Part shown: positions 1 through 56,589 of the stretch, piece by piece
How the letters are laid out: each line of letters opens with the position of its first letter
How positions within the stretch are numbered: position 1 is the stretch's first letter
Source: a phage
Strand: one strand, 5' to 3'
Sequence record: PZ445422.1
Length of the DNA stretch: 56,589 bases
Notes under the pieces: generated by a model
Seen by the model: the letters and a program-made list of their open reading frames with translations, nothing else
Databases searched by the model: none
What the model was told of the DNA's origin: nothing
Position numbers and translations under genes: made by a program

Positions 1-273
1 GTCTTGCCACTCCCCACGAAGTGCAGCAGCAATAAGATCATCGAAGGTGTCGAAGGACATTTCGCCCGTTACTGTACCTTCAACACTGCGAGCACCGAGG
101 CGGAAGTCCGCAGTTTCCGCATCATCGCGCAGTTCTTCAGATTCCAGCGTTGCAATATTAATGTCCAGACCGGAACTGGTTACACGGAACGGAGTAAACT
201 TCGCGCTCGCTGGCGTAGTGTTGCTTACATCTTCTTTGACGTAGTAACACGAATAACGTGAACCTGTAGCCAT
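1..273 (-). CDS. major tail (tube) protein, N-terminal part; ORF runs off the window start
   Basis: ATG at 273 preceded by GAGAGG RBS; open to position 1 (MATGSRYSCYYVKEDV...); follows head-tail genes; in frame with the ORF entering from the window end (55939..56589). Confidence 0.45.
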   Translation of the reverse strand, partial: MATGSRYSCYYVKEDVSNTTPASAKFTPFRVTSSGLDINIATLESEELRDDAETADFRLGARSVEGTVTGEMSFDTFDDLIAAALRGEWQD

Positions 274-287
274 ATTTAGATCCTCTC

Positions 288-737
288 TTACCTCGGCTCA
301 CGAGCCGACCAATAGATTGTGATAAAGTTAACGTCCCAGTTATCTTCAACCCCGCCTTTGGTAAAATCGTTCAGCGAAGTTTGTCCACCTTGCGAAAAGT
401 CTAAACTGACAATCCGTAACGTGTGGTCATCCGGGCACGGGATACGCAAGCCCAGTTTAAACTTTTTCCGAATAGAATCCAAGATTTGATTCTGCTTAGA
501 CGTTCCAGTGTTTAAAGGACTATATACTGTGATTTGGTAGAAGCCTGGAATTTCATTCAGACCGTTATCACCTAGCGTTGCAGCGTAAGTGGAAGCGGGA
601 GCATTGATTGCCTTTAACCACATCTGGTTAGCTTTAGGTGTAAACTTCTTATTCTTCCACGCTATACCAATATCCGGTCCAACTGCTTCGCGTAGCATCT
701 TATTAAATGCATCATTAATGAAATCGTATTCAAGCAT
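288..737 (-). CDS. hypothetical virion protein in head-tail joining region (tail completion/terminator candidate)
   Basis: 149 aa ORF, same strand and tightly packed between capsid genes and major tail gene; function from position only. Confidence 0.45.
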   Translation of the reverse strand: MLEYDFINDAFNKMLREAVGPDIGIAWKNKKFTPKANQMWLKAINAPASTYAATLGDNGLNEIPGFYQITVYSPLNTGTSKQNQILDSIRKKFKLGLRIPCPDDHTLRIVSLDFSQGGQTSLNDFTKGGVEDNWDVNFITIYWSAREPR

Positions 738-1144
738 TATAGTTTTCCTTCTGCTATAGCTTGACGTATCAACATTGGAAGCTTCGCTACGTTAATACGA
801 ACCATACCGTTCGGGGCTTGCTGTGACCAACCTAAGAACTCCAGTTTGCCAGCATATGGTGTCAGGTTGCTAAAATAGAAAGTCCAGTCTTTATCATTAG
901 GTAGTTGGCGTGCAACAACTCGGGCTTCAGCTTTAGCCATCTCTCCAGTAGGATCGAGGCGGATAGTTTCCGTTGCATACGGCGCACCAATGGATGATCG
1001 CCAACCACCTTTTGTGCGTCCGGTCTTAACAGGAGTATCCTGTATCACGTTCTCTGTGAACTTGACAACGACTTTTTTAGCCTGCTCGCTTGTCTGAACA
1101 AGTACCTTCTGACTTGCACGTCGAATATCCGCCCCGAATCCCAT
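737..1144 (-). CDS. hypothetical head-tail joining protein
   Basis: 135 aa ORF, stop/start abutting neighbours (737, 1144) typical of morphogenesis operons. Confidence 0.45.
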   Translation of the reverse strand: MGFGADIRRASQKVLVQTSEQAKKVVVKFTENVIQDTPVKTGRTKGGWRSSIGAPYATETIRLDPTGEMAKAEARVVARQLPNDKDWTFYFSNLTPYAGKLEFLGWSQQAPNGMVRINVAKLPMLIRQAIAEGKL

Positions 1145-1524
1145 TATCGCGTCACCTTAAAAGTGTAAAGAACAGAAACGTTAGCTGGTCGTGTATCAAC
1201 AAACTCATTTATTGTCCACACTTCCAGTTCCCCATCCGGTGACACACGCTCAATGCGTGCAGTCATTGCTTTATCGCGAGTCAATGGAGGTGTCATTGGG
1301 TAAGTCAACACTTTCAGTTCACCAGCAGAAACAAGACTGCCACCAATCATTTTTTCCTTCGGTGAAAGGAAAGCTCCAATGAATGGGTATCGTTTTTCAA
1401 CGCTCGGATCGTCCCATTCATCTTGACCTTCCCCTTGCTCCATAACAACAAGGGTACAGTTAACACCAGCATCGTTGATCATTTGCTTTGCAGCTTCAAC
1501 TAGCTGCTCGTAAGGAAAGCTCAT
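1144..1524 (-). CDS. hypothetical head-tail joining protein
   Basis: 126 aa ORF, start 4 nt from upstream gene end; position between capsid and tail genes. Confidence 0.45.
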   Translation of the reverse strand: MSFPYEQLVEAAKQMINDAGVNCTLVVMEQGEGQDEWDDPSVEKRYPFIGAFLSPKEKMIGGSLVSAGELKVLTYPMTPPLTRDKAMTARIERVSPDGELEVWTINEFVDTRPANVSVLYTFKVTR

Positions 1525-1527
1525 AAA

Positions 1528-2034
1528 TCACCGTATCAATCTATTACCCATTTGATAGCCCAGCAAAGGTGATAAAAACGTCATAGCTTTATCATATGTT
1601 TTTGCTGGACCTGACTGTGCTGTGCTACCAGTTGCATATTCAATCTCAAGACCTTCTACTTTAGTTCTTTTGACTGCATATGCGGTAGTTTTCCCATTAA
1701 GAGGACCGCCAGTAGCTGAGTCCGCTGTAAGCTGGCAAACAGCGTTTATAAGCGCCTTTGGTAAGGGGCTTTGGGGTAGCTCGAACCCATCCACAAACAC
1801 CCCGTAGCGTGGCCAATTTAGCGGTTGCTGTGGGTCAATTTTATAACCTTTAAAGCGTTGGCTGTACCCTTCCACAAAATCCATAGCGTCAAAGATCTTT
1901 GTCTTTAGATCTTCGTCTTCACTTGGAAGTACAATACCTCGCATTGCAGCATACATGCGGACTTGTTCAATGGTGACATAACTGTTGGCGTCCGGTACAC
2001 CAGTACCATCTTCAACTATCAGTGGAATCTCCAT
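1528..2034 (-). CDS. hypothetical head-tail connector/adaptor candidate
   Basis: 168 aa ORF in structural operon; position only. Confidence 0.4.
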   Translation of the reverse strand: MEIPLIVEDGTGVPDANSYVTIEQVRMYAAMRGIVLPSEDEDLKTKIFDAMDFVEGYSQRFKGYKIDPQQPLNWPRYGVFVDGFELPQSPLPKALINAVCQLTADSATGGPLNGKTTAYAVKRTKVEGLEIEYATGSTAQSGPAKTYDKAMTFLSPLLGYQMGNRLIR

Positions 2035-2172
2035 CTTTCTTCCTCATTGCGATGGTTGTAGGGATAAGTGGCGGGAGCTCTTCTTCAGGAACAGAAACGG
2101 CGTCTTCTTGACGCCGTTTTCTATTACGTCGGAGGAGCCACAACACATATTGTCTATGGCTCATTTCCATGG

Positions 2173-2826
2173 TTAACCTCGACGCATCATATTACGTGCA
2201 ACCATACGGGCGACAGGATCGTCAATAGGGTTCTGGAAGCGATGGTCAGAAAGCATGTCTTCCGGTTTACGTTTTTTCTGCGCTTCAAGATACATCTGAG
2301 TTGCAGTGAGACCGGACTTAGGACGACGACGCTCCTGCTCAACGATAATCTTATCCAGATCCGCTTGAACGTCTGCGATAGCGAGCTCCAACGCGTGCTT
2401 AGTGTGGGCAATCTCTTTAACCACATTGCTAAGCTTTTCGCGCTTCGCCTTCAGTTCTTCATTGGTTAAGCTGGAAGCGTCACCGATTTTTTCCGGCTCC
2501 AGAAGAGCACGCAGTGCTTCGCTAATCTTAACTTCGATTTGCATCGTTGCAACCGCGACTTTCTTTTGTTCTTCATGAGCTTTCTCCTGTTTGACAGCTT
2601 CATGTAAAACTGGGTCAGCAGATTTAACAGATTCCACTGGCTCGGGCTCTTCCAGCACGCGGTTATCGCGGGTAAACAGCGGAGCAGCAGTTGTAATATC
2701 GTCGCGGGTTAAAGACGGGTTAGCGGTAGCGAAACGCAGAGCGTCTACTTTAGGTAAGCCATCGCTGGTCCAATGATTCGGGTTTTCCGGATCAAGTTCT
2801 AACAATGCTTCAATTAATGTCTTCAT
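2173..2826 (-). CDS. hypothetical virion protein (charged, coiled-coil rich)
   Basis: 217 aa ORF downstream of capsid gene on same strand; E/K-rich central region. Confidence 0.45.
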   Translation of the reverse strand: MKTLIEALLELDPENPNHWTSDGLPKVDALRFATANPSLTRDDITTAAPLFTRDNRVLEEPEPVESVKSADPVLHEAVKQEKAHEEQKKVAVATMQIEVKISEALRALLEPEKIGDASSLTNEELKAKREKLSNVVKEIAHTKHALELAIADVQADLDKIIVEQERRRPKSGLTATQMYLEAQKKRKPEDMLSDHRFQNPIDDPVARMVARNMMRRG

Positions 2827-2842
2827 TGTTTAATCCTTATTT

Positions 2843-3166
2843 TTAGGTCACATTAATAACACATGTACCAGTAACACTATCCTTTGCCTTGGACGTTACT
2901 GTCAAGTTTGAAGTACCGCTGCTTTCGGTTGTGGTCACGGTAATTGTACCGTCCCCGTTGTCTTTAATTGTAGCAGAGGAACCGTCAACTGACGCGCTAT
3001 ACGCTTTGTTTGTAGTTCCGCCTGGGACAAAGTTTATTTTAACAGTAACCGTTTTTACTTCTGAAGTTGTGGTGTCAATCTTAGCAGGATCGAGAGTAAT
3101 CGAAATTGGCTCCACCTGCAACGATTTTTCCATCAAGTCATGTCGCTCATAACGTTGATAACGCAT
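2843..3166 (-). CDS. Ig-like domain protein (possible head decoration)
   Basis: 107 aa, Thr/Val-rich beta-strand pattern (TVTVKINFVPGG...TITVTTTESSGTSNLTVTSKAKDSVTGTCVINVT) resembling bacterial Ig-like folds; immediately after capsid gene. Confidence 0.4.
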   Translation of the reverse strand: MRYQRYERHDLMEKSLQVEPISITLDPAKIDTTTSEVKTVTVKINFVPGGTTNKAYSASVDGSSATIKDNGDGTITVTTTESSGTSNLTVTSKAKDSVTGTCVINVT

Positions 3167-3236
3167 GGTTGTTCTCCTAAAAAAGAGGGGACATAAGATG
3201 TCCCCAAAATACTACAGCGCGGCGTTGAGTGAAGCC

Positions 3237-4298
3237 TTAGGAACCCTGATACTCACGAGTGATCAGGCGTGCAACTTTAAGCTGCTTGCGCTCAGGGAAC
3301 GCACGACGCCAGGAATCTTCATGAGCCAGGTTGTTAGTGGTAGCAGCGTTAGACGGACCACCTTTAGCAGTTTGAGCAGCAGCCCAAGCATGGCCAACCG
3401 GATGCAGAATCCATTCAACACGGTTGTGAAGAACTTCTTCACCAGCGCCTTGGTTAGCGGCTTCGTCACGCACCACAGCGGTCGGAACTTTCGGTGATCC
3501 AGCACCCATTGCAGTTGCGCCCGGGCCGAACAGCCAGCTTTCAAACACACCAGTAGACGGATCGTGTGGCATGGAGTCGTCTTCAATAATACGCAGACCC
3601 TGATAATACTCAAACTGAGTTTCACCGCGAGCATCTGGAATGAAGTCGATCAGGTTCAACTGACGCATACGGTTACGAACGGTAGAGTGTACCATAATCA
3701 TAGTCAGACCGCGGGCAGCATCACCCATCGTTGCAGTTGCGTTGATGAAGTTAGACGCGGTAAAGTTGGTCTGGTTATTTACAAAAGAAGAACCAGAGAT
3801 GTCGAAAGTCAAATCGTCACCATGTGATTTCTTCGCATTAGCAAATACACCTTTCCAGGTTGCGATGTATGCAGCTTGCAGACGGCGAACCCACCACGCA
3901 GACACGCGGTTACCGATAGCGGTCATTGGGTCGTTACCAATCAAAGCTGATACCAGATCCGCAGAACCCCAGGATTTTGAACGACTCATACGAACCTGAA
4001 CTTCAGATCCGGTAGTGATGTTAGACGGTTTGGACGGATCGCCTTTATCAACCGCGATATCTTCGTCTTCATCTTTCAGGTCGTTATAGAACGGCTCGTT
4101 AAAAGTCAGACCTGCACCAGCAAGGTTAGCAGATAAACGCTCGTCCATTACGACCGCACCGGATTGAATCAGAGCAGAAAGTTCAGCGGTCTGCGTCTGC
4201 ACATAACCAGTGAAGATCTCAGGGACAATGACATCCTTCAAACGAGTCAGGTCAGTTTCACCACGACCAAATGGCAGAATAATTTTAGATTTAGACAT
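3237..4298 (-). CDS. major capsid protein
   Basis: 353 aa ORF directly downstream of scaffold and portal genes; size and order typical of major capsid; no catalytic motifs. Confidence 0.65.
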   Translation of the reverse strand: MSKSKIILPFGRGETDLTRLKDVIVPEIFTGYVQTQTAELSALIQSGAVVMDERLSANLAGAGLTFNEPFYNDLKDEDEDIAVDKGDPSKPSNITTGSEVQVRMSRSKSWGSADLVSALIGNDPMTAIGNRVSAWWVRRLQAAYIATWKGVFANAKKSHGDDLTFDISGSSFVNNQTNFTASNFINATATMGDAARGLTMIMVHSTVRNRMRQLNLIDFIPDARGETQFEYYQGLRIIEDDSMPHDPSTGVFESWLFGPGATAMGAGSPKVPTAVVRDEAANQGAGEEVLHNRVEWILHPVGHAWAAAQTAKGGPSNAATTNNLAHEDSWRRAFPERKQLKVARLITREYQGS

Positions 4299-4340
4299 AC
4301 TTGTCTCCAGGAAAAGGATTGATTTGTTTACTGTTGGTAG

Positions 4341-4400
4341 CCTTTCCCCGTGGAAGGCTGTTTAGGAACCCGTGTCCCTGATGTGTTGAAACTTAACATC
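4341..4400 (-). promoter_or_regulatory. two stable RNA hairpins between scaffold and capsid genes
   Basis: inverted repeats agccttcc/ggaaggct (4341..4361) and tccctgatgt/acatcaggga (4370..4400) in the 120 nt gap between two co-oriented genes. Confidence 0.3.
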
Positions 4401-4420
4401 AGGGACGTCGGGATGTCAAC

Positions 4421-5293
4421 TTATTTCTTAGCAGGACGTACAGGCTTCAGCGGATCTACGCCATTCTTTTCAGCTAAGCGTTTAGCTAAAGATTGATTAG
4501 TTTTCCAGAGATTCATCTGCTTAGAGATGTTCCAACCGTCGTGACTGTATGGGTCTTCACCGTGATGGCCGCCAGCGCCCGGACCAGATGCACCGCCACC
4601 AGCAGAACCTTCAACCCAGTGAGGACGTTTCGGGAGGATCTCGTTAAGCCAATCCGCCGGGGTTAGGTATGGAGTTACACCAGCCCCATCTTTCGTAACC
4701 ACATTACCGTTCTCGTCGACGGTCATTTGCAACTGTGCATAAGTCACCGCATCTTCGATAGCAGACGGACGCAGCTTAGCACCGGATGCAGCAGCAATAA
4801 CTGCGTCTTTAATCTTCGCTTTAGTTTCGCGAGTGCGGTAGCCTTCAATTTCCTGCTTAACGGAATCGCGTTCAGCTGCTACAGTTTGCAATTGACGCTC
4901 AAGCGGAGCAAGACGGGCTTTAACCATCTTTTCGATGTCTTCCGGAGTACCTTTACCGTTAGCGGCAGCTTCCAGTTGAGGGATACGATCAAGGTCCGCA
5001 AGGACTTCTTCAACCGGACGCCCAAGTGCGCTAATCTGTTGCTTCACCTGGCGATGGTCGTTACGTTCTTTAGCTAACGCACTTTCCAGACGACGAACGC
5101 TATCAGCAGGGGCTACACCTTTAACTTTTGCAAGAACGTATTTACCGCCCTGCTCTGCGTAAAGAGTTGCAAACTCTGCCGGGATCTCTTCCGCAGATGC
5201 ATATTCGTATTCCAGTTCCACATCACCTTCACCGCGAGCGCGTGGATTAATTAAAGCCATACCAACACTAATAGCTACAGAACTCTTTTTCAT
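4421..5293 (-). CDS. scaffolding protein candidate
   Basis: 290 aa, highly charged and helical (AKERNDHRQVKQQISALGR..., LERQLQTVAAERDSVKQEIEGYR), located between portal and capsid. Confidence 0.5.
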   Translation of the reverse strand: MKKSSVAISVGMALINPRARGEGDVELEYEYASAEEIPAEFATLYAEQGGKYVLAKVKGVAPADSVRRLESALAKERNDHRQVKQQISALGRPVEEVLADLDRIPQLEAAANGKGTPEDIEKMVKARLAPLERQLQTVAAERDSVKQEIEGYRTRETKAKIKDAVIAAASGAKLRPSAIEDAVTYAQLQMTVDENGNVVTKDGAGVTPYLTPADWLNEILPKRPHWVEGSAGGGASGPGAGGHHGEDPYSHDGWNISKQMNLWKTNQSLAKRLAEKNGVDPLKPVRPAKK

Positions 5294-5388
5294 TTCTTAT
5301 CTCCGTTGTCACCCGTGTGACGTTTTTGGAGCTGAGCCGTCCCAGCCCCGTGTTCGTTAATATAAACCGATCAACTTGGAAGTTGCAA

Positions 5389-6885
5389 CTATTCTTTATC
5401 GGAAGCGTTGTCTTCCTTAGGATCTTTGCTCACTTGCTGCTCTGCGTTTAAATCAGCTTTAGCATCATCAGGCAGAGGCCACTTCTTAAGCTCTTCTTCA
5501 AGAATTGCCATTTCTTCTTCAAAGCTTAGTGTGGTTAAGCCCTGATCAACAAGCCAGCCATGAATAGACTGCAAGCTAATCGGAGCCTTAAGGTTGCGTG
5601 CAGTAATAATTTGAACAAAGTCCTGACCGTTAAACATGCTCTTGGTAAATTCAAGATTAGGCTTAACCACAACTTTCTCGGGATCAGCGCCCATCCACTT
5701 AGCGCAAACCTTCAGCAAGTTTTCCAGACCAGCCGCACCAGTATATGCAATTCGAATCAGACTAGCTGTACGCGCAGCAATACGCGTTTTCATGGCTTCG
5801 CCCGATTCCTGCGTACTCTTGGTATTGTTTACCATTTGCCCGGCTTTAATTTGGGCTTCCTGCTTATCCGCTGCCAGTGCGAGACGTTGCTCGGACAAAC
5901 CGTCACCGCTAACACCTACATATTTAGCGTCACCACCAATAGCAACGTTAATGACAGCGCCAGGGCCGATGCGTTGAGGGGCTTTATCCCCATTCTCCCC
6001 AGTACCACCAACAACGACTAAAGTGTCCTGACCCTGCATATGCAAGCTTTGGCGGTAATCCGCGTCACTTCGGTACATGCTTAGACAAATGTTAGCAAGA
6101 CCCAACAATGGCGGCGCTTCCGGTGCTGGGGTAATATCTGTTGTATTGACAAACTGGAAAGGTATTTCATCCAGCGTATTACCTTTATAATAAGGAGCAA
6201 TCATTTGCCCTTCATCATAATTGGTATTGTTAATAAACAGATGTTGGGAGTAGACAGCTCCACCTGCAACTTCATCTGTGTCCATTGGACCTAATTGTAG
6301 TACACGATAACGCTTCTCTTCTTTCCAGTCAAACTGATTGACACGTACAGGGCCGCTTTCATCCAGAACAACCATGTTCAAGTTGATATTGCCCAATTCA
6401 TCTTTACCATCATCCCAGTTGATAATGGATAAAGCGTCATAAACGCTAATATAAGGTCTGTTATTTACATCCTCACCTTTAGGCAAGTCCAGCAGCAGCC
6501 CCAAACGCCCATTTTTTAACTGCATTTCATTGATGCGACGTAGCAGAGCAATAATGTCTTCACCGTCCGCAGTACACAGCTCCCGCATGTATTCCATTTC
6601 AGGTGGAAGCTGGATTGTAGGAGGCTTCTGGTGCAGCAGGCCTAAATTGTTTGTAACCGCACTTGAATAATCGTCAGGGAAGTTAGCACGCAGACGATAA
6701 GCGAGCCAACGTTGAAAGCCCAAATCATTAGGATTATTCATCCCATCAATAATCATGGAAGCTAAAGGTGGTAGATATTTAACACCTTCTTCCTTAATTT
6801 TATCTTCACCCTCATAGCAGTCGTTGCACTTAACCCATGCGTCCTTCCACTTGTTATATAGCGGGTGAGTTGCGTCAATACCCAT
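5389..6885 (-). CDS. portal protein
   Basis: 498 aa ORF immediately downstream of large terminase; size and position typical of portal. Confidence 0.65.
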   Translation of the reverse strand: MGIDATHPLYNKWKDAWVKCNDCYEGEDKIKEEGVKYLPPLASMIIDGMNNPNDLGFQRWLAYRLRANFPDDYSSAVTNNLGLLHQKPPTIQLPPEMEYMRELCTADGEDIIALLRRINEMQLKNGRLGLLLDLPKGEDVNNRPYISVYDALSIINWDDGKDELGNINLNMVVLDESGPVRVNQFDWKEEKRYRVLQLGPMDTDEVAGGAVYSQHLFINNTNYDEGQMIAPYYKGNTLDEIPFQFVNTTDITPAPEAPPLLGLANICLSMYRSDADYRQSLHMQGQDTLVVVGGTGENGDKAPQRIGPGAVINVAIGGDAKYVGVSGDGLSEQRLALAADKQEAQIKAGQMVNNTKSTQESGEAMKTRIAARTASLIRIAYTGAAGLENLLKVCAKWMGADPEKVVVKPNLEFTKSMFNGQDFVQIITARNLKAPISLQSIHGWLVDQGLTTLSFEEEMAILEEELKKWPLPDDAKADLNAEQQVSKDPKEDNASDKE

Positions 6886-6896
6886 ATACCCTCCAG

Positions 6897-8456
6897 TTAA
6901 ATACCGATAGTTTTGCCAACACCTGTATAAACAGCTTGATCCAGAACCATATAACGAACTTCATCACCCATATGGTCTTCACATTCCGTATCAACGTCGT
7001 CCTGATCTACTTCATCGCGAGGTAGACTTGGAACCAGCTCAAAGAAATAGTTGCAGTTATCAAAAATGTACATTGCTGGATTCTCGCGCGGACCGGGCAA
7101 AGGTTTACCGTTCGCATCTTCCCGCAGTGCAGCTTTAAGAAACTCACGCATTTTCTGCCAGCCCCGTTTACGTGACCCAGCAGACTTATCACTGCGCTTC
7201 CAATGTATACCGTTGTATAACTTCCCGTTAAGACGAATTTTCTTCGCCATTGTTGCAGCGGTGGAGTTATTGTTCTCCAGATCCCAAATGGAGTTATCCG
7301 CAGGACCAGGAACTACACGATCGTGTATACCCCAGGCCAATTCCCGCTCCAGTATACCGCTTGCAATTTCTGAGTCCAGCAAATGTAGACCTTCGTTTGT
7401 TTTACCGTTGGTCCCATACCATTCGTTAATCCTAAACAGGTCACCGCGGACCGTGGAGAATGTAGTGCCATCTTCACGCACAACATCCGAACCATCACTA
7501 ATAGCCCACCAACCGACAGAGAACGGTTTTGAAGAACCCCAGTCGAAAGAACGTGTAATCTTCCAACTCGCTGGAATCGGGAATGGTCGTACTTTGTGAA
7601 CAGTGCTACGCCACAGGTCATCGAACATACCACCGGATGTAATATCCCAGCTCCCGCCCAACCATGCAGCACGCTTGTTCGGGTCTGTGATAGACATAAG
7701 TTCTGCAATATATTTTGGACTTAGGTTTTTGTTTTCACGGTACGAACCAAAGATATGGCATTGCGTCGTAACCACATCTTCGTCTTTCTGCGTCCTCGGG
7801 TTAAACACTCGCGTAGTCTTCCTGAGTATTTTACCCATCGGTGCAGCGTCAATGAAGCGTTTCTTAACCCAGTTATGCCCCGCACCAAACGGGTTACTGG
7901 TAGCAAACACTTCAAGAGGGATATCCGGTAAATATGTGACCGTACCATCTGGATTGATAATTGGGTTATCTTCTGGTAAGAAAGATGAACGGTTACAGGA
8001 CATCATAGCTTCAAACAAACGCCCGTCCGGATATTTTGTTAATTCGTTCCATCCGATAAATGGGTATTCGTGACCGTGATAAGACCAGTAATCCTTTTCT
8101 TTACAAGCAACGCGGAACAATAGCTCTTCACCTGTAGGCCAAACCCATTTATAATCAGACTTAGAGCTAAGGAATTTAGCCCCGTCTTTAAATTCAGGAA
8201 ACCAGCGCTGGGATTTAGTTACAAGGTCATCAAGGTTTTTATATTCACGGTCGAATATAATGCCCTTCCAAAACTTACCGTACCCTACACCAACATTCTT
8301 ACGGAAACGCATAAGCTGGCAGTCCGTTTTTCCAGGACCGCGAGTTCCGTGGTATAGGATAATATCAGCGGGGCAGGATAGAGCGAGTGTCTGTGAACCT
8401 GGATGAGGTTTCCAGACGACTCGCAGCATGTTATCAGGTTGTCGGTTTAGCTCCAT
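6897..8456 (-). CDS. terminase large subunit
   Basis: 519 aa; Walker A-like GTRGPGKT near N-terminus and C-terminal nuclease-region pattern FATSNPFGAGHNWV; overlaps small terminase end. Confidence 0.8.
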   Translation of the reverse strand: MELNRQPDNMLRVVWKPHPGSQTLALSCPADIILYHGTRGPGKTDCQLMRFRKNVGVGYGKFWKGIIFDREYKNLDDLVTKSQRWFPEFKDGAKFLSSKSDYKWVWPTGEELLFRVACKEKDYWSYHGHEYPFIGWNELTKYPDGRLFEAMMSCNRSSFLPEDNPIINPDGTVTYLPDIPLEVFATSNPFGAGHNWVKKRFIDAAPMGKILRKTTRVFNPRTQKDEDVVTTQCHIFGSYRENKNLSPKYIAELMSITDPNKRAAWLGGSWDITSGGMFDDLWRSTVHKVRPFPIPASWKITRSFDWGSSKPFSVGWWAISDGSDVVREDGTTFSTVRGDLFRINEWYGTNGKTNEGLHLLDSEIASGILERELAWGIHDRVVPGPADNSIWDLENNNSTAATMAKKIRLNGKLYNGIHWKRSDKSAGSRKRGWQKMREFLKAALREDANGKPLPGPRENPAMYIFDNCNYFFELVPSLPRDEVDQDDVDTECEDHMGDEVRYMVLDQAVYTGVGKTIGI

Positions 8457-8991
8457 CTTCAGTCTCTTTAACTAGTCGTTGTTGAGACTCGGATGCAGTT
8501 TTTTCCCATTCGTCAATATTTGCTACAGCAGGGACTATCATTACGCCGCCTCTGTTAGTAACATCAATCTTAGCCTTCTTGGGAGCATCCAAATCATAAA
8601 TTTGTGCAAGCTTGCCCAATGCGGCGACTCTAGCAGCTTGAGAAGATCCCGGTCCTGTATAATGAGCTTCACGTTTTAATGCTTCAATGATATGCTGACG
8701 CTCAAGGTCTGCTTCAATGTTAGCTTGCTCAGAAGTACGTTGAACACGGGATCTTTCAATCTCCTTGAGCTTCCATCGAACATAACAGTCCGTGGCAAAG
8801 CGTTGGCCAAGCTCCTGTGCAAACATAGCATTGAACCCGCATCTCATGCAAGCGTTAGTCCAATTGTAGTCGAACATGTACTCAGCAACAACTTTGTCAC
8901 GTATTGCCATCTCTTCAGCGGACAAGCTATTTGCATACTGGATGTAATTCGTCCAGTCACGATCATATTGCTCTTGACTTGCCCCGTTCAT
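8434..8991 (-). CDS. terminase small subunit candidate
   Basis: 185 aa ORF overlapping the start of the large terminase by 23 nt; position-based. Confidence 0.5.
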   Translation of the reverse strand: MNGASQEQYDRDWTNYIQYANSLSAEEMAIRDKVVAEYMFDYNWTNACMRCGFNAMFAQELGQRFATDCYVRWKLKEIERSRVQRTSEQANIEADLERQHIIEALKREAHYTGPGSSQAARVAALGKLAQIYDLDAPKKAKIDVTNRGGVMIVPAVANIDEWEKTASESQQRLVKETEDGAKPTT

Positions 8992-9011
8992 GGAAGCCCC
9001 CTTTCTTATTG

Positions 9012-9317
9012 CTATTTAGGCTGAATATAATTGCTTGATCCTACAAAATCAAGCGAAACATTTTCAGCTTCATAGCGTATGATTTCCTTAACCCTCAGTT
9101 TACATTCAGTCAGAGCTGTTTCTGTATCCTGCAAACGTTGGATAATGTCCCTTGTATAAACCAAAGGATATTTATCAACTTCCCGACATTCTACCAACAG
9201 ATGGGCCGGAAGTTTTATCTTCACTATCTGCGGCGGTGGTGGAGGTTGTATCTCCGTCGAGCAGCCTGCGCAAATCATCAGGAACACGCTCATTAAGATA
9301 AGCTTTGACGTCGGCAT
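9012..9317 (-). CDS. Rz1: o-spanin (Rz1-like outer membrane lipoprotein); true start may be internal
   Basis: hydrophobic leader with lipobox LMICAGC followed by PPPPPQ proline run; ORF begins inside the i-spanin gene in another frame. Confidence 0.55.
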   Translation of the reverse strand: MPTSKLILMSVFLMICAGCSTEIQPPPPPQIVKIKLPAHLLVECREVDKYPLVYTRDIIQRLQDTETALTECKLRVKEIIRYEAENVSLDFVGSSNYIQPK

Positions 9318-9651
9318 TGCTTTTCTCCAGTGCTTTTAATTTGTCCTGAAGCAACCTGTGGTTATGTTGCTCACTTTCAATTGCTGAAGCCAATTTTCGA
9401 TAGGATTCAGTATCCTTCTCCCGTTGGGATGCAAGAAATACAACAGCTTCGCCCAGCTTTGCATTGTCCCGTTCTACAACGGTTAGTCTTTGCTCAGCAT
9501 GATTTAAATTAGTTTTGCTGAGCTCGTTCTGTGACCACAAGTATGCAGCCACCCCGCATAAAAACACAACCGCGCCGATCATCAAATACTCGATAAACAG
9601 ACGCGGTTTAGTTTTTATAAAACTGAAGAAGTTATTTAGAATCGTTTTCAT
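9175..9651 (-). CDS. Rz: i-spanin (Rz-like)
   Basis: 158 aa; N-terminal TM segment (LMIGAVVFLCGVAAYLW) then long charged helical region; overlaps Rz1-like ORF and follows holin. Confidence 0.55.
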   Translation of the reverse strand: MKTILNNFFSFIKTKPRLFIEYLMIGAVVFLCGVAAYLWSQNELSKTNLNHAEQRLTVVERDNAKLGEAVVFLASQREKDTESYRKLASAIESEQHNHRLLQDKLKALEKSNADVKAYLNERVPDDLRRLLDGDTTSTTAADSEDKTSGPSVGRMSGS

Positions 9652-9976
9652 GTTTGCAGTCCCCTGAATCGAGTTTAACCCCTGTCCGTGAAGCTATAAG
9701 CGACGTTAGGGCTTTTAGCGTAGCACGTGAACCTGCCCAAGCAAATAGGCCAGCAAGGCCAAAAGCGAACCAAAGGCTGATGTTAAACTCCCTGTAGATC
9801 GCATACATTATAACGCCAAAGAAAGCGGCGGATAAGCCTTCAAGAAACGCAATACTTGCTCGTACTTTCTTACCAGCGTCTATTGTACGCATGACATAAC
9901 CGAGAGCTCCCCCAATGAGGGAGATAAACGCAAACCCCGCTAGAACTGCCCAATGTTCGTTGGGTGAATTGAACAT
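9632..9976 (-). CDS. holin (three predicted TM segments)
   Basis: 114 aa; three hydrophobic stretches and charged C-terminal tail; sits between endolysin candidate and spanins. Confidence 0.55.
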   Translation of the reverse strand: MFNSPNEHWAVLAGFAFISLIGGALGYVMRTIDAGKKVRASIAFLEGLSAAFFGVIMYAIYREFNISLWFAFGLAGLFAWAGSRATLKALTSLIASRTGVKLDSGDCKHENDSK

Positions 9977-10012
9977 GTTCCCTCCAAATAAAAGGGGCTA
10001 ACGCCCCGTCAG

Positions 10013-10450
10013 TTAAAGTACCATTGCAATAGCGCGGTTAATTACGTCGTCGGTATAGGGCATCATGCCATTTTCATGACGAATGATTGCTTTCACCAAT
10101 CCTGACATAATTGACTTGTCGAAGACATTAATTGGATCGTTAGGTTGAACACCAATTGCTTTGGCAACAGAGCGAATATACGCTTCCGTATCGTTTTCGT
10201 TAGGCGGTGCCCAGCGAGCGATAATTTCACGTACAGTGTCGATGTTTTTCTTACCCACATTGGGCAAGCCTTCACGTTTGGTGTAGTTTGTCAGGATTTT
10301 CGCTAACGCACGAATGCCGTAAATCGGTTGCGTGAATTGAGCAAAAGATTTATCGGTTCGCTTATCAGCAGGAACTAAGCCCTGCCAATTATCACCCCAG
10401 CGAATATTGCCTGGATTGTTATTACGAATACCACGAGGTTGAAGTGCCAT
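10013..10450 (-). CDS. putative endolysin / cell wall hydrolase (family not assigned)
   Basis: internal ATG at 10450 with GGAGG RBS (preferred over the 235 aa track ORF); 146 aa starting MALQPRGIRNNNPGNIRWGDNWQG; directly upstream of holin. Confidence 0.4.
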   Translation of the reverse strand: MALQPRGIRNNNPGNIRWGDNWQGLVPADKRTDKSFAQFTQPIYGIRALAKILTNYTKREGLPNVGKKNIDTVREIIARWAPPNENDTEAYIRSVAKAIGVQPNDPINVFDKSIMSGLVKAIIRHENGMMPYTDDVINRAIAMVL

Positions 10451-10532
10451 ATCGAGTTCCTCCGCTTGACATGAACCACTCAAGGGTAACAGAGAAACTT
10501 GATACGGCGCAAGGAGAATTGATCTAAGGAGA

Positions 10533-10793
10533 TTACCCGTCAAACCACTCGCTAATGTACCAGCTAACAAGGCTTTTTCCACCTTTATCGACCCCGTAGC
10601 TGGAGTAAAAAGTGAAGTTATCTGGTTCGTGTTGCAGGATAACCATAAAGTCATGCTGAGTGCTGTCAATAATTGCAATGGCGATTTCCTCGTTATCTGT
10701 GATAAAGATTTCGCCACCAATTACAACATGCGTCCCGTGGTCAACTACCTTACTATGATAAGCAGGTGGGATCAGGTGACTGAATGTAGTCAT
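10533..10793 (-). CDS. hypothetical protein
   Basis: 86 aa ORF co-oriented in accessory block. Confidence 0.4.
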   Translation of the reverse strand: MTTFSHLIPPAYHSKVVDHGTHVVIGGEIFITDNEEIAIAIIDSTQHDFMVILQHEPDNFTFYSSYGVDKGGKSLVSWYISEWFDG

Positions 10794-11258
10794 TTAAAAA
10801 CCCTCAAATGATATTGTATCAACTCCCAGGAATGCGCATGTGGTGTGTTTAATTGCCAACTCAATAGCTTCGCTCGCACTTGCACCAGCAGCTAACGCGC
10901 CAGCAGCAAACACACAACCGCTACCCTCAGACCCCCATCCATCCAGCATGGGCTCGCTCAAAGTACCATCATTATAAATAAAATGGCAAGTACCTTCCGG
11001 AGTGACAGCAAGACCGCAAGTTTGCCCGTAATCATCATCTTTACTGTAAAGTTTAATATCAGGGAACTTAACAGGTTCCGCGCTATTAAAATAACGCAAC
11101 ACCTGATCGGTAAATGCTGTAAGGCCGCACAAGCCCAGTAAAAACCGTCCACGATGTCCATTTACGCTATGAACTTTCTTATAAGCAGTCACAGCTTCCC
11201 CGCGCATAACTCCACGGTCCGCAGCTAATACTTTTCCATCGAACGCAATTGTGGTCAT
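10794..11258 (-). CDS. Ntn-hydrolase family protein, HslV/proteasome beta-like
   Basis: N-terminus MTTIAFDGKVLAADRG (Thr directly after Met as in HslV MTTIV...) and GSEGSGCVFAAGALAAG block resembling the HslV GSGG..A..AL region. Confidence 0.45.
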   Translation of the reverse strand: MTTIAFDGKVLAADRGVMRGEAVTAYKKVHSVNGHRGRFLLGLCGLTAFTDQVLRYFNSAEPVKFPDIKLYSKDDDYGQTCGLAVTPEGTCHFIYNDGTLSEPMLDGWGSEGSGCVFAAGALAAGASASEAIELAIKHTTCAFLGVDTISFEGF

Positions 11259-11440
11259 TTAACTTTCCTTTGGTCTTGGATAATAACAATGCATAAAACA
11301 AATAGAATAAGACAGATGCAAAGCCCTGTACTTGCAAAGATTCGGATAACCGTGGAAGGTTGTTCGACTACTGTATAGGTATAAAGCCCAGCGAACATCA
11401 ACGTCGCAAATAAAAACAATCCGGCGTATAGTTTGGTCAT
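11255..11440 (-). CDS. small membrane protein
   Basis: 61 aa, two hydrophobic segments (LFLFATLMFAGLY, LCICLILFVLCIVII). Confidence 0.4.
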   Translation of the reverse strand: MTKLYAGLFLFATLMFAGLYTYTVVEQPSTVIRIFASTGLCICLILFVLCIVIIQDQRKVK

Positions 11441-11502
11441 TGTGTACCCCTCTTATTCGATGGGTACACAATACAATGAAGGGTTATGTGATAGCAAGAA
11501 AA

Positions 11503-11928
11503 TTAATAAGGCAGGATTTCAACGTCTTTGACCCAAGTATGAATGATAAAAGCTCCAGGCTCTTCAGGATCTTGATCCGGACCAACATAGAACTTTTTAC
11601 CTTCCCATCCTTTAATTGGATCATGCACAATAAACTTGTGATCCGTCATATCAATCACAATCTGGTGCAATGCGCCAGGAATATTAAGACTTGGCACCGT
11701 GCATAGGAACAAACCTCCCATATGCAAAGTTTCACGCCCACCACCTTCTGAACAATGATGCTGGACGCCGTTTTTAGTCAAATATTCGCTGATAGTGATT
11801 TCCCAGTTGTTATAATAACGACTATGAAATTCCTCAATGACCTTCTCAACAGGTTTATTAAGGATCATTGCCAAACACGCAGAAACGCATGTATTTAAAG
11901 TTGGCTGTTTGACAAAATTTACTGACAT
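11503..11928 (-). CDS. papain-like cysteine peptidase candidate (C39-like motif)
   Basis: QPTLNTCVSACLAMIL resembles the C39 catalytic-Cys block (Q....DCG.ACL.MI); downstream His-containing KFIVHDP. Confidence 0.35.
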   Translation of the reverse strand: MSVNFVKQPTLNTCVSACLAMILNKPVEKVIEEFHSRYYNNWEITISEYLTKNGVQHHCSEGGGRETLHMGGLFLCTVPSLNIPGALHQIVIDMTDHKFIVHDPIKGWEGKKFYVGPDQDPEEPGAFIIHTWVKDVEILPY

Positions 11929-11929
11929 T

Positions 11930-12400
11930 TTATGCCTCGTATATGACTTCCGGCTCGTTATTATAAGGACGCAGCAGCAAACGCGCTACCAGCGCCGTAC
12001 GCTCGCTTAACCCTTGCGGATGTACAAACCCAACGAACTGGTAATGACAGCCGCGCAGGTGGTGCAAGCTCTTAGCACAATGACACGCTTCCAAACGCAG
12101 TGTCTCACCCGACTGCCATTTAACCACAATAGTAGAGCTCGCGGTCATGTTAATTTCTACATCACCAATATCAATTTGAAGATATAATAAATCCTCAAGA
12201 ATATTGCGGACGTAAACGAGGATCTGTGATGTGGGCATAACAATAAGCCCGTTCCAGTCTTTCCCGCGCCCCAGTCCACAATAACGCACAAAATTACAGA
12301 CCAACTGAGTCTCTGTAACCTGTTTTACTTCAAATGACTTCTTCAGTTGGCAGTCTTTGGATTCGTCCATTGCATCAACAATAGTTTTAACGTCAGCCAT
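11930..12400 (-). CDS. hypothetical protein
   Basis: 156 aa ORF abutting neighbours. Confidence 0.45.
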   Translation of the reverse strand: MADVKTIVDAMDESKDCQLKKSFEVKQVTETQLVCNFVRYCGLGRGKDWNGLIVMPTSQILVYVRNILEDLLYLQIDIGDVEINMTASSTIVVKWQSGETLRLEACHCAKSLHHLRGCHYQFVGFVHPQGLSERTALVARLLLRPYNNEPEVIYEA

Positions 12401-12403
12401 TAT

Positions 12404-12796
12404 TTACTCCGCTAATGTGTAAGGGATACCGGATGCTTTAATCCGTCTGTACATATCCATAGTACCAGCTCCGCCAGGAAACACAATAGCGTGATCTGGT
12501 TTAGGATCAGTATCCAGCATTAATTGGTTGCGGTAAGCGCCTGCTTGTGCATTATAAGCACCCTTGGCGTTATACCGTATCTTGGTATTTGGTAAGGAAA
12601 GATTGTCCCACGGGGCTGGGAACGCTTCTGTCTTAATACCGTTGCGCTCTGCCCAATGTGCGCAAATCCGGTCAACACCGTCAGCGTCACCGTGGCGAAG
12701 TGTGGTTATCCTTCTTTGCATATGCAGCTTATCCAATTGAGCGTAAATATACTCCACATGCTTAAAATCTCGACCTCCGGTGACGACTAATAGCAT
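12404..12796 (-). CDS. SLOG-family (DUF2493/YspA-like) nucleotide-binding protein
   Basis: MLLVVTGGRDF...HGDADGVDRICAHWA...AIVFPGGAGTMDMY matches the Rossmann-like SLOG pattern (GGR, GxDxxA, GGxGT). Confidence 0.5.
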   Translation of the reverse strand: MLLVVTGGRDFKHVEYIYAQLDKLHMQRRITTLRHGDADGVDRICAHWAERNGIKTEAFPAPWDNLSLPNTKIRYNAKGAYNAQAGAYRNQLMLDTDPKPDHAIVFPGGAGTMDMYRRIKASGIPYTLAE

Positions 12797-12859
12797 TATT
12801 TCTTCTCCAATGGTTTCAACATTTCGTCAATAAAGCCTTTCCAATATTTGATATTTTCT

Positions 12860-13414
12860 TCAATCACCAATAACCTCCTTAAAACGGTTATACAAATCAC
12901 GATAGAACAAAGGACCATATTTATTACGACGCAGGAAGTCCTTTGCTACAGCTTCCAGAGCTTCGCAGCGATCACGCAACTCTTGAGCCTTCTTCTCGGT
13001 ATGCACCCACACCTCTTCGCTGCTCACACCAGGCGGATTCATTGCACCAACAATTTGACGCAAACGAATATAAGAATCGGATAGAGCGCGCTCAGCAGCA
13101 CGCATGTTGACAAGATCCGTCTCAGCATTTTCTGCACGTTCTTCCTGAGCACGCCATTCAGCTTCTAGCTGGTCAATGCGCATGTCACGATAGCCCAGCT
13201 CCGCAGCAATATCACCTTTGCTGTGCAAACCTTCGGATGTCATTGCCATAACATGGCGGGAGTAATAACCTCCAGCTTGATCCAGCTCCCAAGCATCACG
13301 CTCACGATATAAACAATCGCACTCCACCAGAATAGGATCACCCCACGGTTGAACTCCACCACTATCAACCATTCCCGTTCCGTTACATTTTTGACAGATC
13401 ATTATTATCTCCAC
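12860..13414 (-). CDS. hypothetical protein with N-terminal zinc-ribbon-like Cys cluster
   Basis: CQKCNGTG ... CDC near N-terminus; charged helical C-terminus. Confidence 0.45.
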   Translation of the reverse strand: MEIIMICQKCNGTGMVDSGGVQPWGDPILVECDCLYRERDAWELDQAGGYYSRHVMAMTSEGLHSKGDIAAELGYRDMRIDQLEAEWRAQEERAENAETDLVNMRAAERALSDSYIRLRQIVGAMNPPGVSSEEVWVHTEKKAQELRDRCEALEAVAKDFLRRNKYGPLFYRDLYNRFKEVIGD

Positions 13415-13629
13415 CTGTTACGGTCATTGCATTTATATTCATACTCAGTAATAACCTGAGGATACATTGACATAACATTACCTTTTGCATCGTAAATATA
13501 TTGCCAAATAATATCATCCCGGCTGTTACCAGTACGTTGGCAGTTTTGCCGCTCCATTTCTTTAGAGTCTACAATTGCAAATACAACGAAAGCGGCAAGT
13601 ATAACGCCTAACACCATGAGTAAGCGCAT
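13405..13629 (-). CDS. small membrane protein
   Basis: 74 aa, N-terminal TM (LLMVLGVILAAFVVFAIV). Confidence 0.4.
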   Translation of the reverse strand: MRLLMVLGVILAAFVVFAIVDSKEMERQNCQRTGNSRDDIIWQYIYDAKGNVMSMYPQVITEYEYKCNDRNRWR

Positions 13630-13705
13630 AAACTATCCCATCATTAAATCTAACTTAGCTATAAGGAATAAAGCAACAGCAAAAGCTATTATAAATGTCG
13701 TAACT

Positions 13706-14002
13706 TCAGCCGCGGACATCTTTAATCTCCTTCAACGTATCGCGCCAGTCCGCACCTTCAATGTCAACTTCGCCGCAGTAGCGAACATGCAAACCGTATA
13801 CGCCAAGCATCCATTGCTTACCAGATTCATAGCAAGAAGGTTTGGCGTCATAACAATGTACTTTACCGTCTGCGTCTACAGCGATAAAGTTAGCCCAGGG
13901 CTCAACAGGGACAGCAGACCCGTAATAGTCGGTAAATACTTGCGTCTCCTTGTTAACGGAAGGAATCGCGTGTCCAGTTTCGTCCATTCCTAAATACAGC
14001 AT
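13706..14002 (-). CDS. hypothetical protein
   Basis: 98 aa ORF; hairpin gggctc/gagccc just upstream (14024..14040). Confidence 0.45.
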   Translation of the reverse strand: MLYLGMDETGHAIPSVNKETQVFTDYYGSAVPVEPWANFIAVDADGKVHCYDAKPSCYESGKQWMLGVYGLHVRYCGEVDIEGADWRDTLKEIKDVRG

Positions 14003-14158
14003 AACAACCTCCAGATAATTAAGGGCTCCTTAGAGCCCATTATAGATTGATAATTACACTTCCTCCAGGAAATTGGCGCCTACAAGACCAGTATAACTGA
14101 TTTCGTAAGCATCCTCTTCTTCATCGTATTTATCGCTACCCTGGCTAACAATTACAGT

Positions 14159-14338
14159 ATGGTTCCACTGCCCGAAAAGCTATGCAAATCAAACACCACC
14201 TTATTAACAGTGACAATAGAACCAGCTTTCAGTTCCTGGAACTCCGTACCATCGCCCGGAGTATACCCAACACCGCCAATATCGGTCAGTAAACGATACT
14301 CTTTACCTTCAACAATCTCTTCTACACGCATTCTTCCT
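14159..14338 (-). CDS. small hypothetical protein (about 59 aa, below ORF-track cutoff)
   Basis: own translation of minus strand: MRVEEIVEGKEYRLLTDIGGVGYTPGDGTEF...; fills the gap between neighbouring co-oriented genes. Confidence 0.3.
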
Positions 14339-14573
14339 GCTCCTCTACATATTTAGTGACACATTTTTGAAAATTAAGAACGATATTTTTCTCTTTTACG
14401 GAATGAAATTTAACACGTTCTGGACAGATAATCCAGCCTTCAAAACGTTGAGTAGCGTCATTCCATGCTGCCCGACCATAATACCCGCGATAGGGGCCTA
14501 ATCGCATTGCATTTACCTCTGTAACCACATTGCTGGAGGTGCTGGGTGTAGCGCTTGCACTGGTGTCGCACAT
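14322..14573 (-). CDS. hypothetical protein
   Basis: 83 aa; strong AGGAGG RBS upstream of ATG at 14573. Confidence 0.5.
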   Translation of the reverse strand: MCDTSASATPSTSSNVVTEVNAMRLGPYRGYYGRAAWNDATQRFEGWIICPERVKFHSVKEKNIVLNFQKCVTKYVEEQEECV

Positions 14574-15281
14574 AAATACCTCCTTGATGCTCTAAAAAAC
14601 AGGTGTGAATTGATAGAAATTGGTTGCATCCGCTTAAAGATGATAGCTATGGAGCAGCTACAAGACGAATTATACGTTGACGACTCAGAATTTACTACCA
14701 AAATCCATATATTTAGAAAGGATGAGCGCAATATATTCAAAAAGAAGGTAGGTGGGGTCATGGATGTAGGTGGATAGGAATGTGACAGGTGAGATTTAGA
14801 CAAGGACTTACTATCAGGATAGATAAGGCGCCCTCGGGTGATTATTAGTACCCTGATGATCCTAGGTGGGGTCTATGAGTCGGCTCATTGGACCGGTCTA
14901 TGACTGCAAGATCTGTTATTCTTCCAGACGAATCTATTTCATTCGTTATTATATTAATGTATATCGTGAGCTGGCTATGTATGTGGCGTGCATATAGCAG
15001 AGCAGGCCGTACGAGTTAACGTACAGCCTGTGAGTGTTGAAATTAGCGCCGCTTTGTGGGGTACAGCGTGCTCGTTGTGTGTTGGTAATGCATTACCATT
15101 ACCTTTGAGCTTTAGCTCGCTGTGGTGCTGCTGTGTGCGTTATCCTTGCGAGCGTATGTCCGCATATATGCTTTTACCGCGCATCATGGCACTATGCCAG
15201 CCATGAACTGCATATTCTGCGCGCATTGCTGCAATTAATAACGCGTGCTGTGCGCGTGTAAGCGTGTATTTGCGTGACATA

Positions 15282-15467
15282 TTAGTACACCTCTACCAGT
15301 TCGATAATGGCTGCAAAATCGGCGATTCCAATCTGCATCTCTGCGCGAACGAAACCTTCTGCAGCTACACGGTTCGGAGCTGTAACGTCTCCGATATATT
15401 CGCCATAGTACATAACTTTAAATGTTCTGTTGCTATTATTTACAGACTTTACAGTGTTCGTAGACAT
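15282..15467 (-). CDS. hypothetical small protein
   Basis: ATG at 15467 with GAGGTG RBS (internal start of track ORF 15282..15482). Confidence 0.4.
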   Translation of the reverse strand: MSTNTVKSVNNSNRTFKVMYYGEYIGDVTAPNRVAAEGFVRAEMQIGIADFAAIIELVEVY

Positions 15468-15535
15468 AATACACCTCGTCATAATTAGTTAGCTTATTAA
15501 TGGGCACTGTAATAATGCCCATTGTATAAACAAAC

Positions 15536-15799
15536 TCAGATCTTACCTTCCTGCATAAGCCCTTCAACACGGGACATTTGATAGCGAGCAGGTTTCCAGG
15601 CTGCCAGAGCTTTCTCGGCACCTTTTAAAGTTTTATACGCTTTAATGCCCGGGACAATAGTGCTGCTTACCCCTGCGCCGTTGCCGTAATCAACCTCTTT
15701 AACAACACGGTATAAACCGTCGATTTGTTTTACTAACATACGTTTGAATGCAATAGCGCCAGTAGCTTCGTTTTTATAACGTTCCAGAATGCGAATCAT
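15536..15799 (-). CDS. hypothetical protein
   Basis: 87 aa; GGAGGTG RBS before ATG at 15799. Confidence 0.5.
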   Translation of the reverse strand: MIRILERYKNEATGAIAFKRMLVKQIDGLYRVVKEVDYGNGAGVSSTIVPGIKAYKTLKGAEKALAAWKPARYQMSRVEGLMQEGKI

Positions 15800-15825
15800 T
15801 TTGCACCTCCTGTAAGTTGATTATC

Positions 15826-16029
15826 TTATTTAAATTCAAAGACGGCAATAGTTTTCATTGTATCCGAACTATAGATGTAGATATTTCCGCGGTCTTCTAC
15901 TACTGCACGCCATTCCTCTTCACCTTTAATAATGCAACGAGTTTTAAGATCCATTTTATACTCTGCACCTTCTACGAAACCGAAATTATTGTTTGCAACC
16001 ATTACACAGATAACGTTACGAATAGACAT
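15826..16029 (-). CDS. hypothetical protein
   Basis: 67 aa; AAAGGGG RBS before ATG; first gene of the minus-strand block at the divergent region. Confidence 0.45.
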   Translation of the reverse strand: MSIRNVICVMVANNNFGFVEGAEYKMDLKTRCIIKGEEEWRAVVEDRGNIYIYSSDTMKTIAVFEFK

Positions 16030-16176
16030 GATGTAGACCCCTTTAAGTTAATTTGTAGTACCGTTGCGGTATGTGTATATAGTAGGGTTAGATTGATCAT
16101 ATGTCTACACCTTTTTGCATCTTTTTATAAAAATATTTTGGACCAGCTTACAGGACGACCGGAGACGGTTGAGCGC

Positions 16177-16289
16177 CCCTGGTATTTCCGGCGCCCACAT
16201 AGTACCGATCCTACCTGGTATTTTCGATACAGGGAGCTGGCCCCACCTGGTAGATTCTACACATACGCGGAACCGGATGCCCCTGGTAG
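16177..16289. repeat. four phased copies of CC(C/A)CCTGGTA(T/G) in divergent intergenic region
   Basis: copies starting about 16177, 16212, 16243, 16280 (spacing 33-36 bp) in a GC-rich segment with no credible ORF. Confidence 0.5.
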
Positions 16290-16506
16290 ATCCGACGCCG
16301 CCTTATATGTATGCATGCACGCGTGTAGACCGGATCGTGTGATATTAGTTATGCCATTGGTGCTAATATGCAATGCAAGCATGATTTTCACTAGACGCAA
16401 AATAATTCTAAAATAGCACTTTTGGCCTATTCAATATCACGATGCATCGCTATTATGTACCCATAGCAACACGGTACTACTTCTTAACCACACTTGGAGG
16501 CGCGTT

Positions 16507-16674
16507 ATGTCCAGCTCATACTTCACTATTATGTACTTCGGTCGCAGCTATTGCATCGATAACAAATATCGCCACCTTACCCGCGCTCAGCTGGAGTGGG
16601 CCATCAGCTTATATAAGCAGGAAGAATTCTATTTCCTCGAAGCTGCACTGGATTATGTAAGCGAAAATAGTTGA
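16507..16674 (+). CDS. small hypothetical protein (55 aa)
   Basis: own translation MSSSYFTIMYFGRSYCIDNKYRHLTRAQLEWAISLYKQEEFYFLEAALDYVSENS; GGAGG RBS 7 nt upstream of ATG; first plus-strand gene. Confidence 0.4.
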   Translation: MSSSYFTIMYFGRSYCIDNKYRHLTRAQLEWAISLYKQEEFYFLEAALDYVSENS

Positions 16675-16700
16675 TTTATATCTTGCCTAGTTGATCTGAC

Positions 16701-16725
16701 TGGGCAATAATAAGTCAACTTAAAC
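16701..16725 (+). promoter_or_regulatory. conserved upstream motif TGGGCAATAATAAGTCAACT (copy 1), promoter candidate
   Basis: near-identical 20-mer also at 17021..17043; each lies about 42-44 nt before an early-gene ATG. Confidence 0.3.
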
Positions 16726-16742
16726 AAAACGAGGATTACATC

Positions 16743-16991
16743 ATGGCTACTTCTATCGTCACCAAATTTTTGGCACCAACTAACACCAAAGGCGCACGCA
16801 TTGCAGTTAAAGGTTTTGGCAAGCGCAAAGTCTATAGCTGGGACTATGCTATCGACGTAACGCTTAACCATAAAGCAGCGGTACAGCAGTTCCTCAAAGC
16901 GTTTAACGCCGAGAACGACACCGACTATGACATCGTTGCTTTCGCAAGCATGGATATCGCAACCGCCGATTTCGTAGCAATCGCGCAATAA
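16743..16991 (+). CDS. hypothetical early protein
   Basis: 82 aa; GAGGA RBS; preceded by conserved motif. Confidence 0.5.
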   Translation: MATSIVTKFLAPTNTKGARIAVKGFGKRKVYSWDYAIDVTLNHKAAVQQFLKAFNAENDTDYDIVAFASMDIATADFVAIAQ

Positions 16992-17020
16992 GTTTTCTTA
17001 TACACTGCTCATCATTACGG

Positions 17021-17043
17021 TGGGCAGTAATAAGCAAACTAAC
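17021..17043 (+). promoter_or_regulatory. conserved upstream motif TGGGCAGTAATAAGCAAACT (copy 2), promoter candidate
   Basis: matches motif at 16701..16725; upstream of ATG at 17065. Confidence 0.3.
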
Positions 17044-17064
17044 ATTAACGAAAGGAGCTATACC

Positions 17065-17679
17065 ATGTCTAAAGTAACTCACCGCGAACAGGACAAAATG
17101 CGTTACACCATGAAAACGAATGCACGCCGCGCCCTGAAAACTCGCTGGGGCCAGGTTGCACGCGACGCACACGAACAGTTAATCCATCAGGACGACATCG
17201 GTTTTTACATCGTCGAGAAGGAAGTCCTTCAGGTGCTGCGCGATCACGAAAAAGCTCAGAAGCCGGAGCAGAAAGTCCCAGCACCGACCGCCGCGCCAGC
17301 CGCCAGCGTCTCGGTACTGCGCCCGATGGTAAATCCGGAAATCGTCAAAAGCTGCCTCGAAGCTTTGGAGCAGGAGGAAGAGAAAGATATGAAACACGCA
17401 AAAGCTGCCACGCAGGTTTCTGAAATCAAAATTGAAGAGCCAAAAGCTGCCGCGCCAAAACAGGATGCAAAAGCTGCTCGCTGTGATTTCAAAAATGGCG
17501 CTCGCAAGCCGCTGAAAGGAAAAACCGCCGAAGTGTGGGCAATGGGCGACAAACTTTTATCCGAACTGGGTCGCACTCCGGAGCTGAAAGAAATGAAAGC
17601 TGCAATGCCTTCTTACAACGGGACAACAGTCGCCATTCAGTTCTACGCATGGCGCAAATACAACGGACTGGACGCATAA
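17065..17679 (+). CDS. hypothetical early protein
   Basis: ATG at 17065 with AAAGGAG RBS (internal start of track ORF 17020..17679); 204 aa, charged. Confidence 0.5.
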   Translation: MSKVTHREQDKMRYTMKTNARRALKTRWGQVARDAHEQLIHQDDIGFYIVEKEVLQVLRDHEKAQKPEQKVPAPTAAPAASVSVLRPMVNPEIVKSCLEALEQEEEKDMKHAKAATQVSEIKIEEPKAAAPKQDAKAARCDFKNGARKPLKGKTAEVWAMGDKLLSELGRTPELKEMKAAMPSYNGTTVAIQFYAWRKYNGLDA

Positions 17680-17731
17680 TCTATAACCACATCAACCGAC
17701 GGGCTTCTGCGGGAGCCCTAAGGATAAGAAG

Positions 17732-17908
17732 ATGCAATTAGATAGTTTCGCAACTCAATACTTAAAAGACCTTCAACTCCGTGTAAATGAAGCTCGCGCC
17801 AAAGAAGGCCTTAAACCTCTAAACCAGTCCCAGCTTGTTGGCGAATTAATCGAGCAAGCTGCCACTCAGTCAACATTATTCGTCGGCTCTGTGTTCGTAA
17901 GGAAATAA
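17732..17908 (+). CDS. small hypothetical protein (58 aa)
   Basis: own translation MQLDSFATQYLKDLQLRVNEARAKEGLKPLNQSQLVGELIEQAATQS...; AAGGA RBS; fills gap between flanking genes. Confidence 0.35.
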   Translation: MQLDSFATQYLKDLQLRVNEARAKEGLKPLNQSQLVGELIEQAATQSTLFVGSVFVRK

Positions 17909-17910
17909 AT

Positions 17911-18237
17911 ATGAAAAAGTTCATCCGCTCTTACACTGACATCAGAGGTCTACGTAAAGGAACGGTTTATGAAGTTGCCGACTTCGGAAATAAAATATTG
18001 GTCCCTTATTACAATAAAGACGAAAAGCCGGTTCCAATGACCAGCGTCTGCTTCACCCGCCTTATGCAGGACAAGTTCCTTGCAGAAGTGCAACCGATGC
18101 GCAAAGAAGGCACATCCGAGATCTGGTTTGTACACCGCCAGGAACCGGATAGTATTTGGTCCGAATGGGTAAGCGAAAAACTGTCGGGTATTATGTCCGA
18201 CGATACGCTAGCCCACTTCACACCTGTACAACTCTAA
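17911..18237 (+). CDS. hypothetical early protein
   Basis: 108 aa; start overlaps previous stop region; followed by hairpin ccgggccag/ctggtccgg. Confidence 0.5.
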   Translation: MKKFIRSYTDIRGLRKGTVYEVADFGNKILVPYYNKDEKPVPMTSVCFTRLMQDKFLAEVQPMRKEGTSEIWFVHRQEPDSIWSEWVSEKLSGIMSDDTLAHFTPVQL

Positions 18238-18360
18238 ACTACTTCCGGGCCAGCCCTCCTACTGGTCCGGTTAACCGCGCAATAAAGTCCTCCTCCAATA
18301 TCCCGCGATTAAGCGCATTATAGCTTGATATACCTTCCGATCACAATAGTTCAATAATTT

Positions 18361-18720
18361 ATTCCATTATTCCAATTATTCCGGAATCTGGAATAATACT
18401 GTATATCCATACACCATATTCCATTAACAATCCTGTCACGATTTGTATTCTTTCACTTTTTGTGAGTTTTGGGACTTTTTAACAATGACCCAAAAACATT
18501 CAAATAATACCAATAGGTACTATATACATTACTAATAAATCCTTATTTTATATATATTTATGGTATTACTTATTAACTTTTAGTTTCTATCCGTTTTTAG
18601 TCTGTTGACTGAAAGTTTTAGGTTTTTGCGCTCTGGAGTACCGATTCCATTATTCTATCAAGTAGGAATAATTTATTCCACTTCCATCATTTGGATTTCT
18701 ACCCATTCCATTCACTATTC
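18361..18720. repeat. AT-rich region with multiple direct and inverted TTCCATTATTCC / GGAATAAT elements
   Basis: copies near 18361, 18375-18397 (inverted pair ttattccggaat...ggaataat), 18415, 18645, 18663, 18705; no credible ORF. Confidence 0.5.
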
Positions 18721-18867
18721 ATTTAGTATCTATCTTATTGATTTATATACGTTTTTTACTAACAGTCGGGATTAGGGTATTAGGGTAAAAAATGCGTTTT
18801 ACCCCAAAACGCAAAAACTTACTGCACCAACTTATTGTTTTTATTAAAGTTTTTAGCAACAGTGGCA

Positions 18868-18965
18868 CCACAAAACTTCGCAAAACTTTGCAAAACTCAC
18901 AAAACTTTCCGTCACATTGTGCAAACTGTGGAGCACCAACTATTCCTACCCAAAACTTTCCATTA
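18868..18965. repeat. tandem 9-10 bp iterons CAAAACTT (4 contiguous copies plus one downstream)
   Basis: ccacaaaacttcgcaaaactttgcaaaactcacaaaactttcc then cccaaaactttcc; helical-phase spacing. Confidence 0.5.
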
Positions 18966-19066
18966 CATGTGGTTATATATTAACAATCCGCTCACATCAT
19001 AACTTCAGGTGGAATAATTGTGGCTGGCCTACTATGGATTGTGTATAGTGCTGTTAGGAGGTAGGT

Positions 19067-19282
19067 ATGGACTGTCAAAAAGAATTTGATCTTAAATACA
19101 TAACCACATCAGAAATTGAAAACCGCTTCGGTCTTAGTCGTCGCAAATTATGTTCGCTTCGCGGTAAGCTGCCGGGCGAAGTTAAGATTGCTAACGTGTA
19201 TGTTTATGTTCGTGCAGTTGCAGAACCTGTCTTAATGTTGCACGCTGGCCGGGTTGTGCCGGAGGTTGGTCGTGGGTCGTAA
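19067..19282 (+). CDS. hypothetical small protein (possible DNA-binding)
   Basis: 71 aa; strong AGGAGG RBS; first gene after the AT-rich region. Confidence 0.45.
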   Translation: MDCQKEFDLKYITTSEIENRFGLSRRKLCSLRGKLPGEVKIANVYVYVRAVAEPVLMLHAGRVVPEVGRGS

Positions 19283-19553
19283 GTGCAGGACTGTCCCGGG
19301 CAGTAATTTCAAAGGGCGCGGGCTCGCACGCCGGAAACCGCGAGTGCCTCGGGAAAATGTGAGCGGGCGTGAGGGCGTTACTTTCGATTATAAAACTGGT
19401 AAATGGCTTGCCCGATTAACATGGGTAGATGCAGGCGGAGAAACAAGGCGAACTTTCCTTGGACTGTATGACAGCATGAAAGACGCTTGCGAAGTATATG
19501 ACGCAAATAATTCAGCATACGAAGAATGGCGGAGGAAACAGATTTATGGCTAG
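19254..19553 (+). CDS. AP2-domain DNA-binding protein candidate
   Basis: VTFDYKTGKWLARLTWVDAGGETRRTFLGLYDSMKDACEVYD follows the AP2/ERF pattern (GKW.A.I....G..R..LG.F...E.A..AYD); start uncertain, overlaps previous gene. Confidence 0.4.
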   Translation: MCRRLVVGRKCRTVPGSNFKGRGLARRKPRVPRENVSGREGVTFDYKTGKWLARLTWVDAGGETRRTFLGLYDSMKDACEVYDANNSAYEEWRRKQIYG

Positions 19554-19815
19554 AAAAATACCATATATAGGTAAAGAGATGATTCGATTCCCTGCTCCAT
19601 GGCTGGGAGAAGGACAATTTGAGGATGTATGCGCTTATTTTGAAGAGGTGGAATTAAAAGGTGGGATTACACAATATCGCGCATTTATTAGAGTCATGGA
19701 TGAGTATCAGTATATTGGCACATATGCCACAATGGATACAGCTTTCGTCACTATCGATAAAGTCAAGGATGTAATTACATCTCTGTTAAAAGTGATTGTT
19801 AACGAAGGTAAATGA
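19546..19815 (+). CDS. hypothetical protein
   Basis: ATG at 19546 with GGAGGAAA RBS (internal start of track ORF 19498..19815). Confidence 0.45.
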   Translation: MARKIPYIGKEMIRFPAPWLGEGQFEDVCAYFEEVELKGGITQYRAFIRVMDEYQYIGTYATMDTAFVTIDKVKDVITSLLKVIVNEGK

Positions 19816-22151
19816 TGGAACTGTTTCCCGCTGAAATTAAAGCTTTCCCACAATGGGCGGTCGCCGATGCGGATAAAAAGCCGCTCGTATGGGATAACGA
19901 TATTGGACGTTTGATGGCGGCGGACGTTACCGATCCGGATATGCTTATGACGTTTGAAGCTGCCAAAGGTTGTGCTGCTCATTTCAATAAACCTTATATT
20001 GGCTTCGTGCTTACTGCGCAAGACCCGTTCACCTGTATCGACCTGGATGTGAAGAACGCAACCAATGAACCGGATCCCAAGAAGCACACAACGCCGGAAC
20101 AGTTGCGCCGCTTCGAACAGATCATGACTGCGTTCGATACTTACACCGAAGTAAGTCGCTCAGGCTTGGGCGTCCACCTGTGGTTAAGAGGGAACATCGG
20201 TAAAGGTCGCCGACGTGATGGTGTCGAGGTTTATAGTCAGGAGCGTTTTATTATCTGCACTGGTAATCCTGTCTACAACAAACCAGTTGCAGAACGTGAT
20301 CATTACCTTACTATGCTTGTGAATGAAATTGATCTTCAGCGCAAGACATATGAAATTGAACTGGTAGAAAAAGATCCGGTAGAAGATGATGCAACTATTC
20401 ATCAGCGCGCACTTGAAGCAGACAACGGCGATAAGTATGCACGCCTATTCAATGGCGAATGGGTTGAAATGGGATTCCCTTCCCAGTCTGAAGCAGACCT
20501 TGCCCTTATTTCCATGTATGCATTTTACACAGAAAGTAATGAGCAATGTCGCCGTCTGTTCCGTTACAGTGCACTGGGCAAACGTGAGAAGGCTAATAAG
20601 AACAATGTTCATATTGACCGTTGTTTGCGTATGTGTCGCGGTCGCATGGAGCGTGAACGCATTGCCCAGGAAAACGTAGCGGCGCTGGCGCGGGATTACG
20701 CTGCTCGTATGCAAGCTGCACACAGTGCAATGCAGCAGGTAACGGAAATGCCTGTAACCACAGTCAGCCCGTCCGGTGAAATAGTAGTTGCAGAAAGCAC
20801 GTCCATTGATGCAACAGCTATTGAATGGCCGCCGGGACTTGCTGGTGAGCTTGCGAAGTATATCTACAAAGCATCGCAGCGTCCGGTGAAAGAAATTGCA
20901 ATCACTGCATCGTTAGCATTCTTGTCAGGTGTATGCGGTAAGGTATGGAATACTATCACCAACACAGGGCTGAACGGTTACTTTGTGCTCATTGCCCGAT
21001 CAGGTGTGGGTAAAGAAATGCTTCACGCTGGGCCCAGCTATATTTGTAAGCAGGTAGGCGAGCAATTACCGCAAGTGCATGAATTTGTAGACATGACTAA
21101 CTATGCTTCCGGTCCTGCCTTGCGTAAAAGTTTTGCGGATCATACTTCGTTTGTGAATATTAACGGCGAGTTCGGTAAAACCATTAAAGGTATGGCAACA
21201 GCTCAACCTGGCACTGCAAACTACACCCTGAAGCAAACTATTACAGATGTGTATCAAAAATCTGGTGCGATGGATGTTGTTGGCGGTATCGGATATTCTG
21301 ATAAGGCTAATAATACCAAAACAATGGAAGGGGTAGCGTTCAGCATTTTGGGCGAAACAACACCGGACACATTCTTTGAAGCGTTAACACGTGAAATGAT
21401 GGAAGACGGTTTCTTGTCCCGTTTCCACATTGTGCAATATGAAGGGGATCGTGTTCCTGCAAACGAGAATCCTGAAATTACAATGCCGCAGCAATTAAAG
21501 GACATGGTGTGCCATCTTGTTAACCACACGTTAGTGACAATGGCGAAGTTCCAGACCGTTACCGTCCAGTTAAGCTCTGAAGCGGAAAGGATTGAACGGG
21601 AGTTTAACTTGCTGTGTGATGAACACATTAACGCAACTAAAGACGAAGCTATCCGTCAGCCGTGGAACCGTGCTCACCTTAAAGCTCTGCGTCTTGCTTC
21701 CCTGTTAGCAGTGGGGGAAAACTGGATCAATCCTGTCGTTCAGCCCAATCACATGCAATGGGCGGTAGATTTTGTTACGCATGGGCAGGACATCATGATC
21801 AACGCATGGGAAAAAGGTACTATTGGCGGTGATGATGAAACGCGTGTGAAGGCTATCTGTCAGGTCTGCAAAGATTATCTTGGCGGTAAAATTGCATGCG
21901 ATCGTAAGGAGCTGCGAGTTGACGGTATTATTCCGAAGGCAACTATCACACGCAGAACCTACGGGTTAGCAGCATTCAAGAATCACAGGATGGGAGCAGG
22001 TACTGCAACAGACCTCACTATCAAACAACTTGTAGACATGGGCGCGCTTGTTCCGGTTACGCGTGAAGATGCGTTGAAGCGTAATTTCAGGGGATTGGGA
22101 TGGTATATAGACGAGTCAATTGAGAGTGTTTTCAAGGACTTAAGCAAATAA
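19812..22151 (+). CDS. DNA primase-polymerase (Prim-Pol) with C-terminal NTPase-like region
   Basis: 779 aa; N-terminal block GFVLT..DPFTCIDLDVKN and VSRSGLGVHLWL match Prim-Pol catalytic motifs; C-terminal region with P-loop-like LIARSGVGKE. Confidence 0.65.
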   Translation: MMELFPAEIKAFPQWAVADADKKPLVWDNDIGRLMAADVTDPDMLMTFEAAKGCAAHFNKPYIGFVLTAQDPFTCIDLDVKNATNEPDPKKHTTPEQLRRFEQIMTAFDTYTEVSRSGLGVHLWLRGNIGKGRRRDGVEVYSQERFIICTGNPVYNKPVAERDHYLTMLVNEIDLQRKTYEIELVEKDPVEDDATIHQRALEADNGDKYARLFNGEWVEMGFPSQSEADLALISMYAFYTESNEQCRRLFRYSALGKREKANKNNVHIDRCLRMCRGRMERERIAQENVAALARDYAARMQAAHSAMQQVTEMPVTTVSPSGEIVVAESTSIDATAIEWPPGLAGELAKYIYKASQRPVKEIAITASLAFLSGVCGKVWNTITNTGLNGYFVLIARSGVGKEMLHAGPSYICKQVGEQLPQVHEFVDMTNYASGPALRKSFADHTSFVNINGEFGKTIKGMATAQPGTANYTLKQTITDVYQKSGAMDVVGGIGYSDKANNTKTMEGVAFSILGETTPDTFFEALTREMMEDGFLSRFHIVQYEGDRVPANENPEITMPQQLKDMVCHLVNHTLVTMAKFQTVTVQLSSEAERIEREFNLLCDEHINATKDEAIRQPWNRAHLKALRLASLLAVGENWINPVVQPNHMQWAVDFVTHGQDIMINAWEKGTIGGDDETRVKAICQVCKDYLGGKIACDRKELRVDGIIPKATITRRTYGLAAFKNHRMGAGTATDLTIKQLVDMGALVPVTREDALKRNFRGLGWYIDESIESVFKDLSK

Positions 22152-22178
22152 ATAAAGGGCCTTTCGGCCCTTTATTGT
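22152..22178. terminator. bidirectional intrinsic terminator
   Basis: aaagggcc-tttc-ggcccttt hairpin flanked by A and T tracts between convergent genes. Confidence 0.6.
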
Positions 22179-22402
22179 TAGTTGAAATAGTAATCGTCGA
22201 CGTCGTACCTTGCCATAATTTCGGATGCTTCCGCCGCACTTTCCGCTTCTTCATAAGCTTTCTCAGCGTCATCATAAGTACCGTAATACATCCAACCTTC
22301 ACCCATTGGACGGATGTATGCTTCAAATTTACCAGTACGCGGGCGACGTACAACTTTATAATCCGCGCCCATTGTGCTATATACTTTATTCAGCATGACC
22401 AT
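22178..22402 (-). CDS. AP2-domain DNA-binding protein, antisense island in the plus-strand module
   Basis: YKVVRRPRTGKFEAYIRPMGEGWMYYGTYDDAEKAYEEAESAA fits the AP2 pattern; GGAGG RBS 8 nt before ATG at 22402. Confidence 0.5.
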   Translation of the reverse strand: MVMLNKVYSTMGADYKVVRRPRTGKFEAYIRPMGEGWMYYGTYDDAEKAYEEAESAAEASEIMARYDVDDYYFN

Positions 22403-22560
22403 TTTGTAATCCTCCGCTCTGTTTATGAGTTAATAGTACAGCTAGACGGATCAAAGGTAAAGGCAAATCGTGCTATTTTATAGATGCATTTCAAGTCTAA
22501 AGTTGTTGCATACATCTCAAGTCCTGCTATACTTACAGCATAAAGTTAACGGAGGGAACA

Positions 22561-22635
22561 ATGTTCGAGCTTTTAAAATTATTTGCGGGTGCTATTTTCG
22601 TAGCTGGTTACTTCTGGTTTATGTATATTCTGTGA
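22561..22635 (+). CDS. 24 aa hydrophobic peptide (MFELLKLFAGAIFVAGYFWFMYIL)
   Basis: own translation; GGAGGG RBS 5-6 nt upstream; single TM-like segment. Confidence 0.3.
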   Translation: MFELLKLFAGAIFVAGYFWFMYIL

Positions 22636-22643
22636 GGTGTGAG

Positions 22644-22841
22644 ATGGATCAACAATTATTTAATATTGCTTTACAAGCAATAGTAGATACCGCAAAACAG
22701 GCTTATATTGAAGGTTATAATCAGTGTTTAATTAGTGCTGCTTATTCGCCTGAAGAACCTTCACAAATTGAAGAAGACTGGCAGAACTCTTCTGTAAAAG
22801 CTGCCTGTGATAGAATGATTCAAAACTTAAGGGGTAAATGA
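22644..22841 (+). CDS. hypothetical small protein
   Basis: ATG at 22644 with GAGGTG RBS (internal start of track ORF 22470..22841). Confidence 0.45.
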   Translation: MDQQLFNIALQAIVDTAKQAYIEGYNQCLISAAYSPEEPSQIEEDWQNSSVKAACDRMIQNLRGK

Positions 22842-23155
22842 TGGGAATTGTAAACACTATCTGTGAAGCAATTTATGCGGAGCTTATCCGTATTGAAACT
22901 AATCTGCATAAAGAAGGACGAAAAGAAATCAAAAGAATTCTTGTAGATTTCCCTACAGCAATGGATATTCGAAGAGATGGTCATTTATACTATTGGGGTA
23001 GTGAATACATCGACGAATGTGATGGAGGGTGTCGTATCCACATGGCTATTATGAATTACCCTATTGTTCCAACCGATCAAGTAACAGGTTTTGAGTTGAT
23101 GTTAAATGATGGTACTTTAGCACCAAAAGCGGCAAAGGGAACCGCGCAAAATTGA
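22838..23155 (+). CDS. hypothetical protein
   Basis: 105 aa; start overlaps previous stop. Confidence 0.5.
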   Translation: MMGIVNTICEAIYAELIRIETNLHKEGRKEIKRILVDFPTAMDIRRDGHLYYWGSEYIDECDGGCRIHMAIMNYPIVPTDQVTGFELMLNDGTLAPKAAKGTAQN

Positions 23156-23467
23156 AGCTTGCCATTCAAGACTGCATCCTTTAAGATAACCACAGTTAAC
23201 GAGGTTTAACAATTTAACAACATTAACTTAGTGAACGATGCTTAACTCAAGCCCTTGAAAGCGGTAGCTGTACCTCCTTACAGCAACTACTTTCGCTGGG
23301 CTTCCTGGAGCGGACAGGATAAACCCGCAACTTACTGAACGATGTGAACGATGTTTAACGCGACGGCGCCAGATGTACCAAACCGTCACCAGCCTTTGGC
23401 GAGGCTGTACAAGTAGGCCAGGATAGACGAAGACGGCAGTCAAAGTAAGCTATCCGACAATCAAGAG

Positions 23468-23498
23468 AGCCCAGGAATCCTTATGCCTGGGCTTTTTT
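23468..23498 (+). terminator. intrinsic terminator
   Basis: agcccagg ... cctgggct stem followed by TTTTTT. Confidence 0.6.
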
Positions 23499-23573
23499 GT
23501 TCCTTGAGATCAACAGAACTTCAATATAAAATTCTTTATGAAGTGTTTTACATTAAAGTTATGGAGACAAACA

Positions 23574-24040
23574 TGGCAGTAAATATTCGCGCTAAAGGTC
23601 AACGCGGTGAGCGGGAAGTATGCGATTTCTTTAATGCAATTTATGCCGAAATCTACGCAGAGCTGGGGATGCAGTTACCGGAGAAACCTATTGCTCAGCG
23701 TAACCAGAATCAAAGTGCGGTCGGTGGTTGCGACATTAGCAATACGTGCCACCATGCGGTTGAAGTAAAAAACCATGCTACGCCACAGGTGAACACATGG
23801 TGGAAACAGACTGTTCAATCCGCTAAAGAGCTTGGCAGATATCCAGTTCTGATGTATAAAATAGAACGTAAAGGATGGAAGGTTGTTCTACCGCTTAATC
23901 CAGTCGTCTTTAGCAATGGTGAGTGGCAGTGGTACGAAGTTAAAGATTCCATCCGCGCGGAGATTAGTCTTGATGACTACCGCATTATTTTTAAAGCGCA
24001 CGCGAAACAATGGTTAATTGATCGCGGTTCAATTCAATAA
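23574..24040 (+). CDS. Holliday junction resolvase, Hjc-like PD-(D/E)XK nuclease
   Basis: KGQRGEREV ... GGCDIS ... AVEVKN ... RYPVLMYK follows the Hjc pattern (KG..ERE, D, EVK, PVL); ATG at 23574 with GGAG RBS. Confidence 0.55.
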
Positions 24041-24049
24041 GGTGAAATT

Positions 24050-24643
24050 ATGACTGACGTATTAAATATCACAAAAAATTCTTTTGCAATTGATGTTGAA
24101 AAATTTGCCGCATCATTAAGCACAATTCCTGTCGGTGTGAAGCGCTTAACAGACACCGCAATTCTACCAGCGTTCGCCACTGCTGGGGCAGCTTGCTTTG
24201 ACCTGCACGCGGATCTCAAAAGTGAAGACGGTTGTGAACAAATCATTTTCTCTTACGAGCACATATTCCGCACAGGGTTAGCGTTTGATATCCCTAAAGG
24301 GTATGCGCTTATGGTCTATTCCCGTAGTGGACACGGATTCAAAAATGACGTGCGTTTGGCAAACTGCGTGGGTGTTATTGATAGCGATTACACTGGCGAA
24401 GTTAAAGTTAAGCTCACTATTGATAATGATGGTAGTTTTATAGTCAGTCATGGCGACCGTATTGCGCAAGCTATGCTTATTAAGGTGCCTTGCGTGCAAC
24501 TGGTAGAAGTAGACGAGCTCAAAACTACTGAGCGCGGTGCTAATGGCTTTGGGTCCACTGGTACATCTGCCAATGTGGTTACAGCAGAGGAAGAAGCTGC
24601 TACGCATCCGATTATGACTTCACGTCATTTAGATAAAAAATAA
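24050..24643 (+). CDS. dut: dUTP diphosphatase (dUTPase)
   Basis: motifs AGAACFDL, YSRSGHG, GVIDSDYTGE, GDRIAQ, RGANGFGSTG in canonical order. Confidence 0.85.
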   Translation: MTDVLNITKNSFAIDVEKFAASLSTIPVGVKRLTDTAILPAFATAGAACFDLHADLKSEDGCEQIIFSYEHIFRTGLAFDIPKGYALMVYSRSGHGFKNDVRLANCVGVIDSDYTGEVKVKLTIDNDGSFIVSHGDRIAQAMLIKVPCVQLVEVDELKTTERGANGFGSTGTSANVVTAEEEAATHPIMTSRHLDKK

Positions 24644-24706
24644 GTCTTGCCTAAGCACATGGATGTGCTACTATACATACATCGAAACACAACAGAGGAC
24701 AGAAAA

Positions 24707-25117
24707 ATGTTCGACGCAGATAAAGCAGTACAAGCAACAGAAGCAGATGTAATTGAGTGGTATAAAACTAAAGCGGAATTGCAGAAGCTGCAAGCTCGTG
24801 AGCGAGCACTCCGTGATAAGATTATTAAGTCCTATTTCCCAGCGCCGTCTGAGGGGACTAATAAAGTTGAAATTACTGGCGGGGTTATGAAAATGACCCA
24901 CAAGATTGATCGTAAAATTGATCTTCCAAGTCTTAACGGAATCCTGGGTGATCTGATTAAAGTTGGTGTTAACGTTGATCAGCTTGTGGAAAATAAACCT
25001 GTATTGAAAGTTGCGGCTTGGCGTAAACTTACAGCGGAGCAAGCCGCAGTCTTCAACCAGTGCGTTGAATCTAAAGTTGGATCTGCGTCACTGGAAATCG
25101 TTCCAAATAAAGCTTAA
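24707..25117 (+). CDS. hypothetical protein
   Basis: ATG at 24707 with GAGGA RBS (internal start of track ORF). Confidence 0.45.
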   Translation: MFDADKAVQATEADVIEWYKTKAELQKLQARERALRDKIIKSYFPAPSEGTNKVEITGGVMKMTHKIDRKIDLPSLNGILGDLIKVGVNVDQLVENKPVLKVAAWRKLTAEQAAVFNQCVESKVGSASLEIVPNKA

Positions 25118-25158
25118 CCACATTAACGGGCGGTCAATCCGCCCAAGAGGAAACTAAA

Positions 25159-25950
25159 ATGCGTAAAGAATTTCAGAAAGCTTATCATGCCCTGTTAAAA
25201 GGTGTTGTAACTGTCAAAGTTAAGTTTGAAGCAGGTGGTCGTCTTTATACATACCGTGCCCTGGAAAGCGATGAATTACAGCCGGGCGATACTGTTGTTA
25301 TTCAATATAACGGCAAGTTCTTTACTACGGAAGTAGTAGAAGTGGATCAATATCCGGACTTCAGTAAGGATGTTGAATACAAATGGATTGTCTGCAAAGT
25401 GGATGAAGAGCGCTATGCCCACTTCCTGGAACAGGAACACATGTTCGAACAACAGATGTTGGCTTTGTCCGCAAACAAAGAAGCAGAAGCGACCAAGAAA
25501 GAACTGATCGAGTTGTACGGTGAAGAAAATGTCGGTTATTTGGCAGGTATTGCCCAGGGCAAAGTGACGGTTCCAACATTGAATGACGTTATTGAAACTA
25601 TGCTACACAACTTTGCGGATGGTGCAGATCTTAACGGTAGTGTTGTTGAGTTTAAAACCGGACCTTATAATGGCGAAGCTGTACAACGTCAGAAAGATTT
25701 ATATGTACAGGTGCTTGGGCGCGGTTTACGCAAGATGGAAGGTCCGCGTGTGGACTGGGAAAGTCGTTACAATAAACACATCGCTAAGATGCATAATCTG
25801 AACGGTTTTACATGGCGTGATTTTATGGCACCGGGCGCAAGTAAAGAGAGCGACGAAGACGTAGAATCTGCTAAAATCTTGTTTGATCGTTTCAAGCGTA
25901 AGCAGTATCCGATCGAGCAATATATCGAAGAGTTCAAAGACAAACTGTAA
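25159..25950 (+). CDS. hypothetical protein
   Basis: 263 aa; AGAGGAAA RBS. Confidence 0.5.
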   Translation: MRKEFQKAYHALLKGVVTVKVKFEAGGRLYTYRALESDELQPGDTVVIQYNGKFFTTEVVEVDQYPDFSKDVEYKWIVCKVDEERYAHFLEQEHMFEQQMLALSANKEAEATKKELIELYGEENVGYLAGIAQGKVTVPTLNDVIETMLHNFADGADLNGSVVEFKTGPYNGEAVQRQKDLYVQVLGRGLRKMEGPRVDWESRYNKHIAKMHNLNGFTWRDFMAPGASKESDEDVESAKILFDRFKRKQYPIEQYIEEFKDKL

Positions 25951-25961
25951 ACGGGGGAATA

Positions 25962-26192
25962 ATGGCTGTAAGAAAGATCAAAGCGACCGATGCGCTTCCT
26001 GGAATGATTTACCGTGACTTTTACGGTAACGAAATGAAAGTAGAAAGTATCTGTCATTACGAGCAGGATAATACGATAGCCCTTACCTTTGCTTTCGGGC
26101 GCCCAGGAGATGGTTTCCGTCTAACCTTCCAAAATGAAGAAGAGATTGAAATCGTGATCCCTGAAGAACCGGAAGAATCTATTCCTGCATAA
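25962..26192 (+). CDS. hypothetical protein
   Basis: 76 aa; GGGGGAA RBS. Confidence 0.45.
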   Translation: MAVRKIKATDALPGMIYRDFYGNEMKVESICHYEQDNTIALTFAFGRPGDGFRLTFQNEEEIEIVIPEEPEESIPA

Positions 26193-26197
26193 CTTAC

Positions 26198-26224
26198 AAG
26201 GGGGTCTTTCGATCCCCTTTTTAT
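26198..26224 (+). terminator. intrinsic terminator
   Basis: gggggtc-tttc-gatcccc stem followed by TTTTT. Confidence 0.55.
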
Positions 26225-26236
26225 TAAGGAAAAACA

Positions 26237-26899
26237 ATGAGAGTAACAATTATTTCTGATGCAAGTTTTTGCCCAAATACAAAAGCCGCGGGATATGGTG
26301 GATGGGTAGTTTGTAACCGTGGAAATAATGCTAACGGTGGTCCATTACGCGGTGCTCCGGATAACAATGCAGCTGAAACAATGGCAATCTGTAATGTTAT
26401 TTGGGAAGGATTGAAAGCTAATTTAATTCAATCGGGTGATCATTTAATTGTGCAAACAGATTGTTCAACAGCTATTAAAGTGTATAAAGAGGCAAGCTGG
26501 AAAAGCGAACAGGAAGGTACAGCTTTCAAATGGTTGAACGATCAACTTCGTAAATATAACCTTACTATTGAGTTTCGCCACGTTAAAGGTCATACAAGTA
26601 ATCAGGACCAGCGTAGCAAAGCTCAAAGATTTTGTGATGAACGTGCGCGTTCTGCTATGCGATTGGAAAGAAGCAAGATCCGTTTGCAGGAATGCAAAGA
26701 GCTTATTTCCGAAGCAAAGAAAAAGGAAAACAGACCTAAAAAGGGTAGCGGGCATTTACGTCGTAATACCCGTATGAAAGAGAAAGCTTTTTTGGCTGCT
26801 CGTTCAGAAGACGATAAAGCTGTTGCAGAACGTAATGAGCGTATTCGTAAATTAAAATTCGTACATTCTTTTATGAATAGAGGTGCAAATGGCATTTAA
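26237..26899 (+). CDS. ribonuclease H
   Basis: ISDASF..AGYGGWVV, NNAAETMAI, VQTDCSTAI, FRHVKGH and CDERAR parallel the RNase HI catalytic blocks. Confidence 0.55.
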   Translation: MRVTIISDASFCPNTKAAGYGGWVVCNRGNNANGGPLRGAPDNNAAETMAICNVIWEGLKANLIQSGDHLIVQTDCSTAIKVYKEASWKSEQEGTAFKWLNDQLRKYNLTIEFRHVKGHTSNQDQRSKAQRFCDERARSAMRLERSKIRLQECKELISEAKKKENRPKKGSGHLRRNTRMKEKAFLAARSEDDKAVAERNERIRKLKFVHSFMNRGANGI

Positions 26900-27803
26900 A
26901 CCACATTTAGCAACTGACGCGGTTGAAGAAAAGATTAAGTTTCCATGCTGTATACTGCCTAAAATCGACGGTGTACGCGGTTTAAATCCGGACGGGCAGA
27001 TAGTAGGGCGAAGCTTAAAGCTGTTTAAAAACCGCCATACAAGCGAAATTTTCAGCGGTCCTCAATACATGGGCTATGACGGGGAGCTCGCGGCAGGTGT
27101 AGAAACAGATCCAGACCTGTGCCGTAAAACAACCAGTGCGGTAAACACAATTGAAGGCGAACCGTTCCTGAAATGGCACATCTTTGATCTGTGCGCGGAA
27201 AGTGTTGCAGAGCTGGGCTATGAAGCACGCTACAACATGATGAAAGACTTTATAACCACACAGCACGCTAAAGGCGAATTGCTCGACCTGCAAGTTGTGC
27301 CGATGTATGTGGTTAAGTCTTTGCAAGAGCTGCTTTACTGGGAAAACATTTGGCTTGATATGGGTTATGAAGGTATTATTATCCGTGATCCAGGCAAGCC
27401 CTATAAGCATGGGCGCGGTACAGTTCGCGAAGGTGGATATCTTCGTATTAAACGCTTTATTCAGGAAGACGCTATTGTCCTCGATATTATTGAGGGTGAA
27501 ACTAATCTTAATGAAGCCACTGTTAACGAGCTGGGAAGGACTACACGATCTTCACATCAGGAGAATAAAGTTCCTAACGGTATGATCGGGACGCTTGTTT
27601 GTAAAGACGTTAAGACGGGCAATACCATCAACGTTAGTCCTGGTAAACTAACGCAAGAGGATAAGATTTATTATTGGAATAACCCTGACAAGATTAAAGG
27701 TCGGACTATTTCATATAAACACTTCCCTCATGGTGTTAAAGATAAACCGCGTTTTGCTAACTTTATGCATTTCCGCGATGAAACTGATCAGGCTTTAGAT
27801 TAA
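26889..27803 (+). CDS. ATP-dependent DNA ligase
   Basis: nucleotidyltransferase motif I ILPKIDGVRG (KxDG) and GYEGIIIRDP block; ATG at 26889 with AGAGGTG RBS. Confidence 0.65.
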   Translation: MAFKPHLATDAVEEKIKFPCCILPKIDGVRGLNPDGQIVGRSLKLFKNRHTSEIFSGPQYMGYDGELAAGVETDPDLCRKTTSAVNTIEGEPFLKWHIFDLCAESVAELGYEARYNMMKDFITTQHAKGELLDLQVVPMYVVKSLQELLYWENIWLDMGYEGIIIRDPGKPYKHGRGTVREGGYLRIKRFIQEDAIVLDIIEGETNLNEATVNELGRTTRSSHQENKVPNGMIGTLVCKDVKTGNTINVSPGKLTQEDKIYYWNNPDKIKGRTISYKHFPHGVKDKPRFANFMHFRDETDQALD

Positions 27804-27868
27804 AAAGTAATTGAGGGTTCAAAGTATATTACGTTACAATGAGCACGAACTTAAAAGAGAGGCGTTAA

Positions 27869-28597
27869 ATGGCCATTGAAATTAAAATGTCTTCACAAGT
27901 AGTGCAAGACACAGGCGTTAAAATTCTGGTTTACGGTGAAGCGGGTATGGGTAAAACCAGCCTTGTAGCCACACTACCTAAACCAATTTTGATCAGCGCA
28001 GAGTCCGGTCTGTTATCTATTGCAGCGGAAAACCTTAATCGCGTTTATGGTAACATGGGATTGCCGATCGTTTATGATATCCCAGTTATTGAAGTTAAAT
28101 GTCTGGAGGACGTTGAAGCTGCTTATCAGTGGTGTGTAACTCCAGCTAACCAGCAGTATTTCGATTCTATTGCGCTTGACAGCTTGAGCGAAATTGCTGA
28201 ACAATGTTTAAACAATGCGAAAAAAGGAACAAAAGATCCTCGTCAAGCTTATGGTACTTTGCTTGAAAAGATGCAAGATCTGATCCGTAAATTTCGCGAT
28301 ATTCCTGGCAAACATGTTTATATGTCTGCTAAAATGGGCAAAGACAAAGATGAAGTCTCCGGTGTTACCGCGTATGCTCCATCTATGCCTGGGTCCAAAT
28401 TGGGGCAAATGCTCCCTTACTTCTTCGACGAAGTGTTTCGTCTGAATGTAAATAAGGATCAGCAAGGTAACTCATATCGTTACTTGCAAACTCAACCGGA
28501 CTTTAATACAATCGCTAAGGATCGTTCGGGACGTTTAGATGCGGTTGAAGTCCCACACTTAGGTTCTGTTATCAACAAAATGAAAGGTATCAACTAA
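27869..28597 (+). CDS. RecA-fold ATPase, Sak4-like recombination protein
   Basis: Walker A ILVYGEAGMGKTS near N-terminus; 242 aa; directly upstream of SSB-like gene. Confidence 0.55.
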   Translation: MAIEIKMSSQVVQDTGVKILVYGEAGMGKTSLVATLPKPILISAESGLLSIAAENLNRVYGNMGLPIVYDIPVIEVKCLEDVEAAYQWCVTPANQQYFDSIALDSLSEIAEQCLNNAKKGTKDPRQAYGTLLEKMQDLIRKFRDIPGKHVYMSAKMGKDKDEVSGVTAYAPSMPGSKLGQMLPYFFDEVFRLNVNKDQQGNSYRYLQTQPDFNTIAKDRSGRLDAVEVPHLGSVINKMKGIN

Positions 28598-29460
28598 TGA
28601 CTATGCCAACTAATTTCCACTTTGACGCGAGCAGCTATCAAGCACCTTCTTACGGCGCATTGCCGAAAGGTTGGTATAAAGCAGTAATTGAAGCATCTGA
28701 ATTTAAACCGACCAAAAATGGCGGTATGGCGATCCAGGTAACGTTTAGCATCATTGACGGTTTTGCTAAAGGGCGTAAAATCTTTGCTCGTTATAACGTC
28801 ATCAATGACAACGAAGATACTGTGCGTATCGCTTACGAGCAACTGGGCGCTCTGTCTCATGCAGTTGGTGTGATTCGCTGGGATACTCCTGCTCAACTGC
28901 ATAACATTCCGCTGAACCTGCGTCTGAAAGTTCGTTCTCAGGAAGGCTATGAAGACAGCAACGAGCCGAACGGTTACGCTAACATTAACGATCCGGTTAA
29001 ATATGCGGAAAAAGCAGCAGAGGCTCCATCAATGGGTGCTCCAGCAGTAGCCAACCCGTTTGGTGCAGGTGCGCCAGCACAGCAGCCAACTTTCCCGGGC
29101 GCAGCGCCACAGCAGCCAGCAGCTAACCCGTTTGCTCAGCAACAGCAAGCACCTGTACAGCAACAGCAGCCAGTTCAGCAGCCAGTTCAGCAACCAGCAC
29201 CGCAGCAGGGCGCAGCAGCTCAACCGTGGCAGAACGCAGCACCGCAGCCGTGGGATAATCCTGCTCAAAACGCAGCGCCGCAGCAGCCAGTTCAGCAAGC
29301 TCCGGTACAACAGCCATTAGCACCGGAAGCAGCTCAGCAGCCGTGGGCGCAGCAGGTAGCACAGCCGGGCCAGGCAGCAGCACCACAGCAGCAAGCGCAG
29401 CCACAGCAGCAAGCTGAACCGCATCCGGCACAAGCAGCAGTCCCGCCGTGGCAGCAGTAA
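28597..29460 (+). CDS. single-strand DNA-binding protein candidate (DUF669-like N-domain) with Q/P/A-rich C-terminal tail
   Basis: N-terminal 130 aa globular region; C-terminal 150 aa of QQP/AAP repeats; partner position next to Sak4-like ATPase. Confidence 0.45.
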   Translation: MTMPTNFHFDASSYQAPSYGALPKGWYKAVIEASEFKPTKNGGMAIQVTFSIIDGFAKGRKIFARYNVINDNEDTVRIAYEQLGALSHAVGVIRWDTPAQLHNIPLNLRLKVRSQEGYEDSNEPNGYANINDPVKYAEKAAEAPSMGAPAVANPFGAGAPAQQPTFPGAAPQQPAANPFAQQQQAPVQQQQPVQQPVQQPAPQQGAAAQPWQNAAPQPWDNPAQNAAPQQPVQQAPVQQPLAPEAAQQPWAQQVAQPGQAAAPQQQAQPQQQAEPHPAQAAVPPWQQ

Positions 29461-29486
29461 GTTAACCCTCCCTCTGTAGTGTCCCT

Positions 29487-29513
29487 AAGCCGTCGAAAGA
29501 CGGCTTATTTTTC
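29487..29513 (+). terminator. intrinsic terminator
   Basis: aagccgtc-gaaa-gacggctt stem followed by ATTTTT. Confidence 0.55.
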
Positions 29514-29525
29514 TAAGGTACTCCA

Positions 29526-30434
29526 ATGGCTATTTATATTGCAGAAAAAACACTTCAAGCGATCAATGACGGTGTGCAAAAAGATCAGGGTGGGACTTAC
29601 CGTAAATATCTTGGCGTAGTTATTCCCACAATTGAAGACGCATATCGTCCTGAAAGCGGGAACCGCAGTCACTTAGGTGCTTCCCTTATTGGACAACAAT
29701 GTGCTCGCAAGCTGTTCTACGGGTATCGCTGGGCTACGCGTAAAGAGTTCGATGGACGCCAGCTCCGCCTATTTAACCGCGGACATCTGGAAGAAGCGCG
29801 TTTCATTGCTATGCTTCTTGCGGCAGGTATGCAGGTCTACCAGCAGGATGAAAACGGACACCAGTTCCGTATCAGCGAAGCTGGCGGACACTTTGGCGGT
29901 TCCTGCGATGGTGTGGTTATAGGTTGTCCGGACGTTCAGCCTGGAATGCCCGTGCTTACTGAAATGAAGACTCATAATGATAAGTCTTTCAAGAAGCTGA
30001 AAGCTAAAGGTGTCAAAGAAGCTAAACCTGAGCACTATGTACAGATGAACGTGTACATGCGAAAGCTTGGACTTGGCGCAGCGTTATATCTTGCTGTAAA
30101 CAAGAACGATGATGAAGTTTACGCAGAAATTATTCCATTTGATCCGGTCACTGCGGACATGTATATTGATCGTGGTGTGCAGATTGCTATTGCTACGGAT
30201 ATTCCTGACCGTGCATTCAAAGACTCTACCTTCTTCGAATGCAAATGGTGTGACCACTCCTCATTGTGCTGGCGTAAAACTATGCCGGAAGTAAACTGTC
30301 GCACATGTCAATTTCTTGAGCCAAAAGATGATGGAACATGGTATTGCAATTTCCATTCCGTTGCAGTAGATACTCAGGGTCAAAAAGTTGGTTGTCAAAA
30401 CTATCAAGTAGCTAACTATTACGGGAAAGATTGA
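29526..30434 (+). CDS. PD-(D/E)XK-family nuclease with C-terminal Cys cluster (Cas4/RecB-like exonuclease)
   Basis: 302 aa; C-terminal CKWCDHSSLCWRK...CRTCQF four-Cys cluster typical of Cas4-like nucleases; within recombination gene set. Confidence 0.45.
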   Translation: MAIYIAEKTLQAINDGVQKDQGGTYRKYLGVVIPTIEDAYRPESGNRSHLGASLIGQQCARKLFYGYRWATRKEFDGRQLRLFNRGHLEEARFIAMLLAAGMQVYQQDENGHQFRISEAGGHFGGSCDGVVIGCPDVQPGMPVLTEMKTHNDKSFKKLKAKGVKEAKPEHYVQMNVYMRKLGLGAALYLAVNKNDDEVYAEIIPFDPVTADMYIDRGVQIAIATDIPDRAFKDSTFFECKWCDHSSLCWRKTMPEVNCRTCQFLEPKDDGTWYCNFHSVAVDTQGQKVGCQNYQVANYYGKD

Positions 30435-30436
30435 TT

Positions 30437-32413
30437 ATGCAGCTCCGCGATTATCAACAGGAAGCAGTTTATAGCGTATTCCGCTATTTTGATGCTGAAA
30501 AGGGTAACGCGGGGAACCCTTTGATCCTGTTACCAACAGGGACAGGAAAATCGCTCGTTATCGCGGGGTTCCTCGATCTGCTTTATAAATGGTATCCAAA
30601 CCAGCGCGTAATGATGTTAACTCACGTCAAAGAGTTGATTGCGCAAAACTATGATAAATTAATGAAAGTCTGGCCTGAAGCGCCAGCAGGTATTTACAGC
30701 GCAGGTTTGAAGCGTAAAGAAGTTTATAATCTTATCACATTTGCGGGGATTGCATCCGTTGCTAAGCATCCTAAAAAGTTCGGCAAGGTTGATCTAATCT
30801 TTGTGGATGAAGCGCACCTTATTAGTCCGCGTGATGCAACAATGTATAAGAAGTTCTTTGCAGCATTGCGTGAAGTTAACCCGTATTTAAAAATCATCGG
30901 TCTTACCGCTACACCTTACCGACTGGGTTACGGCTCAATTGTTAAGGAAAACGAAGACGATGATGCGTTATTTGATAAAGTAACGTTTGATGCAACTACC
31001 CCTGAAGCCTTTAACTGGTTCCTGGAGCAAGGCTATTTGCTTCCGGTTGTGCCAAAGCGTACAAAGATGGAGTTGGACCTCAACGGGGTAGGTAAACGCG
31101 GCGGTGAGTTTATCCAGAGTGAGCTGCAAAGCGCGGTGAACCGCGACGATGCAACACTCCGCGCGCTTGAGGAAGCCATTGAATGTGGTGAAGACCGCCA
31201 AAGCTGGCTTATATTTTGTTCTGGCATTGAACACGCTAAAGACGCGTGTGATATGCTGAACGATATGGGTATTAGTTGCGGATGTATCCATTCAAAACTT
31301 GATGCAAAAGAGCGTGACGAAATTATTGAAAAGTTCAAGCGTGGAGAGTTTCGAGCGTTAACGAACAACAACGTCTTAACCACAGGTTTTGACCATCCGA
31401 TGCTCGATCTAATTATCATGCTCCGCCCCACTGCGTCGGCGGTGCTATGGGTTCAGATGCTGGGTCGCGGTACGCGTCCGGTATACGCGGAAGGCTTTGA
31501 TCTTTCCACGCAGGAAGGCCGCTTGCAAGCTATTGCAGCAAGCCCTAAGCAAAACTGCCTTGTACTGGATTTCAGCGGTAATACGCGCCGTTTGGGGCCT
31601 ATTAACGACCCTGTTAAACCTAAGCGCCCGGGCGAAAAAGGTGCTGGTACTGCTCCGGTTAAAGAATGCGATGTGTGCGGGTCGTATAATCATGCATCTT
31701 CTCGCTATTGCGGTGGCTTTGCACCAATCCCTATGGACAGCGTTACACAGGAACAAGTTCAACAATTATATTTGAAGGGATTCAGACTACGTGGAACGGA
31801 TTATGTTAAAGAAGGATTTTGCGGTCATGAGTTTAAGTTCCAGACAAAACTTAAAAAGGCAGCAAGTACCGAAGCATTAATCAAGCAGGACATTCCGGTA
31901 GTTGAAGACTTTAAAGTTACGCATGTGACTTATGCGAAGCACACTAAACGCAATGACAGCTCCAAACCTCCAACAATGAAGGTGACTTATTATTGCGGCA
32001 GTAAAATATTTAGCGAATGGGTAGCTTTGCTGCATGGCGACTGGGCTGGTCGTAAAGCGGTTGCATGGTGGAAAAAAAGGACGCATCTTCCTTTACCACA
32101 AACTATTGAAGAAGCTCTTGATGTTGCTGCAATGCTCAAAACACCGAAATACATCAAAGTTCATACTAATAAGAAATGGCCTGAGATATTGAACTATGAT
32201 TATGATGGTACGTGTTTCGGTAAGTTTGAAGCTCCACAGGACGAAGAAGCTATTCAGGTTAAAGTATACGGGCAGGATGGAACAACCGAAGGTCCAAGCT
32301 ATAACGATGATGTGAGCTGGGATGATATTGTTTCACAGAATACGCAAGGTATAACGGTGAATAATGTGGTTAATCCTGTACAAGTAGATGATCCGGATTA
32401 CGTTCCGTTCTAA
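30437..32413 (+). CDS. superfamily 2 DNA helicase (DEAH-box)
   Basis: Walker A LLPTGTGKS, motif II IFVDEAHL, helicase C-terminal arginine block MLGRGTRP; Cys-rich insert CDVCGSYNHASSRYCGG. Confidence 0.75.
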   Translation: MQLRDYQQEAVYSVFRYFDAEKGNAGNPLILLPTGTGKSLVIAGFLDLLYKWYPNQRVMMLTHVKELIAQNYDKLMKVWPEAPAGIYSAGLKRKEVYNLITFAGIASVAKHPKKFGKVDLIFVDEAHLISPRDATMYKKFFAALREVNPYLKIIGLTATPYRLGYGSIVKENEDDDALFDKVTFDATTPEAFNWFLEQGYLLPVVPKRTKMELDLNGVGKRGGEFIQSELQSAVNRDDATLRALEEAIECGEDRQSWLIFCSGIEHAKDACDMLNDMGISCGCIHSKLDAKERDEIIEKFKRGEFRALTNNNVLTTGFDHPMLDLIIMLRPTASAVLWVQMLGRGTRPVYAEGFDLSTQEGRLQAIAASPKQNCLVLDFSGNTRRLGPINDPVKPKRPGEKGAGTAPVKECDVCGSYNHASSRYCGGFAPIPMDSVTQEQVQQLYLKGFRLRGTDYVKEGFCGHEFKFQTKLKKAASTEALIKQDIPVVEDFKVTHVTYAKHTKRNDSSKPPTMKVTYYCGSKIFSEWVALLHGDWAGRKAVAWWKKRTHLPLPQTIEEALDVAAMLKTPKYIKVHTNKKWPEILNYDYDGTCFGKFEAPQDEEAIQVKVYGQDGTTEGPSYNDDVSWDDIVSQNTQGITVNNVVNPVQVDDPDYVPF

Positions 32414-32428
32414 TTGACTTCAACATCT

Positions 32429-32460
32429 AATGCCCCTACTATTGGGGCATTACTTATTTA
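32429..32460 (+). terminator. intrinsic terminator
   Basis: aatgcccc-tactatt-ggggcatt stem followed by T-rich tract. Confidence 0.5.
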
Positions 32461-32472
32461 TAGGGGATTGCA

Positions 32473-32967
32473 ATGTACGTCCTAATTGATACAGATAAAT
32501 TTGAACTCTTGGCAAAGCACCCCAATTGGCTGACACTACACCAACTTGGAATTATTTGTTGCCCTGAGTCAACACTGGTAACACCAGTAGACGATTTACA
32601 CGATCTTGAAGATGTTGATCTTCAAATGCTTTATATTAACTTGACAGAAAATTTAGGAGCGGCACCTTATGAACGGGAAATCGTTGAGCGCATTTTGTTT
32701 GATTACTTTACGCAACTTCCAGAAACAATCATGGATCACGCCCAAATCAGCGCACAAGCCGAATTCTGTGTGGAATACGATATCCAAGGCTTTTGCTCAC
32801 CTCAAATTGGGCAATACGTTCCGTCAATGGATGAAGGACTTTGGAAACCTGCCCGTGTCAAATACGATGCTGAACGGGAGGGTGGTATTATTTCCGGTGC
32901 CAGGGTCGTTTGTGAGCAACCCGCATTGCAAGCTGCATGGACACCGGGCAGAGGGGCAAAGAGTTAG
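32473..32967 (+). CDS. hypothetical protein
   Basis: 164 aa; AGGGGA RBS. Confidence 0.5.
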   Translation: MYVLIDTDKFELLAKHPNWLTLHQLGIICCPESTLVTPVDDLHDLEDVDLQMLYINLTENLGAAPYEREIVERILFDYFTQLPETIMDHAQISAQAEFCVEYDIQGFCSPQIGQYVPSMDEGLWKPARVKYDAEREGGIISGARVVCEQPALQAAWTPGRGAKS

Positions 32968-33094
32968 TAAGTTCTAAGCTTGATCAAAAATATTTTTAAA
33001 AATATTCAGATAAGGGGTTGCGTGTCACAAAATCCTTTGGTACATTTAACCCCGTTGGTAACAAACGAACCCATAACAATTCGGAGTGAAGAGA

Positions 33095-33898
33095 ATGAGC
33101 AACATTGAAGATAAAAAAGCCGCTGCCGCTGCTGCCGCTGCTGCCGCTGCAAAATCTGCTAAACCTGCAAAGAAAGAAGCTACTGTGAATGATGCAGAAG
33201 CTAAGAAAGCCGCTGCCGCTGAAGCTGCACGCGTAGCAAAAGAGAAAAAAGAAGCAGAGAAAAAAGCTGCCGCTGAAAAGAAACAAGCTGAAATCCGCAC
33301 TGAAGCGGAAAACAAATTTAATGCGATTGCTAACGCTGCTGAAATCCTGAAAAACTCTTTGGCTACCGTCACCGACGAAAGCACTGTTGAACAAATCACG
33401 GAAGCAGAAACTCAGGGATCTGCAAACCTGAAGACCATTAAAGAAGCTCTGAAAGAGCTGAAAGCTGTCGTTAAGAAGTCTAAAGGTGAAGACCTGTCCG
33501 GTGCTGTAACTTCTGCCCAGGGTCTGGTGGATGGTCTGGAAGCTACTATTAAAGGCTTCAAAGACAAGATCCGTGCTGCAAAACAGGCAGAAAAAGAAGC
33601 GGAAAAAGCACGCGCTAAAGAGCTCCGCGAGAAAGAAAAAGAAGCTAATCGTATGCCGGAACAGAACGGTGTTCGTCGCCCACAACCGGAAACTTCCTGC
33701 GGTCGTGCCTGGGCCCTGATGGACCAGATTAGCGCTACGCTGGGTCAGCCTGCTCCGATCTCTTATGTTCTGAACCTGGCTGGTCGCCATGGTCTGAACG
33801 AAGATACCGTTAAAACCCAATATGCACGCTGGAAGAAATTTAATGGTGTAACTGGTCGCGTACCTGTGCCAGTACCGGAAGCTTTGAACGGCTTGTAA
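33095..33898 (+). CDS. Ala/Lys-rich histone H1-like protein with distinct C-terminal domain
   Basis: ATG at 33095 with GGAGTGAAGAGA RBS; N-terminal two-thirds is KAAAAAAAAAAAK / AEKKAAAEKK low complexity; C-terminal 80 aa globular. Confidence 0.5.
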   Translation: MSNIEDKKAAAAAAAAAAAKSAKPAKKEATVNDAEAKKAAAAEAARVAKEKKEAEKKAAAEKKQAEIRTEAENKFNAIANAAEILKNSLATVTDESTVEQITEAETQGSANLKTIKEALKELKAVVKKSKGEDLSGAVTSAQGLVDGLEATIKGFKDKIRAAKQAEKEAEKARAKELREKEKEANRMPEQNGVRRPQPETSCGRAWALMDQISATLGQPAPISYVLNLAGRHGLNEDTVKTQYARWKKFNGVTGRVPVPVPEALNGL

Positions 33899-33923
33899 TA
33901 TCAAAACATATCACGTTATAATG

Positions 33924-33950
33924 AAGGCGCCCAATGAGGCGCTTTCTTTT
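33924..33950 (+). terminator. intrinsic terminator
   Basis: aaggcgcc-caatga-ggcgcttt stem followed by T-rich tract. Confidence 0.5.
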
Positions 33951-33967
33951 TCACTAGAGGATTTAAG

Positions 33968-34675
33968 ATGAATATTAATCAACAAGCTCCCGAGTCTCGT
34001 TCTAAAGAAAACGATATGTATTTAGACGTGCATTCGGTATTCTCTACCATTCAGGGTGAAGGTCCATTCTGCGGTCAACCTGCGGTATTTGTGCGCCTTG
34101 CTGGATGTAACCTGCAATGCCCGGGCTGCGACACGGATTATACTGTTGGTCGTTCTCTTTACCACATTGTTGATATCATGCGTTTAATCGAAAGCCGTAA
34201 GCTGGAATCAGGCAATAGCACCTCACTTGTGGTTATTAGTGGGGGTGAACCGTTCCGTCAGCAAATTAACCCGTTTATTGAACAACTGTTATCGCGCGGG
34301 TATCTTGTACAGATTGAAACGAATGGGTCTATGCCTTTACCTAAGAACTTTTCCCAGCTACCTGTCATTGTATGCAGTCCTAAGACTTCAAAGATTCATC
34401 CTTCTGTGCTGTACCGCGCTAATGCATTTAAATATGTACTTAAAGCGTGCTGTGTAAACGTGGAAGATGGTTTGCCTCTTCAAGCATTAGATCATCAAGC
34501 TACGCCATTTATCGCTAGACCTCCGAAGGGGTTCAAGGGTAAGATATATTTACAGCCAATGGACGAGCAGGATGAAGATCTTAACCACAGTAACATCAAA
34601 GCGGTTGTCCAAAGCTGTATGAAACACGGGTACACGTTGCAGCTTCAGGTTCACAAATATATCGGGGTGGAATAA
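33968..34675 (+). CDS. queE: 7-carboxy-7-deazaguanine synthase (radical SAM)
   Basis: FSTIQGEGPFCGQPAVFVRLAGCNLQCPGCDTDYT matches the QueE N-terminal Cx14CxxC radical-SAM signature; AGAGGA RBS. Confidence 0.85.
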   Translation: MNINQQAPESRSKENDMYLDVHSVFSTIQGEGPFCGQPAVFVRLAGCNLQCPGCDTDYTVGRSLYHIVDIMRLIESRKLESGNSTSLVVISGGEPFRQQINPFIEQLLSRGYLVQIETNGSMPLPKNFSQLPVIVCSPKTSKIHPSVLYRANAFKYVLKACCVNVEDGLPLQALDHQATPFIARPPKGFKGKIYLQPMDEQDEDLNHSNIKAVVQSCMKHGYTLQLQVHKYIGVE

Positions 34676-34887
34676 TGATCACTTTAGAAGAAGCGAAACA
34701 GCATCAGGAAATGATCACTGAGCTGGTAGAAAAACTTAATTCTGCAATTGCTCACGCTACCATGCAGGGAGTGCATGTAGAATTGGATATTAATCACGTT
34801 AGTACAATCGGGGCACGCAATCATCCAATTGTGATGTCAAATGTAACAATCAATCCTTGTAATATTAAAGGTGTAGAAGATGAATGA
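34675..34887 (+). CDS. hypothetical small protein, paralog of next ORF
   Basis: 70 aa; LNSAIAHATMQGVHVELDI parallels LNDAICRAASKNIHSELEI in the adjacent ORF. Confidence 0.45.
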   Translation: MITLEEAKQHQEMITELVEKLNSAIAHATMQGVHVELDINHVSTIGARNHPIVMSNVTINPCNIKGVEDE

Positions 34888-35068
34888 AGAGACTGTGGTT
34901 CTTATGCAGAAGATGCAACGTTTACAAGACGAGCTGAATGACGCTATCTGTCGTGCTGCATCCAAGAACATACATTCGGAGCTTGAAATTCATAAGCGTC
35001 AGATGACATCTGATGATGTAGTTGAACAAGTGGTCGTTAATCTTAATATTAGCCTTAAAGGGTTCTAA
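34880..35068 (+). CDS. hypothetical small protein, paralog of previous ORF
   Basis: 62 aa; overlaps previous ORF by 8 nt; shared sequence pattern. Confidence 0.45.
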   Translation: MNEETVVLMQKMQRLQDELNDAICRAASKNIHSELEIHKRQMTSDDVVEQVVVNLNISLKGF

Positions 35069-35069
35069 G

Positions 35070-35777
35070 ATGAATAAATTAGATAAACTGGTATTCCCTG
35101 TAAAAAATCATAACTCCGCCGTTGTCGTCCTGTCTGGCGGCCAGGACAGCGTGACCTGTTTAGGTCTTGCACTTAATAACTATGATAAGGTTTACGCTAT
35201 TGGTTTTGCATACGGTCAACGTCATAACATTGAGCTGGCTTGTGCTAATCAAATTTGTAAAGAGCACGATGTCCAATTTGTTGTCTTTGAATTACCTGCT
35301 TTGAAACAGATTGGCAATAGCGCTTTAATCGGGAACGAAGGTGATGTTAACGAACATCACGAACAGCACAACAACCTTCCGGCTAGCTTTGTGCCAAACC
35401 GTAATGCTCTTTTTCTGACTACCGCGCACGCCTACGCGCAGAAAGTTGGCGCCCGATATGTGGTTACGGGCGTTTGCGAAACGGACTATAGCGGTTATCC
35501 GGATTGCCGTCAGCAGTTTGTAGATTTGCTTGAAGCTACGTTAAACGTTGGATATGAAACAGATATTCATTTCGTTACCCCGCTTATGCGTTTAAATAAA
35601 GCAGAAACGTTTGAGCTGGCGGATAAGGTTGGTTTCTTAACCACAGTAATTGAACAATCCCATACTTGCTATAACGGCGTCCGTCGCACTCTGCATGACT
35701 GGGGATATGGTTGCGGTGAATGTCCTGCGTGCAAACTGCGTGCTAAGGGGTACAGCGAATTTATTAGCAAAGCTTGA
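35070..35777 (+). CDS. queC: 7-cyano-7-deazaguanine (preQ0) synthase
   Basis: AVVVLSGGQDSVTCL PP-loop motif and YAIGFAYGQRHNIEL block typical of QueC; ATG at 35070 immediately after previous stop. Confidence 0.85.
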   Translation: MNKLDKLVFPVKNHNSAVVVLSGGQDSVTCLGLALNNYDKVYAIGFAYGQRHNIELACANQICKEHDVQFVVFELPALKQIGNSALIGNEGDVNEHHEQHNNLPASFVPNRNALFLTTAHAYAQKVGARYVVTGVCETDYSGYPDCRQQFVDLLEATLNVGYETDIHFVTPLMRLNKAETFELADKVGFLTTVIEQSHTCYNGVRRTLHDWGYGCGECPACKLRAKGYSEFISKA

Positions 35778-35897
35778 TCTTACCGCGAAAACCGCACCGC
35801 TAGCGCATTGTTTAGGGTGCGGGAACCCAACTATACTACTAAAGCTTTTAAACCCAACAACCAGCGAATAACGCTGTTAAAACTGGAGAACAAAAGT

Positions 35898-36377
35898 ATG
35901 AAATTTATCGTTGCTTATCTGGCTGCAATTACATTCGTAAACCTGGGCTTTTCCTACCTTCCAATACTTAACACGCCGCTTGGCGTAGTCCCGATGATGG
36001 CTTTCTTTGTAGGTATTATCTTTGTGTTGCGCGACTACGCACAGCGTAACGCTGGCAAAGGCGTCATCCCTGCAATGATTATCGGTTGTATTCTTAGCTG
36101 GGTATTCGGGGATCCTGCGGTTGTAGTTGCATCAGTTGCATCCTTTGCACTTAGCGAGTTTGCGGACTATGCGGTATACACGATTACTAAGAAGCCTTTC
36201 CATCAACGAGTATTTATCAGCTCTTTGGTAGCTGTACCGATTGACTCCATTGTGTTCTTAAGTATTATAGGTATTGTTAATCCGGGATCAATGGTAGCAA
36301 TGAGCTTAAGTAAGTTCACAGCATCCGCTATCCTTTGGATTGTTTACGAAGTTCAATCACGTACAGCGAGAGCGTAA
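35898..36377 (+). CDS. integral membrane protein, possible queuosine-precursor transporter (YhhQ/DUF165-like)
   Basis: ATG at 35898 with GGAG RBS; about 5 TM segments; assignment rests mainly on location inside the deazaguanine cluster. Confidence 0.35.
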   Translation: MKFIVAYLAAITFVNLGFSYLPILNTPLGVVPMMAFFVGIIFVLRDYAQRNAGKGVIPAMIIGCILSWVFGDPAVVVASVASFALSEFADYAVYTITKKPFHQRVFISSLVAVPIDSIVFLSIIGIVNPGSMVAMSLSKFTASAILWIVYEVQSRTARA

Positions 36378-36378
36378 A

Positions 36379-36969
36379 ATGAAAGATAATCTTAATAAAA
36401 TTTGGCACCAGCACGATGGGAAAGGAATGCCAATCTTTCTTCGCAATGAAAAGTTTGAAGTTCGTTTGCGCAACGGCACACACGTTAAGAATCTATTACA
36501 TGGATGGGATTGGGCTATAGAAGGGCGTTCAGCTATGGATGAAAATAGCCCTTATAAAGTTCAAGATATTATAGCCTGGCGATATATCGTTGCGGATGAT
36601 TACGTCAAACAAGCCAGCGAAAACACTCGCTCCGGAGTGTACCATCAACCTTCTTCTGGAATAAGCATAAGTAATACATTTAATGGTGCAGTTTTTACCA
36701 AATATGAACCATCTAAAATTCCCATGAATAAATATCAGAAAATTATTTATGGTAAAGATCAAAACGGCAATGTTGTAAAATGCATCGTGGACGTGTATGA
36801 TGTCTTGGAAGCTTGGAAAACAACTAACCCAGCTTTACAACATTTGATTAAAAAGGCGTTGCAGCCGGGCGAACGTGGTCATAAAAGTCTGGTAGAAGAT
36901 TTGAAAGACATTATTGCATCCGCACAGCGTGCATTAGAAATTGAACAGTCTAAAGAGGTATTAAAATGA
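36379..36969 (+). CDS. hypothetical protein embedded in deazaguanine cluster
   Basis: 196 aa; ATG at 36379 right after previous stop; stop overlaps queD start; no recognisable motif. Confidence 0.5.
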   Translation: MKDNLNKIWHQHDGKGMPIFLRNEKFEVRLRNGTHVKNLLHGWDWAIEGRSAMDENSPYKVQDIIAWRYIVADDYVKQASENTRSGVYHQPSSGISISNTFNGAVFTKYEPSKIPMNKYQKIIYGKDQNGNVVKCIVDVYDVLEAWKTTNPALQHLIKKALQPGERGHKSLVEDLKDIIASAQRALEIEQSKEVLK

Positions 36970-37502
36970 GCTATACAGTAATTCGTTCACATGAAATTTG
37001 CGCCGGACATCGTGTTGTAGGTCACGAAAGCAAATGTCGCCACCTCCACGGTCACAACTATAAGTTTCACTTTAAGGTTGCTCCGAAGCATGGATGCGGA
37101 AAAGTAGTGACACGAGGAAAGCTGATTGAGGACGGTCTGGACAGCGTTGGGCGCGTGATTGACTTTAGTGTGGTTAAAGCTACGCTCTGCCAGTGGCTAG
37201 AAGATAACTGGGATCATAAGTTTCTACATTGGGAAAAGGATATGTTGATCAACGGACTGCAATGTTGTATTGAAACGGATACTCAATCTGAACGCGGTTG
37301 GCCTACTTTCGGTGAAGGGGATGAAGATCTTAAAGCTTTTAACGATTCACTGGTATCTTTGCCGTTCAACCCAACTGCGGAAAACCTAGCTGCATATATG
37401 GTTGAAGTAATTGGTCCGCAACTGCTTGACGAACATAGTGTTCAACTTGTAGAATGCACCATCGAAGAAACTTCGAAATGCCACGTAAACTATAGCCTGT
37501 AA
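36966..37502 (+). CDS. queD: 6-carboxy-5,6,7,8-tetrahydropterin synthase
   Basis: ICAGHRVVGHESKCRHLHGHNY carries the QueD/PTPS Cys and His-x-His zinc motif. Confidence 0.8.
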   Translation: MSYTVIRSHEICAGHRVVGHESKCRHLHGHNYKFHFKVAPKHGCGKVVTRGKLIEDGLDSVGRVIDFSVVKATLCQWLEDNWDHKFLHWEKDMLINGLQCCIETDTQSERGWPTFGEGDEDLKAFNDSLVSLPFNPTAENLAAYMVEVIGPQLLDEHSVQLVECTIEETSKCHVNYSL

Positions 37503-37503
37503 T

Positions 37504-38127
37504 ATGACCACATTAACAAGGAAACTGCAAACCATGTCTAAATATAGTATTAATAGTGAAGGTGTTCAATTCCGTATTGCTAACGCTGTGCGTACTTTAC
37601 TATCCCAAATTGAAGTTAGCGCGGTTCTGCGCCCAGGGCTGGAGGAAACTCCGGAGCGTGTAGCGAAAGCTTATGCAACGTGGTTTAGCGGTTACGATGT
37701 AGATATCGCTGGATTGTTTAAAACCTTTGAAGATGGTGCGGAAGGTACGGATGAAATGGTCATTGTCCGTGATATTCCTGTATACAGTCATTGTGAGCAT
37801 CACATGGCCCCTATCATCGGGCGTGCTGTTGTGGGTTATGTCCCCAATGGGAAGATCGTTGGGCTTAGTAAGCTGTCTCGCGTTGTGGATGCTTTTAGTC
37901 GTCGACTGCAAGTTCAGGAACGTCTTACTAACCAGATTGCAGATGCTATCCAGGAGCATTTAGACCCGAAAGCTGTGTGCGTTTACATCGATGCTAAGCA
38001 TATGTGCATGGAATCGCGCGGGGTTAAGCAGGTATGCGGAAGCTCTACCATTACTAAAGCTTTCCGCGGTGCTGCATCGTTTAAAGGTGATGCTTGGCGC
38101 CGGGAGTTCCTTGAAGCTTGTAAATAA
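37504..38127 (+). CDS. folE: GTP cyclohydrolase I (alternative start at 37534)
   Basis: CEHHMAPIIGRAVVGYVPNGKIVGLSKLSRVVDAFSRRLQVQERLT matches the FolE active-site region nearly residue for residue. Confidence 0.9.
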   Translation: MTTLTRKLQTMSKYSINSEGVQFRIANAVRTLLSQIEVSAVLRPGLEETPERVAKAYATWFSGYDVDIAGLFKTFEDGAEGTDEMVIVRDIPVYSHCEHHMAPIIGRAVVGYVPNGKIVGLSKLSRVVDAFSRRLQVQERLTNQIADAIQEHLDPKAVCVYIDAKHMCMESRGVKQVCGSSTITKAFRGAASFKGDAWRREFLEACK

Positions 38128-38146
38128 TAGATAGCTTTACAGATCA

Positions 38147-38182
38147 AGCCCATATCGGTCATAATACTGGTATGGGCTTTTT
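38147..38182 (+). terminator. possible terminator or attenuator hairpin
   Basis: agcccata ... tatgggct stem with large loop followed by TTTTT. Confidence 0.3.
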
Positions 38183-38198
38183 AGTCATTGGAGGAAAT

Positions 38199-38405
38199 AT
38201 GTCAAGACAACTAATCTTAGAGACAGCATTCTACCAGCTTAAAGCAGGTACTGCGGATGCTTGCTCTGCAATACAGAATGATGCGCCTACAGATGTTTTA
38301 AAGCAGCAGCTTATTGACGCTAAACATCGAGCGGACGAAGCATTTAATGAAGCGTGGCGTACTTTAGAATTAATTGATCAGTTTGGAGGACCATTCCAAA
38401 AATGA
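38199..38405 (+). CDS. hypothetical small protein
   Basis: ATG at 38199 with GGAGGAAAT RBS; 68 aa. Confidence 0.45.
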   Translation: MSRQLILETAFYQLKAGTADACSAIQNDAPTDVLKQQLIDAKHRADEAFNEAWRTLELIDQFGGPFQK

Positions 38406-39322
38406 ACGTATTTATGGCAGCAGTTTACACAAACGGATATATGCCTGGACAGCAGCGTTATGAGAAGCTGTCTGAGCATGAGAAAAATATCACGCGCAAT
38501 CTGCCCCATATTTTGGAATCATATCACTACGTTGGGCGTCAGAAGTATGTTGATCAAATGCGTGCGGACGGGGCTAAAGTGTTTCTCGACTCCGGTGCAT
38601 TCTCTGCGCACTCTTTAGGTGCTCACATTGATATTGTCGAATATTGCGAATACATCAAACGCAATAAAGATATCCTGCGGGTAGAAGATGGTGCGGTAAT
38701 GGCGTCGGTACTTGATGGTATCGGTGATCCGTTACAAACCTACCGTAACCAGCTTGAAATGGAAGCACGCGGTGCTAAACCGTTACCGTGCTTTCACTTT
38801 GGTGAGGACTTCCGCTATCTTGAATATTACATGAAGAACTACGAATATATCACCATCGGGGGCATGGTAGGGCGTTCGACAGACACGCTTAAAACATGGC
38901 TTGACCGTATGTGGGACAAATACATTTGCGATGGTAGCGGTTGCCCTAAGATTAAGCTTCATGCATTTGGTATTACGTCCACTACCATCATGGAACGTTA
39001 TCCGTGGTATAGCTGTGACTCGTCCTCCTGGATTCAAGCGGCAGCGTTTGGAAGTGTGGTTACTCCTCCGTGGGGACCAATGCGCGTATCAGATAAGTCA
39101 CCGGACCGCCATCATTTTGGTAAGCATGTTTCAACATTAACTGAAATTGAACAAGACGCTGTCCTTAAATACCTTGAGCAAAACGGTTTCACTTACGAAC
39201 GTTTATCAACAATCTATGAATCACGTGCCGCCTTCAACTTATGGGCGTATGGTGTAATTGCTGCAAACATTAACGCTACCCATGACGGCACATTCCGTGA
39301 TCGTGTAATGGAGTTGTTCTGA
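38402..39322 (+). CDS. dpdA: 7-deazaguanine DNA transglycosylase (TGT-like)
   Basis: 306 aa; VFLDSGAFSAHSLG resembles the TGT catalytic-Asp block (DSGGFQ); co-located with folE-queD-queC-queE; start overlaps upstream stop. Confidence 0.65.
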   Translation: MNVFMAAVYTNGYMPGQQRYEKLSEHEKNITRNLPHILESYHYVGRQKYVDQMRADGAKVFLDSGAFSAHSLGAHIDIVEYCEYIKRNKDILRVEDGAVMASVLDGIGDPLQTYRNQLEMEARGAKPLPCFHFGEDFRYLEYYMKNYEYITIGGMVGRSTDTLKTWLDRMWDKYICDGSGCPKIKLHAFGITSTTIMERYPWYSCDSSSWIQAAAFGSVVTPPWGPMRVSDKSPDRHHFGKHVSTLTEIEQDAVLKYLEQNGFTYERLSTIYESRAAFNLWAYGVIAANINATHDGTFRDRVMELF

Positions 39323-39549
39323 TGGCTAACTTAAGAAGACCAAAAGGTAAACGTAAATATACTCACACAGGCGTAAGAATTAATTATTACAGTGAAAACA
39401 GAGTAGTATTTCTCCACAAGACACCTAAGCAGTGGCAGGATCCGTCAGGCACATGGTTTAATGCGCAAGGAAAACAAATGGGACTTTATGGATTACCTCC
39501 AACATGTGAATTAGACTTAACCACAATTAGAGCAATCGAGGATCGCTAA
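39322..39549 (+). CDS. hypothetical small protein
   Basis: 75 aa; ATG overlaps dpdA stop. Confidence 0.45.
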   Translation: MANLRRPKGKRKYTHTGVRINYYSENRVVFLHKTPKQWQDPSGTWFNAQGKQMGLYGLPPTCELDLTTIRAIEDR

Positions 39550-39785
39550 TGACACCAGTGTGTGAAGAATATATTACTTCCCAATCTAAAGCTGGGGGTA
39601 AAGCGGTAGGTCGTGTTGCCATCGCTAAGTTAACAAACGCGGGCTATGTACCAAAAGTTACCCCACCACCCCCTGAGCCCTGGATATGGGAGAAAAACGA
39701 GGGTCGTATTATGGCCATTACATCGTATATGGGACCTTTTAGATTAAAGATTGAGTATCTTGTAGACTTAGATGGGGACTCCTAA
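39549..39785 (+). CDS. hypothetical small protein
   Basis: 78 aa; TAATG stop-start overlap on both sides. Confidence 0.45.
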   Translation: MTPVCEEYITSQSKAGGKAVGRVAIAKLTNAGYVPKVTPPPPEPWIWEKNEGRIMAITSYMGPFRLKIEYLVDLDGDS

Positions 39786-40738
39786 TGCTTGACGCTCTTA
39801 AATTTGTTCAAGGCTCTGTTGCTAAAAAGGAACTGGTAGAAGGGCTTACTAGCTTTCTTATTCGTGACGGGCAGGTACAAGGCTTTAACGGTGTTATTGC
39901 ACTGGGTAGTCCTATTGAGCTGGATATTGATTGCAAGCCCGAAGCTGGGCCTATGATTAAAGCTATCTCAAACTGTGACGAAACCGTACAGTTAACAATG
40001 ATGGCTAACGGTAAACTTAATATCAAGTCCGGACCGTTTCGTGTTGCTATACGCTGCATTGATAAAGAAACGCTGCACGTATTCCCTGAAGGCGATTTGT
40101 ACGAAATAGATGGTGCTCGCTTCGTTCATGGTGTGAAGTCCGTTGCTCCGTTTGTAGGCTCGGATGCGTCCCGTCCGTGGGCTTGCGGGATCCTGATTAA
40201 TAACGGTAGTCTATTTGCTACAAATAACGTCACCATTGCGGAATACTGGTTTGGTAATCAGTTTCCTATTGATTGCATAATACCTTCCGTTGCAATTAAA
40301 GAAATACTGCGTATTAAAGCTAACCCGACGCATATTCAGGTTAGCAAGAACAATGTCACGTTTCATTATCCGGAAGGTCGCTGGTTGCGCACACAGCTTA
40401 TTGATGCGGAGTGGCCCGATATACGTCGTATTTTAAATGTTCAATGCAATGCGCATCCTGTTGATCCAGGTCTTTTTGAAGGCTTGCATAAAATTAAACC
40501 GTTCGCAGAAGACCGACCGCGTGTATATATTGAAAACGGTCTGGCGCGTACCCATTACGACGATGCAGAAGGTGCAAGCTTCGTATTACAAGACCGAACA
40601 ATAACGGGAGTGTACAATATTGATATCCTGCTATTGCTTGAAAATGTGGTTAAGACTGCGGACTTTAGTTTGTATCCGCAACCTTGCGCATTCTTTGGGG
40701 AAAATCTTCGCGGTGTATTAATTGGAGAACGTGTCTAA
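39785..40738 (+). CDS. DNA polymerase sliding clamp (DnaN-like)
   Basis: 317 aa; HYPEGRWLRTQLIDAEWPDIRRIL parallels the DnaN domain II-III junction (..FTSKLVDGRFPDYRRVL); directly upstream of polymerase. Confidence 0.5.
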   Translation: MLDALKFVQGSVAKKELVEGLTSFLIRDGQVQGFNGVIALGSPIELDIDCKPEAGPMIKAISNCDETVQLTMMANGKLNIKSGPFRVAIRCIDKETLHVFPEGDLYEIDGARFVHGVKSVAPFVGSDASRPWACGILINNGSLFATNNVTIAEYWFGNQFPIDCIIPSVAIKEILRIKANPTHIQVSKNNVTFHYPEGRWLRTQLIDAEWPDIRRILNVQCNAHPVDPGLFEGLHKIKPFAEDRPRVYIENGLARTHYDDAEGASFVLQDRTITGVYNIDILLLLENVVKTADFSLYPQPCAFFGENLRGVLIGERV

Positions 40739-42723
40739 TGCGGACAGATGCTATTGGTTTCTTTTGGCAGGACTTACCGCCTGAGCCAAAAGCAAAGAAA
40801 GAAAAGGTTAAACGTTTACCGCCGGAGCGCACTTGGGAGCGCCCGGATTATCTGCCTAACCTTGAAGAAGCGCGGAACTTCCAATACAACCTGTATACGC
40901 AGGACGAACTTATTCAAGCATGGATTAACCGCGAACCGCTTGTATACGATATTGAATGTTATCCAAACTATTTCTTAATCGCGTTTCGCGGAGTACGGAC
41001 TAAGAAAGTTGTCTACTTCGAAATGTATCACGGTTGTAGTTTGAATTGCTTGTTACTTAACTGGATAATGACAAACTTCCTTATCGTAAGCTTTAACGGT
41101 AACGGGTACGATATGCCAATTGCTACGCTTGCGCTTAACGGCTGCTCTAATGCTCAGCTTAAAGATGCAACCGATAAGATAATCGTGGAAGACTGGCGTC
41201 CTTCCGATGTGTTGAAGAGTTACCGCCTTAAGCGTATGCAGAACGTTAACCACATTGATATTATGGAAGTTCTGCCTGGATCTGGTGGTTTGAAACAATA
41301 TGGCGGACGTGTACATACTCGCCGTATGCAGGATTTACCGTTCAAGCCAAATACAATGTTGACGCAGGACCAGATGTTAATTGTACGCTGGTACTGTATT
41401 AACGACCTTGTACAGACGGAAGAATGTTTTATTGCATTGCAAGAGCCTTTGCACCTTCGTGAAATTATGTCGCAAGAATACGGTGTGGATCTGCGTTCAC
41501 GTTCTGATGCGCAGATTGCAGAAGACGTAATTAAACACGAAATTCAAGCGTTAACGGGCGTGCGTCCGCAGCGTCCACAAGTTTATCCTGGAACTAAGTA
41601 TGCATATAACATACCGGACTTTATTCGTTTTCAAACACCTCTGATGAACAGTGTTTTGGATATTGTTCGGGACTGCCGTTTTGTTGTTAGCGATAACGGT
41701 GGTGTTAGCTTACCTCCAGCGTTAACAGGCCTTGAAATCAAGATTGCGGACGGTGTCTACCGTATGGGCATTGGTGGTTTGCACAGCTCTGAAGAATGTG
41801 CTGGACATGGTAAAGAGCCAGGTATTAAAAAGCGGGACATTGACGTAACGTCCTATTACCCTTCTATTATTCTTAATCAGGGCTTGTATCCTGAGCAGTT
41901 GGGACCAGCGTTTCTTCGTGTTTATAAAAGCATTGTAGACCGACGTATTGCAGCTAAGCACTCAGGGGACAAGAACACAGCCAATACGCTGAAGATCGTA
42001 ATTAACGGATCGTTTGGTAAATTGGGTTCAATGTGGTCCGTACTGTACGCTCCGCAATTGTTGATACAGGTAACTATCACAGGGCAACTATCACTGTTAA
42101 TGCTTATTGAAGCATTTGAGCTGAACGGTGTTAAAGTAATTTCAGCTAACACGGATGGTATTGTGGTTAAGTATCCTGACCACATGCAGGACTTCGTTGA
42201 TAACATGATCAAGTGGTGGGAATCCGTCACAGGTTTTGAAATGGAATCCACTTATTATGACAAGCTATATAGCGCGAACGTTAACAACTATGTAGCTGTC
42301 AAAGAACCTGATGCAGAAGGTAACGTTGAAGTTAAGCGTAAGGGCTGGTTTGCCAAGACAGGGCTTCAAAAGAACTGTACTGGTGAAATTATTATGGAAG
42401 CTGTATGTGAATGTTTGGCCCACGGTACGCCTGTTTCTCGTACTATACGCAATTGCAACGATATTAGAAAATTCATTATCCTACGTGCAGTAAAAGGCGG
42501 CGCGGTATGGAATGGCGAATTTTTGGGTAAGGTTGTACGCTGGTATTTAAGCACCAATGAAGAAACCCCTGAAATAATCTATGCTAACTCGGGCAACCGT
42601 GTAGCTGGTAGCGCGGGAGGTGTCCCAATCATGACGCTACCGGATAAAATACCGGACGACATAGATTATGATGCTTATATAGCTAAAGCAGAGAAGTATC
42701 TCGAAGACATGGGTTATGCCTAA
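40738..42723 (+). CDS. family B DNA polymerase with 3'-5' exonuclease domain
   Basis: Exo I-like YDIECYPNYF; family B motif A DVTSYYPSIIL; motif C-like variant ISANTDGIVV; ATG at 40738 overlaps clamp stop. Confidence 0.75.
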   Translation: MRTDAIGFFWQDLPPEPKAKKEKVKRLPPERTWERPDYLPNLEEARNFQYNLYTQDELIQAWINREPLVYDIECYPNYFLIAFRGVRTKKVVYFEMYHGCSLNCLLLNWIMTNFLIVSFNGNGYDMPIATLALNGCSNAQLKDATDKIIVEDWRPSDVLKSYRLKRMQNVNHIDIMEVLPGSGGLKQYGGRVHTRRMQDLPFKPNTMLTQDQMLIVRWYCINDLVQTEECFIALQEPLHLREIMSQEYGVDLRSRSDAQIAEDVIKHEIQALTGVRPQRPQVYPGTKYAYNIPDFIRFQTPLMNSVLDIVRDCRFVVSDNGGVSLPPALTGLEIKIADGVYRMGIGGLHSSEECAGHGKEPGIKKRDIDVTSYYPSIILNQGLYPEQLGPAFLRVYKSIVDRRIAAKHSGDKNTANTLKIVINGSFGKLGSMWSVLYAPQLLIQVTITGQLSLLMLIEAFELNGVKVISANTDGIVVKYPDHMQDFVDNMIKWWESVTGFEMESTYYDKLYSANVNNYVAVKEPDAEGNVEVKRKGWFAKTGLQKNCTGEIIMEAVCECLAHGTPVSRTIRNCNDIRKFIILRAVKGGAVWNGEFLGKVVRWYLSTNEETPEIIYANSGNRVAGSAGGVPIMTLPDKIPDDIDYDAYIAKAEKYLEDMGYA

Positions 42724-42733
42724 ATTCTACTTG

Positions 42734-42758
42734 CAGACCCTTCGCGGGTCTGTTTTAA
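42734..42758 (+). terminator. intrinsic terminator
   Basis: cagaccc-ttcgc-gggtctg stem followed by TTTTAATA. Confidence 0.55.
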
Positions 42759-42787
42759 TATATGCATACAACAAGAGGAGATGCAAA

Positions 42788-43072
42788 ATGAGCTTAGTAG
42801 ACGATTACAACAAAGGTAAAATCGACGCGGTGGAACTTAACCGTCAGCTTAATAAACAAAATGAAGAACGCAAACAAGGTAAATACCTTACAATGATTGT
42901 TGCGCTTATCTTCACTGTTATTGGTGGATGTGTTTACGGCTACATTAACCACACTGTTGAAGTTGGCTACGAATGTCGCGCTAAATATCCAATTCACGTT
43001 GGTGTAACTCCACAGGAAGACATTGATGCGCTTCTGGAACTTCAAGCCTTATGTCGTAAAGGGAAAGCATAA
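42788..43072 (+). CDS. small membrane protein
   Basis: ATG at 42788 with AGAGGAG RBS; central TM segment LTMIVALIFTVIGGCVYGYI. Confidence 0.45.
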   Translation: MSLVDDYNKGKIDAVELNRQLNKQNEERKQGKYLTMIVALIFTVIGGCVYGYINHTVEVGYECRAKYPIHVGVTPQEDIDALLELQALCRKGKA

Positions 43073-43365
43073 TGAAACGTTTATTACTCGTAACTTTGCT
43101 GATAGCGCCTGGTGTCCAAGGTGTGGATTTAAAAGATGCAGCAAAGAAACTATGCCAAGACCATCCTATTAAGTTACAATGTGAAGACCTTGTATCCAGC
43201 ATGTTAACTCATTCTTACGTGATGGGACAAACGCAGCTTGGATGTGAGTTAGGTATTATTGATGCGTGCAAAGCAGCGCGTACCAATAAACATTTTGAAA
43301 AGAACGCACGTTGGCTGGAGCAGCGCATTAGAACCCTTGATCATAGGGGTACTTTTGGGGGCTAG
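43072..43365 (+). CDS. secreted Cys-containing small protein
   Basis: N-terminal signal-like MKRLLLVTLLIAPGVQG; six Cys in mature part. Confidence 0.45.
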   Translation: MKRLLLVTLLIAPGVQGVDLKDAAKKLCQDHPIKLQCEDLVSSMLTHSYVMGQTQLGCELGIIDACKAARTNKHFEKNARWLEQRIRTLDHRGTFGG

Positions 43366-43397
43366 CCGCGTGTAAAACCTTAAAGGGGTATATTAGC

Positions 43398-43604
43398 ATG
43401 GCTGGTAAAGAAAAGAGCGTAGCAAGCGATTTAGGTGTGGATGTAGTAAGTCGCGAACCGTGGCAACATGGTGACAAACCAGTAGTTTACATTCACGTCT
43501 ATTACTGGAATAATATGACCGCTGAGCAACAAGAAGCGTTAAAGGTTTTAGCCGACGTTATTGTTGTTCCAGATGAGCCAACTCCGGAATCACCGGAAGT
43601 GTAA
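43398..43604 (+). CDS. hypothetical small acidic protein
   Basis: 68 aa; followed by terminator. Confidence 0.45.
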   Translation: MAGKEKSVASDLGVDVVSREPWQHGDKPVVYIHVYYWNNMTAEQQEALKVLADVIVVPDEPTPESPEV

Positions 43605-43613
43605 TAAAATAAT

Positions 43614-43637
43614 ACCCGCGTTCGCGCGGGTATTTTA
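43614..43637 (+). terminator. intrinsic terminator
   Basis: acccgcg-ttcg-cgcgggt stem followed by ATTTT. Confidence 0.6.
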
Positions 43638-43647
43638 AGGAGTGAAT

Positions 43648-43833
43648 ATGGCTAGAGCAGCAAAAGGTTACAGACAGACTTTTAAGCTAATTGGTGGACC
43701 GTGGGATGGGCAAAAAGTACAACTATATAGCGCGGGAACTTTAGAATTTTCCGTTAAAAGTTTTGATCCACGCCCTGGGCGTTATGTACCATCAAGCTAT
43801 CGTAATACTTTAGAATGGGAGTTTACTAAATGA
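43648..43833 (+). CDS. hypothetical small protein
   Basis: ATG at 43648 with AAGGAG RBS. Confidence 0.45.
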   Translation: MARAAKGYRQTFKLIGGPWDGQKVQLYSAGTLEFSVKSFDPRPGRYVPSSYRNTLEWEFTK

Positions 43834-44036
43834 ATGAATATGTAGTTATTTATTTCATTATTGGTGCTGTGATTGCAACAATGACTTATTTCTTTTGTTG
43901 GAATAACTATGATTATGCACTAGCCTATAAGAAACGTTGGGAGAAGATTGTAAGTCTTCTATGTATACTCGCTTGCTGGCCAGTCACTATTATTGCGACT
44001 ACTTATGATCAATACATGTACAGGAGAAGACGTTGA
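43830..44036 (+). CDS. small membrane protein
   Basis: 68 aa, two hydrophobic segments. Confidence 0.45.
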   Translation: MNEYVVIYFIIGAVIATMTYFFCWNNYDYALAYKKRWEKIVSLLCILACWPVTIIATTYDQYMYRRRR

Positions 44037-44314
44037 TGGAATACTTGCTAGTAATTGTTGCGCTGTTTCTTATTATTGTGGTTATAATGACTGGAGACAG
44101 TAACGAGAAAGGTTTCACAGCAATGAGCAGGGCGTTATTACGCGCCCTTGCTGTTGCACTGCTTGGGACAAGTTTTGCTATGGCGTTTGGGATTGTGGAG
44201 ATCCCTAGCACCTATTACGGTTTTGTTAAAGTTCAACACCAACTTACTTATGCTACCGTCGTCGGATTGGGTGCTGTAACACTTGCAATCCTGTCAGCTT
44301 TTCATAAGCGTTAA
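44033..44314 (+). CDS. small membrane protein
   Basis: 93 aa, three hydrophobic segments; last plus-strand gene. Confidence 0.45.
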   Translation: MMEYLLVIVALFLIIVVIMTGDSNEKGFTAMSRALLRALAVALLGTSFAMAFGIVEIPSTYYGFVKVQHQLTYATVVGLGAVTLAILSAFHKR

Positions 44315-44315
44315 A

Positions 44316-44340
44316 GAAAGGGGCGTTTGCCCCTTTTCTC
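44316..44340. terminator. bidirectional intrinsic terminator between convergent modules
   Basis: aaggggc-gttt-gcccctt stem with A tract before and T tract after. Confidence 0.6.
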
Positions 44341-44343
44341 TTC

Positions 44344-44547
44344 TTAGAATATACGAAAGAAAGCACCGTATGGGTATACGCCAAAAGTATTGAAAACAGA
44401 CGGTGCAAAAGCATTTACAAACACAGGAGTTGGCGCTACTGGTTGAAAAGTTTTGCAATTGCACGCTGCTTGAGCCAATTGCCCCTGAAGTATACCTGCT
44501 TGTGTTGCAGGACTGCCTAGACAGCAACGGTTAGTATTACCACACAT
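44344..44547 (-). CDS. small Cys-rich hypothetical protein
   Basis: 67 aa; AAGGAGG RBS before ATG at 44547. Confidence 0.45.
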   Translation of the reverse strand: MCGNTNRCCLGSPATQAGILQGQLAQAACNCKTFQPVAPTPVFVNAFAPSVFNTFGVYPYGAFFRIF

Positions 44548-44558
44548 AGTAGACCTCC

Positions 44559-44843
44559 TTAAAGGTCGCTTTCGTTATCCTGCTTGGAACTGGGCTTTTC
44601 GGCTTCAATCATCCCAAGTACCGCAATAACTTTAACAGCAATACGTTGAGCTAGACTGATTTGCTGCTGGGTTAATTTTCCGGTCGACATCACAGTCATT
44701 AACCCGCTTAAGTTTCCAAGTGACTTGAAATCGCTGAATGCGGATTTCATAATAGTAAGTTGATCATGACCTTCATCTGCTATAACATGAGCACGAATAG
44801 AAAGTCCTTCAACAACTTTATCAATACCTTCATTCTTCGTCAT
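44559..44843 (-). CDS. hypothetical protein
   Basis: 94 aa, co-oriented downstream of tail fiber. Confidence 0.45.
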   Translation of the reverse strand: MTKNEGIDKVVEGLSIRAHVIADEGHDQLTIMKSAFSDFKSLGNLSGLMTVMSTGKLTQQQISLAQRIAVKVIAVLGMIEAEKPSSKQDNESDL

Positions 44844-45360
44844 TTGGTTTTACCTTCTGCTCCGGTTTCTGAGGGATCGTTTGAGCGGTCTTTGGTTGCA
44901 GCACTTCCTGATCAATCATGGGTGGCCACGGGCTAATATGCTCGCGTGCTTCTACAGGCTGCTCTGGTTGCATACCAAGAAACTTACTAATAAAATCCCC
45001 TGCGAAGTCTGTGCCATCGCTGACGTAAACATGCATACGATCAAGATCTGATTGACTAATGGAGTTTGGAGCAATTGTAATCTTGAACTGGTGGAAGCCG
45101 ACATACATCACATTCACGGGTCGTTCGATAGTGCCCGGCGTAGGCGGTATCACTCCCATAATCCAACAGTAATGAACCCTTCCATCACCCATAGGTTCAC
45201 ATCCAGCATTAAGCCAGCTCACCTTCTGGTGTGGGAACATGGTAGTTGAATCGGTAGCGTCCCGACGTAACGTCCAATCAACACCGCCCATGTTGATGGA
45301 GTTTTTCGGTTTCATCCCGTTGAACTGGGTTACGCCCATTCCTGCGTTTACGTTTTGCAT
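44830..45360 (-). CDS. hypothetical protein
   Basis: 176 aa; AGGAAG RBS. Confidence 0.45.
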   Translation of the reverse strand: MQNVNAGMGVTQFNGMKPKNSINMGGVDWTLRRDATDSTTMFPHQKVSWLNAGCEPMGDGRVHYCWIMGVIPPTPGTIERPVNVMYVGFHQFKITIAPNSISQSDLDRMHVYVSDGTDFAGDFISKFLGMQPEQPVEAREHISPWPPMIDQEVLQPKTAQTIPQKPEQKVKPNDEE

Positions 45361-45375
45361 GTCGGCTTCCTATTC

Positions 45376-45744
45376 TTACATATCTTTCATTTTTTGAAGA
45401 GCGCAAGTACAAGCTGCGGCAAGATCAGTCAACTCTTTCATGATCCCTGCGCGGTCACCTTCTTTCTTACACTCCATTAATTCGCGGTATTCCATTTCAA
45501 CAATGGACATCATACCGCCGGGCTTGTCGTGGTACGCCGCCCACGTATGCGGAGGTTCTTCCATCCGGTCAAGAACATTTGACATAGCTGCCATATGTTC
45601 ATGATCTCGAGCATAAGAGTGAGCATGTTTATATTCCTCTTTCTCATGTTCATGGTTGTGCTCACCTACGCTAATGCGAGGTAAAGCAACCTTAGGCAAT
45701 TTAACCCGTGGCATTCCCATCGTTGCGATTTTAATGTGGCTCAT
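45376..45744 (-). CDS. His-rich hypothetical protein (weak MazG-like helical pattern)
   Basis: EHNHEHEKEEYKHAHSYARDHEH His-rich stretch; EMEYRELMECKKEGD...KELTDL loosely resembles MazG EExxE/D; AGAGGT RBS. Confidence 0.35.
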   Translation of the reverse strand: MSHIKIATMGMPRVKLPKVALPRISVGEHNHEHEKEEYKHAHSYARDHEHMAAMSNVLDRMEEPPHTWAAYHDKPGGMMSIVEMEYRELMECKKEGDRAGIMKELTDLAAACTCALQKMKDM

Positions 45745-45792
45745 GATATTACCTCTGTTAAAAGCGCCCCAAGCGGAGGAGCGAAAGGCGCT

Positions 45793-46966
<1,174 letters not shown>

Positions 46967-47036
46967 ATTTATTTGACTTACTCAACACAACAAGTATATT
47001 AAAATTGAACCTTGACAACAACACAAAGGAGTCCCG

Positions 47037-47270
47037 ATGAAATACGCTCTAATTATGCTGGCATTATGTTTATCCCTCACTGCATGTGGTAATGGTTTAA
47101 ATACTGGTAAACCTAATTCCGGCGTCATTCCAAAACCTTTGGATCGCGATGGTAACGGTTCTTTAATTTATGATACCGAAAAGCTTCCAATGACTGGGCA
47201 ATGGTGCCATGAAATTGATCACGAATACCGACGAATTGGCTCACCTTCAAACTGTGTGATTGATTATTGA
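47037..47270 (+). CDS. lipoprotein (candidate superinfection-exclusion factor)
   Basis: signal peptide with lipobox LSLTACG; 77 aa; opposite strand between tail fibre genes; followed by bidirectional terminator. Confidence 0.5.
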   Translation: MKYALIMLALCLSLTACGNGLNTGKPNSGVIPKPLDRDGNGSLIYDTEKLPMTGQWCHEIDHEYRRIGSPSNCVIDY

Positions 47271-47273
47271 AAA

Positions 47274-47300
47274 TTAACCCCTCAAACGAGGGGTTAATTA
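47274..47300. terminator. bidirectional intrinsic terminator
   Basis: ttaacccctc-aaac-gaggggttaa stem flanked by A/T tracts. Confidence 0.6.
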
Positions 47301-47304
47301 TTTA

Positions 47305-50300
47305 TTACGACCAACTACCAGTTCCGCGAGTCATTAATATTACAGACGGACGCAAGTAGCTTCCATAGACGTTCGTATACTCCTCCTTAACGCTTATTGT
47401 TACGCTCGACGCTGTCTTTCCTTTCACTGCTAAAGGTATGGTTACATCCATCGCAGGACCCTTAGCAGCTCGCTCAATCCTCCTTGTAATTGATGTCCCC
47501 CCTATGTTAGCAGTCACAATTATACGGCTTGCCTGATTTGATGTATATGCGGTTAAACTATAACTTAATAGCAACACAAAGTCTTTAGATAATGTTGAAC
47601 CGGATGAGTCTTTGAAAGTTTTTGTCCAGGTTCTTGAACTTGTAGTTTGTGTGTTTGGTATTGCAGACTCAGCAATGACACACATATTCGCAACATCACC
47701 CACAAAACTGGTAGCTTCCACAGTACCCTTGAATTTACCGCTTGTTGCGTTCACTGTGCCTGTGAAAGATCCGTTGCTAGCGTATACAGTACCTCTTATC
47801 GTTACGTTGTTAAACTGAGCGCTACCATTCTTGTTAATCATCCAACCCGCGCTATTGCTTGCGTAGTTTGTTGACTGAATTTGATTTGAAATTTTAGCGC
47901 TGTCAATAGTACCATTTTCAATAAACGCAGCCTTCATGAACACTTGACCGTTCTTAACAGCAAATGCTAGTTCTGCTACGCTATTTGTCGGGTTATAGAT
48001 AGCAAAGTTGTTAGCGCTTACCATGAAGTAAGACTGAACAGCTCCACCGGACCCTTCCATACCTAACTGGATACCAGCAACGTATTTTTGCCCTTTACTA
48101 TCTACCTGTACTTTAGCACCCCATTGAGCGTTAACATTACCTTCCAGATCTACAACTGCTTTACTTGTCTCCTGCACGGTCGCGCTAACCGTTTCAATAG
48201 TCTTACCTTGAGTGTCAATCAACTTACCCTGTGCATCGATGAGCTGTCCTTGTTCATTAATGGTAACGCCCTGATCCTGAACAACACCATCCAAAGTGAT
48301 AACGCTTTGTTGAACATTGCTAACGCTTTGACTTAAACGCTGTTCAGTTTCTACCACAGTTTGGCTAAGCTGAGTAACTCCATCTTTAACGCCTGTGATT
48401 TCAGTAGTAAGCTCTTTGTAAGTCTCCGTCTTCTTAAACTCAGAATCAATTTGTGGCATCAAATCTGTAGCTGTCGTAAAGCACAATGCAGCTACTTCTA
48501 CAAATGCGGAAGATCCGAAAGCGTTAATAGTGCGCACATACCAGTAATAAGTGTGGTCATTCTTCAAACCTTCCGAAGTCCAGGTTGTGCCCATACCTTT
48601 ACGAGTTGCTTCACGCTCAACAACGTCTGTAGACACGGAAGACAACCTTGTTTCACCGGACGTCCAGAAATCATATTGTGTGCTAACGTTCGCAATATCC
48701 GCAGATTTTGGGATCAAACTTATAGCAAAGTAACCCTGTTGTACTTCAACAGATGTTGGTGGTGGCGGAGCCTGAATATTAAATTGAAGATACGCTTCCG
48801 GCGATATTGCCCCGCTATAAGCTACCGCTTGAACATGCGCTGTATACGCGCCACGCAGCAGCCCAGTAACGCGAACGTTTTGGCCAGGGACTTGTGCGGT
48901 CCAAACCGTTGTACCTCCCTGTCGCACGGCTACGCGGTTATATGCCACCTGTCCAATATTACTCCACGTTAAAACACCCTGCACAACATCGCTGATCTGC
49001 AATATCTGATACTGAAGGTTTTGCGGTTGGGCAATAGCACCAGACGGAAGGTCTACCAGATCCGGGCGCTCCATTGGTTTACCAATAGCGTCGTCCCACA
49101 TTTCCAGGAAGTCTTGACGAAGGACAAGATTAATCCCACCTTTAGGATCGAATGACCATTTAGTAACGCGCATCTCAACGTTTTTCATTCCGATATTTGA
49201 AATGGTTACGTTGACATACATGCCGGGGCGGAATTTATACCCCTTCATGTTACACGGCACTTCAATTGTTCGACCAACACGCTTACGACGTAAAATAATA
49301 TTAGCAAGACGTTGAGCTTGATATTCACTTGTAACAAAGCGGAAATCCATGTCTTGCGTTATTTCACCGCCATCTTTTTCCACCCATTCCTTAACCACAA
49401 CTGGAGGGAAATCTGCTTCAGCGTATGTTTGCTTCGGGTCGACGAATGTACCTGTAATGGTATTGGTACGCTCTTTATAAGACGTCTCAGGGATTATTTT
49501 AATATCCCCAGCAATACAGCTTTCATCCAAAGTCATGGTAGCTGGGCCGTAATAAGCACCAACTAACAGACCATGCTTGCCGCCAATATAGGTAAGCTCC
49601 CCGCCGCAAGCTTCAAGCATAGCATCAAGGATTTTGGCAGGTGCTTCATCCACTTCAAACTCACCGTTAATGCGGTAGCGTCTTTCCGTAGTGTTATCTG
49701 CGTTAGTAACAAACTCATCGCAGATGTTAGCAGCTTCCTTGAATTGGTCCCAGTTAATATTCTCGTCCTTGCGCTTTAAATACGTGCGGAAATAATCAAG
49801 AATAACAAGAGCAGCGTTATCGCTAAAGACAGTTTGACCGGAACGTGGGTCATAGACTCTACGCCCCTTTTTCAACACCTTGACGTTTGGCAAACCAGAT
49901 GGGAATTTTTCAGCATCAAACTTTAAGCTTAAACGTAGCCATGCAATACCCTTGCCAATCATATCCTCCTTCCAGGAAGGACAATGTCTTAACATGAATG
50001 GGTCAACAGTCTGACGGTCGTTATGAAACTCCCAAGTAGCGTTTTCACCAAACCAATCAATTCCGTCATCACCCAACCAAATCGTTTCAATACCTTCCAA
50101 TTTATGACTAGCAAGAACAACAACAAGATGCATCCATTCACCTTCATCTTGATCTCCAGCTTCTTCCTCCGCAAATGCTAATAGTCCGGACGCTACGGTC
50201 GTGCCATATACAACAGAACGTGACGCTGTAGCTGCACGCAGGACCTGTTTACGTTCTTGCTGACCCTTGTAAGCATCAAAGTTCATATTTGGTGTCTTAG

Positions 50301-50439
50301 TCAAAAGAGCACCTGCTGCGGTTGCAGCAATACCGATAACGAGAGCGGTAGTAGCTGAAATAATACTAGCCGCAGCAGCAGCCGACGCACCTAAAGCTAT
50401 CGCTGCTCCAATTATTGCTGGTGGCATTAGACCCTCCAA
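47305..50439 (-). CDS. tail tip / central fibre protein (lambda J-like host specificity protein)
   Basis: 1044 aa; follows K/L/M-like genes in lambda order; beta-rich C-terminal region. Confidence 0.6.
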   Translation of the reverse strand: MEGLMPPAIIGAAIALGASAAAAASIISATTALVIGIAATAAGALLTKTPNMNFDAYKGQQERKQVLRAATASRSVVYGTTVASGLLAFAEEEAGDQDEGEWMHLVVVLASHKLEGIETIWLGDDGIDWFGENATWEFHNDRQTVDPFMLRHCPSWKEDMIGKGIAWLRLSLKFDAEKFPSGLPNVKVLKKGRRVYDPRSGQTVFSDNAALVILDYFRTYLKRKDENINWDQFKEAANICDEFVTNADNTTERRYRINGEFEVDEAPAKILDAMLEACGGELTYIGGKHGLLVGAYYGPATMTLDESCIAGDIKIIPETSYKERTNTITGTFVDPKQTYAEADFPPVVVKEWVEKDGGEITQDMDFRFVTSEYQAQRLANIILRRKRVGRTIEVPCNMKGYKFRPGMYVNVTISNIGMKNVEMRVTKWSFDPKGGINLVLRQDFLEMWDDAIGKPMERPDLVDLPSGAIAQPQNLQYQILQISDVVQGVLTWSNIGQVAYNRVAVRQGGTTVWTAQVPGQNVRVTGLLRGAYTAHVQAVAYSGAISPEAYLQFNIQAPPPPTSVEVQQGYFAISLIPKSADIANVSTQYDFWTSGETRLSSVSTDVVEREATRKGMGTTWTSEGLKNDHTYYWYVRTINAFGSSAFVEVAALCFTTATDLMPQIDSEFKKTETYKELTTEITGVKDGVTQLSQTVVETEQRLSQSVSNVQQSVITLDGVVQDQGVTINEQGQLIDAQGKLIDTQGKTIETVSATVQETSKAVVDLEGNVNAQWGAKVQVDSKGQKYVAGIQLGMEGSGGAVQSYFMVSANNFAIYNPTNSVAELAFAVKNGQVFMKAAFIENGTIDSAKISNQIQSTNYASNSAGWMINKNGSAQFNNVTIRGTVYASNGSFTGTVNATSGKFKGTVEATSFVGDVANMCVIAESAIPNTQTTSSRTWTKTFKDSSGSTLSKDFVLLLSYSLTAYTSNQASRIIVTANIGGTSITRRIERAAKGPAMDVTIPLAVKGKTASSVTISVKEEYTNVYGSYLRPSVILMTRGTGSWS

Positions 50440-50861
50440 ATATCCGTAATTTTGATCTTATTAAGCGGGAATGTTTCCACACCGTTCGGACCCATAGCCC
50501 ATACATATCCAGTCCATAATATGCCAGCAGTTAAGCCCAATGCTCCCTCAAATGTAACCACATCGCCTCTTTGCGCATAGTTCTTGTCAACTCGTTCTCT
50601 GAGGTAAGTATCCAATAACAATGGAAGGTAAGCGGTTCCAACTCTTTCAATAGTGAACTTTTTACTTCCAAGCTCGGTACTATATTTTCCAGCAACTTGT
50701 TCGTAGATATTTGTGCCGTATTGCGCATCAACACATTTAGCCGCGAAGGTGCAGCAATCATTTTCACCCCAAGAAAAAGGAGTCGATGACAACTCCTTTA
50801 CTGTGGTTAATAAACGTGTCTGCCAGCCCGGCAACTTACTCATAGGAGAACCCTGGCGCAT
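50427..50861 (-). CDS. tail assembly protein, lambda K-like (NlpC/P60-type Cys motif)
   Basis: ATG at 50861 with GGGGGAG RBS (internal start of track ORF); NDCCTFAAKCVD resembles the NlpC/P60 catalytic Cys block. Confidence 0.45.
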   Translation of the reverse strand: MRQGSPMSKLPGWQTRLLTTVKELSSTPFSWGENDCCTFAAKCVDAQYGTNIYEQVAGKYSTELGSKKFTIERVGTAYLPLLLDTYLRERVDKNYAQRGDVVTFEGALGLTAGILWTGYVWAMGPNGVETFPLNKIKITDIWRV

Positions 50862-51420
50862 CTTTCTTACTCCCCCAAAAGATTGAACGTTCAGCCATTT
50901 GTGCAATGTATCTAAAGAAACGGTCGCCTGGATATAAACGCTGTTGACTTTCATCTGTATAGCGATCCGGTAAACCTTGTGACCAACGCTCAAACACGTT
51001 GGAAATAACATAACTCAAGGCATTCTGTTGACCTGCTTGTAATGCGGTGTCTGTAATAAAACCTTCAAATAAAATATTAGCAGCAATGACATTTCCTTGC
51101 TCGTTCATTACTGCAATATAGCAAACAACATTACGTCCGATAACTTCTTCGTTTAATGTCTCCCCAACAAGACTCATGTCCAGACCGCTAAGCGCCATGG
51201 ACATTGTGCTGGAGCTAGTGCTGTTTTCCTCAGTCACGGACCCAACGTCCCCAAGAGTACCAACACCCAGGAAAGTCTGACCATTAATAACAACAACCCC
51301 TGTCCCAGTATGCACACGCGTTACACCAGAAGGAAAGTCAATCTCCGCAGCAAGAACCAGGCTAACATTTGATTGCTCCATTGCGTCAAGAAGCGTATCG
51401 CTGAAAGGACTGAATAGCAT
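50836..51420 (-). CDS. minor tail protein, lambda L-like
   Basis: 194 aa; position between M-like and K-like genes. Confidence 0.45.
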   Translation of the reverse strand: MLFSPFSDTLLDAMEQSNVSLVLAAEIDFPSGVTRVHTGTGVVVINGQTFLGVGTLGDVGSVTEENSTSSSTMSMALSGLDMSLVGETLNEEVIGRNVVCYIAVMNEQGNVIAANILFEGFITDTALQAGQQNALSYVISNVFERWSQGLPDRYTDESQQRLYPGDRFFRYIAQMAERSIFWGSKKDAPGFSYE

Positions 51421-52004
51421 TAGAACGCCTCCGAGAATTTTAGAGTGAATGAATTATTAAAAGCTGGTTGACGCTTAACCCCGTTAGTATTTTCCGCTAA
51501 CCGGAAAGCCCCTTGTGGCTTTTGAGTTTCGATTTTAGCCCCATTCGGTGGAATAGTCCTTAGCATCGGGGCGATATTTAATATCACGTTGCCAGAAGAA
51601 TCGCTCCAAGCATCCTCGGTTATTAATTTTAATTCATTGTTTACTGCAATGTAATCCCCTTCCCATAAAACCTTTCTATTAGGCGTCCAACCTTTAGTTG
51701 ATAAAGTTGTCCCTGTATTGTTTGCACCGTTAACCACAGGTGATCCAATCGGTGCGCGTCCCCAACGACCAAAATCTTGAAGCATAATTCGACCAGCTTT
51801 ACCATCAAGCTTAGCTAATGTTGATTCGAGCTTTCTGGATTGCCAGTCATTTAAATTACTAAATGTCAACGTTGCTTCCCATCGTGATCCAGGATAGGAC
51901 ACAGTTTGGGAAGCCCCATTGAAGGGGCTTGTAAATTCTACAGAGTTTGAAACTAGATACCATTCCATCTCAGACGGTCTAATTTCTTCGGGCCAAGTGA
52001 GCAT
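51420..52004 (-). CDS. minor tail protein, lambda M-like (distal tail)
   Basis: 194 aa; immediately downstream of tape measure gene. Confidence 0.45.
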   Translation of the reverse strand: MLTWPEEIRPSEMEWYLVSNSVEFTSPFNGASQTVSYPGSRWEATLTFSNLNDWQSRKLESTLAKLDGKAGRIMLQDFGRWGRAPIGSPVVNGANNTGTTLSTKGWTPNRKVLWEGDYIAVNNELKLITEDAWSDSSGNVILNIAPMLRTIPPNGAKIETQKPQGAFRLAENTNGVKRQPAFNNSFTLKFSEAF

Positions 52005-52007
52005 ATA

Positions 52008-55000
52008 TTACCCCATTGCAGTTCTACGAATTGTTCCTCGGGATGCAAAGTCATTAAGAACTTTATTATATCCCTGCTCAGCGCCATCACGGGCCGCTTT
52101 TTGCATGGCTTGTGTGAGTGCTGCATCGCCATTTCCTTGCACCGTGATATACTGAACAATGCTAACACCACCGGACATATTCACGCCACCTTGTTGTGAA
52201 GCTTGGCTATCCAGGAAGCGATTTAACTTGTCATTAGACGGAGCATTAAGTACACGTTCACCCTTATCCAGCAACCATGTACCTTCACGCGGAACGTTAT
52301 CAATACCGTCGTGAGCCATACCAGCAATCGCTAAGCCACCCACAGTAGCAGCCGAGGCGTAACCCATAGTTTTCACTATAGCCGCCATTGTTGCACCCAT
52401 CGTGGCACCGCCTTGCTGTGTACCCCATGCAAGCGCCGCAGATGCTGCCGTTTCCGTGTTGGCAAGGATTGATGGGATTTGCATTGCTTTCTGTGCTGCA
52501 AACATAGCTTTATAAAAGAAGTTCTGCTGGCTTACAGCCTGTGACAGCCCATCCATTATAATGCCTAAGGATTCCTGAGAAAAGGATATCATTCGGTTCA
52601 TAAGAACTTTATCCAGGTTTTCCCTTTCCATGCTTGCTTTTTTCAGCACTTGGGTTTTAGCATCTTCGTAAAGCTGATAGTAAGCTAAATCATCGGCTCG
52701 CTGTTTTGCATTAAGCTCTGCAATCTTTGTATTTTGCTCGTACGCGATTTTTTCATAGTCTGTCATACCTTCATCTAACAGACCCTGAGCAAATTTACGA
52801 TTCTTCTTACGCTCGTCCAGTTTCTTTTGAGCTTCTTCTGCATCGTAAATTGCAGCAGCAAGACTAACAACTTCTGCTTTTTCCGCGGCAGTTGCAGACG
52901 TATTGAGCTTGTTTAAAGCCACAGCTTGAGCTTTCGCTTTGGCGTTTTCCTTAACCCCTGTGGTTACTTCGTTAAGCTTGTTTCGTAGATCGTCAATAAC
53001 CTTAGCGTTTTGTTGATCCGCCTTAATAGCGTCTTTTGTAGCTTTAGTCCGGTTTCTCTCTGCTTCTTCAAGATCGTAGTTTTTGCCAAGAGCTTGGGCT
53101 AAATCTTGAGCATATTTAACAAGCTCTTTAGCGGACTCGCTTGTTGCCTCTGAGCTAACGTCCTGACCCATAGCTACTTTGCGAATAAGGCTTCCGTATG
53201 TATCCGCATCCTTGCCCAGCGTCTGATACAGTCCACTAAGGATTGCAGCTTGGCGAGCATTACCAGCACCCTTAACCGTGTTAACATCAATCTCACGGTT
53301 AACGTCCCCTAGTTGACCTTTAAAGCGGTCCAATACTTTTTCGTCAATCAACGGACCGGATTTAATGTTAAGGACAGCCTTCATATCCGCAGCAAGCTGA
53401 CGCGCTAGAGGGATTATTTTCTCTATAGCGGGACTTGTCATTTCAAGCACATTGTTGTAACGACGTTGAGCTTCTTCAGCACGTTCCGCAGCAAGCTTGA
53501 CGTTATCCGTAGCAATTTGTAAGTTCTTCTCGGCACTAGCTGTATCACGACCGGACGCAGCACGACGTTTTAATTGTGCTTCATAGAACTTCTGCGTTTC
53601 CGTTGCAGATTTAAGAGCAGTTTGCTCCCGCTTCATTTGCTCTTCAAGTTCGGGGAGGATTGCGCGAGCTTTAACTGCGTTAGCTGCCAACTGAGCTTCT
53701 GTCATCTGCATCAGTTTCTCGCGTACAGAATCAACACTATCCGCAAACTGATTGTTTTCCGCACGACCAGCTTCCAGCGATGCTTTATAAGAGTAAATTG
53801 CACCCGCTGCCAGCATTGCTACACCAACAGGACCGCCAATTAACCCCATAGCACCGCGCAGCACGCTCATTGCTGTAGCTGCCCGGCTTGCGGCTGGTAC
53901 AGTTGCATTAAGCGCGGCATTGAGCGCCTGCCGCGCTTGCACGTCCGCCATAATTGCCGCAGAGTGGGCACGGGTGGCATTGATAAGCGCAAGACGAGCG
54001 CCCGCTTCCGCTGCCGTACCCTTAGCAACCGCTAACGCACCGCGTGCAACCTGCAAAGATGCAAGGGAAGCAGCACGGTCCGCAGCCGCTTTTTGTGCAG
54101 TAACGCCAATGGAGCTTTGCATCACCGCCGTAGTTGCCGCAGTTTGTGCAGCTTCCATCTGAGATGCTTTTGCAGCAGCTATAGACGCTTTAGTCTTAGC
54201 AAGCATTGCCGTAATGATACGGGCGGTGATCACTGTGGCTAAAGCTGAACCAACCGTTACAACCGTTCCTAAGTTTTCGGATAATGCAACAAACGTCTGT
54301 CCCAATGCAGCGACCGCACCTTGAGTCTTTTGGGATTCGCCCATAAACTTAGTCAGGTTGTTTGTTGCAACTGTCCATTGCTGGTTGAACGTTGGCATAG
54401 TGCGGCTAAATTCTTTATCAATTGTATCCGCAGCACCAGACAACGATTTGATAACCACATCGGCTGTTAACTTGCCGCTGTAGGCCAGTTCACGCAATTG
54501 TCCAATGGTAACACCTAAAGAATCGGACAGGATTTGAGTTAAGCGCGGAGCTTGTTCTGCAACAGAGCGGAATTCATCCCCACGCAGAACACCGGATGTC
54601 ATTGCTTGCGAAAACTGAATAAGGGCAGCACTTGCTTCATGGGATGTTGCACCGGAAACAATCATCGCTTTGTTAATTGTTTCGGTAATGCGTCCAAGCT
54701 CCATCCCTGTCATACCAGTATTCTTCATCGCACGCTGGAGACGGGAGTACAGAGTTGCAGTCGCTTCTAAGCTTGTACGAGAACGCTGGGCAATATCAAA
54801 CACGCGTTGCTGCGCATCTGCAACGGTTTCATTACCCGTACGAGCCAGTTCAAGTTTGTTGGTGAGGATAGTCCAGGAGTCCGATAGCGAAATAACACGG
54901 CTAATAGTGTCAACGCTAATCATTCCTACAATTGCAGCATCCAAACGACTTGTGACAGTTGCAAGTTCGTTAGATGTGTTAGACAATGTTTTATAGCTGG

Positions 55001-55124
55001 AGGTAACACGTTGAGCAGACCGCTCCGCTGTGTCACCTGTACGCGCTAAGTTCCGCAACATAGAGTCCGCGGTACTAATCCCTCTCGCGTCAACTCTGAT
55101 TACTAGCGAAGCGGTTTCGGCCAT
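52008..55124 (-). CDS. tail tape measure protein
   Basis: 1038 aa, Ala/Gln-rich helical protein; follows chaperone genes; start overlaps the stop of the frameshift extension. Confidence 0.85.
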   Translation of the reverse strand: MAETASLVIRVDARGISTADSMLRNLARTGDTAERSAQRVTSSYKTLSNTSNELATVTSRLDAAIVGMISVDTISRVISLSDSWTILTNKLELARTGNETVADAQQRVFDIAQRSRTSLEATATLYSRLQRAMKNTGMTGMELGRITETINKAMIVSGATSHEASAALIQFSQAMTSGVLRGDEFRSVAEQAPRLTQILSDSLGVTIGQLRELAYSGKLTADVVIKSLSGAADTIDKEFSRTMPTFNQQWTVATNNLTKFMGESQKTQGAVAALGQTFVALSENLGTVVTVGSALATVITARIITAMLAKTKASIAAAKASQMEAAQTAATTAVMQSSIGVTAQKAAADRAASLASLQVARGALAVAKGTAAEAGARLALINATRAHSAAIMADVQARQALNAALNATVPAASRAATAMSVLRGAMGLIGGPVGVAMLAAGAIYSYKASLEAGRAENNQFADSVDSVREKLMQMTEAQLAANAVKARAILPELEEQMKREQTALKSATETQKFYEAQLKRRAASGRDTASAEKNLQIATDNVKLAAERAEEAQRRYNNVLEMTSPAIEKIIPLARQLAADMKAVLNIKSGPLIDEKVLDRFKGQLGDVNREIDVNTVKGAGNARQAAILSGLYQTLGKDADTYGSLIRKVAMGQDVSSEATSESAKELVKYAQDLAQALGKNYDLEEAERNRTKATKDAIKADQQNAKVIDDLRNKLNEVTTGVKENAKAKAQAVALNKLNTSATAAEKAEVVSLAAAIYDAEEAQKKLDERKKNRKFAQGLLDEGMTDYEKIAYEQNTKIAELNAKQRADDLAYYQLYEDAKTQVLKKASMERENLDKVLMNRMISFSQESLGIIMDGLSQAVSQQNFFYKAMFAAQKAMQIPSILANTETAASAALAWGTQQGGATMGATMAAIVKTMGYASAATVGGLAIAGMAHDGIDNVPREGTWLLDKGERVLNAPSNDKLNRFLDSQASQQGGVNMSGGVSIVQYITVQGNGDAALTQAMQKAARDGAEQGYNKVLNDFASRGTIRRTAMG

Positions 55125-55929
55125 TATCTTCTCCTTTTTCTTCTACCTTTATTTTGATTTTGCATTTGACTTTCCATGAGTTTAGCATTTTGTTCAGCTT
55201 CTGACACGCGCTTTTCAAGCCATAGCTGCCGCAGTATTTCGCATTCGTACGGTTGAAGATGTAAGCCCATTGTCACTTGATAGCTGTGCAATTCTGTATA
55301 ACTAAAATCTCCTCCAGTGTAGATATCATCAAATAAAGTAGATAGATATTCGAAGCAAAGCGGTATTTCCTTTTCCCGATATTCTTTAAGCTTAGGTGGC
55401 GTCTTACCAGACTGTTCCTCAACCTTTTGCAGTTGCGATAATAAAGAAGATCCCCCGCCGGGGACTTTACTATTTAGTTCCCATTGGAGGATCTTCTTAT
55501 CAATTAACTGTCTGCGCGCTTTTAGAAAAAATTACTATCTTTAGCGGCAAATACGTTAAGGTCTTCTCGAACAGTTGGATTCTCCGTTAAGAACTCAAAC
55601 ACGTTGTCAACAGTTGGTGGCTCGTCAAACGTCCAACCTGCTACAAGATTACACAGTGAACGGGTAAGGATATCTTCCTTCATAGCATCCGTTACTTCCC
55701 CGTCTTTACCCTGCATAAGTGCCAACAGTTGACGTTGTGCTTTCAATTCTGCGTCACGATACTCTGTGCAGTAGCGACTACGAATGTAGAGTTTTTCGCC
55801 AGTGTCGCCTACACCAGGAATAACCACATTCATAGGCTTAGTGTTTGCCGGATCGTTAGCCCGGCTCACAGTTTTAAAATCACGGAAGCTTTTAGCTACT
55901 GCAACTTTGCCTTTTTTGGTGTCGGTCAT
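55124..55929 (-). CDS. tail assembly chaperone, -1 frameshift-extended isoform (G-T-like)
   Basis: my translation of the -1 frame after the slippery site is open for about 133 codons and ends at TAA overlapping the tape measure ATG (TAATG). Confidence 0.55.
55522..55929 (-). CDS. tail assembly chaperone (G-like, short isoform)
   Basis: 135 aa ORF between major tail protein and tape measure gene; ends ...KDSNFF at slippery site. Confidence 0.6.
   Translation of the reverse strand: MTDTKKGKVAVAKSFRDFKTVSRANDPANTKPMNVVIPGVGDTGEKLYIRSRYCTEYRDAELKAQRQLLALMQGKDGEVTDAMKEDILTRSLCNLVAGWTFDEPPTVDNVFEFLTENPTVREDLNVFAAKDSNFF
55525..55531 (-). promoter_or_regulatory. -1 programmed ribosomal frameshift slippery heptamer U UUU UUC
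   Basis: minus-strand TTTTTTC in X XXY YYZ phase, 1 codon before the chaperone stop. Confidence 0.55.
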
Positions 55930-55938
55930 TTCTTATCC

Positions 55939-56589
55939 TTATTCTGTCGCTAAAACGCGGGTAATTTTGATGGAACTTGCGGTTGTTGGGTCCAGCAATC
56001 CGCGGTAGCCCATATTAAGCATGATATCACCTTCACCGTCAATAGGACGCGGAGCTTCAGTGAATTTCACGCGAGGGATTTCCACTGTGTATTTCTGTTC
56101 CGGATTGGTCGGGTCAATCAGATCAAACTTGATTGAAGTTTCCACTTCATTCAGATACTTCATACGCAGCTTGTTATCCAGGAAGTACACGTTAGCTGTA
56201 CCAGTTACCGCACGACGACCAGCGGACGGTTCAATGGAGAACTTAGAACCAACAACAAAGCGCGGCGCAATATCGTTTTCAACGGTAAGACCGATTTCCG
56301 TAATAACGCTGATTTCTTCGTTGTTTTCCAGCAAGCGACCGGAGAAACCATCCATCGGTGAAGTAGTCGTACGGTCTTTGATAGTTGCACCAGATGGGAG
56401 CGATTCCGCAATTTCCATCGAGCGACCAACAATACCGAATTCCACTGTGGTCATGTTTTCCGCAGACAATGAGAAAGTCATGCTATTAACTTCGCAACCG
56501 CGATAAATTGTATATTTACCTGACGGCAGATCTGCGTTATAGTCTACGAAAGTAAATGACTGACGGACAATACCGCCTTTAAGGACGTT
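55939..56589 (-). CDS. major tail (tube) protein, C-terminal part; ORF enters from beyond the window end
   Basis: reading frame open from 56589 (no stop upstream of the annotated Met at 56481); in phase with the ORF fragment 1..273. Confidence 0.5.
   Translation of the reverse strand, partial: NVLKGGIVRQSFTFVDYNADLPSGKYTIYRGCEVNSMTFSLSAENMTTVEFGIVGRSMEIAESLPSGATIKDRTTTSPMDGFSGRLLENNEEISVITEIGLTVENDIAPRFVVGSKFSIEPSAGRRAVTGTANVYFLDNKLRMKYLNEVETSIKFDLIDPTNPEQKYTVEIPRVKFTEAPRPIDGEGDIMLNMGYRGLLDPTTASSIKITRVLATE

Follow-up and report, generated by a model that had tools for sequence, protein, structure and literature searches.

A proteasome-like, a C39-like and a SLOG-family protein encoded in one cassette beside the lysis and packaging genes of a Seuratvirus

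C39 enzymes cleave proteins after Gly-Gly, the junction that is also used by ubiquitin-like conjugates. Among SLOG domains, the YAcAr family is said to have been defined by Burroughs et al. in 2015, in a work that reportedly also treats viral SLOG domains. Proteasome-like proteins are encoded by phages as well: the accessible text of Fuchs et al. 2021 (PMC8665760) describes the phage proteasome homologues (PPH) as a family of unknown function with a subunit of ~140 aa, found in Caudovirales and prophages and lacking helix H2 and the C-terminal S12/H5 elements. We found no assigned PPH function in the literature, where the family is known from sequence analysis only.

In this work, we analysed a window of 56,589 nt that spans the whole genome of the Seuratvirus Bas21, Escherichia phage GottfriedDienst. 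A preliminary description had singled out three open reading frames, at 10794-11258, 11503-11928 and 12404-12796, as an accessory trio next to the lysis genes. All three are found at exactly these positions and, as that description did not say, on the minus strand. The motifs quoted for them are also present (the 154-aa product has MTTIAFDG and GSGCVFAAGAL, the 141-aa product QPTLNTCVSACLAMIL), and the lysis-gene neighbourhood is borne out, since the trio lies directly upstream of the endolysin, holin, spanin, TerS and TerL genes. The features of the region, in the direction of reading, are as follows.

12404-12796, minus strand: YAcAr-family SLOG protein, 130 aa (PF10686, phrog_289)
11930-12400, minus strand: p156, a catalytically dead paralogue of the TerL ATPase domain, 156 aa
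11503-11928, minus strand: putative stand-alone C39-like cysteine peptidase of papain fold, 141 aa (fold, invariant residues, phrog_4049)
11439-11502, minus strand: intergenic element with a hairpin of 12-14 bp (inverted repeat, RNA fold, conservation)
11255-11440, minus strand: tm61, a hydrophobic protein of 61 aa (phrog_22841)
10794-11258, minus strand: HslV/proteasome-beta homologue of phage type, a putative PPH-like Ntn threonine peptidase, 154 aa (phrog_1040, profiles)
10533-10793, minus strand: p86, an 86-aa protein whose gene abuts the HslV-like stop codon (phrog_23528)
6897-10450, minus strand: lysis/packaging block downstream of the cassette, from endolysin to TerL
10013-10450, minus strand: endolysin
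9632-9976, minus strand: holin
9012-9651, minus strand: spanins
8434-8991, minus strand: TerS
6897-8456, minus strand: TerL

The SLOG, C39-like and HslV-like genes thus belong to one tightly packed cassette that also includes p156, tm61 and p86, and the features and placement of the trio are far beyond chance expectation. The tm61 stop codon and the start of the HslV-like gene overlap as ATGA; two membrane spans are probable in tm61, its topology having been judged by eye from the sequence. Every gene of the cassette is under purifying selection (dN/dS 0 to 0.14), and the three reading frames are functional genes of a Seuratvirus. Searches of NCBIfam and PADLOC gave no match for any cassette protein. 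A terminator-like hairpin lies between endolysin and holin (10007-9994) and is also annotated in phage Seurat. Note that promoter-like and terminator-like sites are as numerous as in shuffled sequence, so that operon boundaries cannot be read from such a scan; that the cassette belongs to a late operon, as previously proposed, is something we infer.

The assignment of the 154-aa product to the HslV/proteasome-beta group holds, with profile matches and the full catalytic set. The product matches phrog_1040 ("peptidase HslV family") at 5.4e-32; a profile of 17 sequences compared with solved structures finds HslV (2.2e-8), BPH (3.7e-7) and proteasome beta5 (1.2e-4), and hhalign gives 93.4% probability against E. 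coli HslV across residues 1-133. Profiles are required here: single-sequence searches of PDB yielded nothing useful for any of the three proteins, and the Pfam Proteasome model scores the single sequence at 15.4 bits, below the cut-off of 22.4. T2, in the MTT start, is shared by all 17 homologues and aligns to the Thr of E. coli HslV; D14, G45, G112 and G114 are also invariant, K28 is kept in at least 90%, and S113 is present here. The protein is a compact proteasome homologue in which a Thr-Asp-Lys catalytic set is joined by the Gly of the oxyanion hole and by GSG. It recurs without a single amino-acid change (100% identity) in 23 other phage records, and the comparison with phage SD04 shows 9 synonymous and 0 non-synonymous differences.

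The 141-aa product had been called C39-like from a short motif, and this too stands, in that its papain-like fold is nearest to C39 domains and the catalytic residues are kept. The relationship was revealed by fold comparison alone, as the family profile found nothing among PDB sequences. The PF03412 score is 14.3 bits, below the cut-off of 22, and the Pfam C39 model reaches E < 0.01 in 5 of 61 relatives (best 2.4e-6). Q8, C14, H88 and D103 are invariant across the 61 representatives, and the protein is a stand-alone C39-like cysteine peptidase with a Gln-Cys-His-Asp set. An exhaustive profile search with the family collected 823 cluster representatives, and the gene is present in 197 records; for the scan of viral contigs a broader alignment was used, since a narrow one found 4 loci only. 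The dN/dS ratio is 0.07-0.09. A regular-expression scan of the phage genome for substrates with double-glycine leaders gave two hits only, both in implausible reading frames.

For the 130-aa product, the SLOG assignment is confirmed by the YAcAr model PF10686 (4.9e-18, 65.2 against 28.2 bits). The motifs VTGGR, HGxAxGxD, AGxxRN and PGGxGT are kept in five phage homologues, with VTGGR, in the Gly-rich loop after strand 1, and PGGAGT invariant. Where the LOG motif PGGxGTxxE has its catalytic Glu, the protein has M115 instead, which is invariant in the five-sequence alignment. Compared with its nearest phage homologues, it has an insertion of 15 aa. The family occurs in 788 phage records, and the gene has a dN/dS of 0.057 against phage SD04. 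When the SLOG profile was compared with PDB, it touched DarA of phage P1 in the PGGAGT stretch only, at an insignificant E of 0.4, and this candidate was rejected.

Between the SLOG and C39-like genes lies p156, which has the fold of, and detectable homology to, residues 43-137 of the phage's own TerL. Walker A is lost (TerL GTRGPGKTD aligns to FEVKQVTE), and so are the acidic residues of Walker B (FIGWNE aligns to FVGFVH). The nuclease domain is missing as well, and p156 cannot be a packaging ATPase. The protein is relevant because the immune sensor Avs2 is triggered by the terminase of Bas22, a sister phage (PMC11564622). A role as an Avs2 decoy was considered and downgraded: KpAvs2 is still protective against Bas19-25, and among Bas22 proteins only TerL is predicted to bind KpAvs2.

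The intergenic element contains an inverted repeat with arms at 11439-11452 and 11459-11472, and both the Shine-Dalgarno sequence and the AUG of the next gene, tm61, lie inside the hairpin. Its predicted RNA fold has -20.1 kcal/mol (z -3.5). The element is found once in the genome and is near-identical across five phages, one of them being STP-SP5, in which the flanking genes have reached saturation at synonymous sites; Rfam gave no match across 9900-14200. Because the hairpin is conserved, we propose that the two translation units into which it divides the cassette, SLOG-p156-C39 and tm61-PPH-p86, are separately regulated.

Each member of the trio comes from an already known family of phage genes, and each of these families has its own usual genomic home. 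Among 77 other HslV-like loci, packaging or head-completion genes are found within 5 kb at 55, and TerL is within ~4 kb at 35, six of which have it abutting; the gene immediately precedes TerS/TerL, separates TerL from portal, or sits between Ad1 (head-tail adaptor) and Hc1 (head-closure). This usual context could instead mean a role in virion assembly for the HslV-like family. Elsewhere, the C39-like gene is found in replication regions; lambdoid-like phages have it in their nin region, and in Kuttervirus it separates the subunit genes of topoisomerase II. The SLOG gene has DNA-metabolism neighbours in other phages, namely genes for primase, methyltransferase, DNA polymerase or DpdA.

The trio nevertheless recurs as neighbours in two further phages, in the order C39-SLOG-HslV in Pantoea phage Vid5 and SLOG-C39-HslV in Providencia phage PSTCR7, in both with overlapping stop and start codons. 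It is thus seen in three genera and three gene orders, with 26-43% amino-acid identity between them. The overlapping codons argue for some functional coupling, which the term "separate enzymes" underplays. The preliminary description had proposed that the three genes may form a unit; the recurring adjacency upholds this in part, but the families are mostly unlinked in other phages. The C39-like gene is within 6 kb at none of the 77 other HslV-like loci and SLOG at one, and only 6 of ~58 C39-like loci outside Seuratvirus have an HslV-like gene within 6 kb. At the loci examined, nonagviruses have the C39-like and HslV-like genes only; SLOG is absent at the JenK1 and vB_Kpn2-P2 loci, and in Salmonella phage STP-SP5 its position is taken by an HNH endonuclease. 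Fusions among the three domains were not seen among the listed relatives.

We tentatively prefer, with confidence a little short of even, to regard the trio as separate accessory enzymes that occupy a shared accessory slot rather than as one machine, and that likely serve in manipulation of the host cell. The HslV-like protein, once its initiator Met is removed, would probably assemble itself into rings and degrade proteins. A host unfoldase such as HslU may be required, which we propose because none is annotated in the phage. The C39-like enzyme would probably cleave a protein of the host or the phage at a specific site, and the SLOG protein would probably bind or process a nucleotide-derived ligand, as the literature proposes for viral SLOG domains. 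The most likely role of the trio would be host takeover or counter-defence in the middle-to-late phase; a counter-defence role would be plausible. A search of the cassette proteins with defence-system models gave no match, and experimental literature on these genes was not found.

Alternatively, the HslV-like protease, perhaps with p156, may act on the terminase, scaffold, head-completion proteins or packaging control rather than on the host. The packaging and head-completion neighbourhoods described above agree with this, as do the descent of p156 from TerL and the fact that the related phage CAjan has no annotated prohead protease. However, the gene here is outside the portal-capsid interval, the normal site of a prohead protease, the trio proteins are not reported in the virion proteomics of Vid5 (PMC6266253), and terminase-adjacent slots are also classic for accessory "moron" genes. 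In addition, the C39-like and SLOG families elsewhere occupy replication or early regions. We consider a packaging or morphogenesis role rather unlikely.

An integrated module, in which SLOG senses or destroys a nucleotide alarm and thereby steers two peptidases that remove defence effectors or protein conjugates, would account for the clustering in Seuratvirus and for the adjacency with overlapping codons in Vid5 and PSTCR7 despite the low identity. The missing LOG Glu is compatible with a sensor, and the Gly-Gly specificity of C39 enzymes with conjugates as substrates. Such a module is made less likely by the loci that lack SLOG or have the HNH endonuclease instead, by the near absence of both partners from the other HslV-like loci, and by the finding of neither fusions among the listed relatives nor matches to defence-related models. 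The adjacency itself can be accounted for by shared ancestry, because the three phages come from related ~60-kb siphovirus lineages. On balance this explanation is unlikely. Its fuller form is distinctly improbable: a coupled counter-defence module in which SLOG binds or destroys an alarm derived from a nucleotide or ADP-ribose, the peptidases remove effectors or ubiquitin-like conjugates, and p156 is a decoy or modulator for terminase-recognising host sensors or for the packaging motor. Finally, that the peptidases aid lysis, for example by cleaving cell-wall peptides or controlling holin/antiholin, is highly improbable, since both, as read from their sequences, appear to lack signal peptides and membrane anchors, the families lie away from lysis genes in most other phages, and the endolysin, holin and spanin set is already complete.

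With these results, three proteins annotated as hypothetical become candidate enzymes with named nucleophiles that can be tested; current concepts are unchanged unless a function is demonstrated. A probable PPH member is now assigned to a phage from the BASEL collection that infects E. coli K-12 and is amenable to genetics. The PPH family is usually found in packaging or head-completion modules; in Queuovirinae-like phages it is found with the C39-like peptidase and SLOG.

Compared with known systems, p156 differs from the large terminase in having neither the Walker A loop, the Walker B acidic residues nor the nuclease domain. In contrast to the C39 domains of bacteriocin ABC transporters (PCAT1, ComA) and double-glycine proteases, the phage C39-like protein is stand-alone and not fused to a transporter. 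Like the viral YpsA-like/YAcAr SLOG domains (Iyer et al. 2022, PMC9503650), the SLOG protein carries the typical SLOG motifs and is stand-alone and phage-encoded; however, none of the partners Macro, NADAR or Nudix accompanies it here, and its position next to two peptidases does not occur in the accessible parts of that literature. Relative to bacterial HslV (ClpQ, the protease subunit of HslUV), the phage protein keeps the equivalents of Thr1, Asp17, Lys33, Gly47 and GSG but is ~20 residues shorter, and no HslU-type AAA+ unfoldase is annotated in the related CAjan genome or at the Bas21 and Seurat loci. The terminase/portal/head-completion context and the association with C39-like and SLOG genes are likewise not mentioned in the accessible text of the PPH paper (PMC8665760). 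Compared by published description, as far as that text goes, the protein would fit the PPH family: it is of phage origin and 154 aa, within a compact range of ~140-155 aa typical of tailed phages and prophages, it has a propeptide-free MTT start, its nearest relatives of solved structure are HslV and BPH, and the segment equivalent to the second HslV helix is missing, with an alignment deletion opposite HslV residues ~65-90.

The three trio genes lie exactly where the preliminary description placed them, and all three are on the minus strand. The surrounding 3-kb region has 100% DNA identity to MZ501071.1 (Escherichia phage GottfriedDienst, Bas21; Queuovirinae, Seuratvirus). The window corresponds to that genome after reverse complementation and rotation, and the region also occurs in about 35 related phage records at 93-98% DNA identity. 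In order of transcription, the genes are as follows (lengths of the trio proteins from the ORF listing).

12860-13414, minus: Zn-finger/coiled-coil protein
12404-12796, minus: SLOG gene, 130 aa
11930-12400, minus: p156, a 156-aa ORF between the SLOG and C39-like genes
11503-11928, minus: C39-like gene, 141 aa
11255-11440, minus: tm61, a 61-aa hydrophobic protein
10794-11258, minus: HslV-like gene, 154 aa

An 86-aa ORF, p86, follows, and 3' of it are endolysin, holin, spanins, TerS and TerL. Spacing is tight: SLOG and p156 are 3 nt apart, p156 and the C39-like gene 1 nt, and a gap of 62 nt precedes tm61. The stop codon of tm61 overlaps the start codon of the HslV-like gene (ATGA), whose own stop runs directly into the start of p86 (TAAATG). 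The 184-aa product of 12860-13414 (minus strand), upstream of SLOG, begins with a CxxCxGxG motif resembling a zinc finger, after which a long coiled coil is predicted; its PHROG matches are only weak. In the endolysin/holin gap, a GC-rich hairpin followed by a T-run (9994-10007, minus strand) corresponds to an annotated terminator in phage Seurat; a terminator within a lysis cassette is unusual.

All three family assignments made initially hold. The SLOG protein matches Pfam YAcAr (4.9e-18), a family present in 788 phage records, and five phage homologues share the motifs VTGGR, HGxAxGxD, AGxxRN and PGGxGT. Where the LOG catalytic motif PGGxGTxxE has its Glu, the protein has Met, and the Bas21 protein carries a 15-aa insertion relative to the phage homologues. 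The sole near sequence in the PDB was 9ukm, phage P1 DarA ("defense against restriction protein A"), over the AFPGGAGTEKMV stretch, at a non-significant E of 0.4. The homologue in Providencia phage PSTCR7 (locus L006, 3031-3546) is extended at the N terminus by about 55 Cys-rich residues that may form a zinc ribbon and that the Bas21 protein lacks. Published work predicts that viral SLOG domains interfere with ADP-ribose-derived immune signals (PMC9503650).

The C39-like protein scores only 14.3 bits against Pfam C39 (residues 3-25), and its close homologues are confined to Queuovirinae-like phages. An exhaustive profile search yielded 823 cluster representatives (503 at <=1e-10), mostly stand-alone proteins of about 140 aa. 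Because Q8, C14, H88 and D103 (together with P104) are invariant across 61 diverse representatives, while just 5 of these have a Pfam C39 match at E < 0.01, the protein is, as judged from its residues, a member of a divergent, stand-alone C39-type clade with predicted catalytic residues intact. A genome-wide scan for a candidate substrate found no credible ORF with a double-glycine leader. Two metagenomic relatives (P0160, P0199) are extended at the N terminus by a segment that, by eye, resembles MazG.

The HslV-like protein matches the PHROGs "peptidase HslV family" (5.4e-32), with a Pfam Proteasome score below threshold. In an alignment of 17 sequences from a large protein collection, with identity down to 30%, M1, T2, D14, G45, G112 and G114 do not vary, and at least 90% keep K28. 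The resulting profile matches solved structures of HslV (2.2e-8), of BPH, the betaproteobacterial proteasome homologue (3.7e-7), and of proteasome beta subunits. An hhalign comparison with E. coli HslV gives 93.4% probability and places T2, D14, K28 and GSG opposite that enzyme's catalytic residues. A further 23 phage records encode the protein with 100% identity, and its gene differs from that of Aeromonas phage SD04 by 9 synonymous and 0 non-synonymous substitutions.

We tentatively favor the reading that the trio comprises separate accessory enzymes, each catalytically competent and at work in the infected cell, which occupy a common slot ahead of the lysis and packaging genes. Each family has its own usual home. 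In lambdoid-type phages, the C39-like gene lies in a nin-like region, 3' of the replication genes and before NinB-like, NinG-like and Q-like genes (by eye) and holin; in Kuttervirus, as in Salmonella phage SeF6a (locus L164, 2431-6745), the genes for the two topoisomerase II subunits flank it, and it follows a MazG-like pyrophosphatase gene two genes downstream. SLOG neighbors primase and methyltransferase, or DNA polymerase and DpdA, and ICP1 HelB carries it as a fusion with an SF1B helicase. Lambdoid and Queuovirinae layouts put these regions side by side, and therefore part of the trio adjacency may be genome layout.

Elsewhere, the HslV-like gene immediately precedes TerS/TerL, separates TerL from portal, or sits between the Ad1 adaptor and Hc1 head-closure genes, and such packaging or head genes are within 5 kb at 55 of 77 loci. 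That the proteasome homologue and p156 serve in packaging or morphogenesis is an unlikely reading. The main text of the Vid5 virion proteome paper (PMC6266253) does not list the trio proteins. On alignment evidence, p156 is a catalytically dead paralogue of the phage's own TerL ATPase domain. Its residues 35-126 align with TerL residues 49-137 (hhalign, E 1.7e-5), Smith-Waterman scores exceed all shuffles (the window protein has a z of 5.5, and two homologues reach about 10), and a p156 HMM run over about 15,000 ORFs returned TerLs as its only sub-threshold matches. Walker A and Walker B are gone, and the family, restricted to Seuratviruses, is under purifying selection. KpAvs2, which senses TerL of the sister phage Bas22, still protects against Bas19-25 (PMC11564622), so that p156 is ruled out as an effective block of that sensor.

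The preliminary description proposed that the trio may be a host-takeover or counter-defence unit, and an integrated nucleotide-sensing protease module does gain from the related loci found by tblastn and HMM searches: SLOG-C39-HslV are directly adjacent with overlapping codons in PSTCR7, and Pantoea phage Vid5 has the order C39-SLOG-HslV, despite only 26-43% identity among the proteins of the three phages. However, the loci examined in nonagviruses (JenK1) and in Klebsiella phage vB_Kpn2-P2 comprise C39, a 117-aa ORF and HslV but no SLOG. In the divergent Seuratvirus STP-SP5, a Salmonella phage, the SLOG position holds a 68-aa ORF and a 167-aa HNH homing-endonuclease-like ORF (locus L163, 3644-4350), and SLOG is therefore dispensable in, or displaced from, the cassette there. 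Moreover, among about 58 viral contigs outside Seuratvirus that carry a C39-like gene, an HslV-like gene lies within 6 kb in only 6 (3.6-5.6 kb downstream in 5), and the 77 other HslV-like loci include 0 with a C39-like gene and 1 with SLOG. Such a module is rather improbable. The observation of the trio is confirmed, and its interpretation is supported in part. A lysis accessory role is very improbable. The cassette proteins matched no defence-system models, and no experimental literature on these genes was found.

The gap before tm61 (element 11439-11502, minus strand) is near-identical in five phages. One of them is STP-SP5, in which synonymous sites of the flanking genes are saturated, yet the element is conserved. 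Within it, a hairpin of 12-14 bp (-20.1 kcal/mol, z -3.5) occludes both the Shine-Dalgarno sequence and the AUG start codon of tm61. The element is single-copy in the genome, and comparison with Rfam gave no match. It may act as an internal promoter (TTGCTA-18-TATTGT, 8/12 matches), as a translational operator or as a palindrome bound by a protein, and probably sets SLOG-p156-C39 apart in regulation from tm61, the HslV-like gene and p86. A one-mismatch copy of the hairpin half-site (ATTATGTACCC) lies at 16452-16462 (plus strand), in the intergenic region from which the leftward and rightward gene blocks diverge; the number of half-site copies is within chance expectation.

We found no prior description of the recurring trio, of the dead paralogue derived from terminase or of the conserved hairpin; these are modest additions, each trio component belonging to an already known family, and all are testable in Bas21, a tractable phage. 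For the HslV-like protein, the known family is probably PPH, the phage proteasome homologues, whose features it fits as matched against the published description. According to Fuchs, Alva and Lupas (PMC8665760), PPH are proteins of about 140 residues in Caudovirales and prophages, without a propeptide, H2 or C-terminal elements, with BPH and HslV as closest kin and a function given as not known. Bacterial HslV has an extra segment around the second helix that is absent from the phage profile.

Follow-up and report, generated by a model that had tools for sequence, protein, structure and literature searches.

A conserved non-coding element in the early operon of Seuratvirus phages and its possible role as a Rho-loading spacer

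The window analyzed here, 56,589 nucleotides in length, is the complete genome of Escherichia phage GottfriedDienst (Bas21, MZ501071.1; Queuovirinae, Seuratvirus), reverse-complemented and rotated. For window positions x ≥ 8992, the corresponding position in MZ501071.1 is 65581 - x. In the coordinates of MZ501071.1, the structural genes occupy 1-21 kb and a divergent promoter region is located at 49.1-49.5 kb, from which the replication and 7-deazaguanine genes are read leftward. Rightward from the same region are read the small genes bas21_0075-0095, whose function is unknown and which make up the minus-strand block of the window. About 1 kb into this early operon of small genes, oriented away from the replication operon, four small genes are followed by a stretch that is free of genes. 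This gap covers 14574-15139 (566 nt) and is flanked by the minus-strand genes bas21_0081 and bas21_0078. To our knowledge, hardly any study has addressed how Seuratviruses and other Queuovirinae regulate their genes, and a search of the published literature returned no description of this region and no Seuratvirus transcriptome or end-mapping data.

An earlier, sequence-only reading of the region had described a GC-rich gap of about 700 bp between two minus-strand genes and had considered a 45-codon minus-strand ORF at its upstream end unconvincing. A gap is indeed present between the two genes but is shorter than proposed, because 15140-15280 is a gene. This gene, bas21_0078 (minus strand), appears in the annotation of the deposited record; it marks the upstream limit of the gap, as transcription runs, and lies outside the non-coding element. 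It has a Shine-Dalgarno (SD) sequence, GAGGTG, 9 nt ahead of its ATG and is coupled to the upstream stop codon. Its 46-aa product is conserved in length and sequence, with identities of 98% in CAjan, 52% in Seurat and 57% in yong3 and a further 46-aa homolog in the metagenome contig L144; it is a genuine conserved early gene. Downstream of the gap, bas21_0081 (14322-14573, minus strand, 83 aa) is preceded by the SD sequence AAGGAGG at 14586..14580 and accompanies the element in all lineages. No Pfam family was found for the 83-aa protein, and among ten neighbouring proteins the sole Pfam match was a YspA/SLOG domain in 12404-12796; no N/Q-like or other regulator could be identified among the neighbouring proteins. 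The gap is not GC-rich, with a GC content of 43.3-44.4% compared to 44.7% for the window (30th percentile of equal-sized windows). The G/T-rich character that had been noticed is real, as the plus strand of the gap is 56.2% G+T, which corresponds to the 98th percentile of 566-nt windows.

The gap is non-coding. ORFs annotated over it in related phages disagree in strand, frame and length. Two plus-strand ORFs are annotated over the element in GottfriedDienst, a 126-aa minus-strand gp70 in Seurat and a 209-aa fusion in KS_W4, while SHIN8 carries four small ORFs on both strands and several other records leave the element unannotated. When every ORF annotated in relatives was used in tblastn searches, the frames were inconsistent and the translations were of low complexity, and no protein homologs of the ORFs annotated in the element were found outside these annotations. 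Alignments of the element hold indels of 1 nt and 7 nt, which are not multiples of three. A plus-strand ORF at 14640-14777, protein-like in appearance, is broken in CAjan, STP-SP5 and L144, and the open stretches on the sense strand fall in different frames across the same conserved nucleotides. There was no consistent 3-nt periodicity of substitutions in the element, the test being flat. Together, the incompatible ORFs, the non-triplet indels and the absence of codon periodicity indicate that the gap is not a conserved protein-coding gene. The sequence-only reading would have been refuted by such a gene identified here by homology; none was found, and frames, strands and indels are incompatible between relatives. 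The ORFs called across the element, namely bas21_0079, bas21_0080, Seurat gp70, the 209-aa KS_W4 CDS0082 and several SHIN8 and Dru_SM1 ORFs, are very likely spurious, which corrects the annotation of these genomes.

Copies of the element were found in 34-35 Seuratvirus records and on metagenome contigs, with divergent ones in Salmonella phage STP-SP5, Hafnia phage yong3 and contig L144. Its identity in divergent relatives is 60-74%, compared to about 49% at flanking third-codon positions. Seurat and STP-SP5, compared across the short form of the element, are identical at a fraction of 0.67-0.72 of positions and at 0.49 of the third-codon positions of the flanking genes; the long-form copy of GottfriedDienst shares 0.58 identity overall with STP-SP5. 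Blocks of 9-16 nt remain unchanged between lineages that are close to saturation at synonymous sites. Identity far above that of third-codon positions, together with these invariant blocks, shows from the alignments that the element is under purifying selection as a nucleic acid. The surroundings are mosaic. The upstream genes are common to 4-11 of 24 loci, and the ends of the element and the downstream 83-aa gene are common to 18-24 of the 24. The element is an island of conservation within a mosaic region.

In searches for more distant homologs, a scan of IMG/VR with the invariant 16-mer described below gave 17 matches, 14 of them by chance. Two degenerate core patterns searched against IMG/VR, JGI metagenomes and GTDB genomes gave mostly chance matches, including crAss-like contigs of about 100 kb; these scans added several close copies and one divergent copy, L144, and returned nothing from bacterial genomes. 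A transitive BLAST search started at L144 recovered only sequences within Seuratvirus, and no similar DNA was matched in 5,426 E. coli genomes. Providencia Craquatrovirus phages have a gap of about 640 nt with a similar composition and undetectable homology, and Vid5 has only AAGAAGGTGGGTGGGGTC and ACTATCAGG in common with the element.

The upstream end of the element is marked by block a (15130..15142, minus strand; sense AACGCACACAGC), which includes the TAA stop codon of the 46-aa gene. This block is invariant or near-invariant in five lineages and is common to 21 of 24 loci, whatever the upstream gene. It is coding in Seurat, where it forms the C-terminus of gp69, and non-coding in GottfriedDienst; the block AACGCACACAGCG is coding in the former and non-coding in the latter. 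Just past the stop codon lies hairpin region b (15083..15118, minus strand), which in GottfriedDienst contains the palindrome TGGTAATG/CATTACCA and a hairpin GAGC-TTTA-GCTC. In short-form relatives, the region consists of one hairpin of 8-11 bp. Its arms covary, being AGCTAATG/CATTAGCT in Seurat, GAGCTAGCCC/GGGCTAGCTC in STP-SP5 and GTGCAAC/GTTGCAC in yong3. Folding of hairpin b on the sense strand is at least as good as on the antisense strand in the short-form Escherichia phages, and the antisense strand has the advantage in L144 and yong3.

GottfriedDienst and some of its relatives contain a long-form cassette of about 256 nt (14830-15085), which carries a predicted promoter, P_B, and extra hairpins upstream of the core of the element. 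Other Seuratviruses have a CGCACAGC-rich segment of about 118 nt in its place. The first of these hairpins in the direction of transcription (15003..15030, minus strand) has an 11-bp stem, sense CAGGCUGUACG-UUAACU-CGUACGGCCUG, with a sense-strand G.U pair and no U-tract. It occurs in long-form gaps only, is annotated as a terminator in phage SA126VB and is inverted in Dru_SM1. P_B is a sigma-70-like sequence on the minus strand (14977..14948), TAGCCA-N18-TATAAT, that scored 10/12 matches in a promoter scan. Across ten distinct copies, AGCCAGCTCAC and TATAAT are invariant and the spacer is variable, and the SA126VB annotation marks the site as a promoter. A stem-loop (14928..14946, minus strand), ACGAAU-GAAAUAG-AUUCGU, follows 7 nt past the -10 and begins at or beside the transcription start predicted for P_B; its stem is invariant and its loop varies between A and G. 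Another long-form hairpin (14870..14903, minus strand; plus-strand GGTCTATGAG-TCGG-CTCATTGGACC) coincides with a GGTCTATGA repeat.

This repeat is one of two pairs reported in the sequence-only reading, and both pairs are present where it had placed them. Copies of GGTCTATGA lie at 14870 and 14895, with 0.29 expected and two copies reached in 1 of 100 shuffles. The exact pair is specific to GottfriedDienst, the second copy being GGTCTGTGA in most relatives. The GTGGGGTC pair lies at 14752 and 14866 (0.81 expected; two copies reached in 25 of 100 shuffles). It is part of an 11-nt repeat, TAGGTGGGGTC, whose first copy falls within an invariant block.

Downstream of these features, and common to all variants, is a conserved core (14701..14880, minus strand), which is kept even where an HNH endonuclease gene has been inserted. 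It contains five invariant blocks, given here as plus-strand sequence: AGGTAGGTGGGG (14746-57), GTGAGATTT (14789-97), ACTATCAGGAT.GA (14810-23), AGTACC (14847-52) and TAGGTGGGGTC (14863-73). The sense RNA of the core is C-rich, G-poor, unstructured and untranslated, resembling a rut site. In 14721-14800, it is 36% C and 6% G, which is about 4 SD above the mean; the core takes all of the top 7 places among about 1600 80-nt windows in a 16-kb block. A RhoTermPredict-style scan ranked the core first on this strand of the 16 kb, with a C/G ratio of 4.8 and six regularly spaced C residues, compared to ratios of at most 2.6 elsewhere. The predicted folding energy of the sense strand of 14661-14800 is -12.4 kcal/mol against a mean of -34.4 +/- 6.5, making it the least structured of 798 140-nt windows in a 16.1-kb block. 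Taken together, 14661-14840 is the least structured, most C-rich and G-poor stretch of the 16-kb block. The same composition peak, at or adjoining the core, is also seen in six other lineages (Seurat, CAjan, WildeMaa, STP-SP5, yong3 and L144). The core has the features by which rut sites are recognized: it is C-rich and G-poor over at least 70-80 nt, has little secondary structure and, with no conserved ORF, would not be covered by ribosomes.

Between the core and the 83-aa gene lies a compact module comprising a second candidate promoter, a hairpin and an invariant box. The candidate promoter P_A (14669..14699, minus strand) has a -10 sequence TATAAT at 14674..14669 and a conserved box, GGTAGnAAATTCTGA, at 14699..14685, with no recognizable -35. 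Its -10 is conserved in three divergent lineages, as TATAAT in the Escherichia phages and TATACT in STP-SP5 and L144. Hairpin h (14643..14661, minus strand; sense GUAGCUG-CUCCA-UAGCUAU) begins 6-7 nt after this -10, and is followed directly by the invariant 16-mer (14627..14642, minus strand; sense CAUCUUUAAGCGGAUG) in the leader of the 83-aa gene. The 16-mer is unique in the window and identical in the Escherichia Seuratviruses, STP-SP5 and L144, except that OddieOddie has lost one of its bases. Its distance to the SD sequence ranges from 17 to 53 nt and is about 100 nt in STP-SP5. The module is missing from yong3, which retains the core, and from Dru_SM1, Skure and WildeMaa, in which an HNH homing endonuclease gene replaces the module and the start of the 83-aa gene.

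In the case of hairpin h, five stem variants occur in true homologs and each ends exactly at the 16-mer. Where the 16-mer occurs by chance, a hairpin of any kind was seen in only 4 of 15 cases. Four of the five stem variants contain G.U pairs, the plus-strand equivalents of which are A.C mismatches. This covariation, together with G.U pairs that could not form on the plus strand, demonstrates as far as sequence comparison can that hairpin h is used on the sense strand. The same appears less clear for hairpin b.

The strong promoters suggested in the sequence-only reading find partial support in two candidates, P_B and P_A, whose sequences are conserved and neither of which is strong by consensus. 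The promoter scan found 5 promoter-like sites in the region against 5.1 expected by chance. The P_A motif is unique in the genome; neither it nor any of the conserved blocks has a second copy there, and no recurrent promoter or regulatory motif was found.

A structured RNA had also been suggested. A conserved global RNA fold is not supported on either strand, and structure is limited to the local short hairpins. The covariance-model scan that had been proposed as a check was run with Rfam and gave no match, either at the gathering score for the whole window or at E<=10 for 14300-15500, and ARAGORN found no tRNA or tmRNA. Single-sequence folding gave z values of -1.06 for the plus strand and -2.30 for the minus strand. 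With RNAalifold compared to 100 column shuffles in five sub-regions on both strands, z ranged from -1.5 to +0.9, and the covariation term for the plus strand was unfavourable. These values, and a core that is the least structured RNA of its block, speak against the structured-RNA suggestion.

Our preferred reading, which we hold tentatively and at somewhat less than even confidence, is that of a regulatory spacer: conserved and untranslated, the gap would divide the early operon by Rho-dependent termination and promoter restart. Untranslated, unstructured, C-rich and G-poor RNA of at least 80 nt is an established loading substrate for Rho. The reading rests on such a core lying within a 566-nt ribosome-free stretch of a tightly packed operon; a stretch of this kind should be polar. 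RNA polymerase from the divergent early promoters would transcribe the four small genes up to 15140 and then enter about 570 nt without ribosomes, passing the hairpin-rich segment from 15140 to 14880 before the C-rich, G-poor and unstructured segment from 14880 to 14700. Host Rho would load on the naked RNA of the latter, and transcription would stop within the next 50-150 nt, near hairpin h and the start of the 83-aa gene. The operon would thereby be divided into an immediate-early unit and a downstream unit. Genes of the downstream unit would be expressed after antitermination, or by restart from P_A on a transcript whose 5' end carries a protective hairpin and the 16-nt box. In GottfriedDienst and some of its relatives, restart could also occur from P_B in the long-form cassette. 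We infer the Rho loading, the termination, the promoter activity and the temporal role from sequence features of this kind.

Comparable arrangements are known from lambda tR1/tL1 and from the immediate-early/delayed-early boundaries of T4. There, as in the gap, an untranslated, C-rich, G-poor and unstructured sense RNA of at least 80 nt follows a few small genes past the early promoters, and a hairpin, possibly a pause site, and a gene come next. The gap differs from these Rho terminators in that its core has long invariant blocks, its non-coding RNA is much longer (about 400-570 nt), it has no recognizable N-type antiterminator or second nut-like site, and its putative rut site is predicted from composition and folding. 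Both predicted promoters also resemble systems with 5' stem-loop stabilizers, such as the ompA 5' hairpin, in having a hairpin 7 nt past the -10, although here the position of the hairpins at the 5' end of a transcript is itself a prediction. If the spacer is only a terminator plus a promoter, this would be ordinary phage biology. The reading would mean that a strongly selected non-coding element, found throughout Seuratvirus, marks the place where the phage divides its early programme. Seuratviruses belong to the BASEL reference collection and are used for testing defence systems.

Several features fit this reading poorly. Rut sites normally require composition only and not long invariant blocks, and the strict conservation of ACTATCAGGATGGA, AGGTAGGTGGGG and GGGTCGGGT goes beyond what Rho loading alone explains. 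P_B is located upstream of the putative rut site, an odd position if the site merely terminates. P_A, for its part, has no -35 and no second copy in the genome and is missing in yong3 and the HNH variants, and hairpin b favours the antisense strand in L144 and yong3. Because of this core conservation and the position of P_B, we keep open a model in which the invariant blocks are a specific recognition platform, as RNA or DNA, for a phage-encoded or host regulator, either as an antitermination site comparable to lambda nut or HK022 put or as a Rho-antagonizing element, so that read-through and not termination would be promoted. This we consider unlikely. A rut site defined by composition alone would not need invariance over 9-16 nt despite near-saturated synonymous sites, each block has a single copy in the genome, and lambda nutR, with boxB between rutA and rutB of tR1, provides a precedent for a recognition site inside a rut region. 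The 16-mer also contains UCUUUAA, the core of the rrn/lambda boxA, and the succession of a hairpin and then a box is the boxB-boxA order of rrn leaders; this weak, single-copy resemblance is a lead only. Against the platform, a match to 7 nt of boxA would by our estimate turn up by chance in about 5% of regions this large, no second copy is present in the leftward early operon or elsewhere (<=2 mismatches in other leaders), no identifiable N/Q-like regulator is encoded by the neighbouring genes and the core has no conserved boxB- or put-like hairpin.

Lambda nut and rrn leaders share with the gap a short conserved box beside a covarying hairpin in a leader RNA that adjoins a rut-like region. 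They differ from it in that the box of the gap is located downstream of the rut-like core, rather than inside or before it, agrees with boxA at 7/12 positions, is single-copy and belongs to a module that is missing in yong3 and the HNH variants. A boxA plus boxB site of the lambda/rrn type is not supported: 7/12 positions of the boxA consensus GCUCUUUAACAA (UCUUUAA) are matched, in a single copy in the genome.

A second explanation grants the element little function of its own. It would be the remnant of a decayed gene, or a boundary maintained through homologous exchange of the flanking variable early-gene modules. The highly mosaic surroundings are consistent with this, as are conserved blocks that lie exactly at the junctions with variable genes, the alternative long and short middle segments, the HNH endonuclease insertion, the flipped hairpin and the long ORFs annotated over the element in Seurat and KS_W4. 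However, those ORFs are of low complexity, are mutually out of frame and have no protein homolog beyond these annotations, and neutral decay would give neither an identity between divergent lineages far above that of synonymous sites nor the maintenance of an extreme composition. We therefore regard this explanation as rather improbable. Decidedly improbable, by a slight further step, is the particular proposal that the invariant blocks are the site for a novel antitermination or Rho-antagonizing system of virulent Queuovirinae, either a nut/put-like site read by one of the four tiny immediate-early proteins or a C-rich Rho trap transcribed from P_B. If it were correct, the element would be a switch from immediate-early to later expression.

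The G-richness of the opposite strand fits a plus-strand function equally well as it fits a C-rich sense RNA. A weak promoter-like site, TTGACG-N16-CAAAAT, is located on the plus strand at 14677-14704, in the same DNA as P_A, and a G-rich antisense RNA starting from it and running through the core could regulate early transcription in antisense or serve as a sponge for protein. The site scores 9/12; TGAC of the -35 and A-rich variants of the -10 are kept at a 16-nt spacing in STP-SP5, yong3 and L144; and GGA occurs about 8-9 times in some 290 nt of this G-rich strand, motifs of the CAGGAUG type resembling CsrA sites. An antisense product is nevertheless very improbable. The best-conserved part of the supposed promoter is its spacer, TCAGAATTT, which is unlike sigma-70 promoters, and in L144 the -10 has no final T. 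The plus strand has no conserved fold, the wobble pairs of hairpin h suit the minus strand only, and no plus-strand terminator is common to the long and short forms. Most individual GGA motifs differ between lineages, and Rfam models of the CsrB/RsmZ type gave no match.

A site acting at the level of DNA, whether a replication origin primed by an R-loop or G-quadruplex, a pac/cos site or a T5-like injection-stop signal, is hardly credible: strong strand asymmetry, G-runs such as GGGTCGGGT and GGTGGGG (three or four G3 runs in the short form), GCTGTGCG repeats spaced 9-12 nt apart in the short form and a position about 11% from the genome end, if the genome ends at terS, are countered by the absence of the GCTGTGCG repeats from the long form, and so from GottfriedDienst, by the action of hairpin h as sense-strand RNA and by a better origin candidate elsewhere. 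A pac/cos site, which the sequence-only reading had listed among its possibilities, appears unlikely. The terminase gene terS, which is position 1 of MZ501071.1 and window position 8991, is about 6 kb from the element, and the record start is arbitrary. SLUR75 is the only record broken inside the element, and its break is a 127-nt assembler overlap. A replication origin in the gap is likewise unlikely given the far better candidate at 18238-19066. This second gap, of about 830 nt, has a GC content of 32%, contains CAAAACTT iterons 10 nt apart, coincides with the GC-skew minimum and adjoins the primase operon.

In three Seuratviruses, a gene for an HNH homing endonuclease lies at the site equivalent to window positions ~14531-14764. 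It occupies positions 1699-2172 of the Dru_SM1 locus (L006), 935-1408 of the Skure locus (L011) and 917-1390 of the WildeMaa locus (L015). In each instance, the HNH gene stands in place of the promoter/hairpin/16-mer module and of the beginning of the 83-aa gene (~22 codons), and the C-rich core of the element is still intact in these carriers. In WildeMaa, a run of ~13 G residues on the plus strand (L015, ~1480-1500) replaces ~35 nt of the core and sits between the core blocks AGGTAGGTGG and GTGACAGG. This run reflects a deletion or, alternatively, slippage within the homopolymer during sequencing or assembly.

The long-form cassette also differs in Dru_SM1, where the 11-bp hairpin found at window 15003-15030 is present in the opposite orientation (L006, 2527-2554). 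Compared to the window, its loop reads in reverse and its G.U pair falls on the other strand, which suggests an inversion through recombination between the hairpin arms.

Two deposited CDSs, bas21_0080 (window 14875-14997) and bas21_0079 (window 14988-15206), lie within the non-coding element on the plus strand, which is not the gene strand. Neither is conserved as an ORF among relatives, and both annotations are probably spurious. The same holds for other ORFs over element DNA, namely Seurat gp70, KS_W4 CDS0082 and the small ORFs of SHIN8 and Dru_SM1.

A feature analogous to the Seuratvirus element, of uncertain homology to it, was observed at the corresponding early region of related genera. 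The Providencia Craquatrovirus phages PSTCR7 (locus L034, 730-1372) and PSTCR4 (L035, 738-1381) each have a gap of ~640 nt that, on the sense strand, is rich in C and A, poor in G and contains numerous AATAAC-type repeats. In Pantoea phage Vid5 (L036, ~1420-1500), AAGAAGGTGGGTGGGGTC and an inverted repeat, ACTATCAG/CTGATAGT, fall within the annotated 66-aa ORF gp84.

A second non-coding gap, AT-rich and 830 nt long, is located directly upstream of the primase operon (window 18238-19066). The GC fraction is 0.32 at 18501-19000, and the cumulative GC-skew minimum falls at this gap. Tandem CAAAACTT(T/C) repeats of ~10 nt each occupy 18873-18908, further copies of this repeat type occur in both direct and inverted orientation, and a terminator-like hairpin is found at 18813..18793. 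This gap is likely an origin of replication.

Among the neighboring proteins, only the 130-aa early protein encoded at window 12404-12796 (minus strand) displayed a Pfam match, to the YspA/cpYpsA-related SLOG family (PF10686, E=5e-18).

Follow-up and report, generated by a model that had tools for sequence, protein, structure and literature searches.

Genomic context of the repeat array

The window analysed here, 56,589 bp in length, is the complete genome of Escherichia phage GottfriedDienst (BASEL Bas21, MZ501071.1; Queuovirinae, Seuratvirus), in a rotated and reverse-complemented version of the deposited record. The repeat array occupies part of a 478-bp intergenic gap between bas21_0075 on the minus strand and bas21_0074 on the plus strand, so that its placement between divergent gene blocks (16030..16507) in the preliminary description of this DNA is correct. 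The minus-strand block comprises about 20 small early genes followed by the lysis and terminase genes, and the plus-strand block leads into the replication and 7-deazaguanine modification genes. The product of bas21_0075 matched no family in Pfam or PHROG; that of bas21_0074 has a homologue in the sister genus Nonagvirus with 52% identity. The features of the gap and its borders are as follows:

15826..16029, minus strand: bas21_0075, first gene of the leftward block, 67 aa (GenBank annotation)
16079..16107, minus strand: candidate sigma-70 promoter of the leftward early block, TAGACA-17-TACTAT (consensus scan, 9/12 matches)
16140..16310, no strand assigned: GC-rich hypervariable cassette carrying the array (composition and alignment)
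16141..16147, minus strand: inverted partial core GGACCAG at the left cassette edge (read directly in the sequence)
16175..16195, plus strand: Site 1, GCCCCTGGTATTTCCGGCGCC, 29.0 bits, core at 16178
16211..16231, plus strand: Site 2, CTACCTGGTATTTTCGATACA, 27.7 bits
16243..16263, plus strand: Site 3, CCACCTGGTAGATTCTACACA, 27.7 bits, core at 16246
16279..16299, plus strand: Site 4, GCCCCTGGTAGATCCGACGCC, 26.8 bits
16387..16414, plus strand: candidate sigma-70 promoter of the rightward early/replication block, TTCACT-16-TAAAAT (consensus scan)
16507..16674, plus strand: bas21_0074, first gene of the rightward block, 55 aa, PHROG 18706 (GenBank annotation)

Both candidate promoters are directed away from the array, the leftward one from within a left flank that is invariant in 11 phages and the rightward one from within the conserved right flank, a segment of which (TTCTAAAATA) is retained in Nonagvirus too. 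Their predicted −35/−10 hexamers do not overlap the repeat sites and lie at least 68 bp away from them. In the GenBank record of the Nonagvirus 9g, the promoters predicted with BPROM point inward, to the array, and a scan of the same phage yielded a possible rightward promoter (ATGACT-16-TATAGT) just upstream of the array. By eye, a weaker TCTACA-16-TATAAA ending at 16131 can be picked out in GottfriedDienst. The array is adjoined by an AT-rich stretch (16110-16139; 32% G+C in a 100-bp window), which would fit an unwinding region or an UP element of the leftward promoter equally; AT-rich DNA is found beside the array in Nonagvirus as well.

Clustering and spacing of the core motif

The core CCTGGTA is present on the plus strand at 16178-16184, 16214-16220, 16246-16252 and 16282-16288, preceded by C or A, and each of the units contains a Dcm site (CCTGG). 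With about 4.5 copies expected genome-wide and a single extra copy at 27639, it is the clustering and not the count that is unusual: the chance of four of five random positions falling within 104 bp is about 5 × 10−8. The hexamer CCTGGT is rare elsewhere in the genome (6 observed versus 11.3 expected), as is its complement ACCAGG (4 versus 14.3). The four copies that the preliminary description had reported from this intergenic region are thus real and non-random, and the motif is not similarly frequent in coding regions, just one CCTGGTA lying outside the array in the whole genome.

Several details of that description required revision. Its consensus, CC(C/A)CCTGGTA, is exact in copy 3 alone and approximate in the others (copies 1 to 4 read GCCCCTGGTA, CTACCTGGTA, CCACCTGGTA and GCCCCTGGTA), the exact common core being a 7-mer, and its unit of 10-11 bp is too short for a conserved site that extends in the 3′ direction to about 17 nt. 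The cores are spaced at 36/32/36 bp rather than the 33-36 bp originally given, which corresponds to 3.4 and 3.05 helical turns, and in the CAjan-type arrays (35/36-37/27 bp) and Nonagvirus (26/27 bp) the intervals of 35-37 bp amount to 3.3-3.5 turns and those of 26-27 bp to 2.5-2.6. Neighbouring sites are thus mostly offset by about half a turn and would lie on approximately opposite faces of the helix, only the 32-bp interval of GottfriedDienst being close to an integral number of turns. Because many of the intervals share ancestry, this half-turn tendency is offered as a description without statistical weight. Regular phasing for cooperative binding on one face finds no support in these spacings.

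An extended asymmetric site

Using the core as the anchor, we aligned 32 distinct units found in 19 phages and contigs. The alignment revealed that the full site is asymmetric and bipartite, spanning about 17 nt, with the consensus CCTGGTAnnTyCGGCrC. Conservation is seen at positions that had not been used in selecting the units, namely T+9 (30/32), C+11 (32/32) and C+16 (30/32), and likewise at G+12, G+13 and C+14. While whole units are 71-86% identical, the core and the second box are invariant or almost so. When GottfriedDienst was scanned with a weight matrix built from these units, the four sites scored 27-29 bits and no further position on either strand of the genome attained 8 bits; the same scan of the Nonagvirus FritzHoffmann gave three sites at 26-33 bits, besides which nothing on either strand reaches 8 bits.

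Across genera and units, the site matches at 15-17 of its 17 positions, whereas the linkers, the spacing and the flanks diverge. A site kept amid changing linkers and spacing suggests selection on the site itself and not on a duplicated block, and we take it to be functional and read as sequence because these 17 nt persist while their surroundings change. Individual units illustrate how far the identity extends. A stretch of Site 1 (CCTGGTATTTCCGGC) is identical in unit 3 of Nonagvirus and unit 1 of CAjan, and a 16-nt run (CTACCTGGTATTTTCG) is identical in Site 2 of GottfriedDienst and unit 1 of FritzHoffmann. Site 2 also holds a 9-bp palindrome (TACCTGGTA), and the core of Site 4 lies between the short inverted arms CGGAT and ATCCG; the homologous unit of SLUR25 (unit 3) has perfect 8-bp arms.

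Conservation in Nonagvirus and beyond

The array of Nonagvirus consists of three copies (TGCTACCTGGTATTTTCGGCGCG, TGTTACCTGGTATTTTCGACACG and CGCTACCTGGTATTTCCGGCACA) spaced at 26-27 bp in the homologous divergent early region. Their orientation relative to the replication operon is the same as in Seuratvirus, and they lie about 75-150 bp upstream of a match to a promoter of the form TTGCAT-N17-TA(C/T)TAT. Carriers include FritzHoffmann, ESCO3, 9g, three IMG/VR contigs and seven further metagenome contigs; one of the metagenome contigs (L152) has only two copies, against three in the other Nonagvirus sequences read. In the phage collection, every one of the 16 Nonagvirus records covers the region from end to end, at 94-100% identity. 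Within this genus, the sites vary as much as their flanks, and no within-genus signal of selection was found.

The site similarity between the two genera stands out against considerable divergence: the intergenic DNA of Nonagvirus and Seuratvirus aligns in patches only and is not detected by BLAST, and the proteins of GottfriedDienst and FritzHoffmann are 30-75% identical. A similarity of this kind could, however, also have arisen if the cassette had been passed horizontally from one genus to the other, which would look like long-term conservation.

Scans of IMG/VR and metagenomes with the extended motif retrieved only Queuovirinae-like contigs of about 60 kb and one unrelated 4.5-kb contig (L151). 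A scan of IMG/VR for three copies of CCTGGTM was uninformative, as nearly all of its at least 120 matches are collagen-like coding sequences (CCT GGT encoding Pro-Gly), spaced in multiples of three. With the conserved right flank as the anchor, IMG/VR yielded slur01 only. A CCTGGT array was not found in the Providencia phage PSTCR7, a more distant relative. The array is unannotated, and its motif is not mentioned in the literature that we searched; a search for transcriptome or origin mapping in Queuovirinae likewise returned none.

Variation of the cassette in Seuratvirus

Alignment of 11 Seuratvirus relatives showed that the flanks of the gap (16040-16139 and 16311-16506) are almost invariant and that the central block between them varies in length, from about 150 bp to nothing at all (0 bp). 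Measured with a portion of the conserved right flank, the cassette has a G+C content of 58%, compared to 32-37% in the flanks. A search with the cassette matched this locus only, in 12 Seuratvirus records. The following forms were distinguished:

Type I: GottfriedDienst (4 cores) and SLUR25 (3 cores)
Type II: CAjan, KS_A8, CSP1, Dru_SM1 and Greed; 3-4 cores, left junction differs
Type III: SeppeHuegi, KS_W4, ECP2304 and SA126VB; 1 core
Empty (GGCAGCTTTATATG): yong3, phiG7, KurtStettler and SA80RD; 0 cores

The single copy of SA126VB is degenerate (CCTGTA), and a core-like CCTGTG is additionally present in Dru_SM1, KS_A8 and CSP1. The inverted partial core GGACCAG at the left edge is expanded into a full hairpin (ACTGGTCCGTGGACCAGT) in the SeppeHuegi-type phages, and the whole left part is absent in the Seurat- and WildeMaa-type phages; in all, the cassette forms display three different left junctions. 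Among 35 Seuratvirus records, counted by BLAST coverage together with directly read sequences, at least three cores are present in 10, one in four and none in 21. The contrast may be extreme between close relatives, as in CAjan with four units and KurtStettler with none, which are otherwise near-identical in this region.

Small inversions are a further source of variation. In one metagenome contig (L157), TACCAGGGG replaces CCCCTGGTA between arms of ACCGGATC and GATCCGGT, with the core inverted as a consequence, and CATCCGGTG of CAjan corresponds to (C)GCCGGATG in Dru_SM1 between arms of the CAGGGGC/GCCCCTG type. These natural variants are flip-flop inversions between the short inverted repeats that abound in the cassette, and its instability accounts for the variable copy number. 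The empty site of Seuratvirus keeps CAGCTT, the first bases of the type I and type III cassettes. Given this remnant and the presence of the array in the outgroup genus, the sequences suggest that the array was ancestral to Nonagvirus and Seuratvirus and was subsequently deleted between short CTTA-like homologies. With 21 of the 35 Seuratvirus records lacking it, the early/late switch envisaged in the preliminary description is unlikely to be indispensable: in this genus the array is dispensable, and its role accessory rather than essential.

Candidate binding proteins

Searches of the neighbouring small proteins against Pfam, PHROG and PDB sequences recovered no clear DNA-binding regulator. 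Weak AP2-like matches were obtained at 19272-19553 and 22178-22402. The targets of AP2 domains are GC-rich boxes (GCCGCC or CCGAC, for instance), whose resemblance to the second box of the site we note as a lead.

In a comparison across about 27 kb of GottfriedDienst and CAjan versus KurtStettler and phiG7, the only gene found to track the array was bas21_0076, which co-occurs with arrays of 3-4 cores and is shared, at about 86% identity, with Wifcevirus myoviruses. We rejected it as the binder: it is a widely exchanged gene, and since it is absent from Dru_SM1, which has four units, and from Nonagvirus, the association reflects physical linkage. The first rightward gene belongs to two unrelated families, each of them found with and without the array, and was also set aside, as was the small helix-turn-helix-like protein encoded at 19067, which occurs as three alleles with a different putative recognition helix in each and has no Nonagvirus homologue. 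No gene in linkage was found to follow the presence of the array, and the genes flanking it to the left and right occur with and without it. The binder could be phage- or host-encoded; a site that is near-identical across genera with diverged proteins may equally be the target of a host protein.

Comparison by eye with the sites of host factors (DnaA, IHF, Fis, FadR/GntR-type regulators, NanR, Chi, sigma-54 and the extended −10 element) found a misfit at the invariant positions in each case.

A putative protein-binding array between predicted divergent early promoters

The repeats are almost certainly a real and selected cis-element. As to its nature, we favor, at a probability of roughly 45% and from the sequence comparisons above, an array of co-oriented, asymmetric double-stranded DNA sites for one sequence-specific protein, situated between the predicted divergent early promoters and accessory in its role. 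Several molecules of the protein would occupy the array in head-to-tail order, successive ones on alternate sides of the helix, and build a nucleoprotein block about 70-250 bp upstream of both predicted promoters. By activating, repressing or insulating, such a block could adjust early transcription leftward, rightward or both ways. The palindrome-rich cassette of Seuratvirus expands, shrinks and inverts, and its frequent deletion is in keeping with the accessory role.

In favor of such a binding array are the clustering beyond chance, the site shared by the two genera, its uniqueness in the genome and its position between promoters predicted to point outward. Against it are the distance of the sites from the predicted hexamers, the inward-pointing predictions in 9g, the lack of a gene that tracks the array, its absence from 21 of 35 Seuratvirus records and the variation of the Nonagvirus sites, which is no lower than that of their flanks. 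The binding sites for a regulator that the preliminary description had proposed are to this extent upheld, the site being common to two genera and genome-unique, though without the helical phasing attached to them.

Known systems offer partial parallels. The operator clusters of divergent promoters, such as the sites of phi29 p4 between A2c/A2b and A3 or lambda OR, likewise present multiple sites for one factor in an early spacer. However, such operators reach into the promoter hexamers or directly adjoin them, show dyad symmetry as a rule and have the gene of the cognate regulator nearby, whereas the sites described here are asymmetric, lie at least 68 bp from the predicted hexamers and have no regulator gene that we could find. 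The 17-bp C1 operator of P1 is comparably asymmetric and of about the same length, but in P1 such operators accompany many promoters across the genome, while the present site is confined to one array.

The Queuovirinae (BASEL Bas19-25, 9g and CAjan among them) are widely used model coliphages known for their 7-deazaguanine DNA modification, yet next to nothing has been mapped of how their genes and their replication are controlled, and the array is the first concrete candidate for a cis-element in their early control region. The natural losses provide isogenic-like pairs (CAjan or GottfriedDienst versus KurtStettler) for finding the binding factor and its effect. Should the host encode the binder, a host dependency or vulnerability common to both genera would be revealed.

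Alternative interpretations

The array might instead be neutral, unstable DNA: a GC-rich, palindrome-rich insert resembling a minisatellite, or a selfish cassette, that hitch-hikes with the locus and has been recombined between the genera. We regard this as unlikely, even though the 0-4 cores among close relatives, the small inversions, the three left junctions and a G+C content well above that of the flanks are all of the kind it would predict, the array-free phages are viable isolates, and the sites of Nonagvirus are no better conserved than their flanks. Against it are the retention of 15-17 of 17 site positions across the genera despite diverging linkers, spacing and flanks, and the match of 16 of 16 Nonagvirus records to the whole array region. 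A neutral minisatellite is also at variance with the non-uniform divergence along the unit, and Tandem Repeats Finder does not call the array. The empty site, in retaining the first cassette bases, suggests deletion rather than insertion.

Mobile DNA fares no better, as dispersed copies are lacking in these genomes, in other phages, in plasmids and in E. coli. REP/BIME-like and MITE-like repeats are similarly GC-rich, intergenic, variable in copy number and furnished with short inverted repeats, but the array is not dispersed, having one locus per genome, and it shows neither terminal inverted repeats nor a clear target duplication. A similarity to REP elements seen by eye (CCGGATGC...CGCCTTAT) was not upheld, and a search of 5,426 E. 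coli genomes for a host-derived source gave no match. A plasmid search that included iterons returned chance-level matches only, and a motif-pair scan of bacterial genomes hit only unrelated, non-enteric taxa at a chance-level count. A CRISPR-like mini-array was likewise dismissed, its repeats of 28-37 bp and period of about 60 bp being unlike a unit of about 17 bp with a period of 26-37 bp.

A third possibility, which we consider distinctly doubtful, is that the repeats are origin iterons on which an initiator, for example the NrS-1-like primase-helicase, assembles, or that they mark an auxiliary or secondary origin. The resemblance to iteron origins (lambda ori with ITN1-4; the ori and crr of P4, with type I iterons and the alpha primase-helicase; R6K and RK2) is appreciable: these likewise have 3-4 co-oriented copies of about 17-20 bp in a single non-coding cluster with an AT-rich neighbor, upstream of a primase-helicase operon. 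Here, each genome has a single cluster of 3-4 co-oriented sites of about 17-21 bp, directly beside AT-rich DNA (16110-16139 in GottfriedDienst, and similarly in Nonagvirus) and upstream of the replication operon, which encodes an NrS-1-like AEP primase-polymerase/DUF3987 helicase. Individual phage origins can be dispensable, as in T4 and T7. Absence of the array from most Seuratvirus genomes weighs against an origin.

Other observations point away from the array. The minimum of the cumulative GC skew falls at 19006 in GottfriedDienst and 51694 in FritzHoffmann, and the arrays are located elsewhere, at 16.2 kb and 54.9 kb, respectively. In both genera, the minimum marks one border of another non-coding gap, about 0.8-1.0 kb long and packed with repeats, beside the primase module; in GottfriedDienst this gap (18238-19066, about 830 bp) is AT-rich and contains the short repeats TTATTCC/GGAATAA, CAAAACTT and others. 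The initiator does not covary with the array either: the primase-helicases of CAjan (four units) and of KurtStettler and phiG7 (no units) are 99-100% identical, and in that of GottfriedDienst the helicase and the C-terminal half have diverged (42-70% identity) with the site unchanged. The mosaic block specific to GottfriedDienst takes in the right half of the gap (18626-19066), the downstream small genes and the C-terminal half of the primase, leaving the array outside. The spacing of 2.5 to 3.5 turns, moreover, differs from the same-face spacing of about two turns that is typical of iterons. Given the skew minima, the mosaicism of the replication module and the identical primases with and without the array, the latter is probably not the main origin, for which the 18.2-19.1 kb non-coding region is the more likely place, though it may have an auxiliary role in replication. 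Separating the two elements should be of help in phage engineering.

It is more improbable still that the array acts at the RNA level, being transcribed from an upstream promoter into a long 5′ leader or a small RNA in which the motif is bound by an RNA-binding protein or another small RNA. The single orientation of all copies and the possible rightward promoters just upstream of the array (in 9g and, weaker, in GottfriedDienst) would be compatible with this. However, no Rfam match was found at the gathering threshold or even at a permissive E ≤ 5; folding is no better than that of shuffled sequences on both strands in both genera (z-scores of −0.8, −1.2, +0.4 and −0.8); and the pairings around the core vary from unit to unit without covariation. 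Presentation of the core in a hairpin loop was rejected, the offsets of the arms differing between units and the Nonagvirus units having no arms. With z-scores of −1.2 to +0.4, no Rfam match and no consistent hairpin for the core, the structured element raised in the preliminary description finds no support. Further, the core is inverted in a natural variant (L157), and a terminator scan detected none following the array. A search for tRNAs revealed neither a tRNA nor a fragment of one. A coding repeat was also discarded: the units are read in different frames (PGI, PGI, LVD and LVD), and the ORF at 16115-16342 is not conserved.

Very improbable, and argued by analogy, is a polar nucleoprotein barrier, at which a host or virion protein would halt the incoming DNA or stop polymerases travelling one way, or else a readout of host cytosine methylation through the Dcm site in every unit. 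The array is about 7.2 kb (13% of the genome) from the presumed cos end beside the lysis genes, which, by analogy with lambda, would enter the capsid last and leave it first. Were such a barrier real, entry or the polymerases would be held until the leftward host-takeover genes had been expressed, loosely like the first-step-transfer stop region of phage T5.

Finally, tandem weak promoters, with each unit serving as an extended −10 (TGgTATTTT) or a sigma-54-like element (GG-N10-GC), are scarcely credible: although several units (TGGTATTTT or TGGTAGATT) combine TGn with a 4/6 match to the −10 hexamer, and GG-N10-GC is seen in units 1 and 4, promoters at a spacing of 26-36 bp would occlude one another, nothing resembling the motif precedes the other gene blocks, the critical −11 A is replaced by C in eight of the 32 units and the sigma-54 −12 G by A in 18, and the invariant bases are those of CCTGGT and not of the −10 hexamer.

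Candidate replication origin and a putative exchanged replication module

The features of this region of the Escherichia phage GottfriedDienst genome are as follows:
18238-19066: AT-rich gap of 830 bp without annotated genes
19812-22151: mosaic gene for an NrS-1-like primase-polymerase/DUF3987 helicase
19272-19553 (+), 22178-22402 (-) and possibly 19546-19815 (+): stand-alone small proteins that weakly resemble the AP2 domain

The gap is the likeliest candidate for the origin of replication. It lies about 750 bp upstream of the primase gene and is dense in short repeats, with three copies of TTATTCC accompanied by inverted copies (GGAATAAT), two copies of ATTAGGGT and five to six of CAAAACTT. 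Genome-wide, the cumulative GC skew of GottfriedDienst reaches its minimum at 19006. An analogous gap of 1 kb is found in FritzHoffmann, from the sister genus Nonagvirus, and its edge at 51694 is likewise the skew minimum of that phage.

Residues 1-300 of the primase-helicase are 99-100% identical to those of the Seuratviruses CAjan, KurtStettler and phiG7, while the C-terminal half of the protein, together with the helicase, shows only 42-70% identity. Two segments upstream of the primase are likewise GottfriedDienst-specific: a run of small genes (19067-19815) and the right-hand half of the gap (18626-19066). Combined with the divergent half of the primase-helicase, these segments look like an exchanged replication-initiation module.

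The similarity of the AP2-like proteins to this domain is weak (Pfam E = 2e-4 and 5e-3; PDB ERF matches at E ~0.2). They may act as regulators that bind DNA, or they may be what is left of homing endonucleases. The 74-aa protein, encoded on the opposite strand immediately 3' of the primase gene, is conserved at 93-96% in other Seuratviruses.

Inversions and further sites around the CCTGGTA arrays

Two small natural inversions were observed in the GC-rich cassette holding the CCTGGTA array. In the first, a 9-bp core is inverted between the perfect 8-bp inverted arms ACCGGATC and GATCCGGT (metagenome Seuratvirus contig L157, ~267-309, versus sequence L003, 621). In the second, a 9-bp CCGGAT-containing segment between CAGGGGC/GCCCCTG arms, in the linker before unit 3, is flipped in CAjan relative to Dru_SM1 (sequences L005 versus L004). 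This pattern suggests hairpin-mediated template switching in the cassette DNA.

Across the genome outside the array, CCTGGT and ACCAGG are rarer than a maximal-order Markov model predicts, with 2 copies observed versus 11 expected and 4 observed versus 14 expected, respectively; the whole GottfriedDienst genome has zero copies of GGTACC.

Further sites near the arrays are:
16312-16325: overlapping perfect 8-bp palindromes TGCATGCA and CACGCGTG, directly right of the array
FritzHoffmann (L142) 551-623 and 9g (L170) 360-430: direct repeat TACTATAACGT, two copies 62 bp apart, around GTTACGTCATGTGAC

The palindromes may constitute a second operator; at the equivalent position other Seuratviruses carry a different GC-rich palindromic segment, GCGCCCGCGCG. 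The Nonagvirus repeat pair, left of the CCTGGTA array in the intergenic region, may be another regulatory site.

Probable gene exchange and the PSTCR7 repeats

Two further features were recorded:
15536-15799 (-): bas21_0076, 87-aa early protein, PHROG 27467
Providencia phage PSTCR7 (L171) 4458-4574: 25-nt unit TGTAACAATAACA..., four copies at 30-31 bp spacing

The bas21_0076 protein is ~86% identical to counterparts in the unrelated Wifcevirus myoviruses, and phages of Klebsiella and Serratia carry it as well. This distribution points to a small early gene recently exchanged between phage families. The PSTCR7 repeats lie downstream of the bas21_0073 homolog, where 640 bp are non-coding; they are an iteron-like array, unrelated to the CCTGGTA array, in a distant siphovirus.

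Follow-up and report, generated by a model that had tools for sequence, protein, structure and literature searches.

In the iteron plasmids (pPS10, RK2, F, and R6K), as in the ori/O system of phage lambda, helically phased direct repeats lie beside an AT-rich unwinding element. Initiators of this type autoregulate through inverted repeats in their promoters and recruit the host DnaB helicase, often with the participation of DnaA boxes, but they are not helicases themselves. Among lambdoid phages, the sequence of the iterons co-varies with the allele of the initiator. The α protein of phage P4 combines, within 777 amino acids, a Toprim/DnaG-like primase, an SF3 helicase, and a C-terminal winged helix for origin binding, which reads octamer iterons at ori, and P4 needs a second site, crr, located 4.5 kb away. 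The SaPI origin, in turn, contains iterons of 5–6 nt in 6–12 copies, with an AT-rich center and at least two opposed iterons on each side; the SaPI initiator is a helicase that loads itself and reads the iterons via a C-terminal winged helix, and iteron sequence and initiator form matched pairs (PMC9371898). We searched the available literature for an origin of Seuratvirus or of any other Queuovirinae, and for experiments that locate initiation in any of these phages, and found neither described.

The DNA analyzed here is a stretch of 56,589 nucleotides (sequence record PZ445422.1), which we refer to as the window. It represents Escherichia phage GottfriedDienst (Bas21; Queuovirinae, Seuratvirus), with positions 17900–19700 being 100% identical to MZ501071.1 by megablast. 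The window is MZ501071.1 reverse-complemented and rotated, such that w in the window is 65581−w in the record, and the ends of the record join at 8991|8992. In the annotation of MZ501071.1, a gene-free gap of 829 bp (18238–19066) separates bas21_0071 (17911–18237) from bas21_0070 (19067–19282), both of which are encoded on the plus strand. The gap is located directly 5′ of a 25-kb plus-strand block that carries the genes for the primase-helicase, a ligase, an exonuclease, an SF2 helicase, the 7-deazaguanine pathway, and a DNA polymerase.

The sequence-only reading, which was made from the letters and their open reading frames, had described 18240–19066 as AT-rich and lacking a credible ORF, and that description was confirmed. 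The region is the gap between two annotated genes, has an AT content of 65% (vs. 55% for the genome), and the reading frames of its ORFs (30–63 aa) are not maintained in Salmonella phage STP-SP5, where tblastn gives fragmentary matches that switch from one frame to another. We therefore rejected the idea of hidden small genes. RNA genes were also rejected, as both the Rfam (at gathering thresholds) and tRNA scans of the whole window returned no matches. The primase and small DNA-binding-type genes had likewise been placed downstream, and this too proved correct. The gap is followed by g71 (bas21_0070; 19067..19282, plus strand), a protein of 71 aa predicted to be a MerR/excisionase-type winged HTH; by g93, a protein of 93 aa with an AP2-like DNA-binding domain, together with g89 (19272..19815, plus strand), both specific to what we term the A-type cassette; and by the primase-helicase, bas21_0067 (19812..22151, plus strand). 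At the left edge of the gap, just 3′ of bas21_0071, there is a hairpin with a 9-bp stem (18245..18270, plus strand; RNA fold −16.8 kcal/mol, z −2.45), which is terminator-like but without a U-tract. Its homologue is annotated as a terminator in SA126VB, and the hairpin is kept in most Seuratvirus loci.

The gap contains two families of short repeats. The first is based upon the hexamer CAAAAC/GTTTTG, which is often extended to CAAAACTT. Exact CAAAAC occurs seven times in the 829 bp, and 4 of the 12 exact genomic copies of CAAAACTT are located there (P 2e-5), as are 10 of the 83 copies with no more than one mismatch. The number of CAAAACTT copies in the gap was reached by none of 500 dinucleotide shuffles of the gap, and nowhere else in the genome is there a comparable cluster. 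A whole-genome search for a second iteron cluster, comparable to crr of P4, found none; the three copies of CAAAACTT near 43.8–44.5 kb are no more than are found in several other intervals.

The right array (18871..18958, plus strand) comprises four tandem copies of CAAAACTT, starting at 18871, 18881, 18891 (as CAAAACTC), and 18900, as well as a fifth copy at 18951. Their spacing of 10, 10, and 9 bp bears out the tandem array with a 9–10 bp phase that had been noticed at 18868..18965, and the array is retained in STP-SP5 despite an overall identity of 72%. The left cluster (18456..18497), read directly from the sequence and from a nine-phage alignment (A1, see below), consists of CTTTTTG, GTTTTG, and CTTTTT at 9–10 bp spacing plus an inverted CCAAAAAC, and the middle iterons, GTTTTA and GTTTTTG, are located at 18614..18627 on the minus strand. 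Further degenerate or inverted copies of CAAAACTT were found at 18464, 18613, 18813, and 18847. There is also an inverted pair, GCGTTTTA / CAAAACGC, followed by GCAAAAACTT, at 18794..18820, a segment that was flagged in a scan as a minus-strand terminator-like hairpin. The right array has the opposite orientation to the left and middle clusters, such that the repeats are GTTTTG-sense at 18456–18480 and 18614–18627, and CAAAAC-sense at 18805–18958. The split is imperfect, with one inverted copy in the left cluster and the middle cluster lying to the right of the AT-rich core described below. As in the iteron plasmids and lambdoid phages, phased repeats are found beside an AT-rich element; unlike in lambda, where ori is inside the O gene, the iterons are outside every gene, in non-coding DNA.

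The AT-rich core (18498..18605) is 79% AT and is a candidate DNA-unwinding element. The two most AT-rich 200-bp intervals of the genome are both inside the gap, as is the least stable duplex genome-wide, whether calculated for 60, 100, or 150 bp. The 100-bp minimum falls at 18491–18590, with a nearest-neighbor dG of −1.03 compared to a genome mean of −1.36 (~4.5 sd), and positions 18500–18562 are almost invariant across all of the Seuratvirus loci compared. The locus therefore resembles the SaPI origin in having short, opposed iterons that flank an AT-rich center. The hairpin potential of the core is modest (z −2.2), and the hairpin is broken, without compensating changes, in phages with the second of the two primase alleles discussed below (Y2). 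A structured RNA or cruciform was rejected on these grounds. We also considered the possibility that the gap is a packaging (cos/pac) site or specifies a non-coding RNA. Sites of the cos/pac kind can have repeats and inverted repeats in AT-rich DNA, and the modest hairpin potential of the core would be compatible with an RNA. However, ~10 kb separate the gap from the terminase genes, and it is with the gene for the terminase small subunit that the deposited genome begins. The empty Rfam scan, the uncompensated loss of the hairpin in Y2 phages, and the poor frame conservation of the small ORFs are further points against this explanation, which we consider very improbable.

A DnaA-dependent, oriC-like origin was rejected, given that DnaA boxes (TTWTNCACA) are absent from the gap; the genome as a whole has four matches, compared to 7.3 expected. 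The lack of a DnaA box also distinguishes the locus from the iteron plasmids. We also analyzed cumulative GC skew, as had been suggested when the region was first proposed as an origin. The minimum (19006) is indeed within the gap, and is consistent with an origin there, but the analysis is confounded by transcription. The maximum (44455) coincides exactly with the site where transcription converges, and most of the curve can be predicted from gene orientation alone. The position of the minimum is therefore not decisive and we rejected GC skew as proof of an origin. One point in its favor is that the plus-strand genes at 16507–18237 are still negative in GC skew.

The 779-aa product of bas21_0067 consists of an AEP primase-polymerase, an NrS-1-type HBD, a DUF3987 ATPase, and a predicted C-terminal winged helix. 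The assignment draws on Pfam, which identified both the NrS-1 polymerase helix-bundle domain and DUF3987, and on PHROG. In sequence comparisons with the PDB, the N-terminus matched SaPI5 PriRep5 (7ola, E 8e-11) and the NrS-1 primase-polymerase, with the PriRep5 match limited to the primase domain. An AF2 model of residues 470–779, based upon a 55-sequence alignment (mean pLDDT 85; >90 in the C-terminal part), ends in a β-α-α-α-β-β unit. In this confident model, the unit is a predicted winged helix (aa ~675–779; 21834..22148, plus strand) that follows the ATPase lid, as it does in MCM/ORC and the SaPI Reps. Foldseek matches to the helicase part were weak (E about 0.02), and all were to MCM, ORC, or Cdc6. 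As modeled, the candidate initiator thus joins an ATPase/helicase to a C-terminal winged-helix domain.

Like the SaPI initiator, therefore, the protein is predicted to be a helicase with a C-terminal winged helix and, as in PriRep5 of SaPI5, a primase is fused to it (797 aa in SaPI5 vs. 779 aa here). Unlike the MCM-like SaPI Reps, its helicase part is a DUF3987 ATPase, for which kinship is weakly supported. The combination of primase, helicase, and predicted C-terminal winged helix in a single polypeptide is also that of P4 α, from which the protein differs in having an AEP primase-polymerase and DUF3987, and the genome differs in lacking a second iteron cluster. The position of the locus is also distinct. 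The SaPI ori is located immediately downstream of rep, whereas the gap described here lies 750 bp upstream of the primase gene, where it heads the operon, with three small genes in between. The host element is also different: rather than a satellite, it is a siphovirus of 57 kb that is virulent and has modified DNA.

To compare the locus among relatives, we collected it from 15 Seuratvirus genomes or contigs and, later, from four metagenome contigs; a search of IMG/VR for more relatives returned four loci, and ~35 relatives were compared overall. Every locus collected has a gene-free gap of 630–860 bp at the homologous place. Its left half (up to 18628) is conserved throughout the genus, whilst the right half and first genes are non-homologous cassettes, with a recombination breakpoint just after the middle iterons. 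The distance by which the gap precedes the primase gene varies: it is 1.1–1.5 kb in B- and C-type phages, and ~5 kb in Pantoea phage Vid5. In C1 phages, some iterons are found within the 5′ leader.

The primase gene itself exists as two alleles, Y1 (the allele present here) and Y2, which differ in a block that extends from nt 20712 to ~22170 (codons ~300–779; 20712..22151 of the plus-strand gene) and is 50–80% identical between alleles. Outside the block, the gene's first 900 nt are 92–99% identical in all phages, and so is the DNA past the stop codon. Within the block, the most divergent part is the predicted winged helix, with protein identity between Y1 and Y2 of 38–54% in the last 130 residues; the most variable region of the protein is therefore its predicted DNA-reading domain, which makes it the candidate reader of the iterons.

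The type of iteron follows this allele. In every phage examined, the Y1 block co-occurs with CAAAAC iterons: among the 15 loci counted, eight have Y1 with CAAAAC, seven have Y2 with ATAAAC, and there were no exceptions. The four metagenome contigs also fit when counted (all Y1), as does CAjan when judged by eye (a Y2-like primase N-terminus with ATAAAC-type repeats). Furthermore, the Y1 C-terminal block is present in exactly 18 database records, and precisely these records have an iteron-bearing left half that aligns to that of our phage. In a nine-phage alignment (A1), CAAAAC is replaced by ATAAAC site by site at at least six separate sites within otherwise conserved sequence, namely four in the left cluster (three in tandem, one inverted) and two beside the TTGACTGAAAG breakpoint, with the AT-rich core between them near-invariant. 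Each site of the left cluster thereby reads GTTTAT/ATAAAC in Y2 phages, and the middle iterons read GTTTAT GTTTAT. The right halves show the same pattern. The diverged, but homologous, right halves of C1 and C2 differ at a shared site (CAAAACTTT vs. ATAAACTTT), and the non-homologous ones (A vs. C1, and B vs. C2) each agree with their own primase in iteron type. The more distant phage Vid5, whose primase is 53% identical and whose helicase part is nearer to Y2, fits as well: a tandem GTTTATAGGG and an inverted CCTATAAAC are located in the intergenic region that heads the replication operon.

Could such a match simply reflect linkage? The allelic block is ~2.1 kb from the left iterons, with a freely exchanged cassette in between. 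In addition, a scan of four genomes, followed by checks in more phages, identified four other biallelic loci (23880–24320, 33250–33560, 36350–36800, and 39450–39900), all of which were discordant with iteron type and were rejected as tracking it. Linkage alone is therefore a poor explanation. In all of the loci examined, iteron and primase allele are never mismatched, while other alleles reassort freely. Expressed as “33 of 33,” this concordance overstates the statistics, because the Y1/Y2 contrast may represent only two to three independent evolutionary events.

These comparisons also bear on the idea that the gap is a recombination junction, or the scar of a mobile cassette at a hotspot for homing endonucleases, in which the repeats are leftovers or resemble endonuclease targets and the match between iteron and primase is due to linkage. 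The locus is strongly mosaic, with sharp breakpoints at ~18355, 18440, and 18628; HNH/AP2 genes, or their remnants, adjoin the gap in several phages; and two copies of ATTAGGGT at 18771–18787 resemble a relic of the type-B repeat described below. Nevertheless, a scar would not be expected to preserve its motifs better than their surroundings, and in the comparison with STP-SP5 identity is 79% for the CAAAAC family and 90% for the second repeat family, compared to 65.5% elsewhere (Fisher P 0.01 and 4e-6, respectively). Nor does it account for the same dinucleotide change at six or more separate sites, for the matching iterons of non-homologous right halves, or for an iteron-primase pair that is never broken while other alleles in the genome reassort. 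We therefore view this explanation as quite improbable.

The second repeat family, GGAATAA/TTATTCC, had been noted as repeats in both orientations (18361..18720), and closer inspection supports that observation. Five of the 10 exact copies of GGAATAAT in the genome are located in the gap, where ~0.15 would be expected if they were evenly spread (binomial P 2e-7), and five copies were reached by none of 500 dinucleotide shuffles of the gap. At 18358..18397, three tandem copies of TTATTCC (18359–18382, with a 9-bp period) face an inverted GGAATAAT at 18390. This cluster is kept in STP-SP5 and Dru_SM1, with unrelated sequence in its place in B- and C-type phages. A second group (18644..18714) consists of ATTCCATTATTCT, with ATTCCATTATTC at 18644; a perfect 15-bp palindrome, GGAATAA-T-TTATTCC (GGAATAATTTATTCC), at 18665–18679; and ATTCCATTC. 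In both STP-SP5 and L006, this palindrome is preserved apart from a change of its central base. A further member of the GGAATAAT family is found at 19011.

In other cassettes, this family is replaced by a different one. The type-B phages (Seurat, CAjan, slur01, and SLUR76) have the repeat TAGGGT and a palindrome, TATAGGGT-T-ACCCTATA, that again has a single central base, and C-type phages have CACTAT with inverted pairs. Across types A, B, and C, the type of repeat goes with the allele carried at the small gene g67/g71, for which the predicted recognition helix is SRRKLCSLR in A, SRYKLCRNR in B, and SKFK(L/M)SR(M/I)R in C1/C2. The g71 model is that of a MerR/excisionase-type winged HTH (pLDDT 83.5), on an alignment that is shallow because the homologue search gave just five close relatives. 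We infer that g71 is a candidate to bind the GGAATAA repeats. The left GGAATAAT cluster is not strictly tied to g71, as Dru_SM1 keeps it with a C1-type g67 and has no A-type g71. The AP2-like g93 is not favored as the GGAATAAT binder, since STP-SP5 carries the repeats and lacks an AP2 gene. An interleaved second protein-repeat pair of this kind (g71 and GGAATAA) is a departure from the SaPI plan.

The GGAATAAT family also touches on a promoter-like site. At 18991..19018 on the plus strand, 50 bp before g71, CTCACA-N16-AATAAT preceded by TG (TGGAATAAT) is a candidate promoter for the replication operon, with a predicted start site near 19025. Its −10 element coincides with one of the repeats, and the site is conserved in STP-SP5. 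A consensus scan also identified a candidate leftward σ70-like promoter, TTGTGA-N18-TATAAT (18317..18346, minus strand; 10/12 matches; predicted start near 18310), nearly all columns of which are invariant in alignment A1, even though its flanks differ. By direct reading of the sequences of SA126VB, Seurat, and KurtStettler, we found a σ70-like promoter 5′ of the first gene that is overlapped by the cassette's own repeats, and the SA126VB record annotates a promoter at the homologous, repeat-overlapped spot. Since the GGAATAAT family travels with the MerR/Xis-like cassette and overlaps the −10 of the operon, it is more likely to be a set of operators, or sites for an accessory origin factor, than origin iterons.

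From here it is a short step to supposing that the whole gap is a transcriptional control region only, holding the early/middle promoters of the 25-kb replication/modification operon and a divergent leftward promoter, with the repeats serving as operators for g71 and for autoregulation by the primase-helicase, and with replication starting elsewhere. The gap does head a long plus-strand operon; it has σ70-like promoters, one of which uses a GGAATAAT repeat as its −10; cassette-specific repeats overlap a promoter in the three phages named above; the MerR/Xis fold of g71 is typical of regulators; half-sites arranged in a palindrome suit dimeric repressors; and gene orientation explains the GC skew. 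Even the iterons could be autoregulatory operators of the primase-helicase, in keeping with those in the leader of C1 phages. However, promoter-like matches are no more numerous than expected by chance (four found vs. 4.0 expected), and, where an initiator autoregulates, this is normally in addition to origin function and not instead of it. Transcriptional control also leaves unexplained why at least 10 opposed hexamers surround the least stable DNA and track the helicase/winged-helix part of the primase. Taken together, we regard a purely transcriptional role as rather unlikely.

The reading that we favor, with moderate confidence, is that the gap is a replication origin combined with the promoter/operator region of the replication operon. 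We base this assignment on the layout of the iterons, the co-varying winged helix of the primase-helicase, and the absence of DnaA boxes. A short repeat is present in multiple copies at a single non-coding locus, it flanks a core that should melt readily, and comparative genomics reveals matched pairs of iteron and candidate initiator, as is also the case for the initiator alleles of lambdoid phages. By analogy, the architecture appears to match that of iteron origins served by self-loading initiator-helicases, such as SaPI Rep/PriRep and P4 α. With respect to the original proposal of an origin, the co-variation with the primase allele, the unstable DNA, and the matching layout all lend real support of a computational kind. 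That proposal did not separate the two repeat families, of which the CAAAAC family is the likelier set of origin iterons and GGAATAAT more probably represents operators. By the same token, the converse possibility raised with it, that the repeats might be promoter arrays only, seems partly true of the GGAATAAT family and untrue of the CAAAAC family.

We envisage initiation at such an origin as follows. The primase-helicase would be expressed from the promoter at ~18991–19018, and its C-terminal winged helix would recognize CAAAAC/GTTTTG on the left (18456–18497 and 18614–18627) and on the right (18794–18958), in mainly opposite orientations. Hexamers of the protein could then assemble on both sides and melt the unstable core (18498–18605), after which the enzyme would load itself as a helicase and prime synthesis via its own primase-polymerase domain, with no need for host DnaA. 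The product of g71 may meanwhile bind the GGAATAA half-sites, including the 15-bp palindrome and the copy on the −10 of the promoter; these would serve the locus as operators or in an accessory role at the origin.

A more tentative suggestion, which we consider possible but doubtful, is that the origin is built from two independently exchangeable layers of specificity within the gap, each a protein allele with a co-evolving set of repeats, and that these layers, one formed by the winged helix of the primase with CAAAAC/ATAAAC and the other by the MerR/Xis-like protein with GGAATAA/TAGGGT/CACTAT, define “replication-specificity groups” among co-circulating Seuratviruses. If so, the viability of recombinants would be restricted by such groups, which might also decide whether replication machinery is shared during co-infection.

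If our reading of the gap is right, it represents a known kind of origin, composed of iterons and an unwinding element and served by a matched initiator, in a group for which no origin has been described, and with an unusual second protein-repeat layer within it. The Seuratviruses are common phages of E. coli, are represented in the BASEL collection, and have DNA modified with 7-deazaguanine; both the start and the mode of their replication would be pinned down as DnaA-independent initiation by a self-loading primase-helicase of the NrS-1/PriRep kind. The two alleles would provide a natural iteron-initiator pair whose exchange could map hexamer recognition by a winged helix. The finding would also explain why mosaic recombination, otherwise free in these genomes, is constrained here and, by showing which DNA must stay together, would be useful for the engineering of BASEL phages.

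The primase-helicase gene (window 19812-22170) proved to be a sharp mosaic when it was compared among Seuratviruses. Its 5' 900 nt are at least 92% identical across all of these phages, from position 20712 to the stop codon the two alleles of the gene share 50-80% identity, and directly past the gene the identity is back at 95% or above. Biallelic, or mosaic, segments also occur at the RusA/dUTPase junction (window 23880-24320), in a 270-aa protein to which no function is assigned (33250-33560), in a gene between queD and yhhQ (36350-36800), and in small genes adjoining the clamp gene (39450-39900); each of these four segments has reassorted independently among the Seuratviruses.

In more distant relatives that encode a homologous primase (JenK1, JG054, and Vid5), the replication operon is likewise headed by a gap that contains repeats, a different set in each phage. 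The gap of Nonagvirus JenK1 (L021:1132-1974) has two copies of TCACCGAAAA, that of Pantoea phage Vid5 (L020:494-833) two copies of GTTTATAGGG, and that of Pseudomonas phage JG054 (L025:3571-3969) TTAACAC in both orientations, adjoining an AT patch. A small gene lies immediately 5' of the primase in all three phages, and in the two that were compared, Vid5 and JG054, it is a homologue of g67, the counterpart in other cassettes of the small MerR/Xis-like gene bas21_0070.

A putative leftward, sigma70-like promoter (TTGTGA-N18-TATAAT) lies on the minus strand at window 18317-18346 and is near-invariant across a 9-phage alignment while its flanking sequence differs. In GottfriedDienst, this promoter-like site would direct transcription antisense into bas21_0071. 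To the left of its counterpart in STP-SP5, Dru_SM1, and SLUR76 lies a minus-strand gene, annotated as an HNH endonuclease in SLUR76, but not in STP-SP5 or Dru_SM1.

The window is the whole GenBank record in reverse complement and rotated, the record itself starting at the terminase small-subunit gene. Since the two ends of the record meet at window 8991|8992, this junction is an artefact of record layout. The lateral tail fibre gene (window ~46373-46954; record 18627-19208) appears to be truncated or replaced, given its length of 582 nt versus 3387 nt in WildeMaa. Three exact minus-strand copies of CAAAACTT, all intragenic, lie at window 43758-44455, near the GC-skew maximum and the point of convergent transcription; several other stretches of the genome equal or exceed this count.

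Two copies of ATTAGGGT lie at window 18771-18787. They are similar to the repeats found in the Seurat/CAjan-type cassette (TAGGGTAT) and may have been left behind by a past cassette exchange. The gene g93 (window 19272-19553), a lone AP2-like DNA-binding domain, matches HNH-endonuclease PHROGs, and in Dru_SM1 a full HNH_3+AP2 gene (L015:6280-6804) is inserted between g67 and the primase. Together, these two observations suggest homing-endonuclease traffic at the spot between g67, or its counterpart g71 (bas21_0070), and the primase.

Follow-up and report, generated by a model that had tools for sequence, protein, structure and literature searches.

Escherichia phage GottfriedDienst (Bas21, Seuratvirus) is a widely used model phage of the BASEL set, and its primase/helicase gene is flanked on both sides by small proteins. 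Two of these have a pattern that recalls the AP2-type fold, the DNA-recognition module of phage HNH homing endonucleases. The question raised by this locus is whether they are indeed AP2 proteins standing free of any nuclease and, if so, what they might do there. The window analyzed (PZ445422.1, 56,589 nucleotides) is the complete Bas21 genome, rotated and reverse-complemented. Both ORFs pointed out in the earlier note are annotated in GenBank MZ501071.1, as bas21_0069 and bas21_0066, each as "hypothetical protein", and the papers on Bas21 and Seuratvirus are silent about these two genes and about bas21_0068. The coordinates given before for bas21_0066 were exact. For the plus-strand ORF (19254..19553) the end was right and the start was not: the TTG at 19254 lies 18 nt too far upstream of the true start, a GTG at 19272 that is preceded by GGAGG at 19261-19265; the KS_W4 and L004 orthologues start there with ATG. 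Both ORFs are genuine genes maintained by selection.

Table 1 Features of the primase region of Bas21 (positions in the window)
Feature	Position	Strand	Remarks
Phased CAAAAC(T) repeats	18871..18968	+	~10-bp spacing; repeat families D1 and D3; the "iteron region" of the earlier note
Operon promoter-like site	18991..19018	+	CTCACA-16-AATAAT with TG; predicted by consensus scan; for the 70-69-68-primase operon
bas21_0070	19067..19282	+	Small basic protein; phrog_11967 at 2e-22; first gene of the operon
bas21_0069	19272..19553	+	Free-standing linker-AP2 protein, basic; 93 aa, pI 10
bas21_0068	19546..19815	+	Hypervariable small protein, 89 aa; possible third AP2-like fold
Primase/helicase	19812..22151	+	779 aa; DUF3987 and NrS-1 polymerase HBD domains
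Bidirectional hairpin terminator	22151..22176	.	11-bp stem, GAAA loop, flanking A-run and T-run; common to primase gene and bas21_0066
bas21_0066	22178..22402	-	Free-standing acidic AP2-fold protein; 74 aa, pI 4.6
bas21_0066 RBS	22411..22415	-	GGAGG, 8 nt before the ATG; invariant in six phages
Putative bas21_0066 promoter	22433..22461	-	TTTACC-17-TACTAT, by eye from alignment; TACTAT invariant
Putative divergent promoter	22506..22533	+	TTGCAT-16-TGcTATACT (extended -10), by eye; for the downstream plus-strand operon
Micro-ORF	22561..22635	+	Unannotated, hydrophobic, 24 aa; first gene past the divergent control region; GGAGGG RBS

The AP2-like pattern in both ORFs is real. Pfam AP2 (PF00847) matched bas21_0069 at E 2.5e-4 (21.7 bits) and bas21_0066 at E 5e-3 (17.6 bits), both scores lying under the curated gathering threshold of 33.3 bits, and no other protein among the 94 annotated in Bas21 gave an AP2 match at E <= 0.01. 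The profile search that had been proposed as a check thus returned a significant, though sub-threshold, match in each case. Furthermore, the best PDB sequence matches of both families were AP2 domains, the family profiles recovered AP2 proteins in turn, and the fold, as modelled for bas21_0066, a three-stranded antiparallel sheet on a C-terminal helix, is similar to solved AP2 domains. Both are small proteins consisting solely of this sheet and helix. They are not equivalent, bas21_0069 being basic, accessory and probably endonuclease-derived and bas21_0066 acidic and present in every Seuratvirus record. Recent paralogy was rejected, as comparison of the two families by hhalign found no relationship.

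The two proteins are also free-standing, as had been proposed, because no HNH remnant is found anywhere in the genome. When four HNH-AP2 proteins were used as tblastn queries against every frame of the window, the only matches were to the AP2 part of bas21_0069 and to the primase N-terminus. Neither protein matched the Pfam HNH_3 domain, and there is no endonuclease domain hidden by a frameshift, which the earlier note had named as grounds against its reading. bas21_0069 directly adjoins bas21_0070, and bas21_0066 directly adjoins a putative promoter region.

Of the two, bas21_0066 appears to be the more diverged member of the AP2 fold. Taken singly, two of seven members of its family matched Pfam AP2 at E <= 1. 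The protein matches the part of phrog_99 that bas21_0069 also matches, weakly (5.8e-3), and a PHROG of unknown function, phrog_22269, over its full length (2.6e-51, positions 1-74 of 74). The family profile gave 38 matches at E <= 1e-3 among 1.84 billion protein representatives; proteins from outside the family were recovered with E values down to 1e-17, and all eight of those tested contain 2-8 Pfam AP2 domains each (E 5.5e-17 to 2.1e-64). A scan of IMG/VR gave nothing beyond close relatives. The structure prediction that had been called for returned an AF2 model with the strand and helix order expected of AP2 (pLDDT 73, one of five models confident), to which an N-terminal strand and a disordered C-terminal tail of acidic and aromatic residues are added. 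In structural alignments with plant AP2 domains the sequence identity was 22-31%.

Each of the 34 Seuratvirus records searched carries the gene, with no presence/absence polymorphism, and diverged relatives from metagenomes have it as well. The gene is under purifying selection (dN/dS 0.08-0.23 at dS from 0.5 to above 1) and is convergent with the primase gene in every case, including orthologues of down to 34-38% identity. Vid5_gp60 and JenK1_gp57 were considered as further homologues and rejected, the relationship being undetectable by hhalign, Pfam and PHROGs; they are positional analogues only.

Whether this protein binds DNA is, as judged from its sequence, doubtful because it is acidic and belongs to every Seuratvirus record. 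All of its orthologues are acidic (pI 4.0-5.1), most of the basic sheet residues are gone from the L019 and STP-SP5 forms, and in an alignment read by eye several of the positions at which AP2 domains contact DNA are changed in Bas21, others having been lost in orthologues. Both the acidity and the lost basic residues argue against classical DNA binding. We infer for bas21_0066 a regulatory role in which contacts with proteins may count as much as those with DNA. One could go further and regard it as no functional AP2 homologue but a small acidic protein, built of sheet and helix, with a protein of host or phage as its ligand; it could serve as takeover factor, as DNA mimic or, through its acidic and aromatic tail, as partner of the replication machinery, and its AP2 resemblance would be ancestral or coincidental. 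We consider this rather unlikely, since the reciprocal profile search described above gave only AP2 proteins with E values as low as 1e-17, the structural alignments keep the identity to plant AP2 domains already mentioned, the sheet residues R31 and W37 never vary in the family and the Bas21 form retains six basic residues on this sheet.

The gene bas21_0066 would be expressed through an RBS of its own, under a divergent control region that is conserved. Both the RBS and the bidirectional terminator reported for it are confirmed (Table 1), the latter as a hairpin between the convergent stops of this gene and the primase gene. SA80RD has a terminator annotated on both strands at the matching site, and the hairpin is retained with differing stem sequences in L016, L018, L019, Vid5 and JenK1. 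The control region is 86% identical among the phages compared. Its putative promoter matches the consensus at 8 of 12 positions, under the threshold of the consensus scan, and the TGCTATA and GTTGCA blocks of the putative divergent promoter are invariant in six phages. Past it, the frame of the micro-ORF stays open in L004, L016, L018 and L019, where its changes are conservative. The description of bas21_0066 as the only minus-strand gene within the plus-strand module holds in substance. GenBank also places bas21_0065 and bas21_0062 on that strand, but these two frames are not conserved; in relatives they are interrupted by stop codons or indels, and we rejected them as further antisense genes. 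A search of the region from 18.2 to 23.6 kb, which includes a conserved non-coding gap (23156-23572), detected neither tRNAs nor known RNA families.

On the other side of the primase gene, bas21_0069 overlaps bas21_0070 by 11 nt and bas21_0068 by 8 nt, and the ATGA at the primase start overlaps bas21_0068 by 4 nt. Translation of bas21_0069 is coupled to that of the primase operon. The promoter-like block ahead of this operon is conserved in four diverged phages. Homologues of its first gene, bas21_0070, precede the primase gene in Vid5 and PaMx25 as well; bas21_0070 might code for a helix-turn-helix protein (AlpA/excisionase-like), a reading made by eye; the SA80RD homologue has a weak match to an HTH phrog.

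The linker and AP2 part of the SA80RD HNH-AP2 endonuclease (residues 110-150) is 43% identical to bas21_0069 over 46 aa (BLASTP, E 6e-9). The protein also matches positions 207-255 of phrog_99 (E 5.8e-6), and its family profile matches the WRI1 AP2 domain (6.6e-5). On these matches, bas21_0069 looks to be essentially the basic linker and AP2 domain of an HNH-AP2 endonuclease minus the nuclease. The GKW.AR motif is retained in it. Its location fits this relationship, as the slot in which it lies, after bas21_0070 and ahead of the primase gene, contains HNH-AP2 genes in some relatives and lacks them in others. Greed has nothing in the slot, SA80RD an HNH-AP2 gene, and ECP2304 a bas21_0069 gene, a 68-type gene and an HNH-AP2 gene; in KS_W4 and SHIN8 other small proteins are encoded there, and in L018 a protein with a degenerate HNH. 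The endonuclease gene of SA80RD and ECP2304 sits within the first primase codons, and these are duplicated. Such gene content marks the slot as a homing-endonuclease hot-spot. The L018 protein (195 aa) was tried as a bridge between the families of bas21_0069 and bas21_0068, but its similarity to the former is limited to 17 columns (E 0.0034) and there is none to the latter; we retain it just as the degenerate-HNH example.

A third AP2-like gene, missed in the earlier note, is possible in this operon. bas21_0068 was aligned by hhalign with the AP2 part of HNH-AP2 proteins (89% probability, E 2.6e-6), and its AF2 model has four strands and a helix (pLDDT 65). Its top PDB profile matches include AP2 entries, but with E > 0.09, and none of 17 family members matched Pfam AP2, which keeps the assignment tentative. 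The sequence at this position is 18-42% identical in phages where the primase is 99-100% identical.

We infer that bas21_0069 binds DNA sequence-specifically and has no nuclease activity, as the orphaned or domesticated recognition module of an endonuclease, and that it would regulate the primase operon or else occupy the old homing site. A different possibility is that the AP2 proteins bind the AT-rich repeat region upstream and, together with the primase/helicase, serve in origin recognition or initiation. The phased CAAAAC repeats there, upstream of the operon promoter, form the only cluster in the window of at least four CAAAAC within 120 bp, and they are conserved in L004, L016 and STP-SP5. 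Besides the co-translation of bas21_0069 with the primase gene through the three overlaps, this possibility is favored by the finding that one and the same set of 10 records contains the right half of this AT-rich stretch, the 70A allele and bas21_0069, and that the other 24 have instead a 248-aa gene, which never occurs together with them; the same association is seen in STP-SP5, L004 and L016. However, such co-occurrence is expected from physical linkage in a cassette of ~1.2 kb, and beyond this linkage nothing supports the connection of the AP2 proteins with the "iteron region". The repeats were rejected as a specific target of bas21_0069, GCAAAAC being present, inverted, also in phages without this gene. 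In addition, AP2 domains have been reported to prefer GC-rich targets (PMC10448857), and bas21_0066 is acidic. A function at an origin is therefore improbable.

Still less probable is that bas21_0069, and bas21_0068 with it, are inert leftovers of endonucleases that lost the nuclease domain, without function and heading for deletion. bas21_0069 is accessory (10 of the 34 Seuratvirus records), its slot holds intact and degenerate endonucleases elsewhere, Bas21 has the smallest genome of its group and is without any HNH gene, and in ICP1 a frameshift-split HNH/AP2 gene pair (gp115/gp116) has been interpreted as an inactivated element (PMC10448857). All of this would suit a decaying remnant, but bas21_0069 is under purifying selection (dN/dS 0.12-0.13 at dS of 0.5 or more), its frame is intact in phages at 75-90% protein identity, conservation extends to the RBS and to the overlapping, coupled starts, and a shorter form of 80 aa retains precisely the linker and AP2 core. 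Equally remote is that the small AP2-fold proteins guard against homing by covering HNH-AP2 target sites close to where the primase gene begins, so that the endonucleases of co-infecting relatives could not cut there: the genes do lie at the insertion hot-spot, where the endonuclease of SA80RD and ECP2304 entered and duplicated the first primase codons, and the gene-68 slot is hypervariable as expected in conflict, but ECP2304 has bas21_0069, a 68-type gene and the endonuclease together, and no experimental precedent was found in the literature searched.

We therefore prefer to see bas21_0069 and bas21_0066 as genuine, maintained AP2-fold genes. Their identity and ancestry we hold with considerable confidence, the functions proposed are tentative, and the explanation taken as a whole, functions included, is somewhat favored. 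This finding opens no long-standing question. Through it, three Bas21 genes annotated as "hypothetical" gain a fold, in bas21_0068 a tentative one, and a likely ancestry; one of the three is present in all Seuratvirus records and belongs to a PHROG whose function is unknown. The hot-spot next to the primase gene, with intact, degenerate and nuclease-free forms within one lineage, offers a series useful to study how DNA-binding modules of selfish elements become domesticated. The most unusual part is the acidic bas21_0066 family, which in every case converges on the primase gene. A bolder version would take all the AP2-fold minigenes around the primase gene as domesticated endonuclease modules engaged in phage-phage conflict, bas21_0069 and bas21_0068 blocking homing and bas21_0066 acting as a decoy or partner that has ceased to bind DNA. 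We give it little credence; if true, a single phage lineage would hold a natural series from selfish nuclease to nuclease-free cellular function, parallel to the proposed origin of plant AP2 factors.

Among known systems, the arm-type domains of tyrosine integrases (HPI integrase 3JTZ, Tn916 integrase 1BB8) resemble bas21_0066 at the level of the fold only; bas21_0066 has no catalytic domain, the phage is virulent, the sequence signal is that of AP2, and no integrase family appears among the Pfam matches listed for the Bas21 genome. The AP2/ERF domains of plants and apicomplexans (AtERF1 1GCC/2GCC, TEM1 7ET4, WRI1 7WQ5, PfSIP2 6SY0) have the same fold as bas21_0066, but they are basic and part of larger transcription factors, unlike this acidic, stand-alone protein. 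Closest are the HNH-AP2 endonucleases (HNH_3 plus AP2; phrog_99; SA80RD_69, ECP2304 WVH02358.1, ICP1 IPA-HNH). Their C-terminal module, a basic linker R/K..N.SG..GV followed by AP2, is that of bas21_0069 and is only weakly recognizable in bas21_0066, and in SA80RD and ECP2304 they occupy the same slot upstream of the primase gene. They differ in having an HNH domain, absent from both proteins and from the whole Bas21 genome, and from bas21_0066 also in that the latter is acidic, non-mobile and in every Seuratvirus record. Stand-alone AP2 ORFs in phages already have precedent. The ICP1 pair gp115/gp116 likewise includes an AP2-only ORF derived from an HNH-AP2 gene in a virulent phage, but there the HNH half is still adjacent, whereas Bas21 has no HNH half and its AP2-only gene is under purifying selection. 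For what bas21_0069 might do, the nearest parallel is CapR of the Vibrio PLE satellite, reported as the DNA-binding domain of a homing endonuclease domesticated as a repressor (PMC8096241, as cited in PMC10448857). CapR derives from T5orf172 endonucleases, not from AP2, and its function was demonstrated experimentally, that of the Bas21 protein being our reading of the locus; in both, an endonuclease DNA-binding module would have been re-employed as a regulator without nuclease activity.

By megablast the window is the complete 56,589-bp genome of Escherichia phage GottfriedDienst (BASEL Bas21, MZ501071.1; Queuovirinae, Seuratvirus) in rotated and reverse-complemented form, a window position being 65581 minus the position in the record. 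The two genes flanking the primase gene, bas21_0069 and bas21_0066, are annotated in that GenBank record as hypothetical proteins. Among the 94 annotated proteins of the genome they are the only two that match Pfam AP2 at E <= 0.01 (E 2.5e-4, 21.7 bits for bas21_0069 and E 5e-3, 17.6 bits for bas21_0066), bearing out the AP2-like pattern that an earlier note had read in both. The two scores lie under the Pfam gathering score of 33.3 and membership holds at the level of fold or superfamily. For bas21_0069 there were also matches to the AP2 part of the phrog_99 'HNH endonuclease' family (5.8e-6), to the linker and AP2 domain of the HNH_3-AP2 endonuclease that phage SA80RD carries intact (E 6e-9, 43% identity across 46 aligned residues) and, using the family profile against PDB, to the AP2 domain of WRI1 (6.6e-5), which together give the assignment good support. 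From its single sequence the AP2 signal of bas21_0066 is weak. A profile of four family members, compared by HMMER with 1.84 billion representative proteins, gave 38 matches at E <= 1e-3, and in all eight non-family matches that were checked Pfam finds 2-8 bona fide AP2 domains. Its AlphaFold model (pLDDT 73, confident in one of five models) agrees in the order of strands and helix, with an extra N-terminal strand followed by three strands, a long helix and a disordered tail.

No HNH similarity was detected in any frame of the window by tblastn with four HNH-AP2 proteins as queries. In addition, gene 70 overlaps the start of bas21_0069, and a putative promoter region and a terminator enclose bas21_0066. 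With the flanks occupied and no HNH-like sequence in any frame, a fusion to an endonuclease disguised by a frameshift can be discarded and both ORFs are free-standing, as had been proposed. Their low dN/dS (0.12-0.13 for bas21_0069 and 0.08-0.23 for bas21_0066, in comparisons with relatives whose dS runs from 0.5 to saturation) indicates that they are not decaying pseudogenes. Both proteins have the AP2 fold and an AP2 ancestry, carry no nuclease domain and are maintained by selection.

Features around the primase gene and in related phages (L004, L016, L019, relatives; L018, metagenomic contig; slot, interval between gene 70 and the primase gene; 68', 68-type gene)
Feature	Position	Strand	Remarks
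CAAAAC(T) repeats	18871-18968		phased, ~10-bp spacing; just upstream of operon promoter; inverted partner at 18458-18480
bas21_0069	19272-19553	+	start supported by RBS and orthologue starts
bas21_0068	19546-19815		
Hairpin terminator	22151-22176	both	11-bp stem, A-run on one flank, T-run on the other; between stops of bas21_0066 and primase
bas21_0066	22178-22402	-	
bas21_0065	22423-22515	-	annotated 30-aa ORF, probably spurious; stop in L019, indels in L016 and L018
Micro-ORF	22561-22635	+	unannotated, 24 aa, hydrophobic, MFELLKLFAGAIFVAGYFWFMYIL; RBS GGAGGG
Non-coding gap	23156-23572		~420 bp; DNA conserved in relatives
bas21_0062	23228-23389	-	within the gap; rejected as a gene, stops in L004, L016 and L018
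Slot, Greed			empty
Slot, SA80RD	L002 3011-3535		HNH-AP2 endonuclease
Slot, ECP2304	L010 1502-2026 (endonuclease)		69, 68' and HNH-AP2 endonuclease
Slot, KS_W4			69 and 68'
Slot, SHIN8			70-aa protein
Slot, L018	8594-9181	-	195-aa protein, degenerate HNH; phrog_99 4e-9, HNH_3 only 13.6 bits
Vid5_gp60	L021 4171-4392		Vidquintavirus, 73 aa
JenK1_gp57	L023 4379-4609		Nonagvirus, 76 aa

The earlier note had placed the first ORF at 19254..19553 on the plus strand; the end stands, but the start has to be moved to the codon at 19272, at which orthologues begin with ATG and which is preceded by GGAGG at 19261-19265. The coordinates of the second ORF were exact, and the RBS attributed to it was found (GGAGG, 8 nt 5' of the ATG). 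The bidirectional terminator was also recovered, and at the equivalent site the SA80RD annotation has a terminator on both strands. Diverged relatives retain this hairpin with other stem sequences, a hallmark of functional structures. Two further minus-strand ORFs that GenBank annotates in the module, bas21_0065 and bas21_0062, have frames broken by stops or indels in relatives, leaving bas21_0066 as the only conserved antisense protein gene there, in agreement with the earlier note. The bas21_0065 ORF overlaps the putative promoter of bas21_0066.

bas21_0066 is found in all 34 Seuratvirus records, with relatives down to 34-38% identity in metagenomic and Salmonella phages, and its placement is invariant: 26-31 bp past the stop codon of primase, antisense to it and behind a control region of ~230-240 bp. 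This region is 86% identical among phages whose 0066 proteins diverge far more, and contains an invariant TACTAT and an oppositely facing extended -10 element, which may represent promoters. bas21_0066 appears to be an independently transcribed convergent unit, and bas21_0069 lies inside the primase operon. How similar two 0066 proteins are does not follow the similarity of the primases: in STP-SP5, for instance, the primase is 91% identical and the 0066 protein 34%, indicating that the gene has been exchanged or evolves independently. All orthologues are acidic (pI 4.0-5.1), and most basic residues of the sheet are gone from the most diverged of them. A regulatory role would fit bas21_0066, and given its acidity and disordered acidic and aromatic tail, action by protein binding deserves nearly the same weight as the DNA binding typical of the fold.

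Small acidic genes convergent on primase across a hairpin terminator also occur in Vid5 (Vid5_gp60) and JenK1 (JenK1_gp57), with no detectable homology to bas21_0066; Pseudomonas phage PaMx25 has no such gene after primase. Downstream, the micro-ORF is retained in four diverged phages, its substitutions being conservative, and a similar peptide forms the C-terminal end of Vid5_gp59. Neither a tRNA nor an Rfam family was found in the non-coding gap; the corresponding position in Vid5 is taken by a tRNA-Ser.

On the other side of primase, the overlaps between genes 70 and 69 (11 nt), 69 and 68 (8 nt) and 68 and primase (4 nt) indicate one translationally coupled operon. Gene 70 codes for a small basic protein (phrog_11967), its SA80RD homologue matching an HTH phrog weakly, and in other genera too its homologues precede primase. 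Judging from its contents in relatives, the interval between gene 70 and primase is a hot-spot. bas21_0069, strongly basic (pI 10), is present in 10 of the 34 Seuratvirus records, and in diverged metagenomic phages it appears as an 80-aa form or as forms of 149-151 aa whose N-terminus is unrelated. In SA80RD and ECP2304 the HNH-AP2 endonuclease opens with the first 16 residues of the primase, MELFPAEIKAFPQWAV (cf. window 19815-19907), and a complete primase gene follows immediately 3', so that the element inserted at the primase 5' end duplicating its start. The 195-aa slot protein of the metagenomic contig has an endonuclease-like N-terminal half, with the catalytic His apparently lost from the HNH motif (by-eye alignment), and a short AP2-like stretch similar to bas21_0069; it may be a nuclease-dead intermediate.

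The position directly upstream of primase is hypervariable (18-42% identity where primases are 77-100% identical). bas21_0068 and the proteins in the same slot of relatives fall into 17 clusters (90% identity), found solely on contigs of ~60 kb that resemble Seuratvirus, and have a common strand-strand-helix pattern. In hhalign comparisons this family reached 89% probability (E 2.6e-6) with the AP2 portion of HNH-AP2 proteins and 55% with the bas21_0066 family. The AlphaFold model has four strands and a helix (pLDDT 65), AP2 entries were among the top, non-significant matches of a PDB profile search, and none of the family members matches Pfam AP2. We tentatively consider bas21_0068 a third AP2-like protein.

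The 'iteron region' that the earlier note offered as a target of the AP2 proteins does exist: the CAAAAC(T) cluster is the only one in the genome and is conserved in L004, L016 and STP-SP5. The right half of the AT-rich region, gene-70 allele A and bas21_0069 occur always together, in exactly the same 10 records, the other 24 carrying a mutually exclusive cassette with a 248-aa phrog_27223 gene and gene-70 allele B; of the AT-rich region, the two groups have just the left ~390 bp in common (window 18629-19553 versus Greed L011 693-1704). However, such co-occurrence is expected from linkage within a 1.2-kb cassette, and inverted CAAAAC copies are found in phages that carry the alternative cassette and lack bas21_0069; the repeats were accordingly rejected as specific evidence for a bas21_0069 target.

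Overall, the AP2 observation is confirmed and its earlier interpretation is supported with these caveats. The likeliest reading of bas21_0069 is an orphaned or domesticated DNA-binding module that came from the lineage of HNH-AP2 endonucleases colonising the slot, a site-specific binder that would act as a regulator or occlude the homing site. No mention of either gene was found in the literature searched. Both proteins derive from the AP2 module carried by HNH-AP2 homing endonucleases and would work like it, but the defining nuclease domain is absent, which places them outside that family. Stand-alone AP2 ORFs in phages already have precedent. Among endonuclease DNA-binding domains, ICP1 gp115/gp116 exemplify a split one (PMC10448857) and the PLE repressor CapR, cited in the same article, a domesticated one. 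The least ordinary element here is the acidic 0066 family, constantly convergent with the primase gene.
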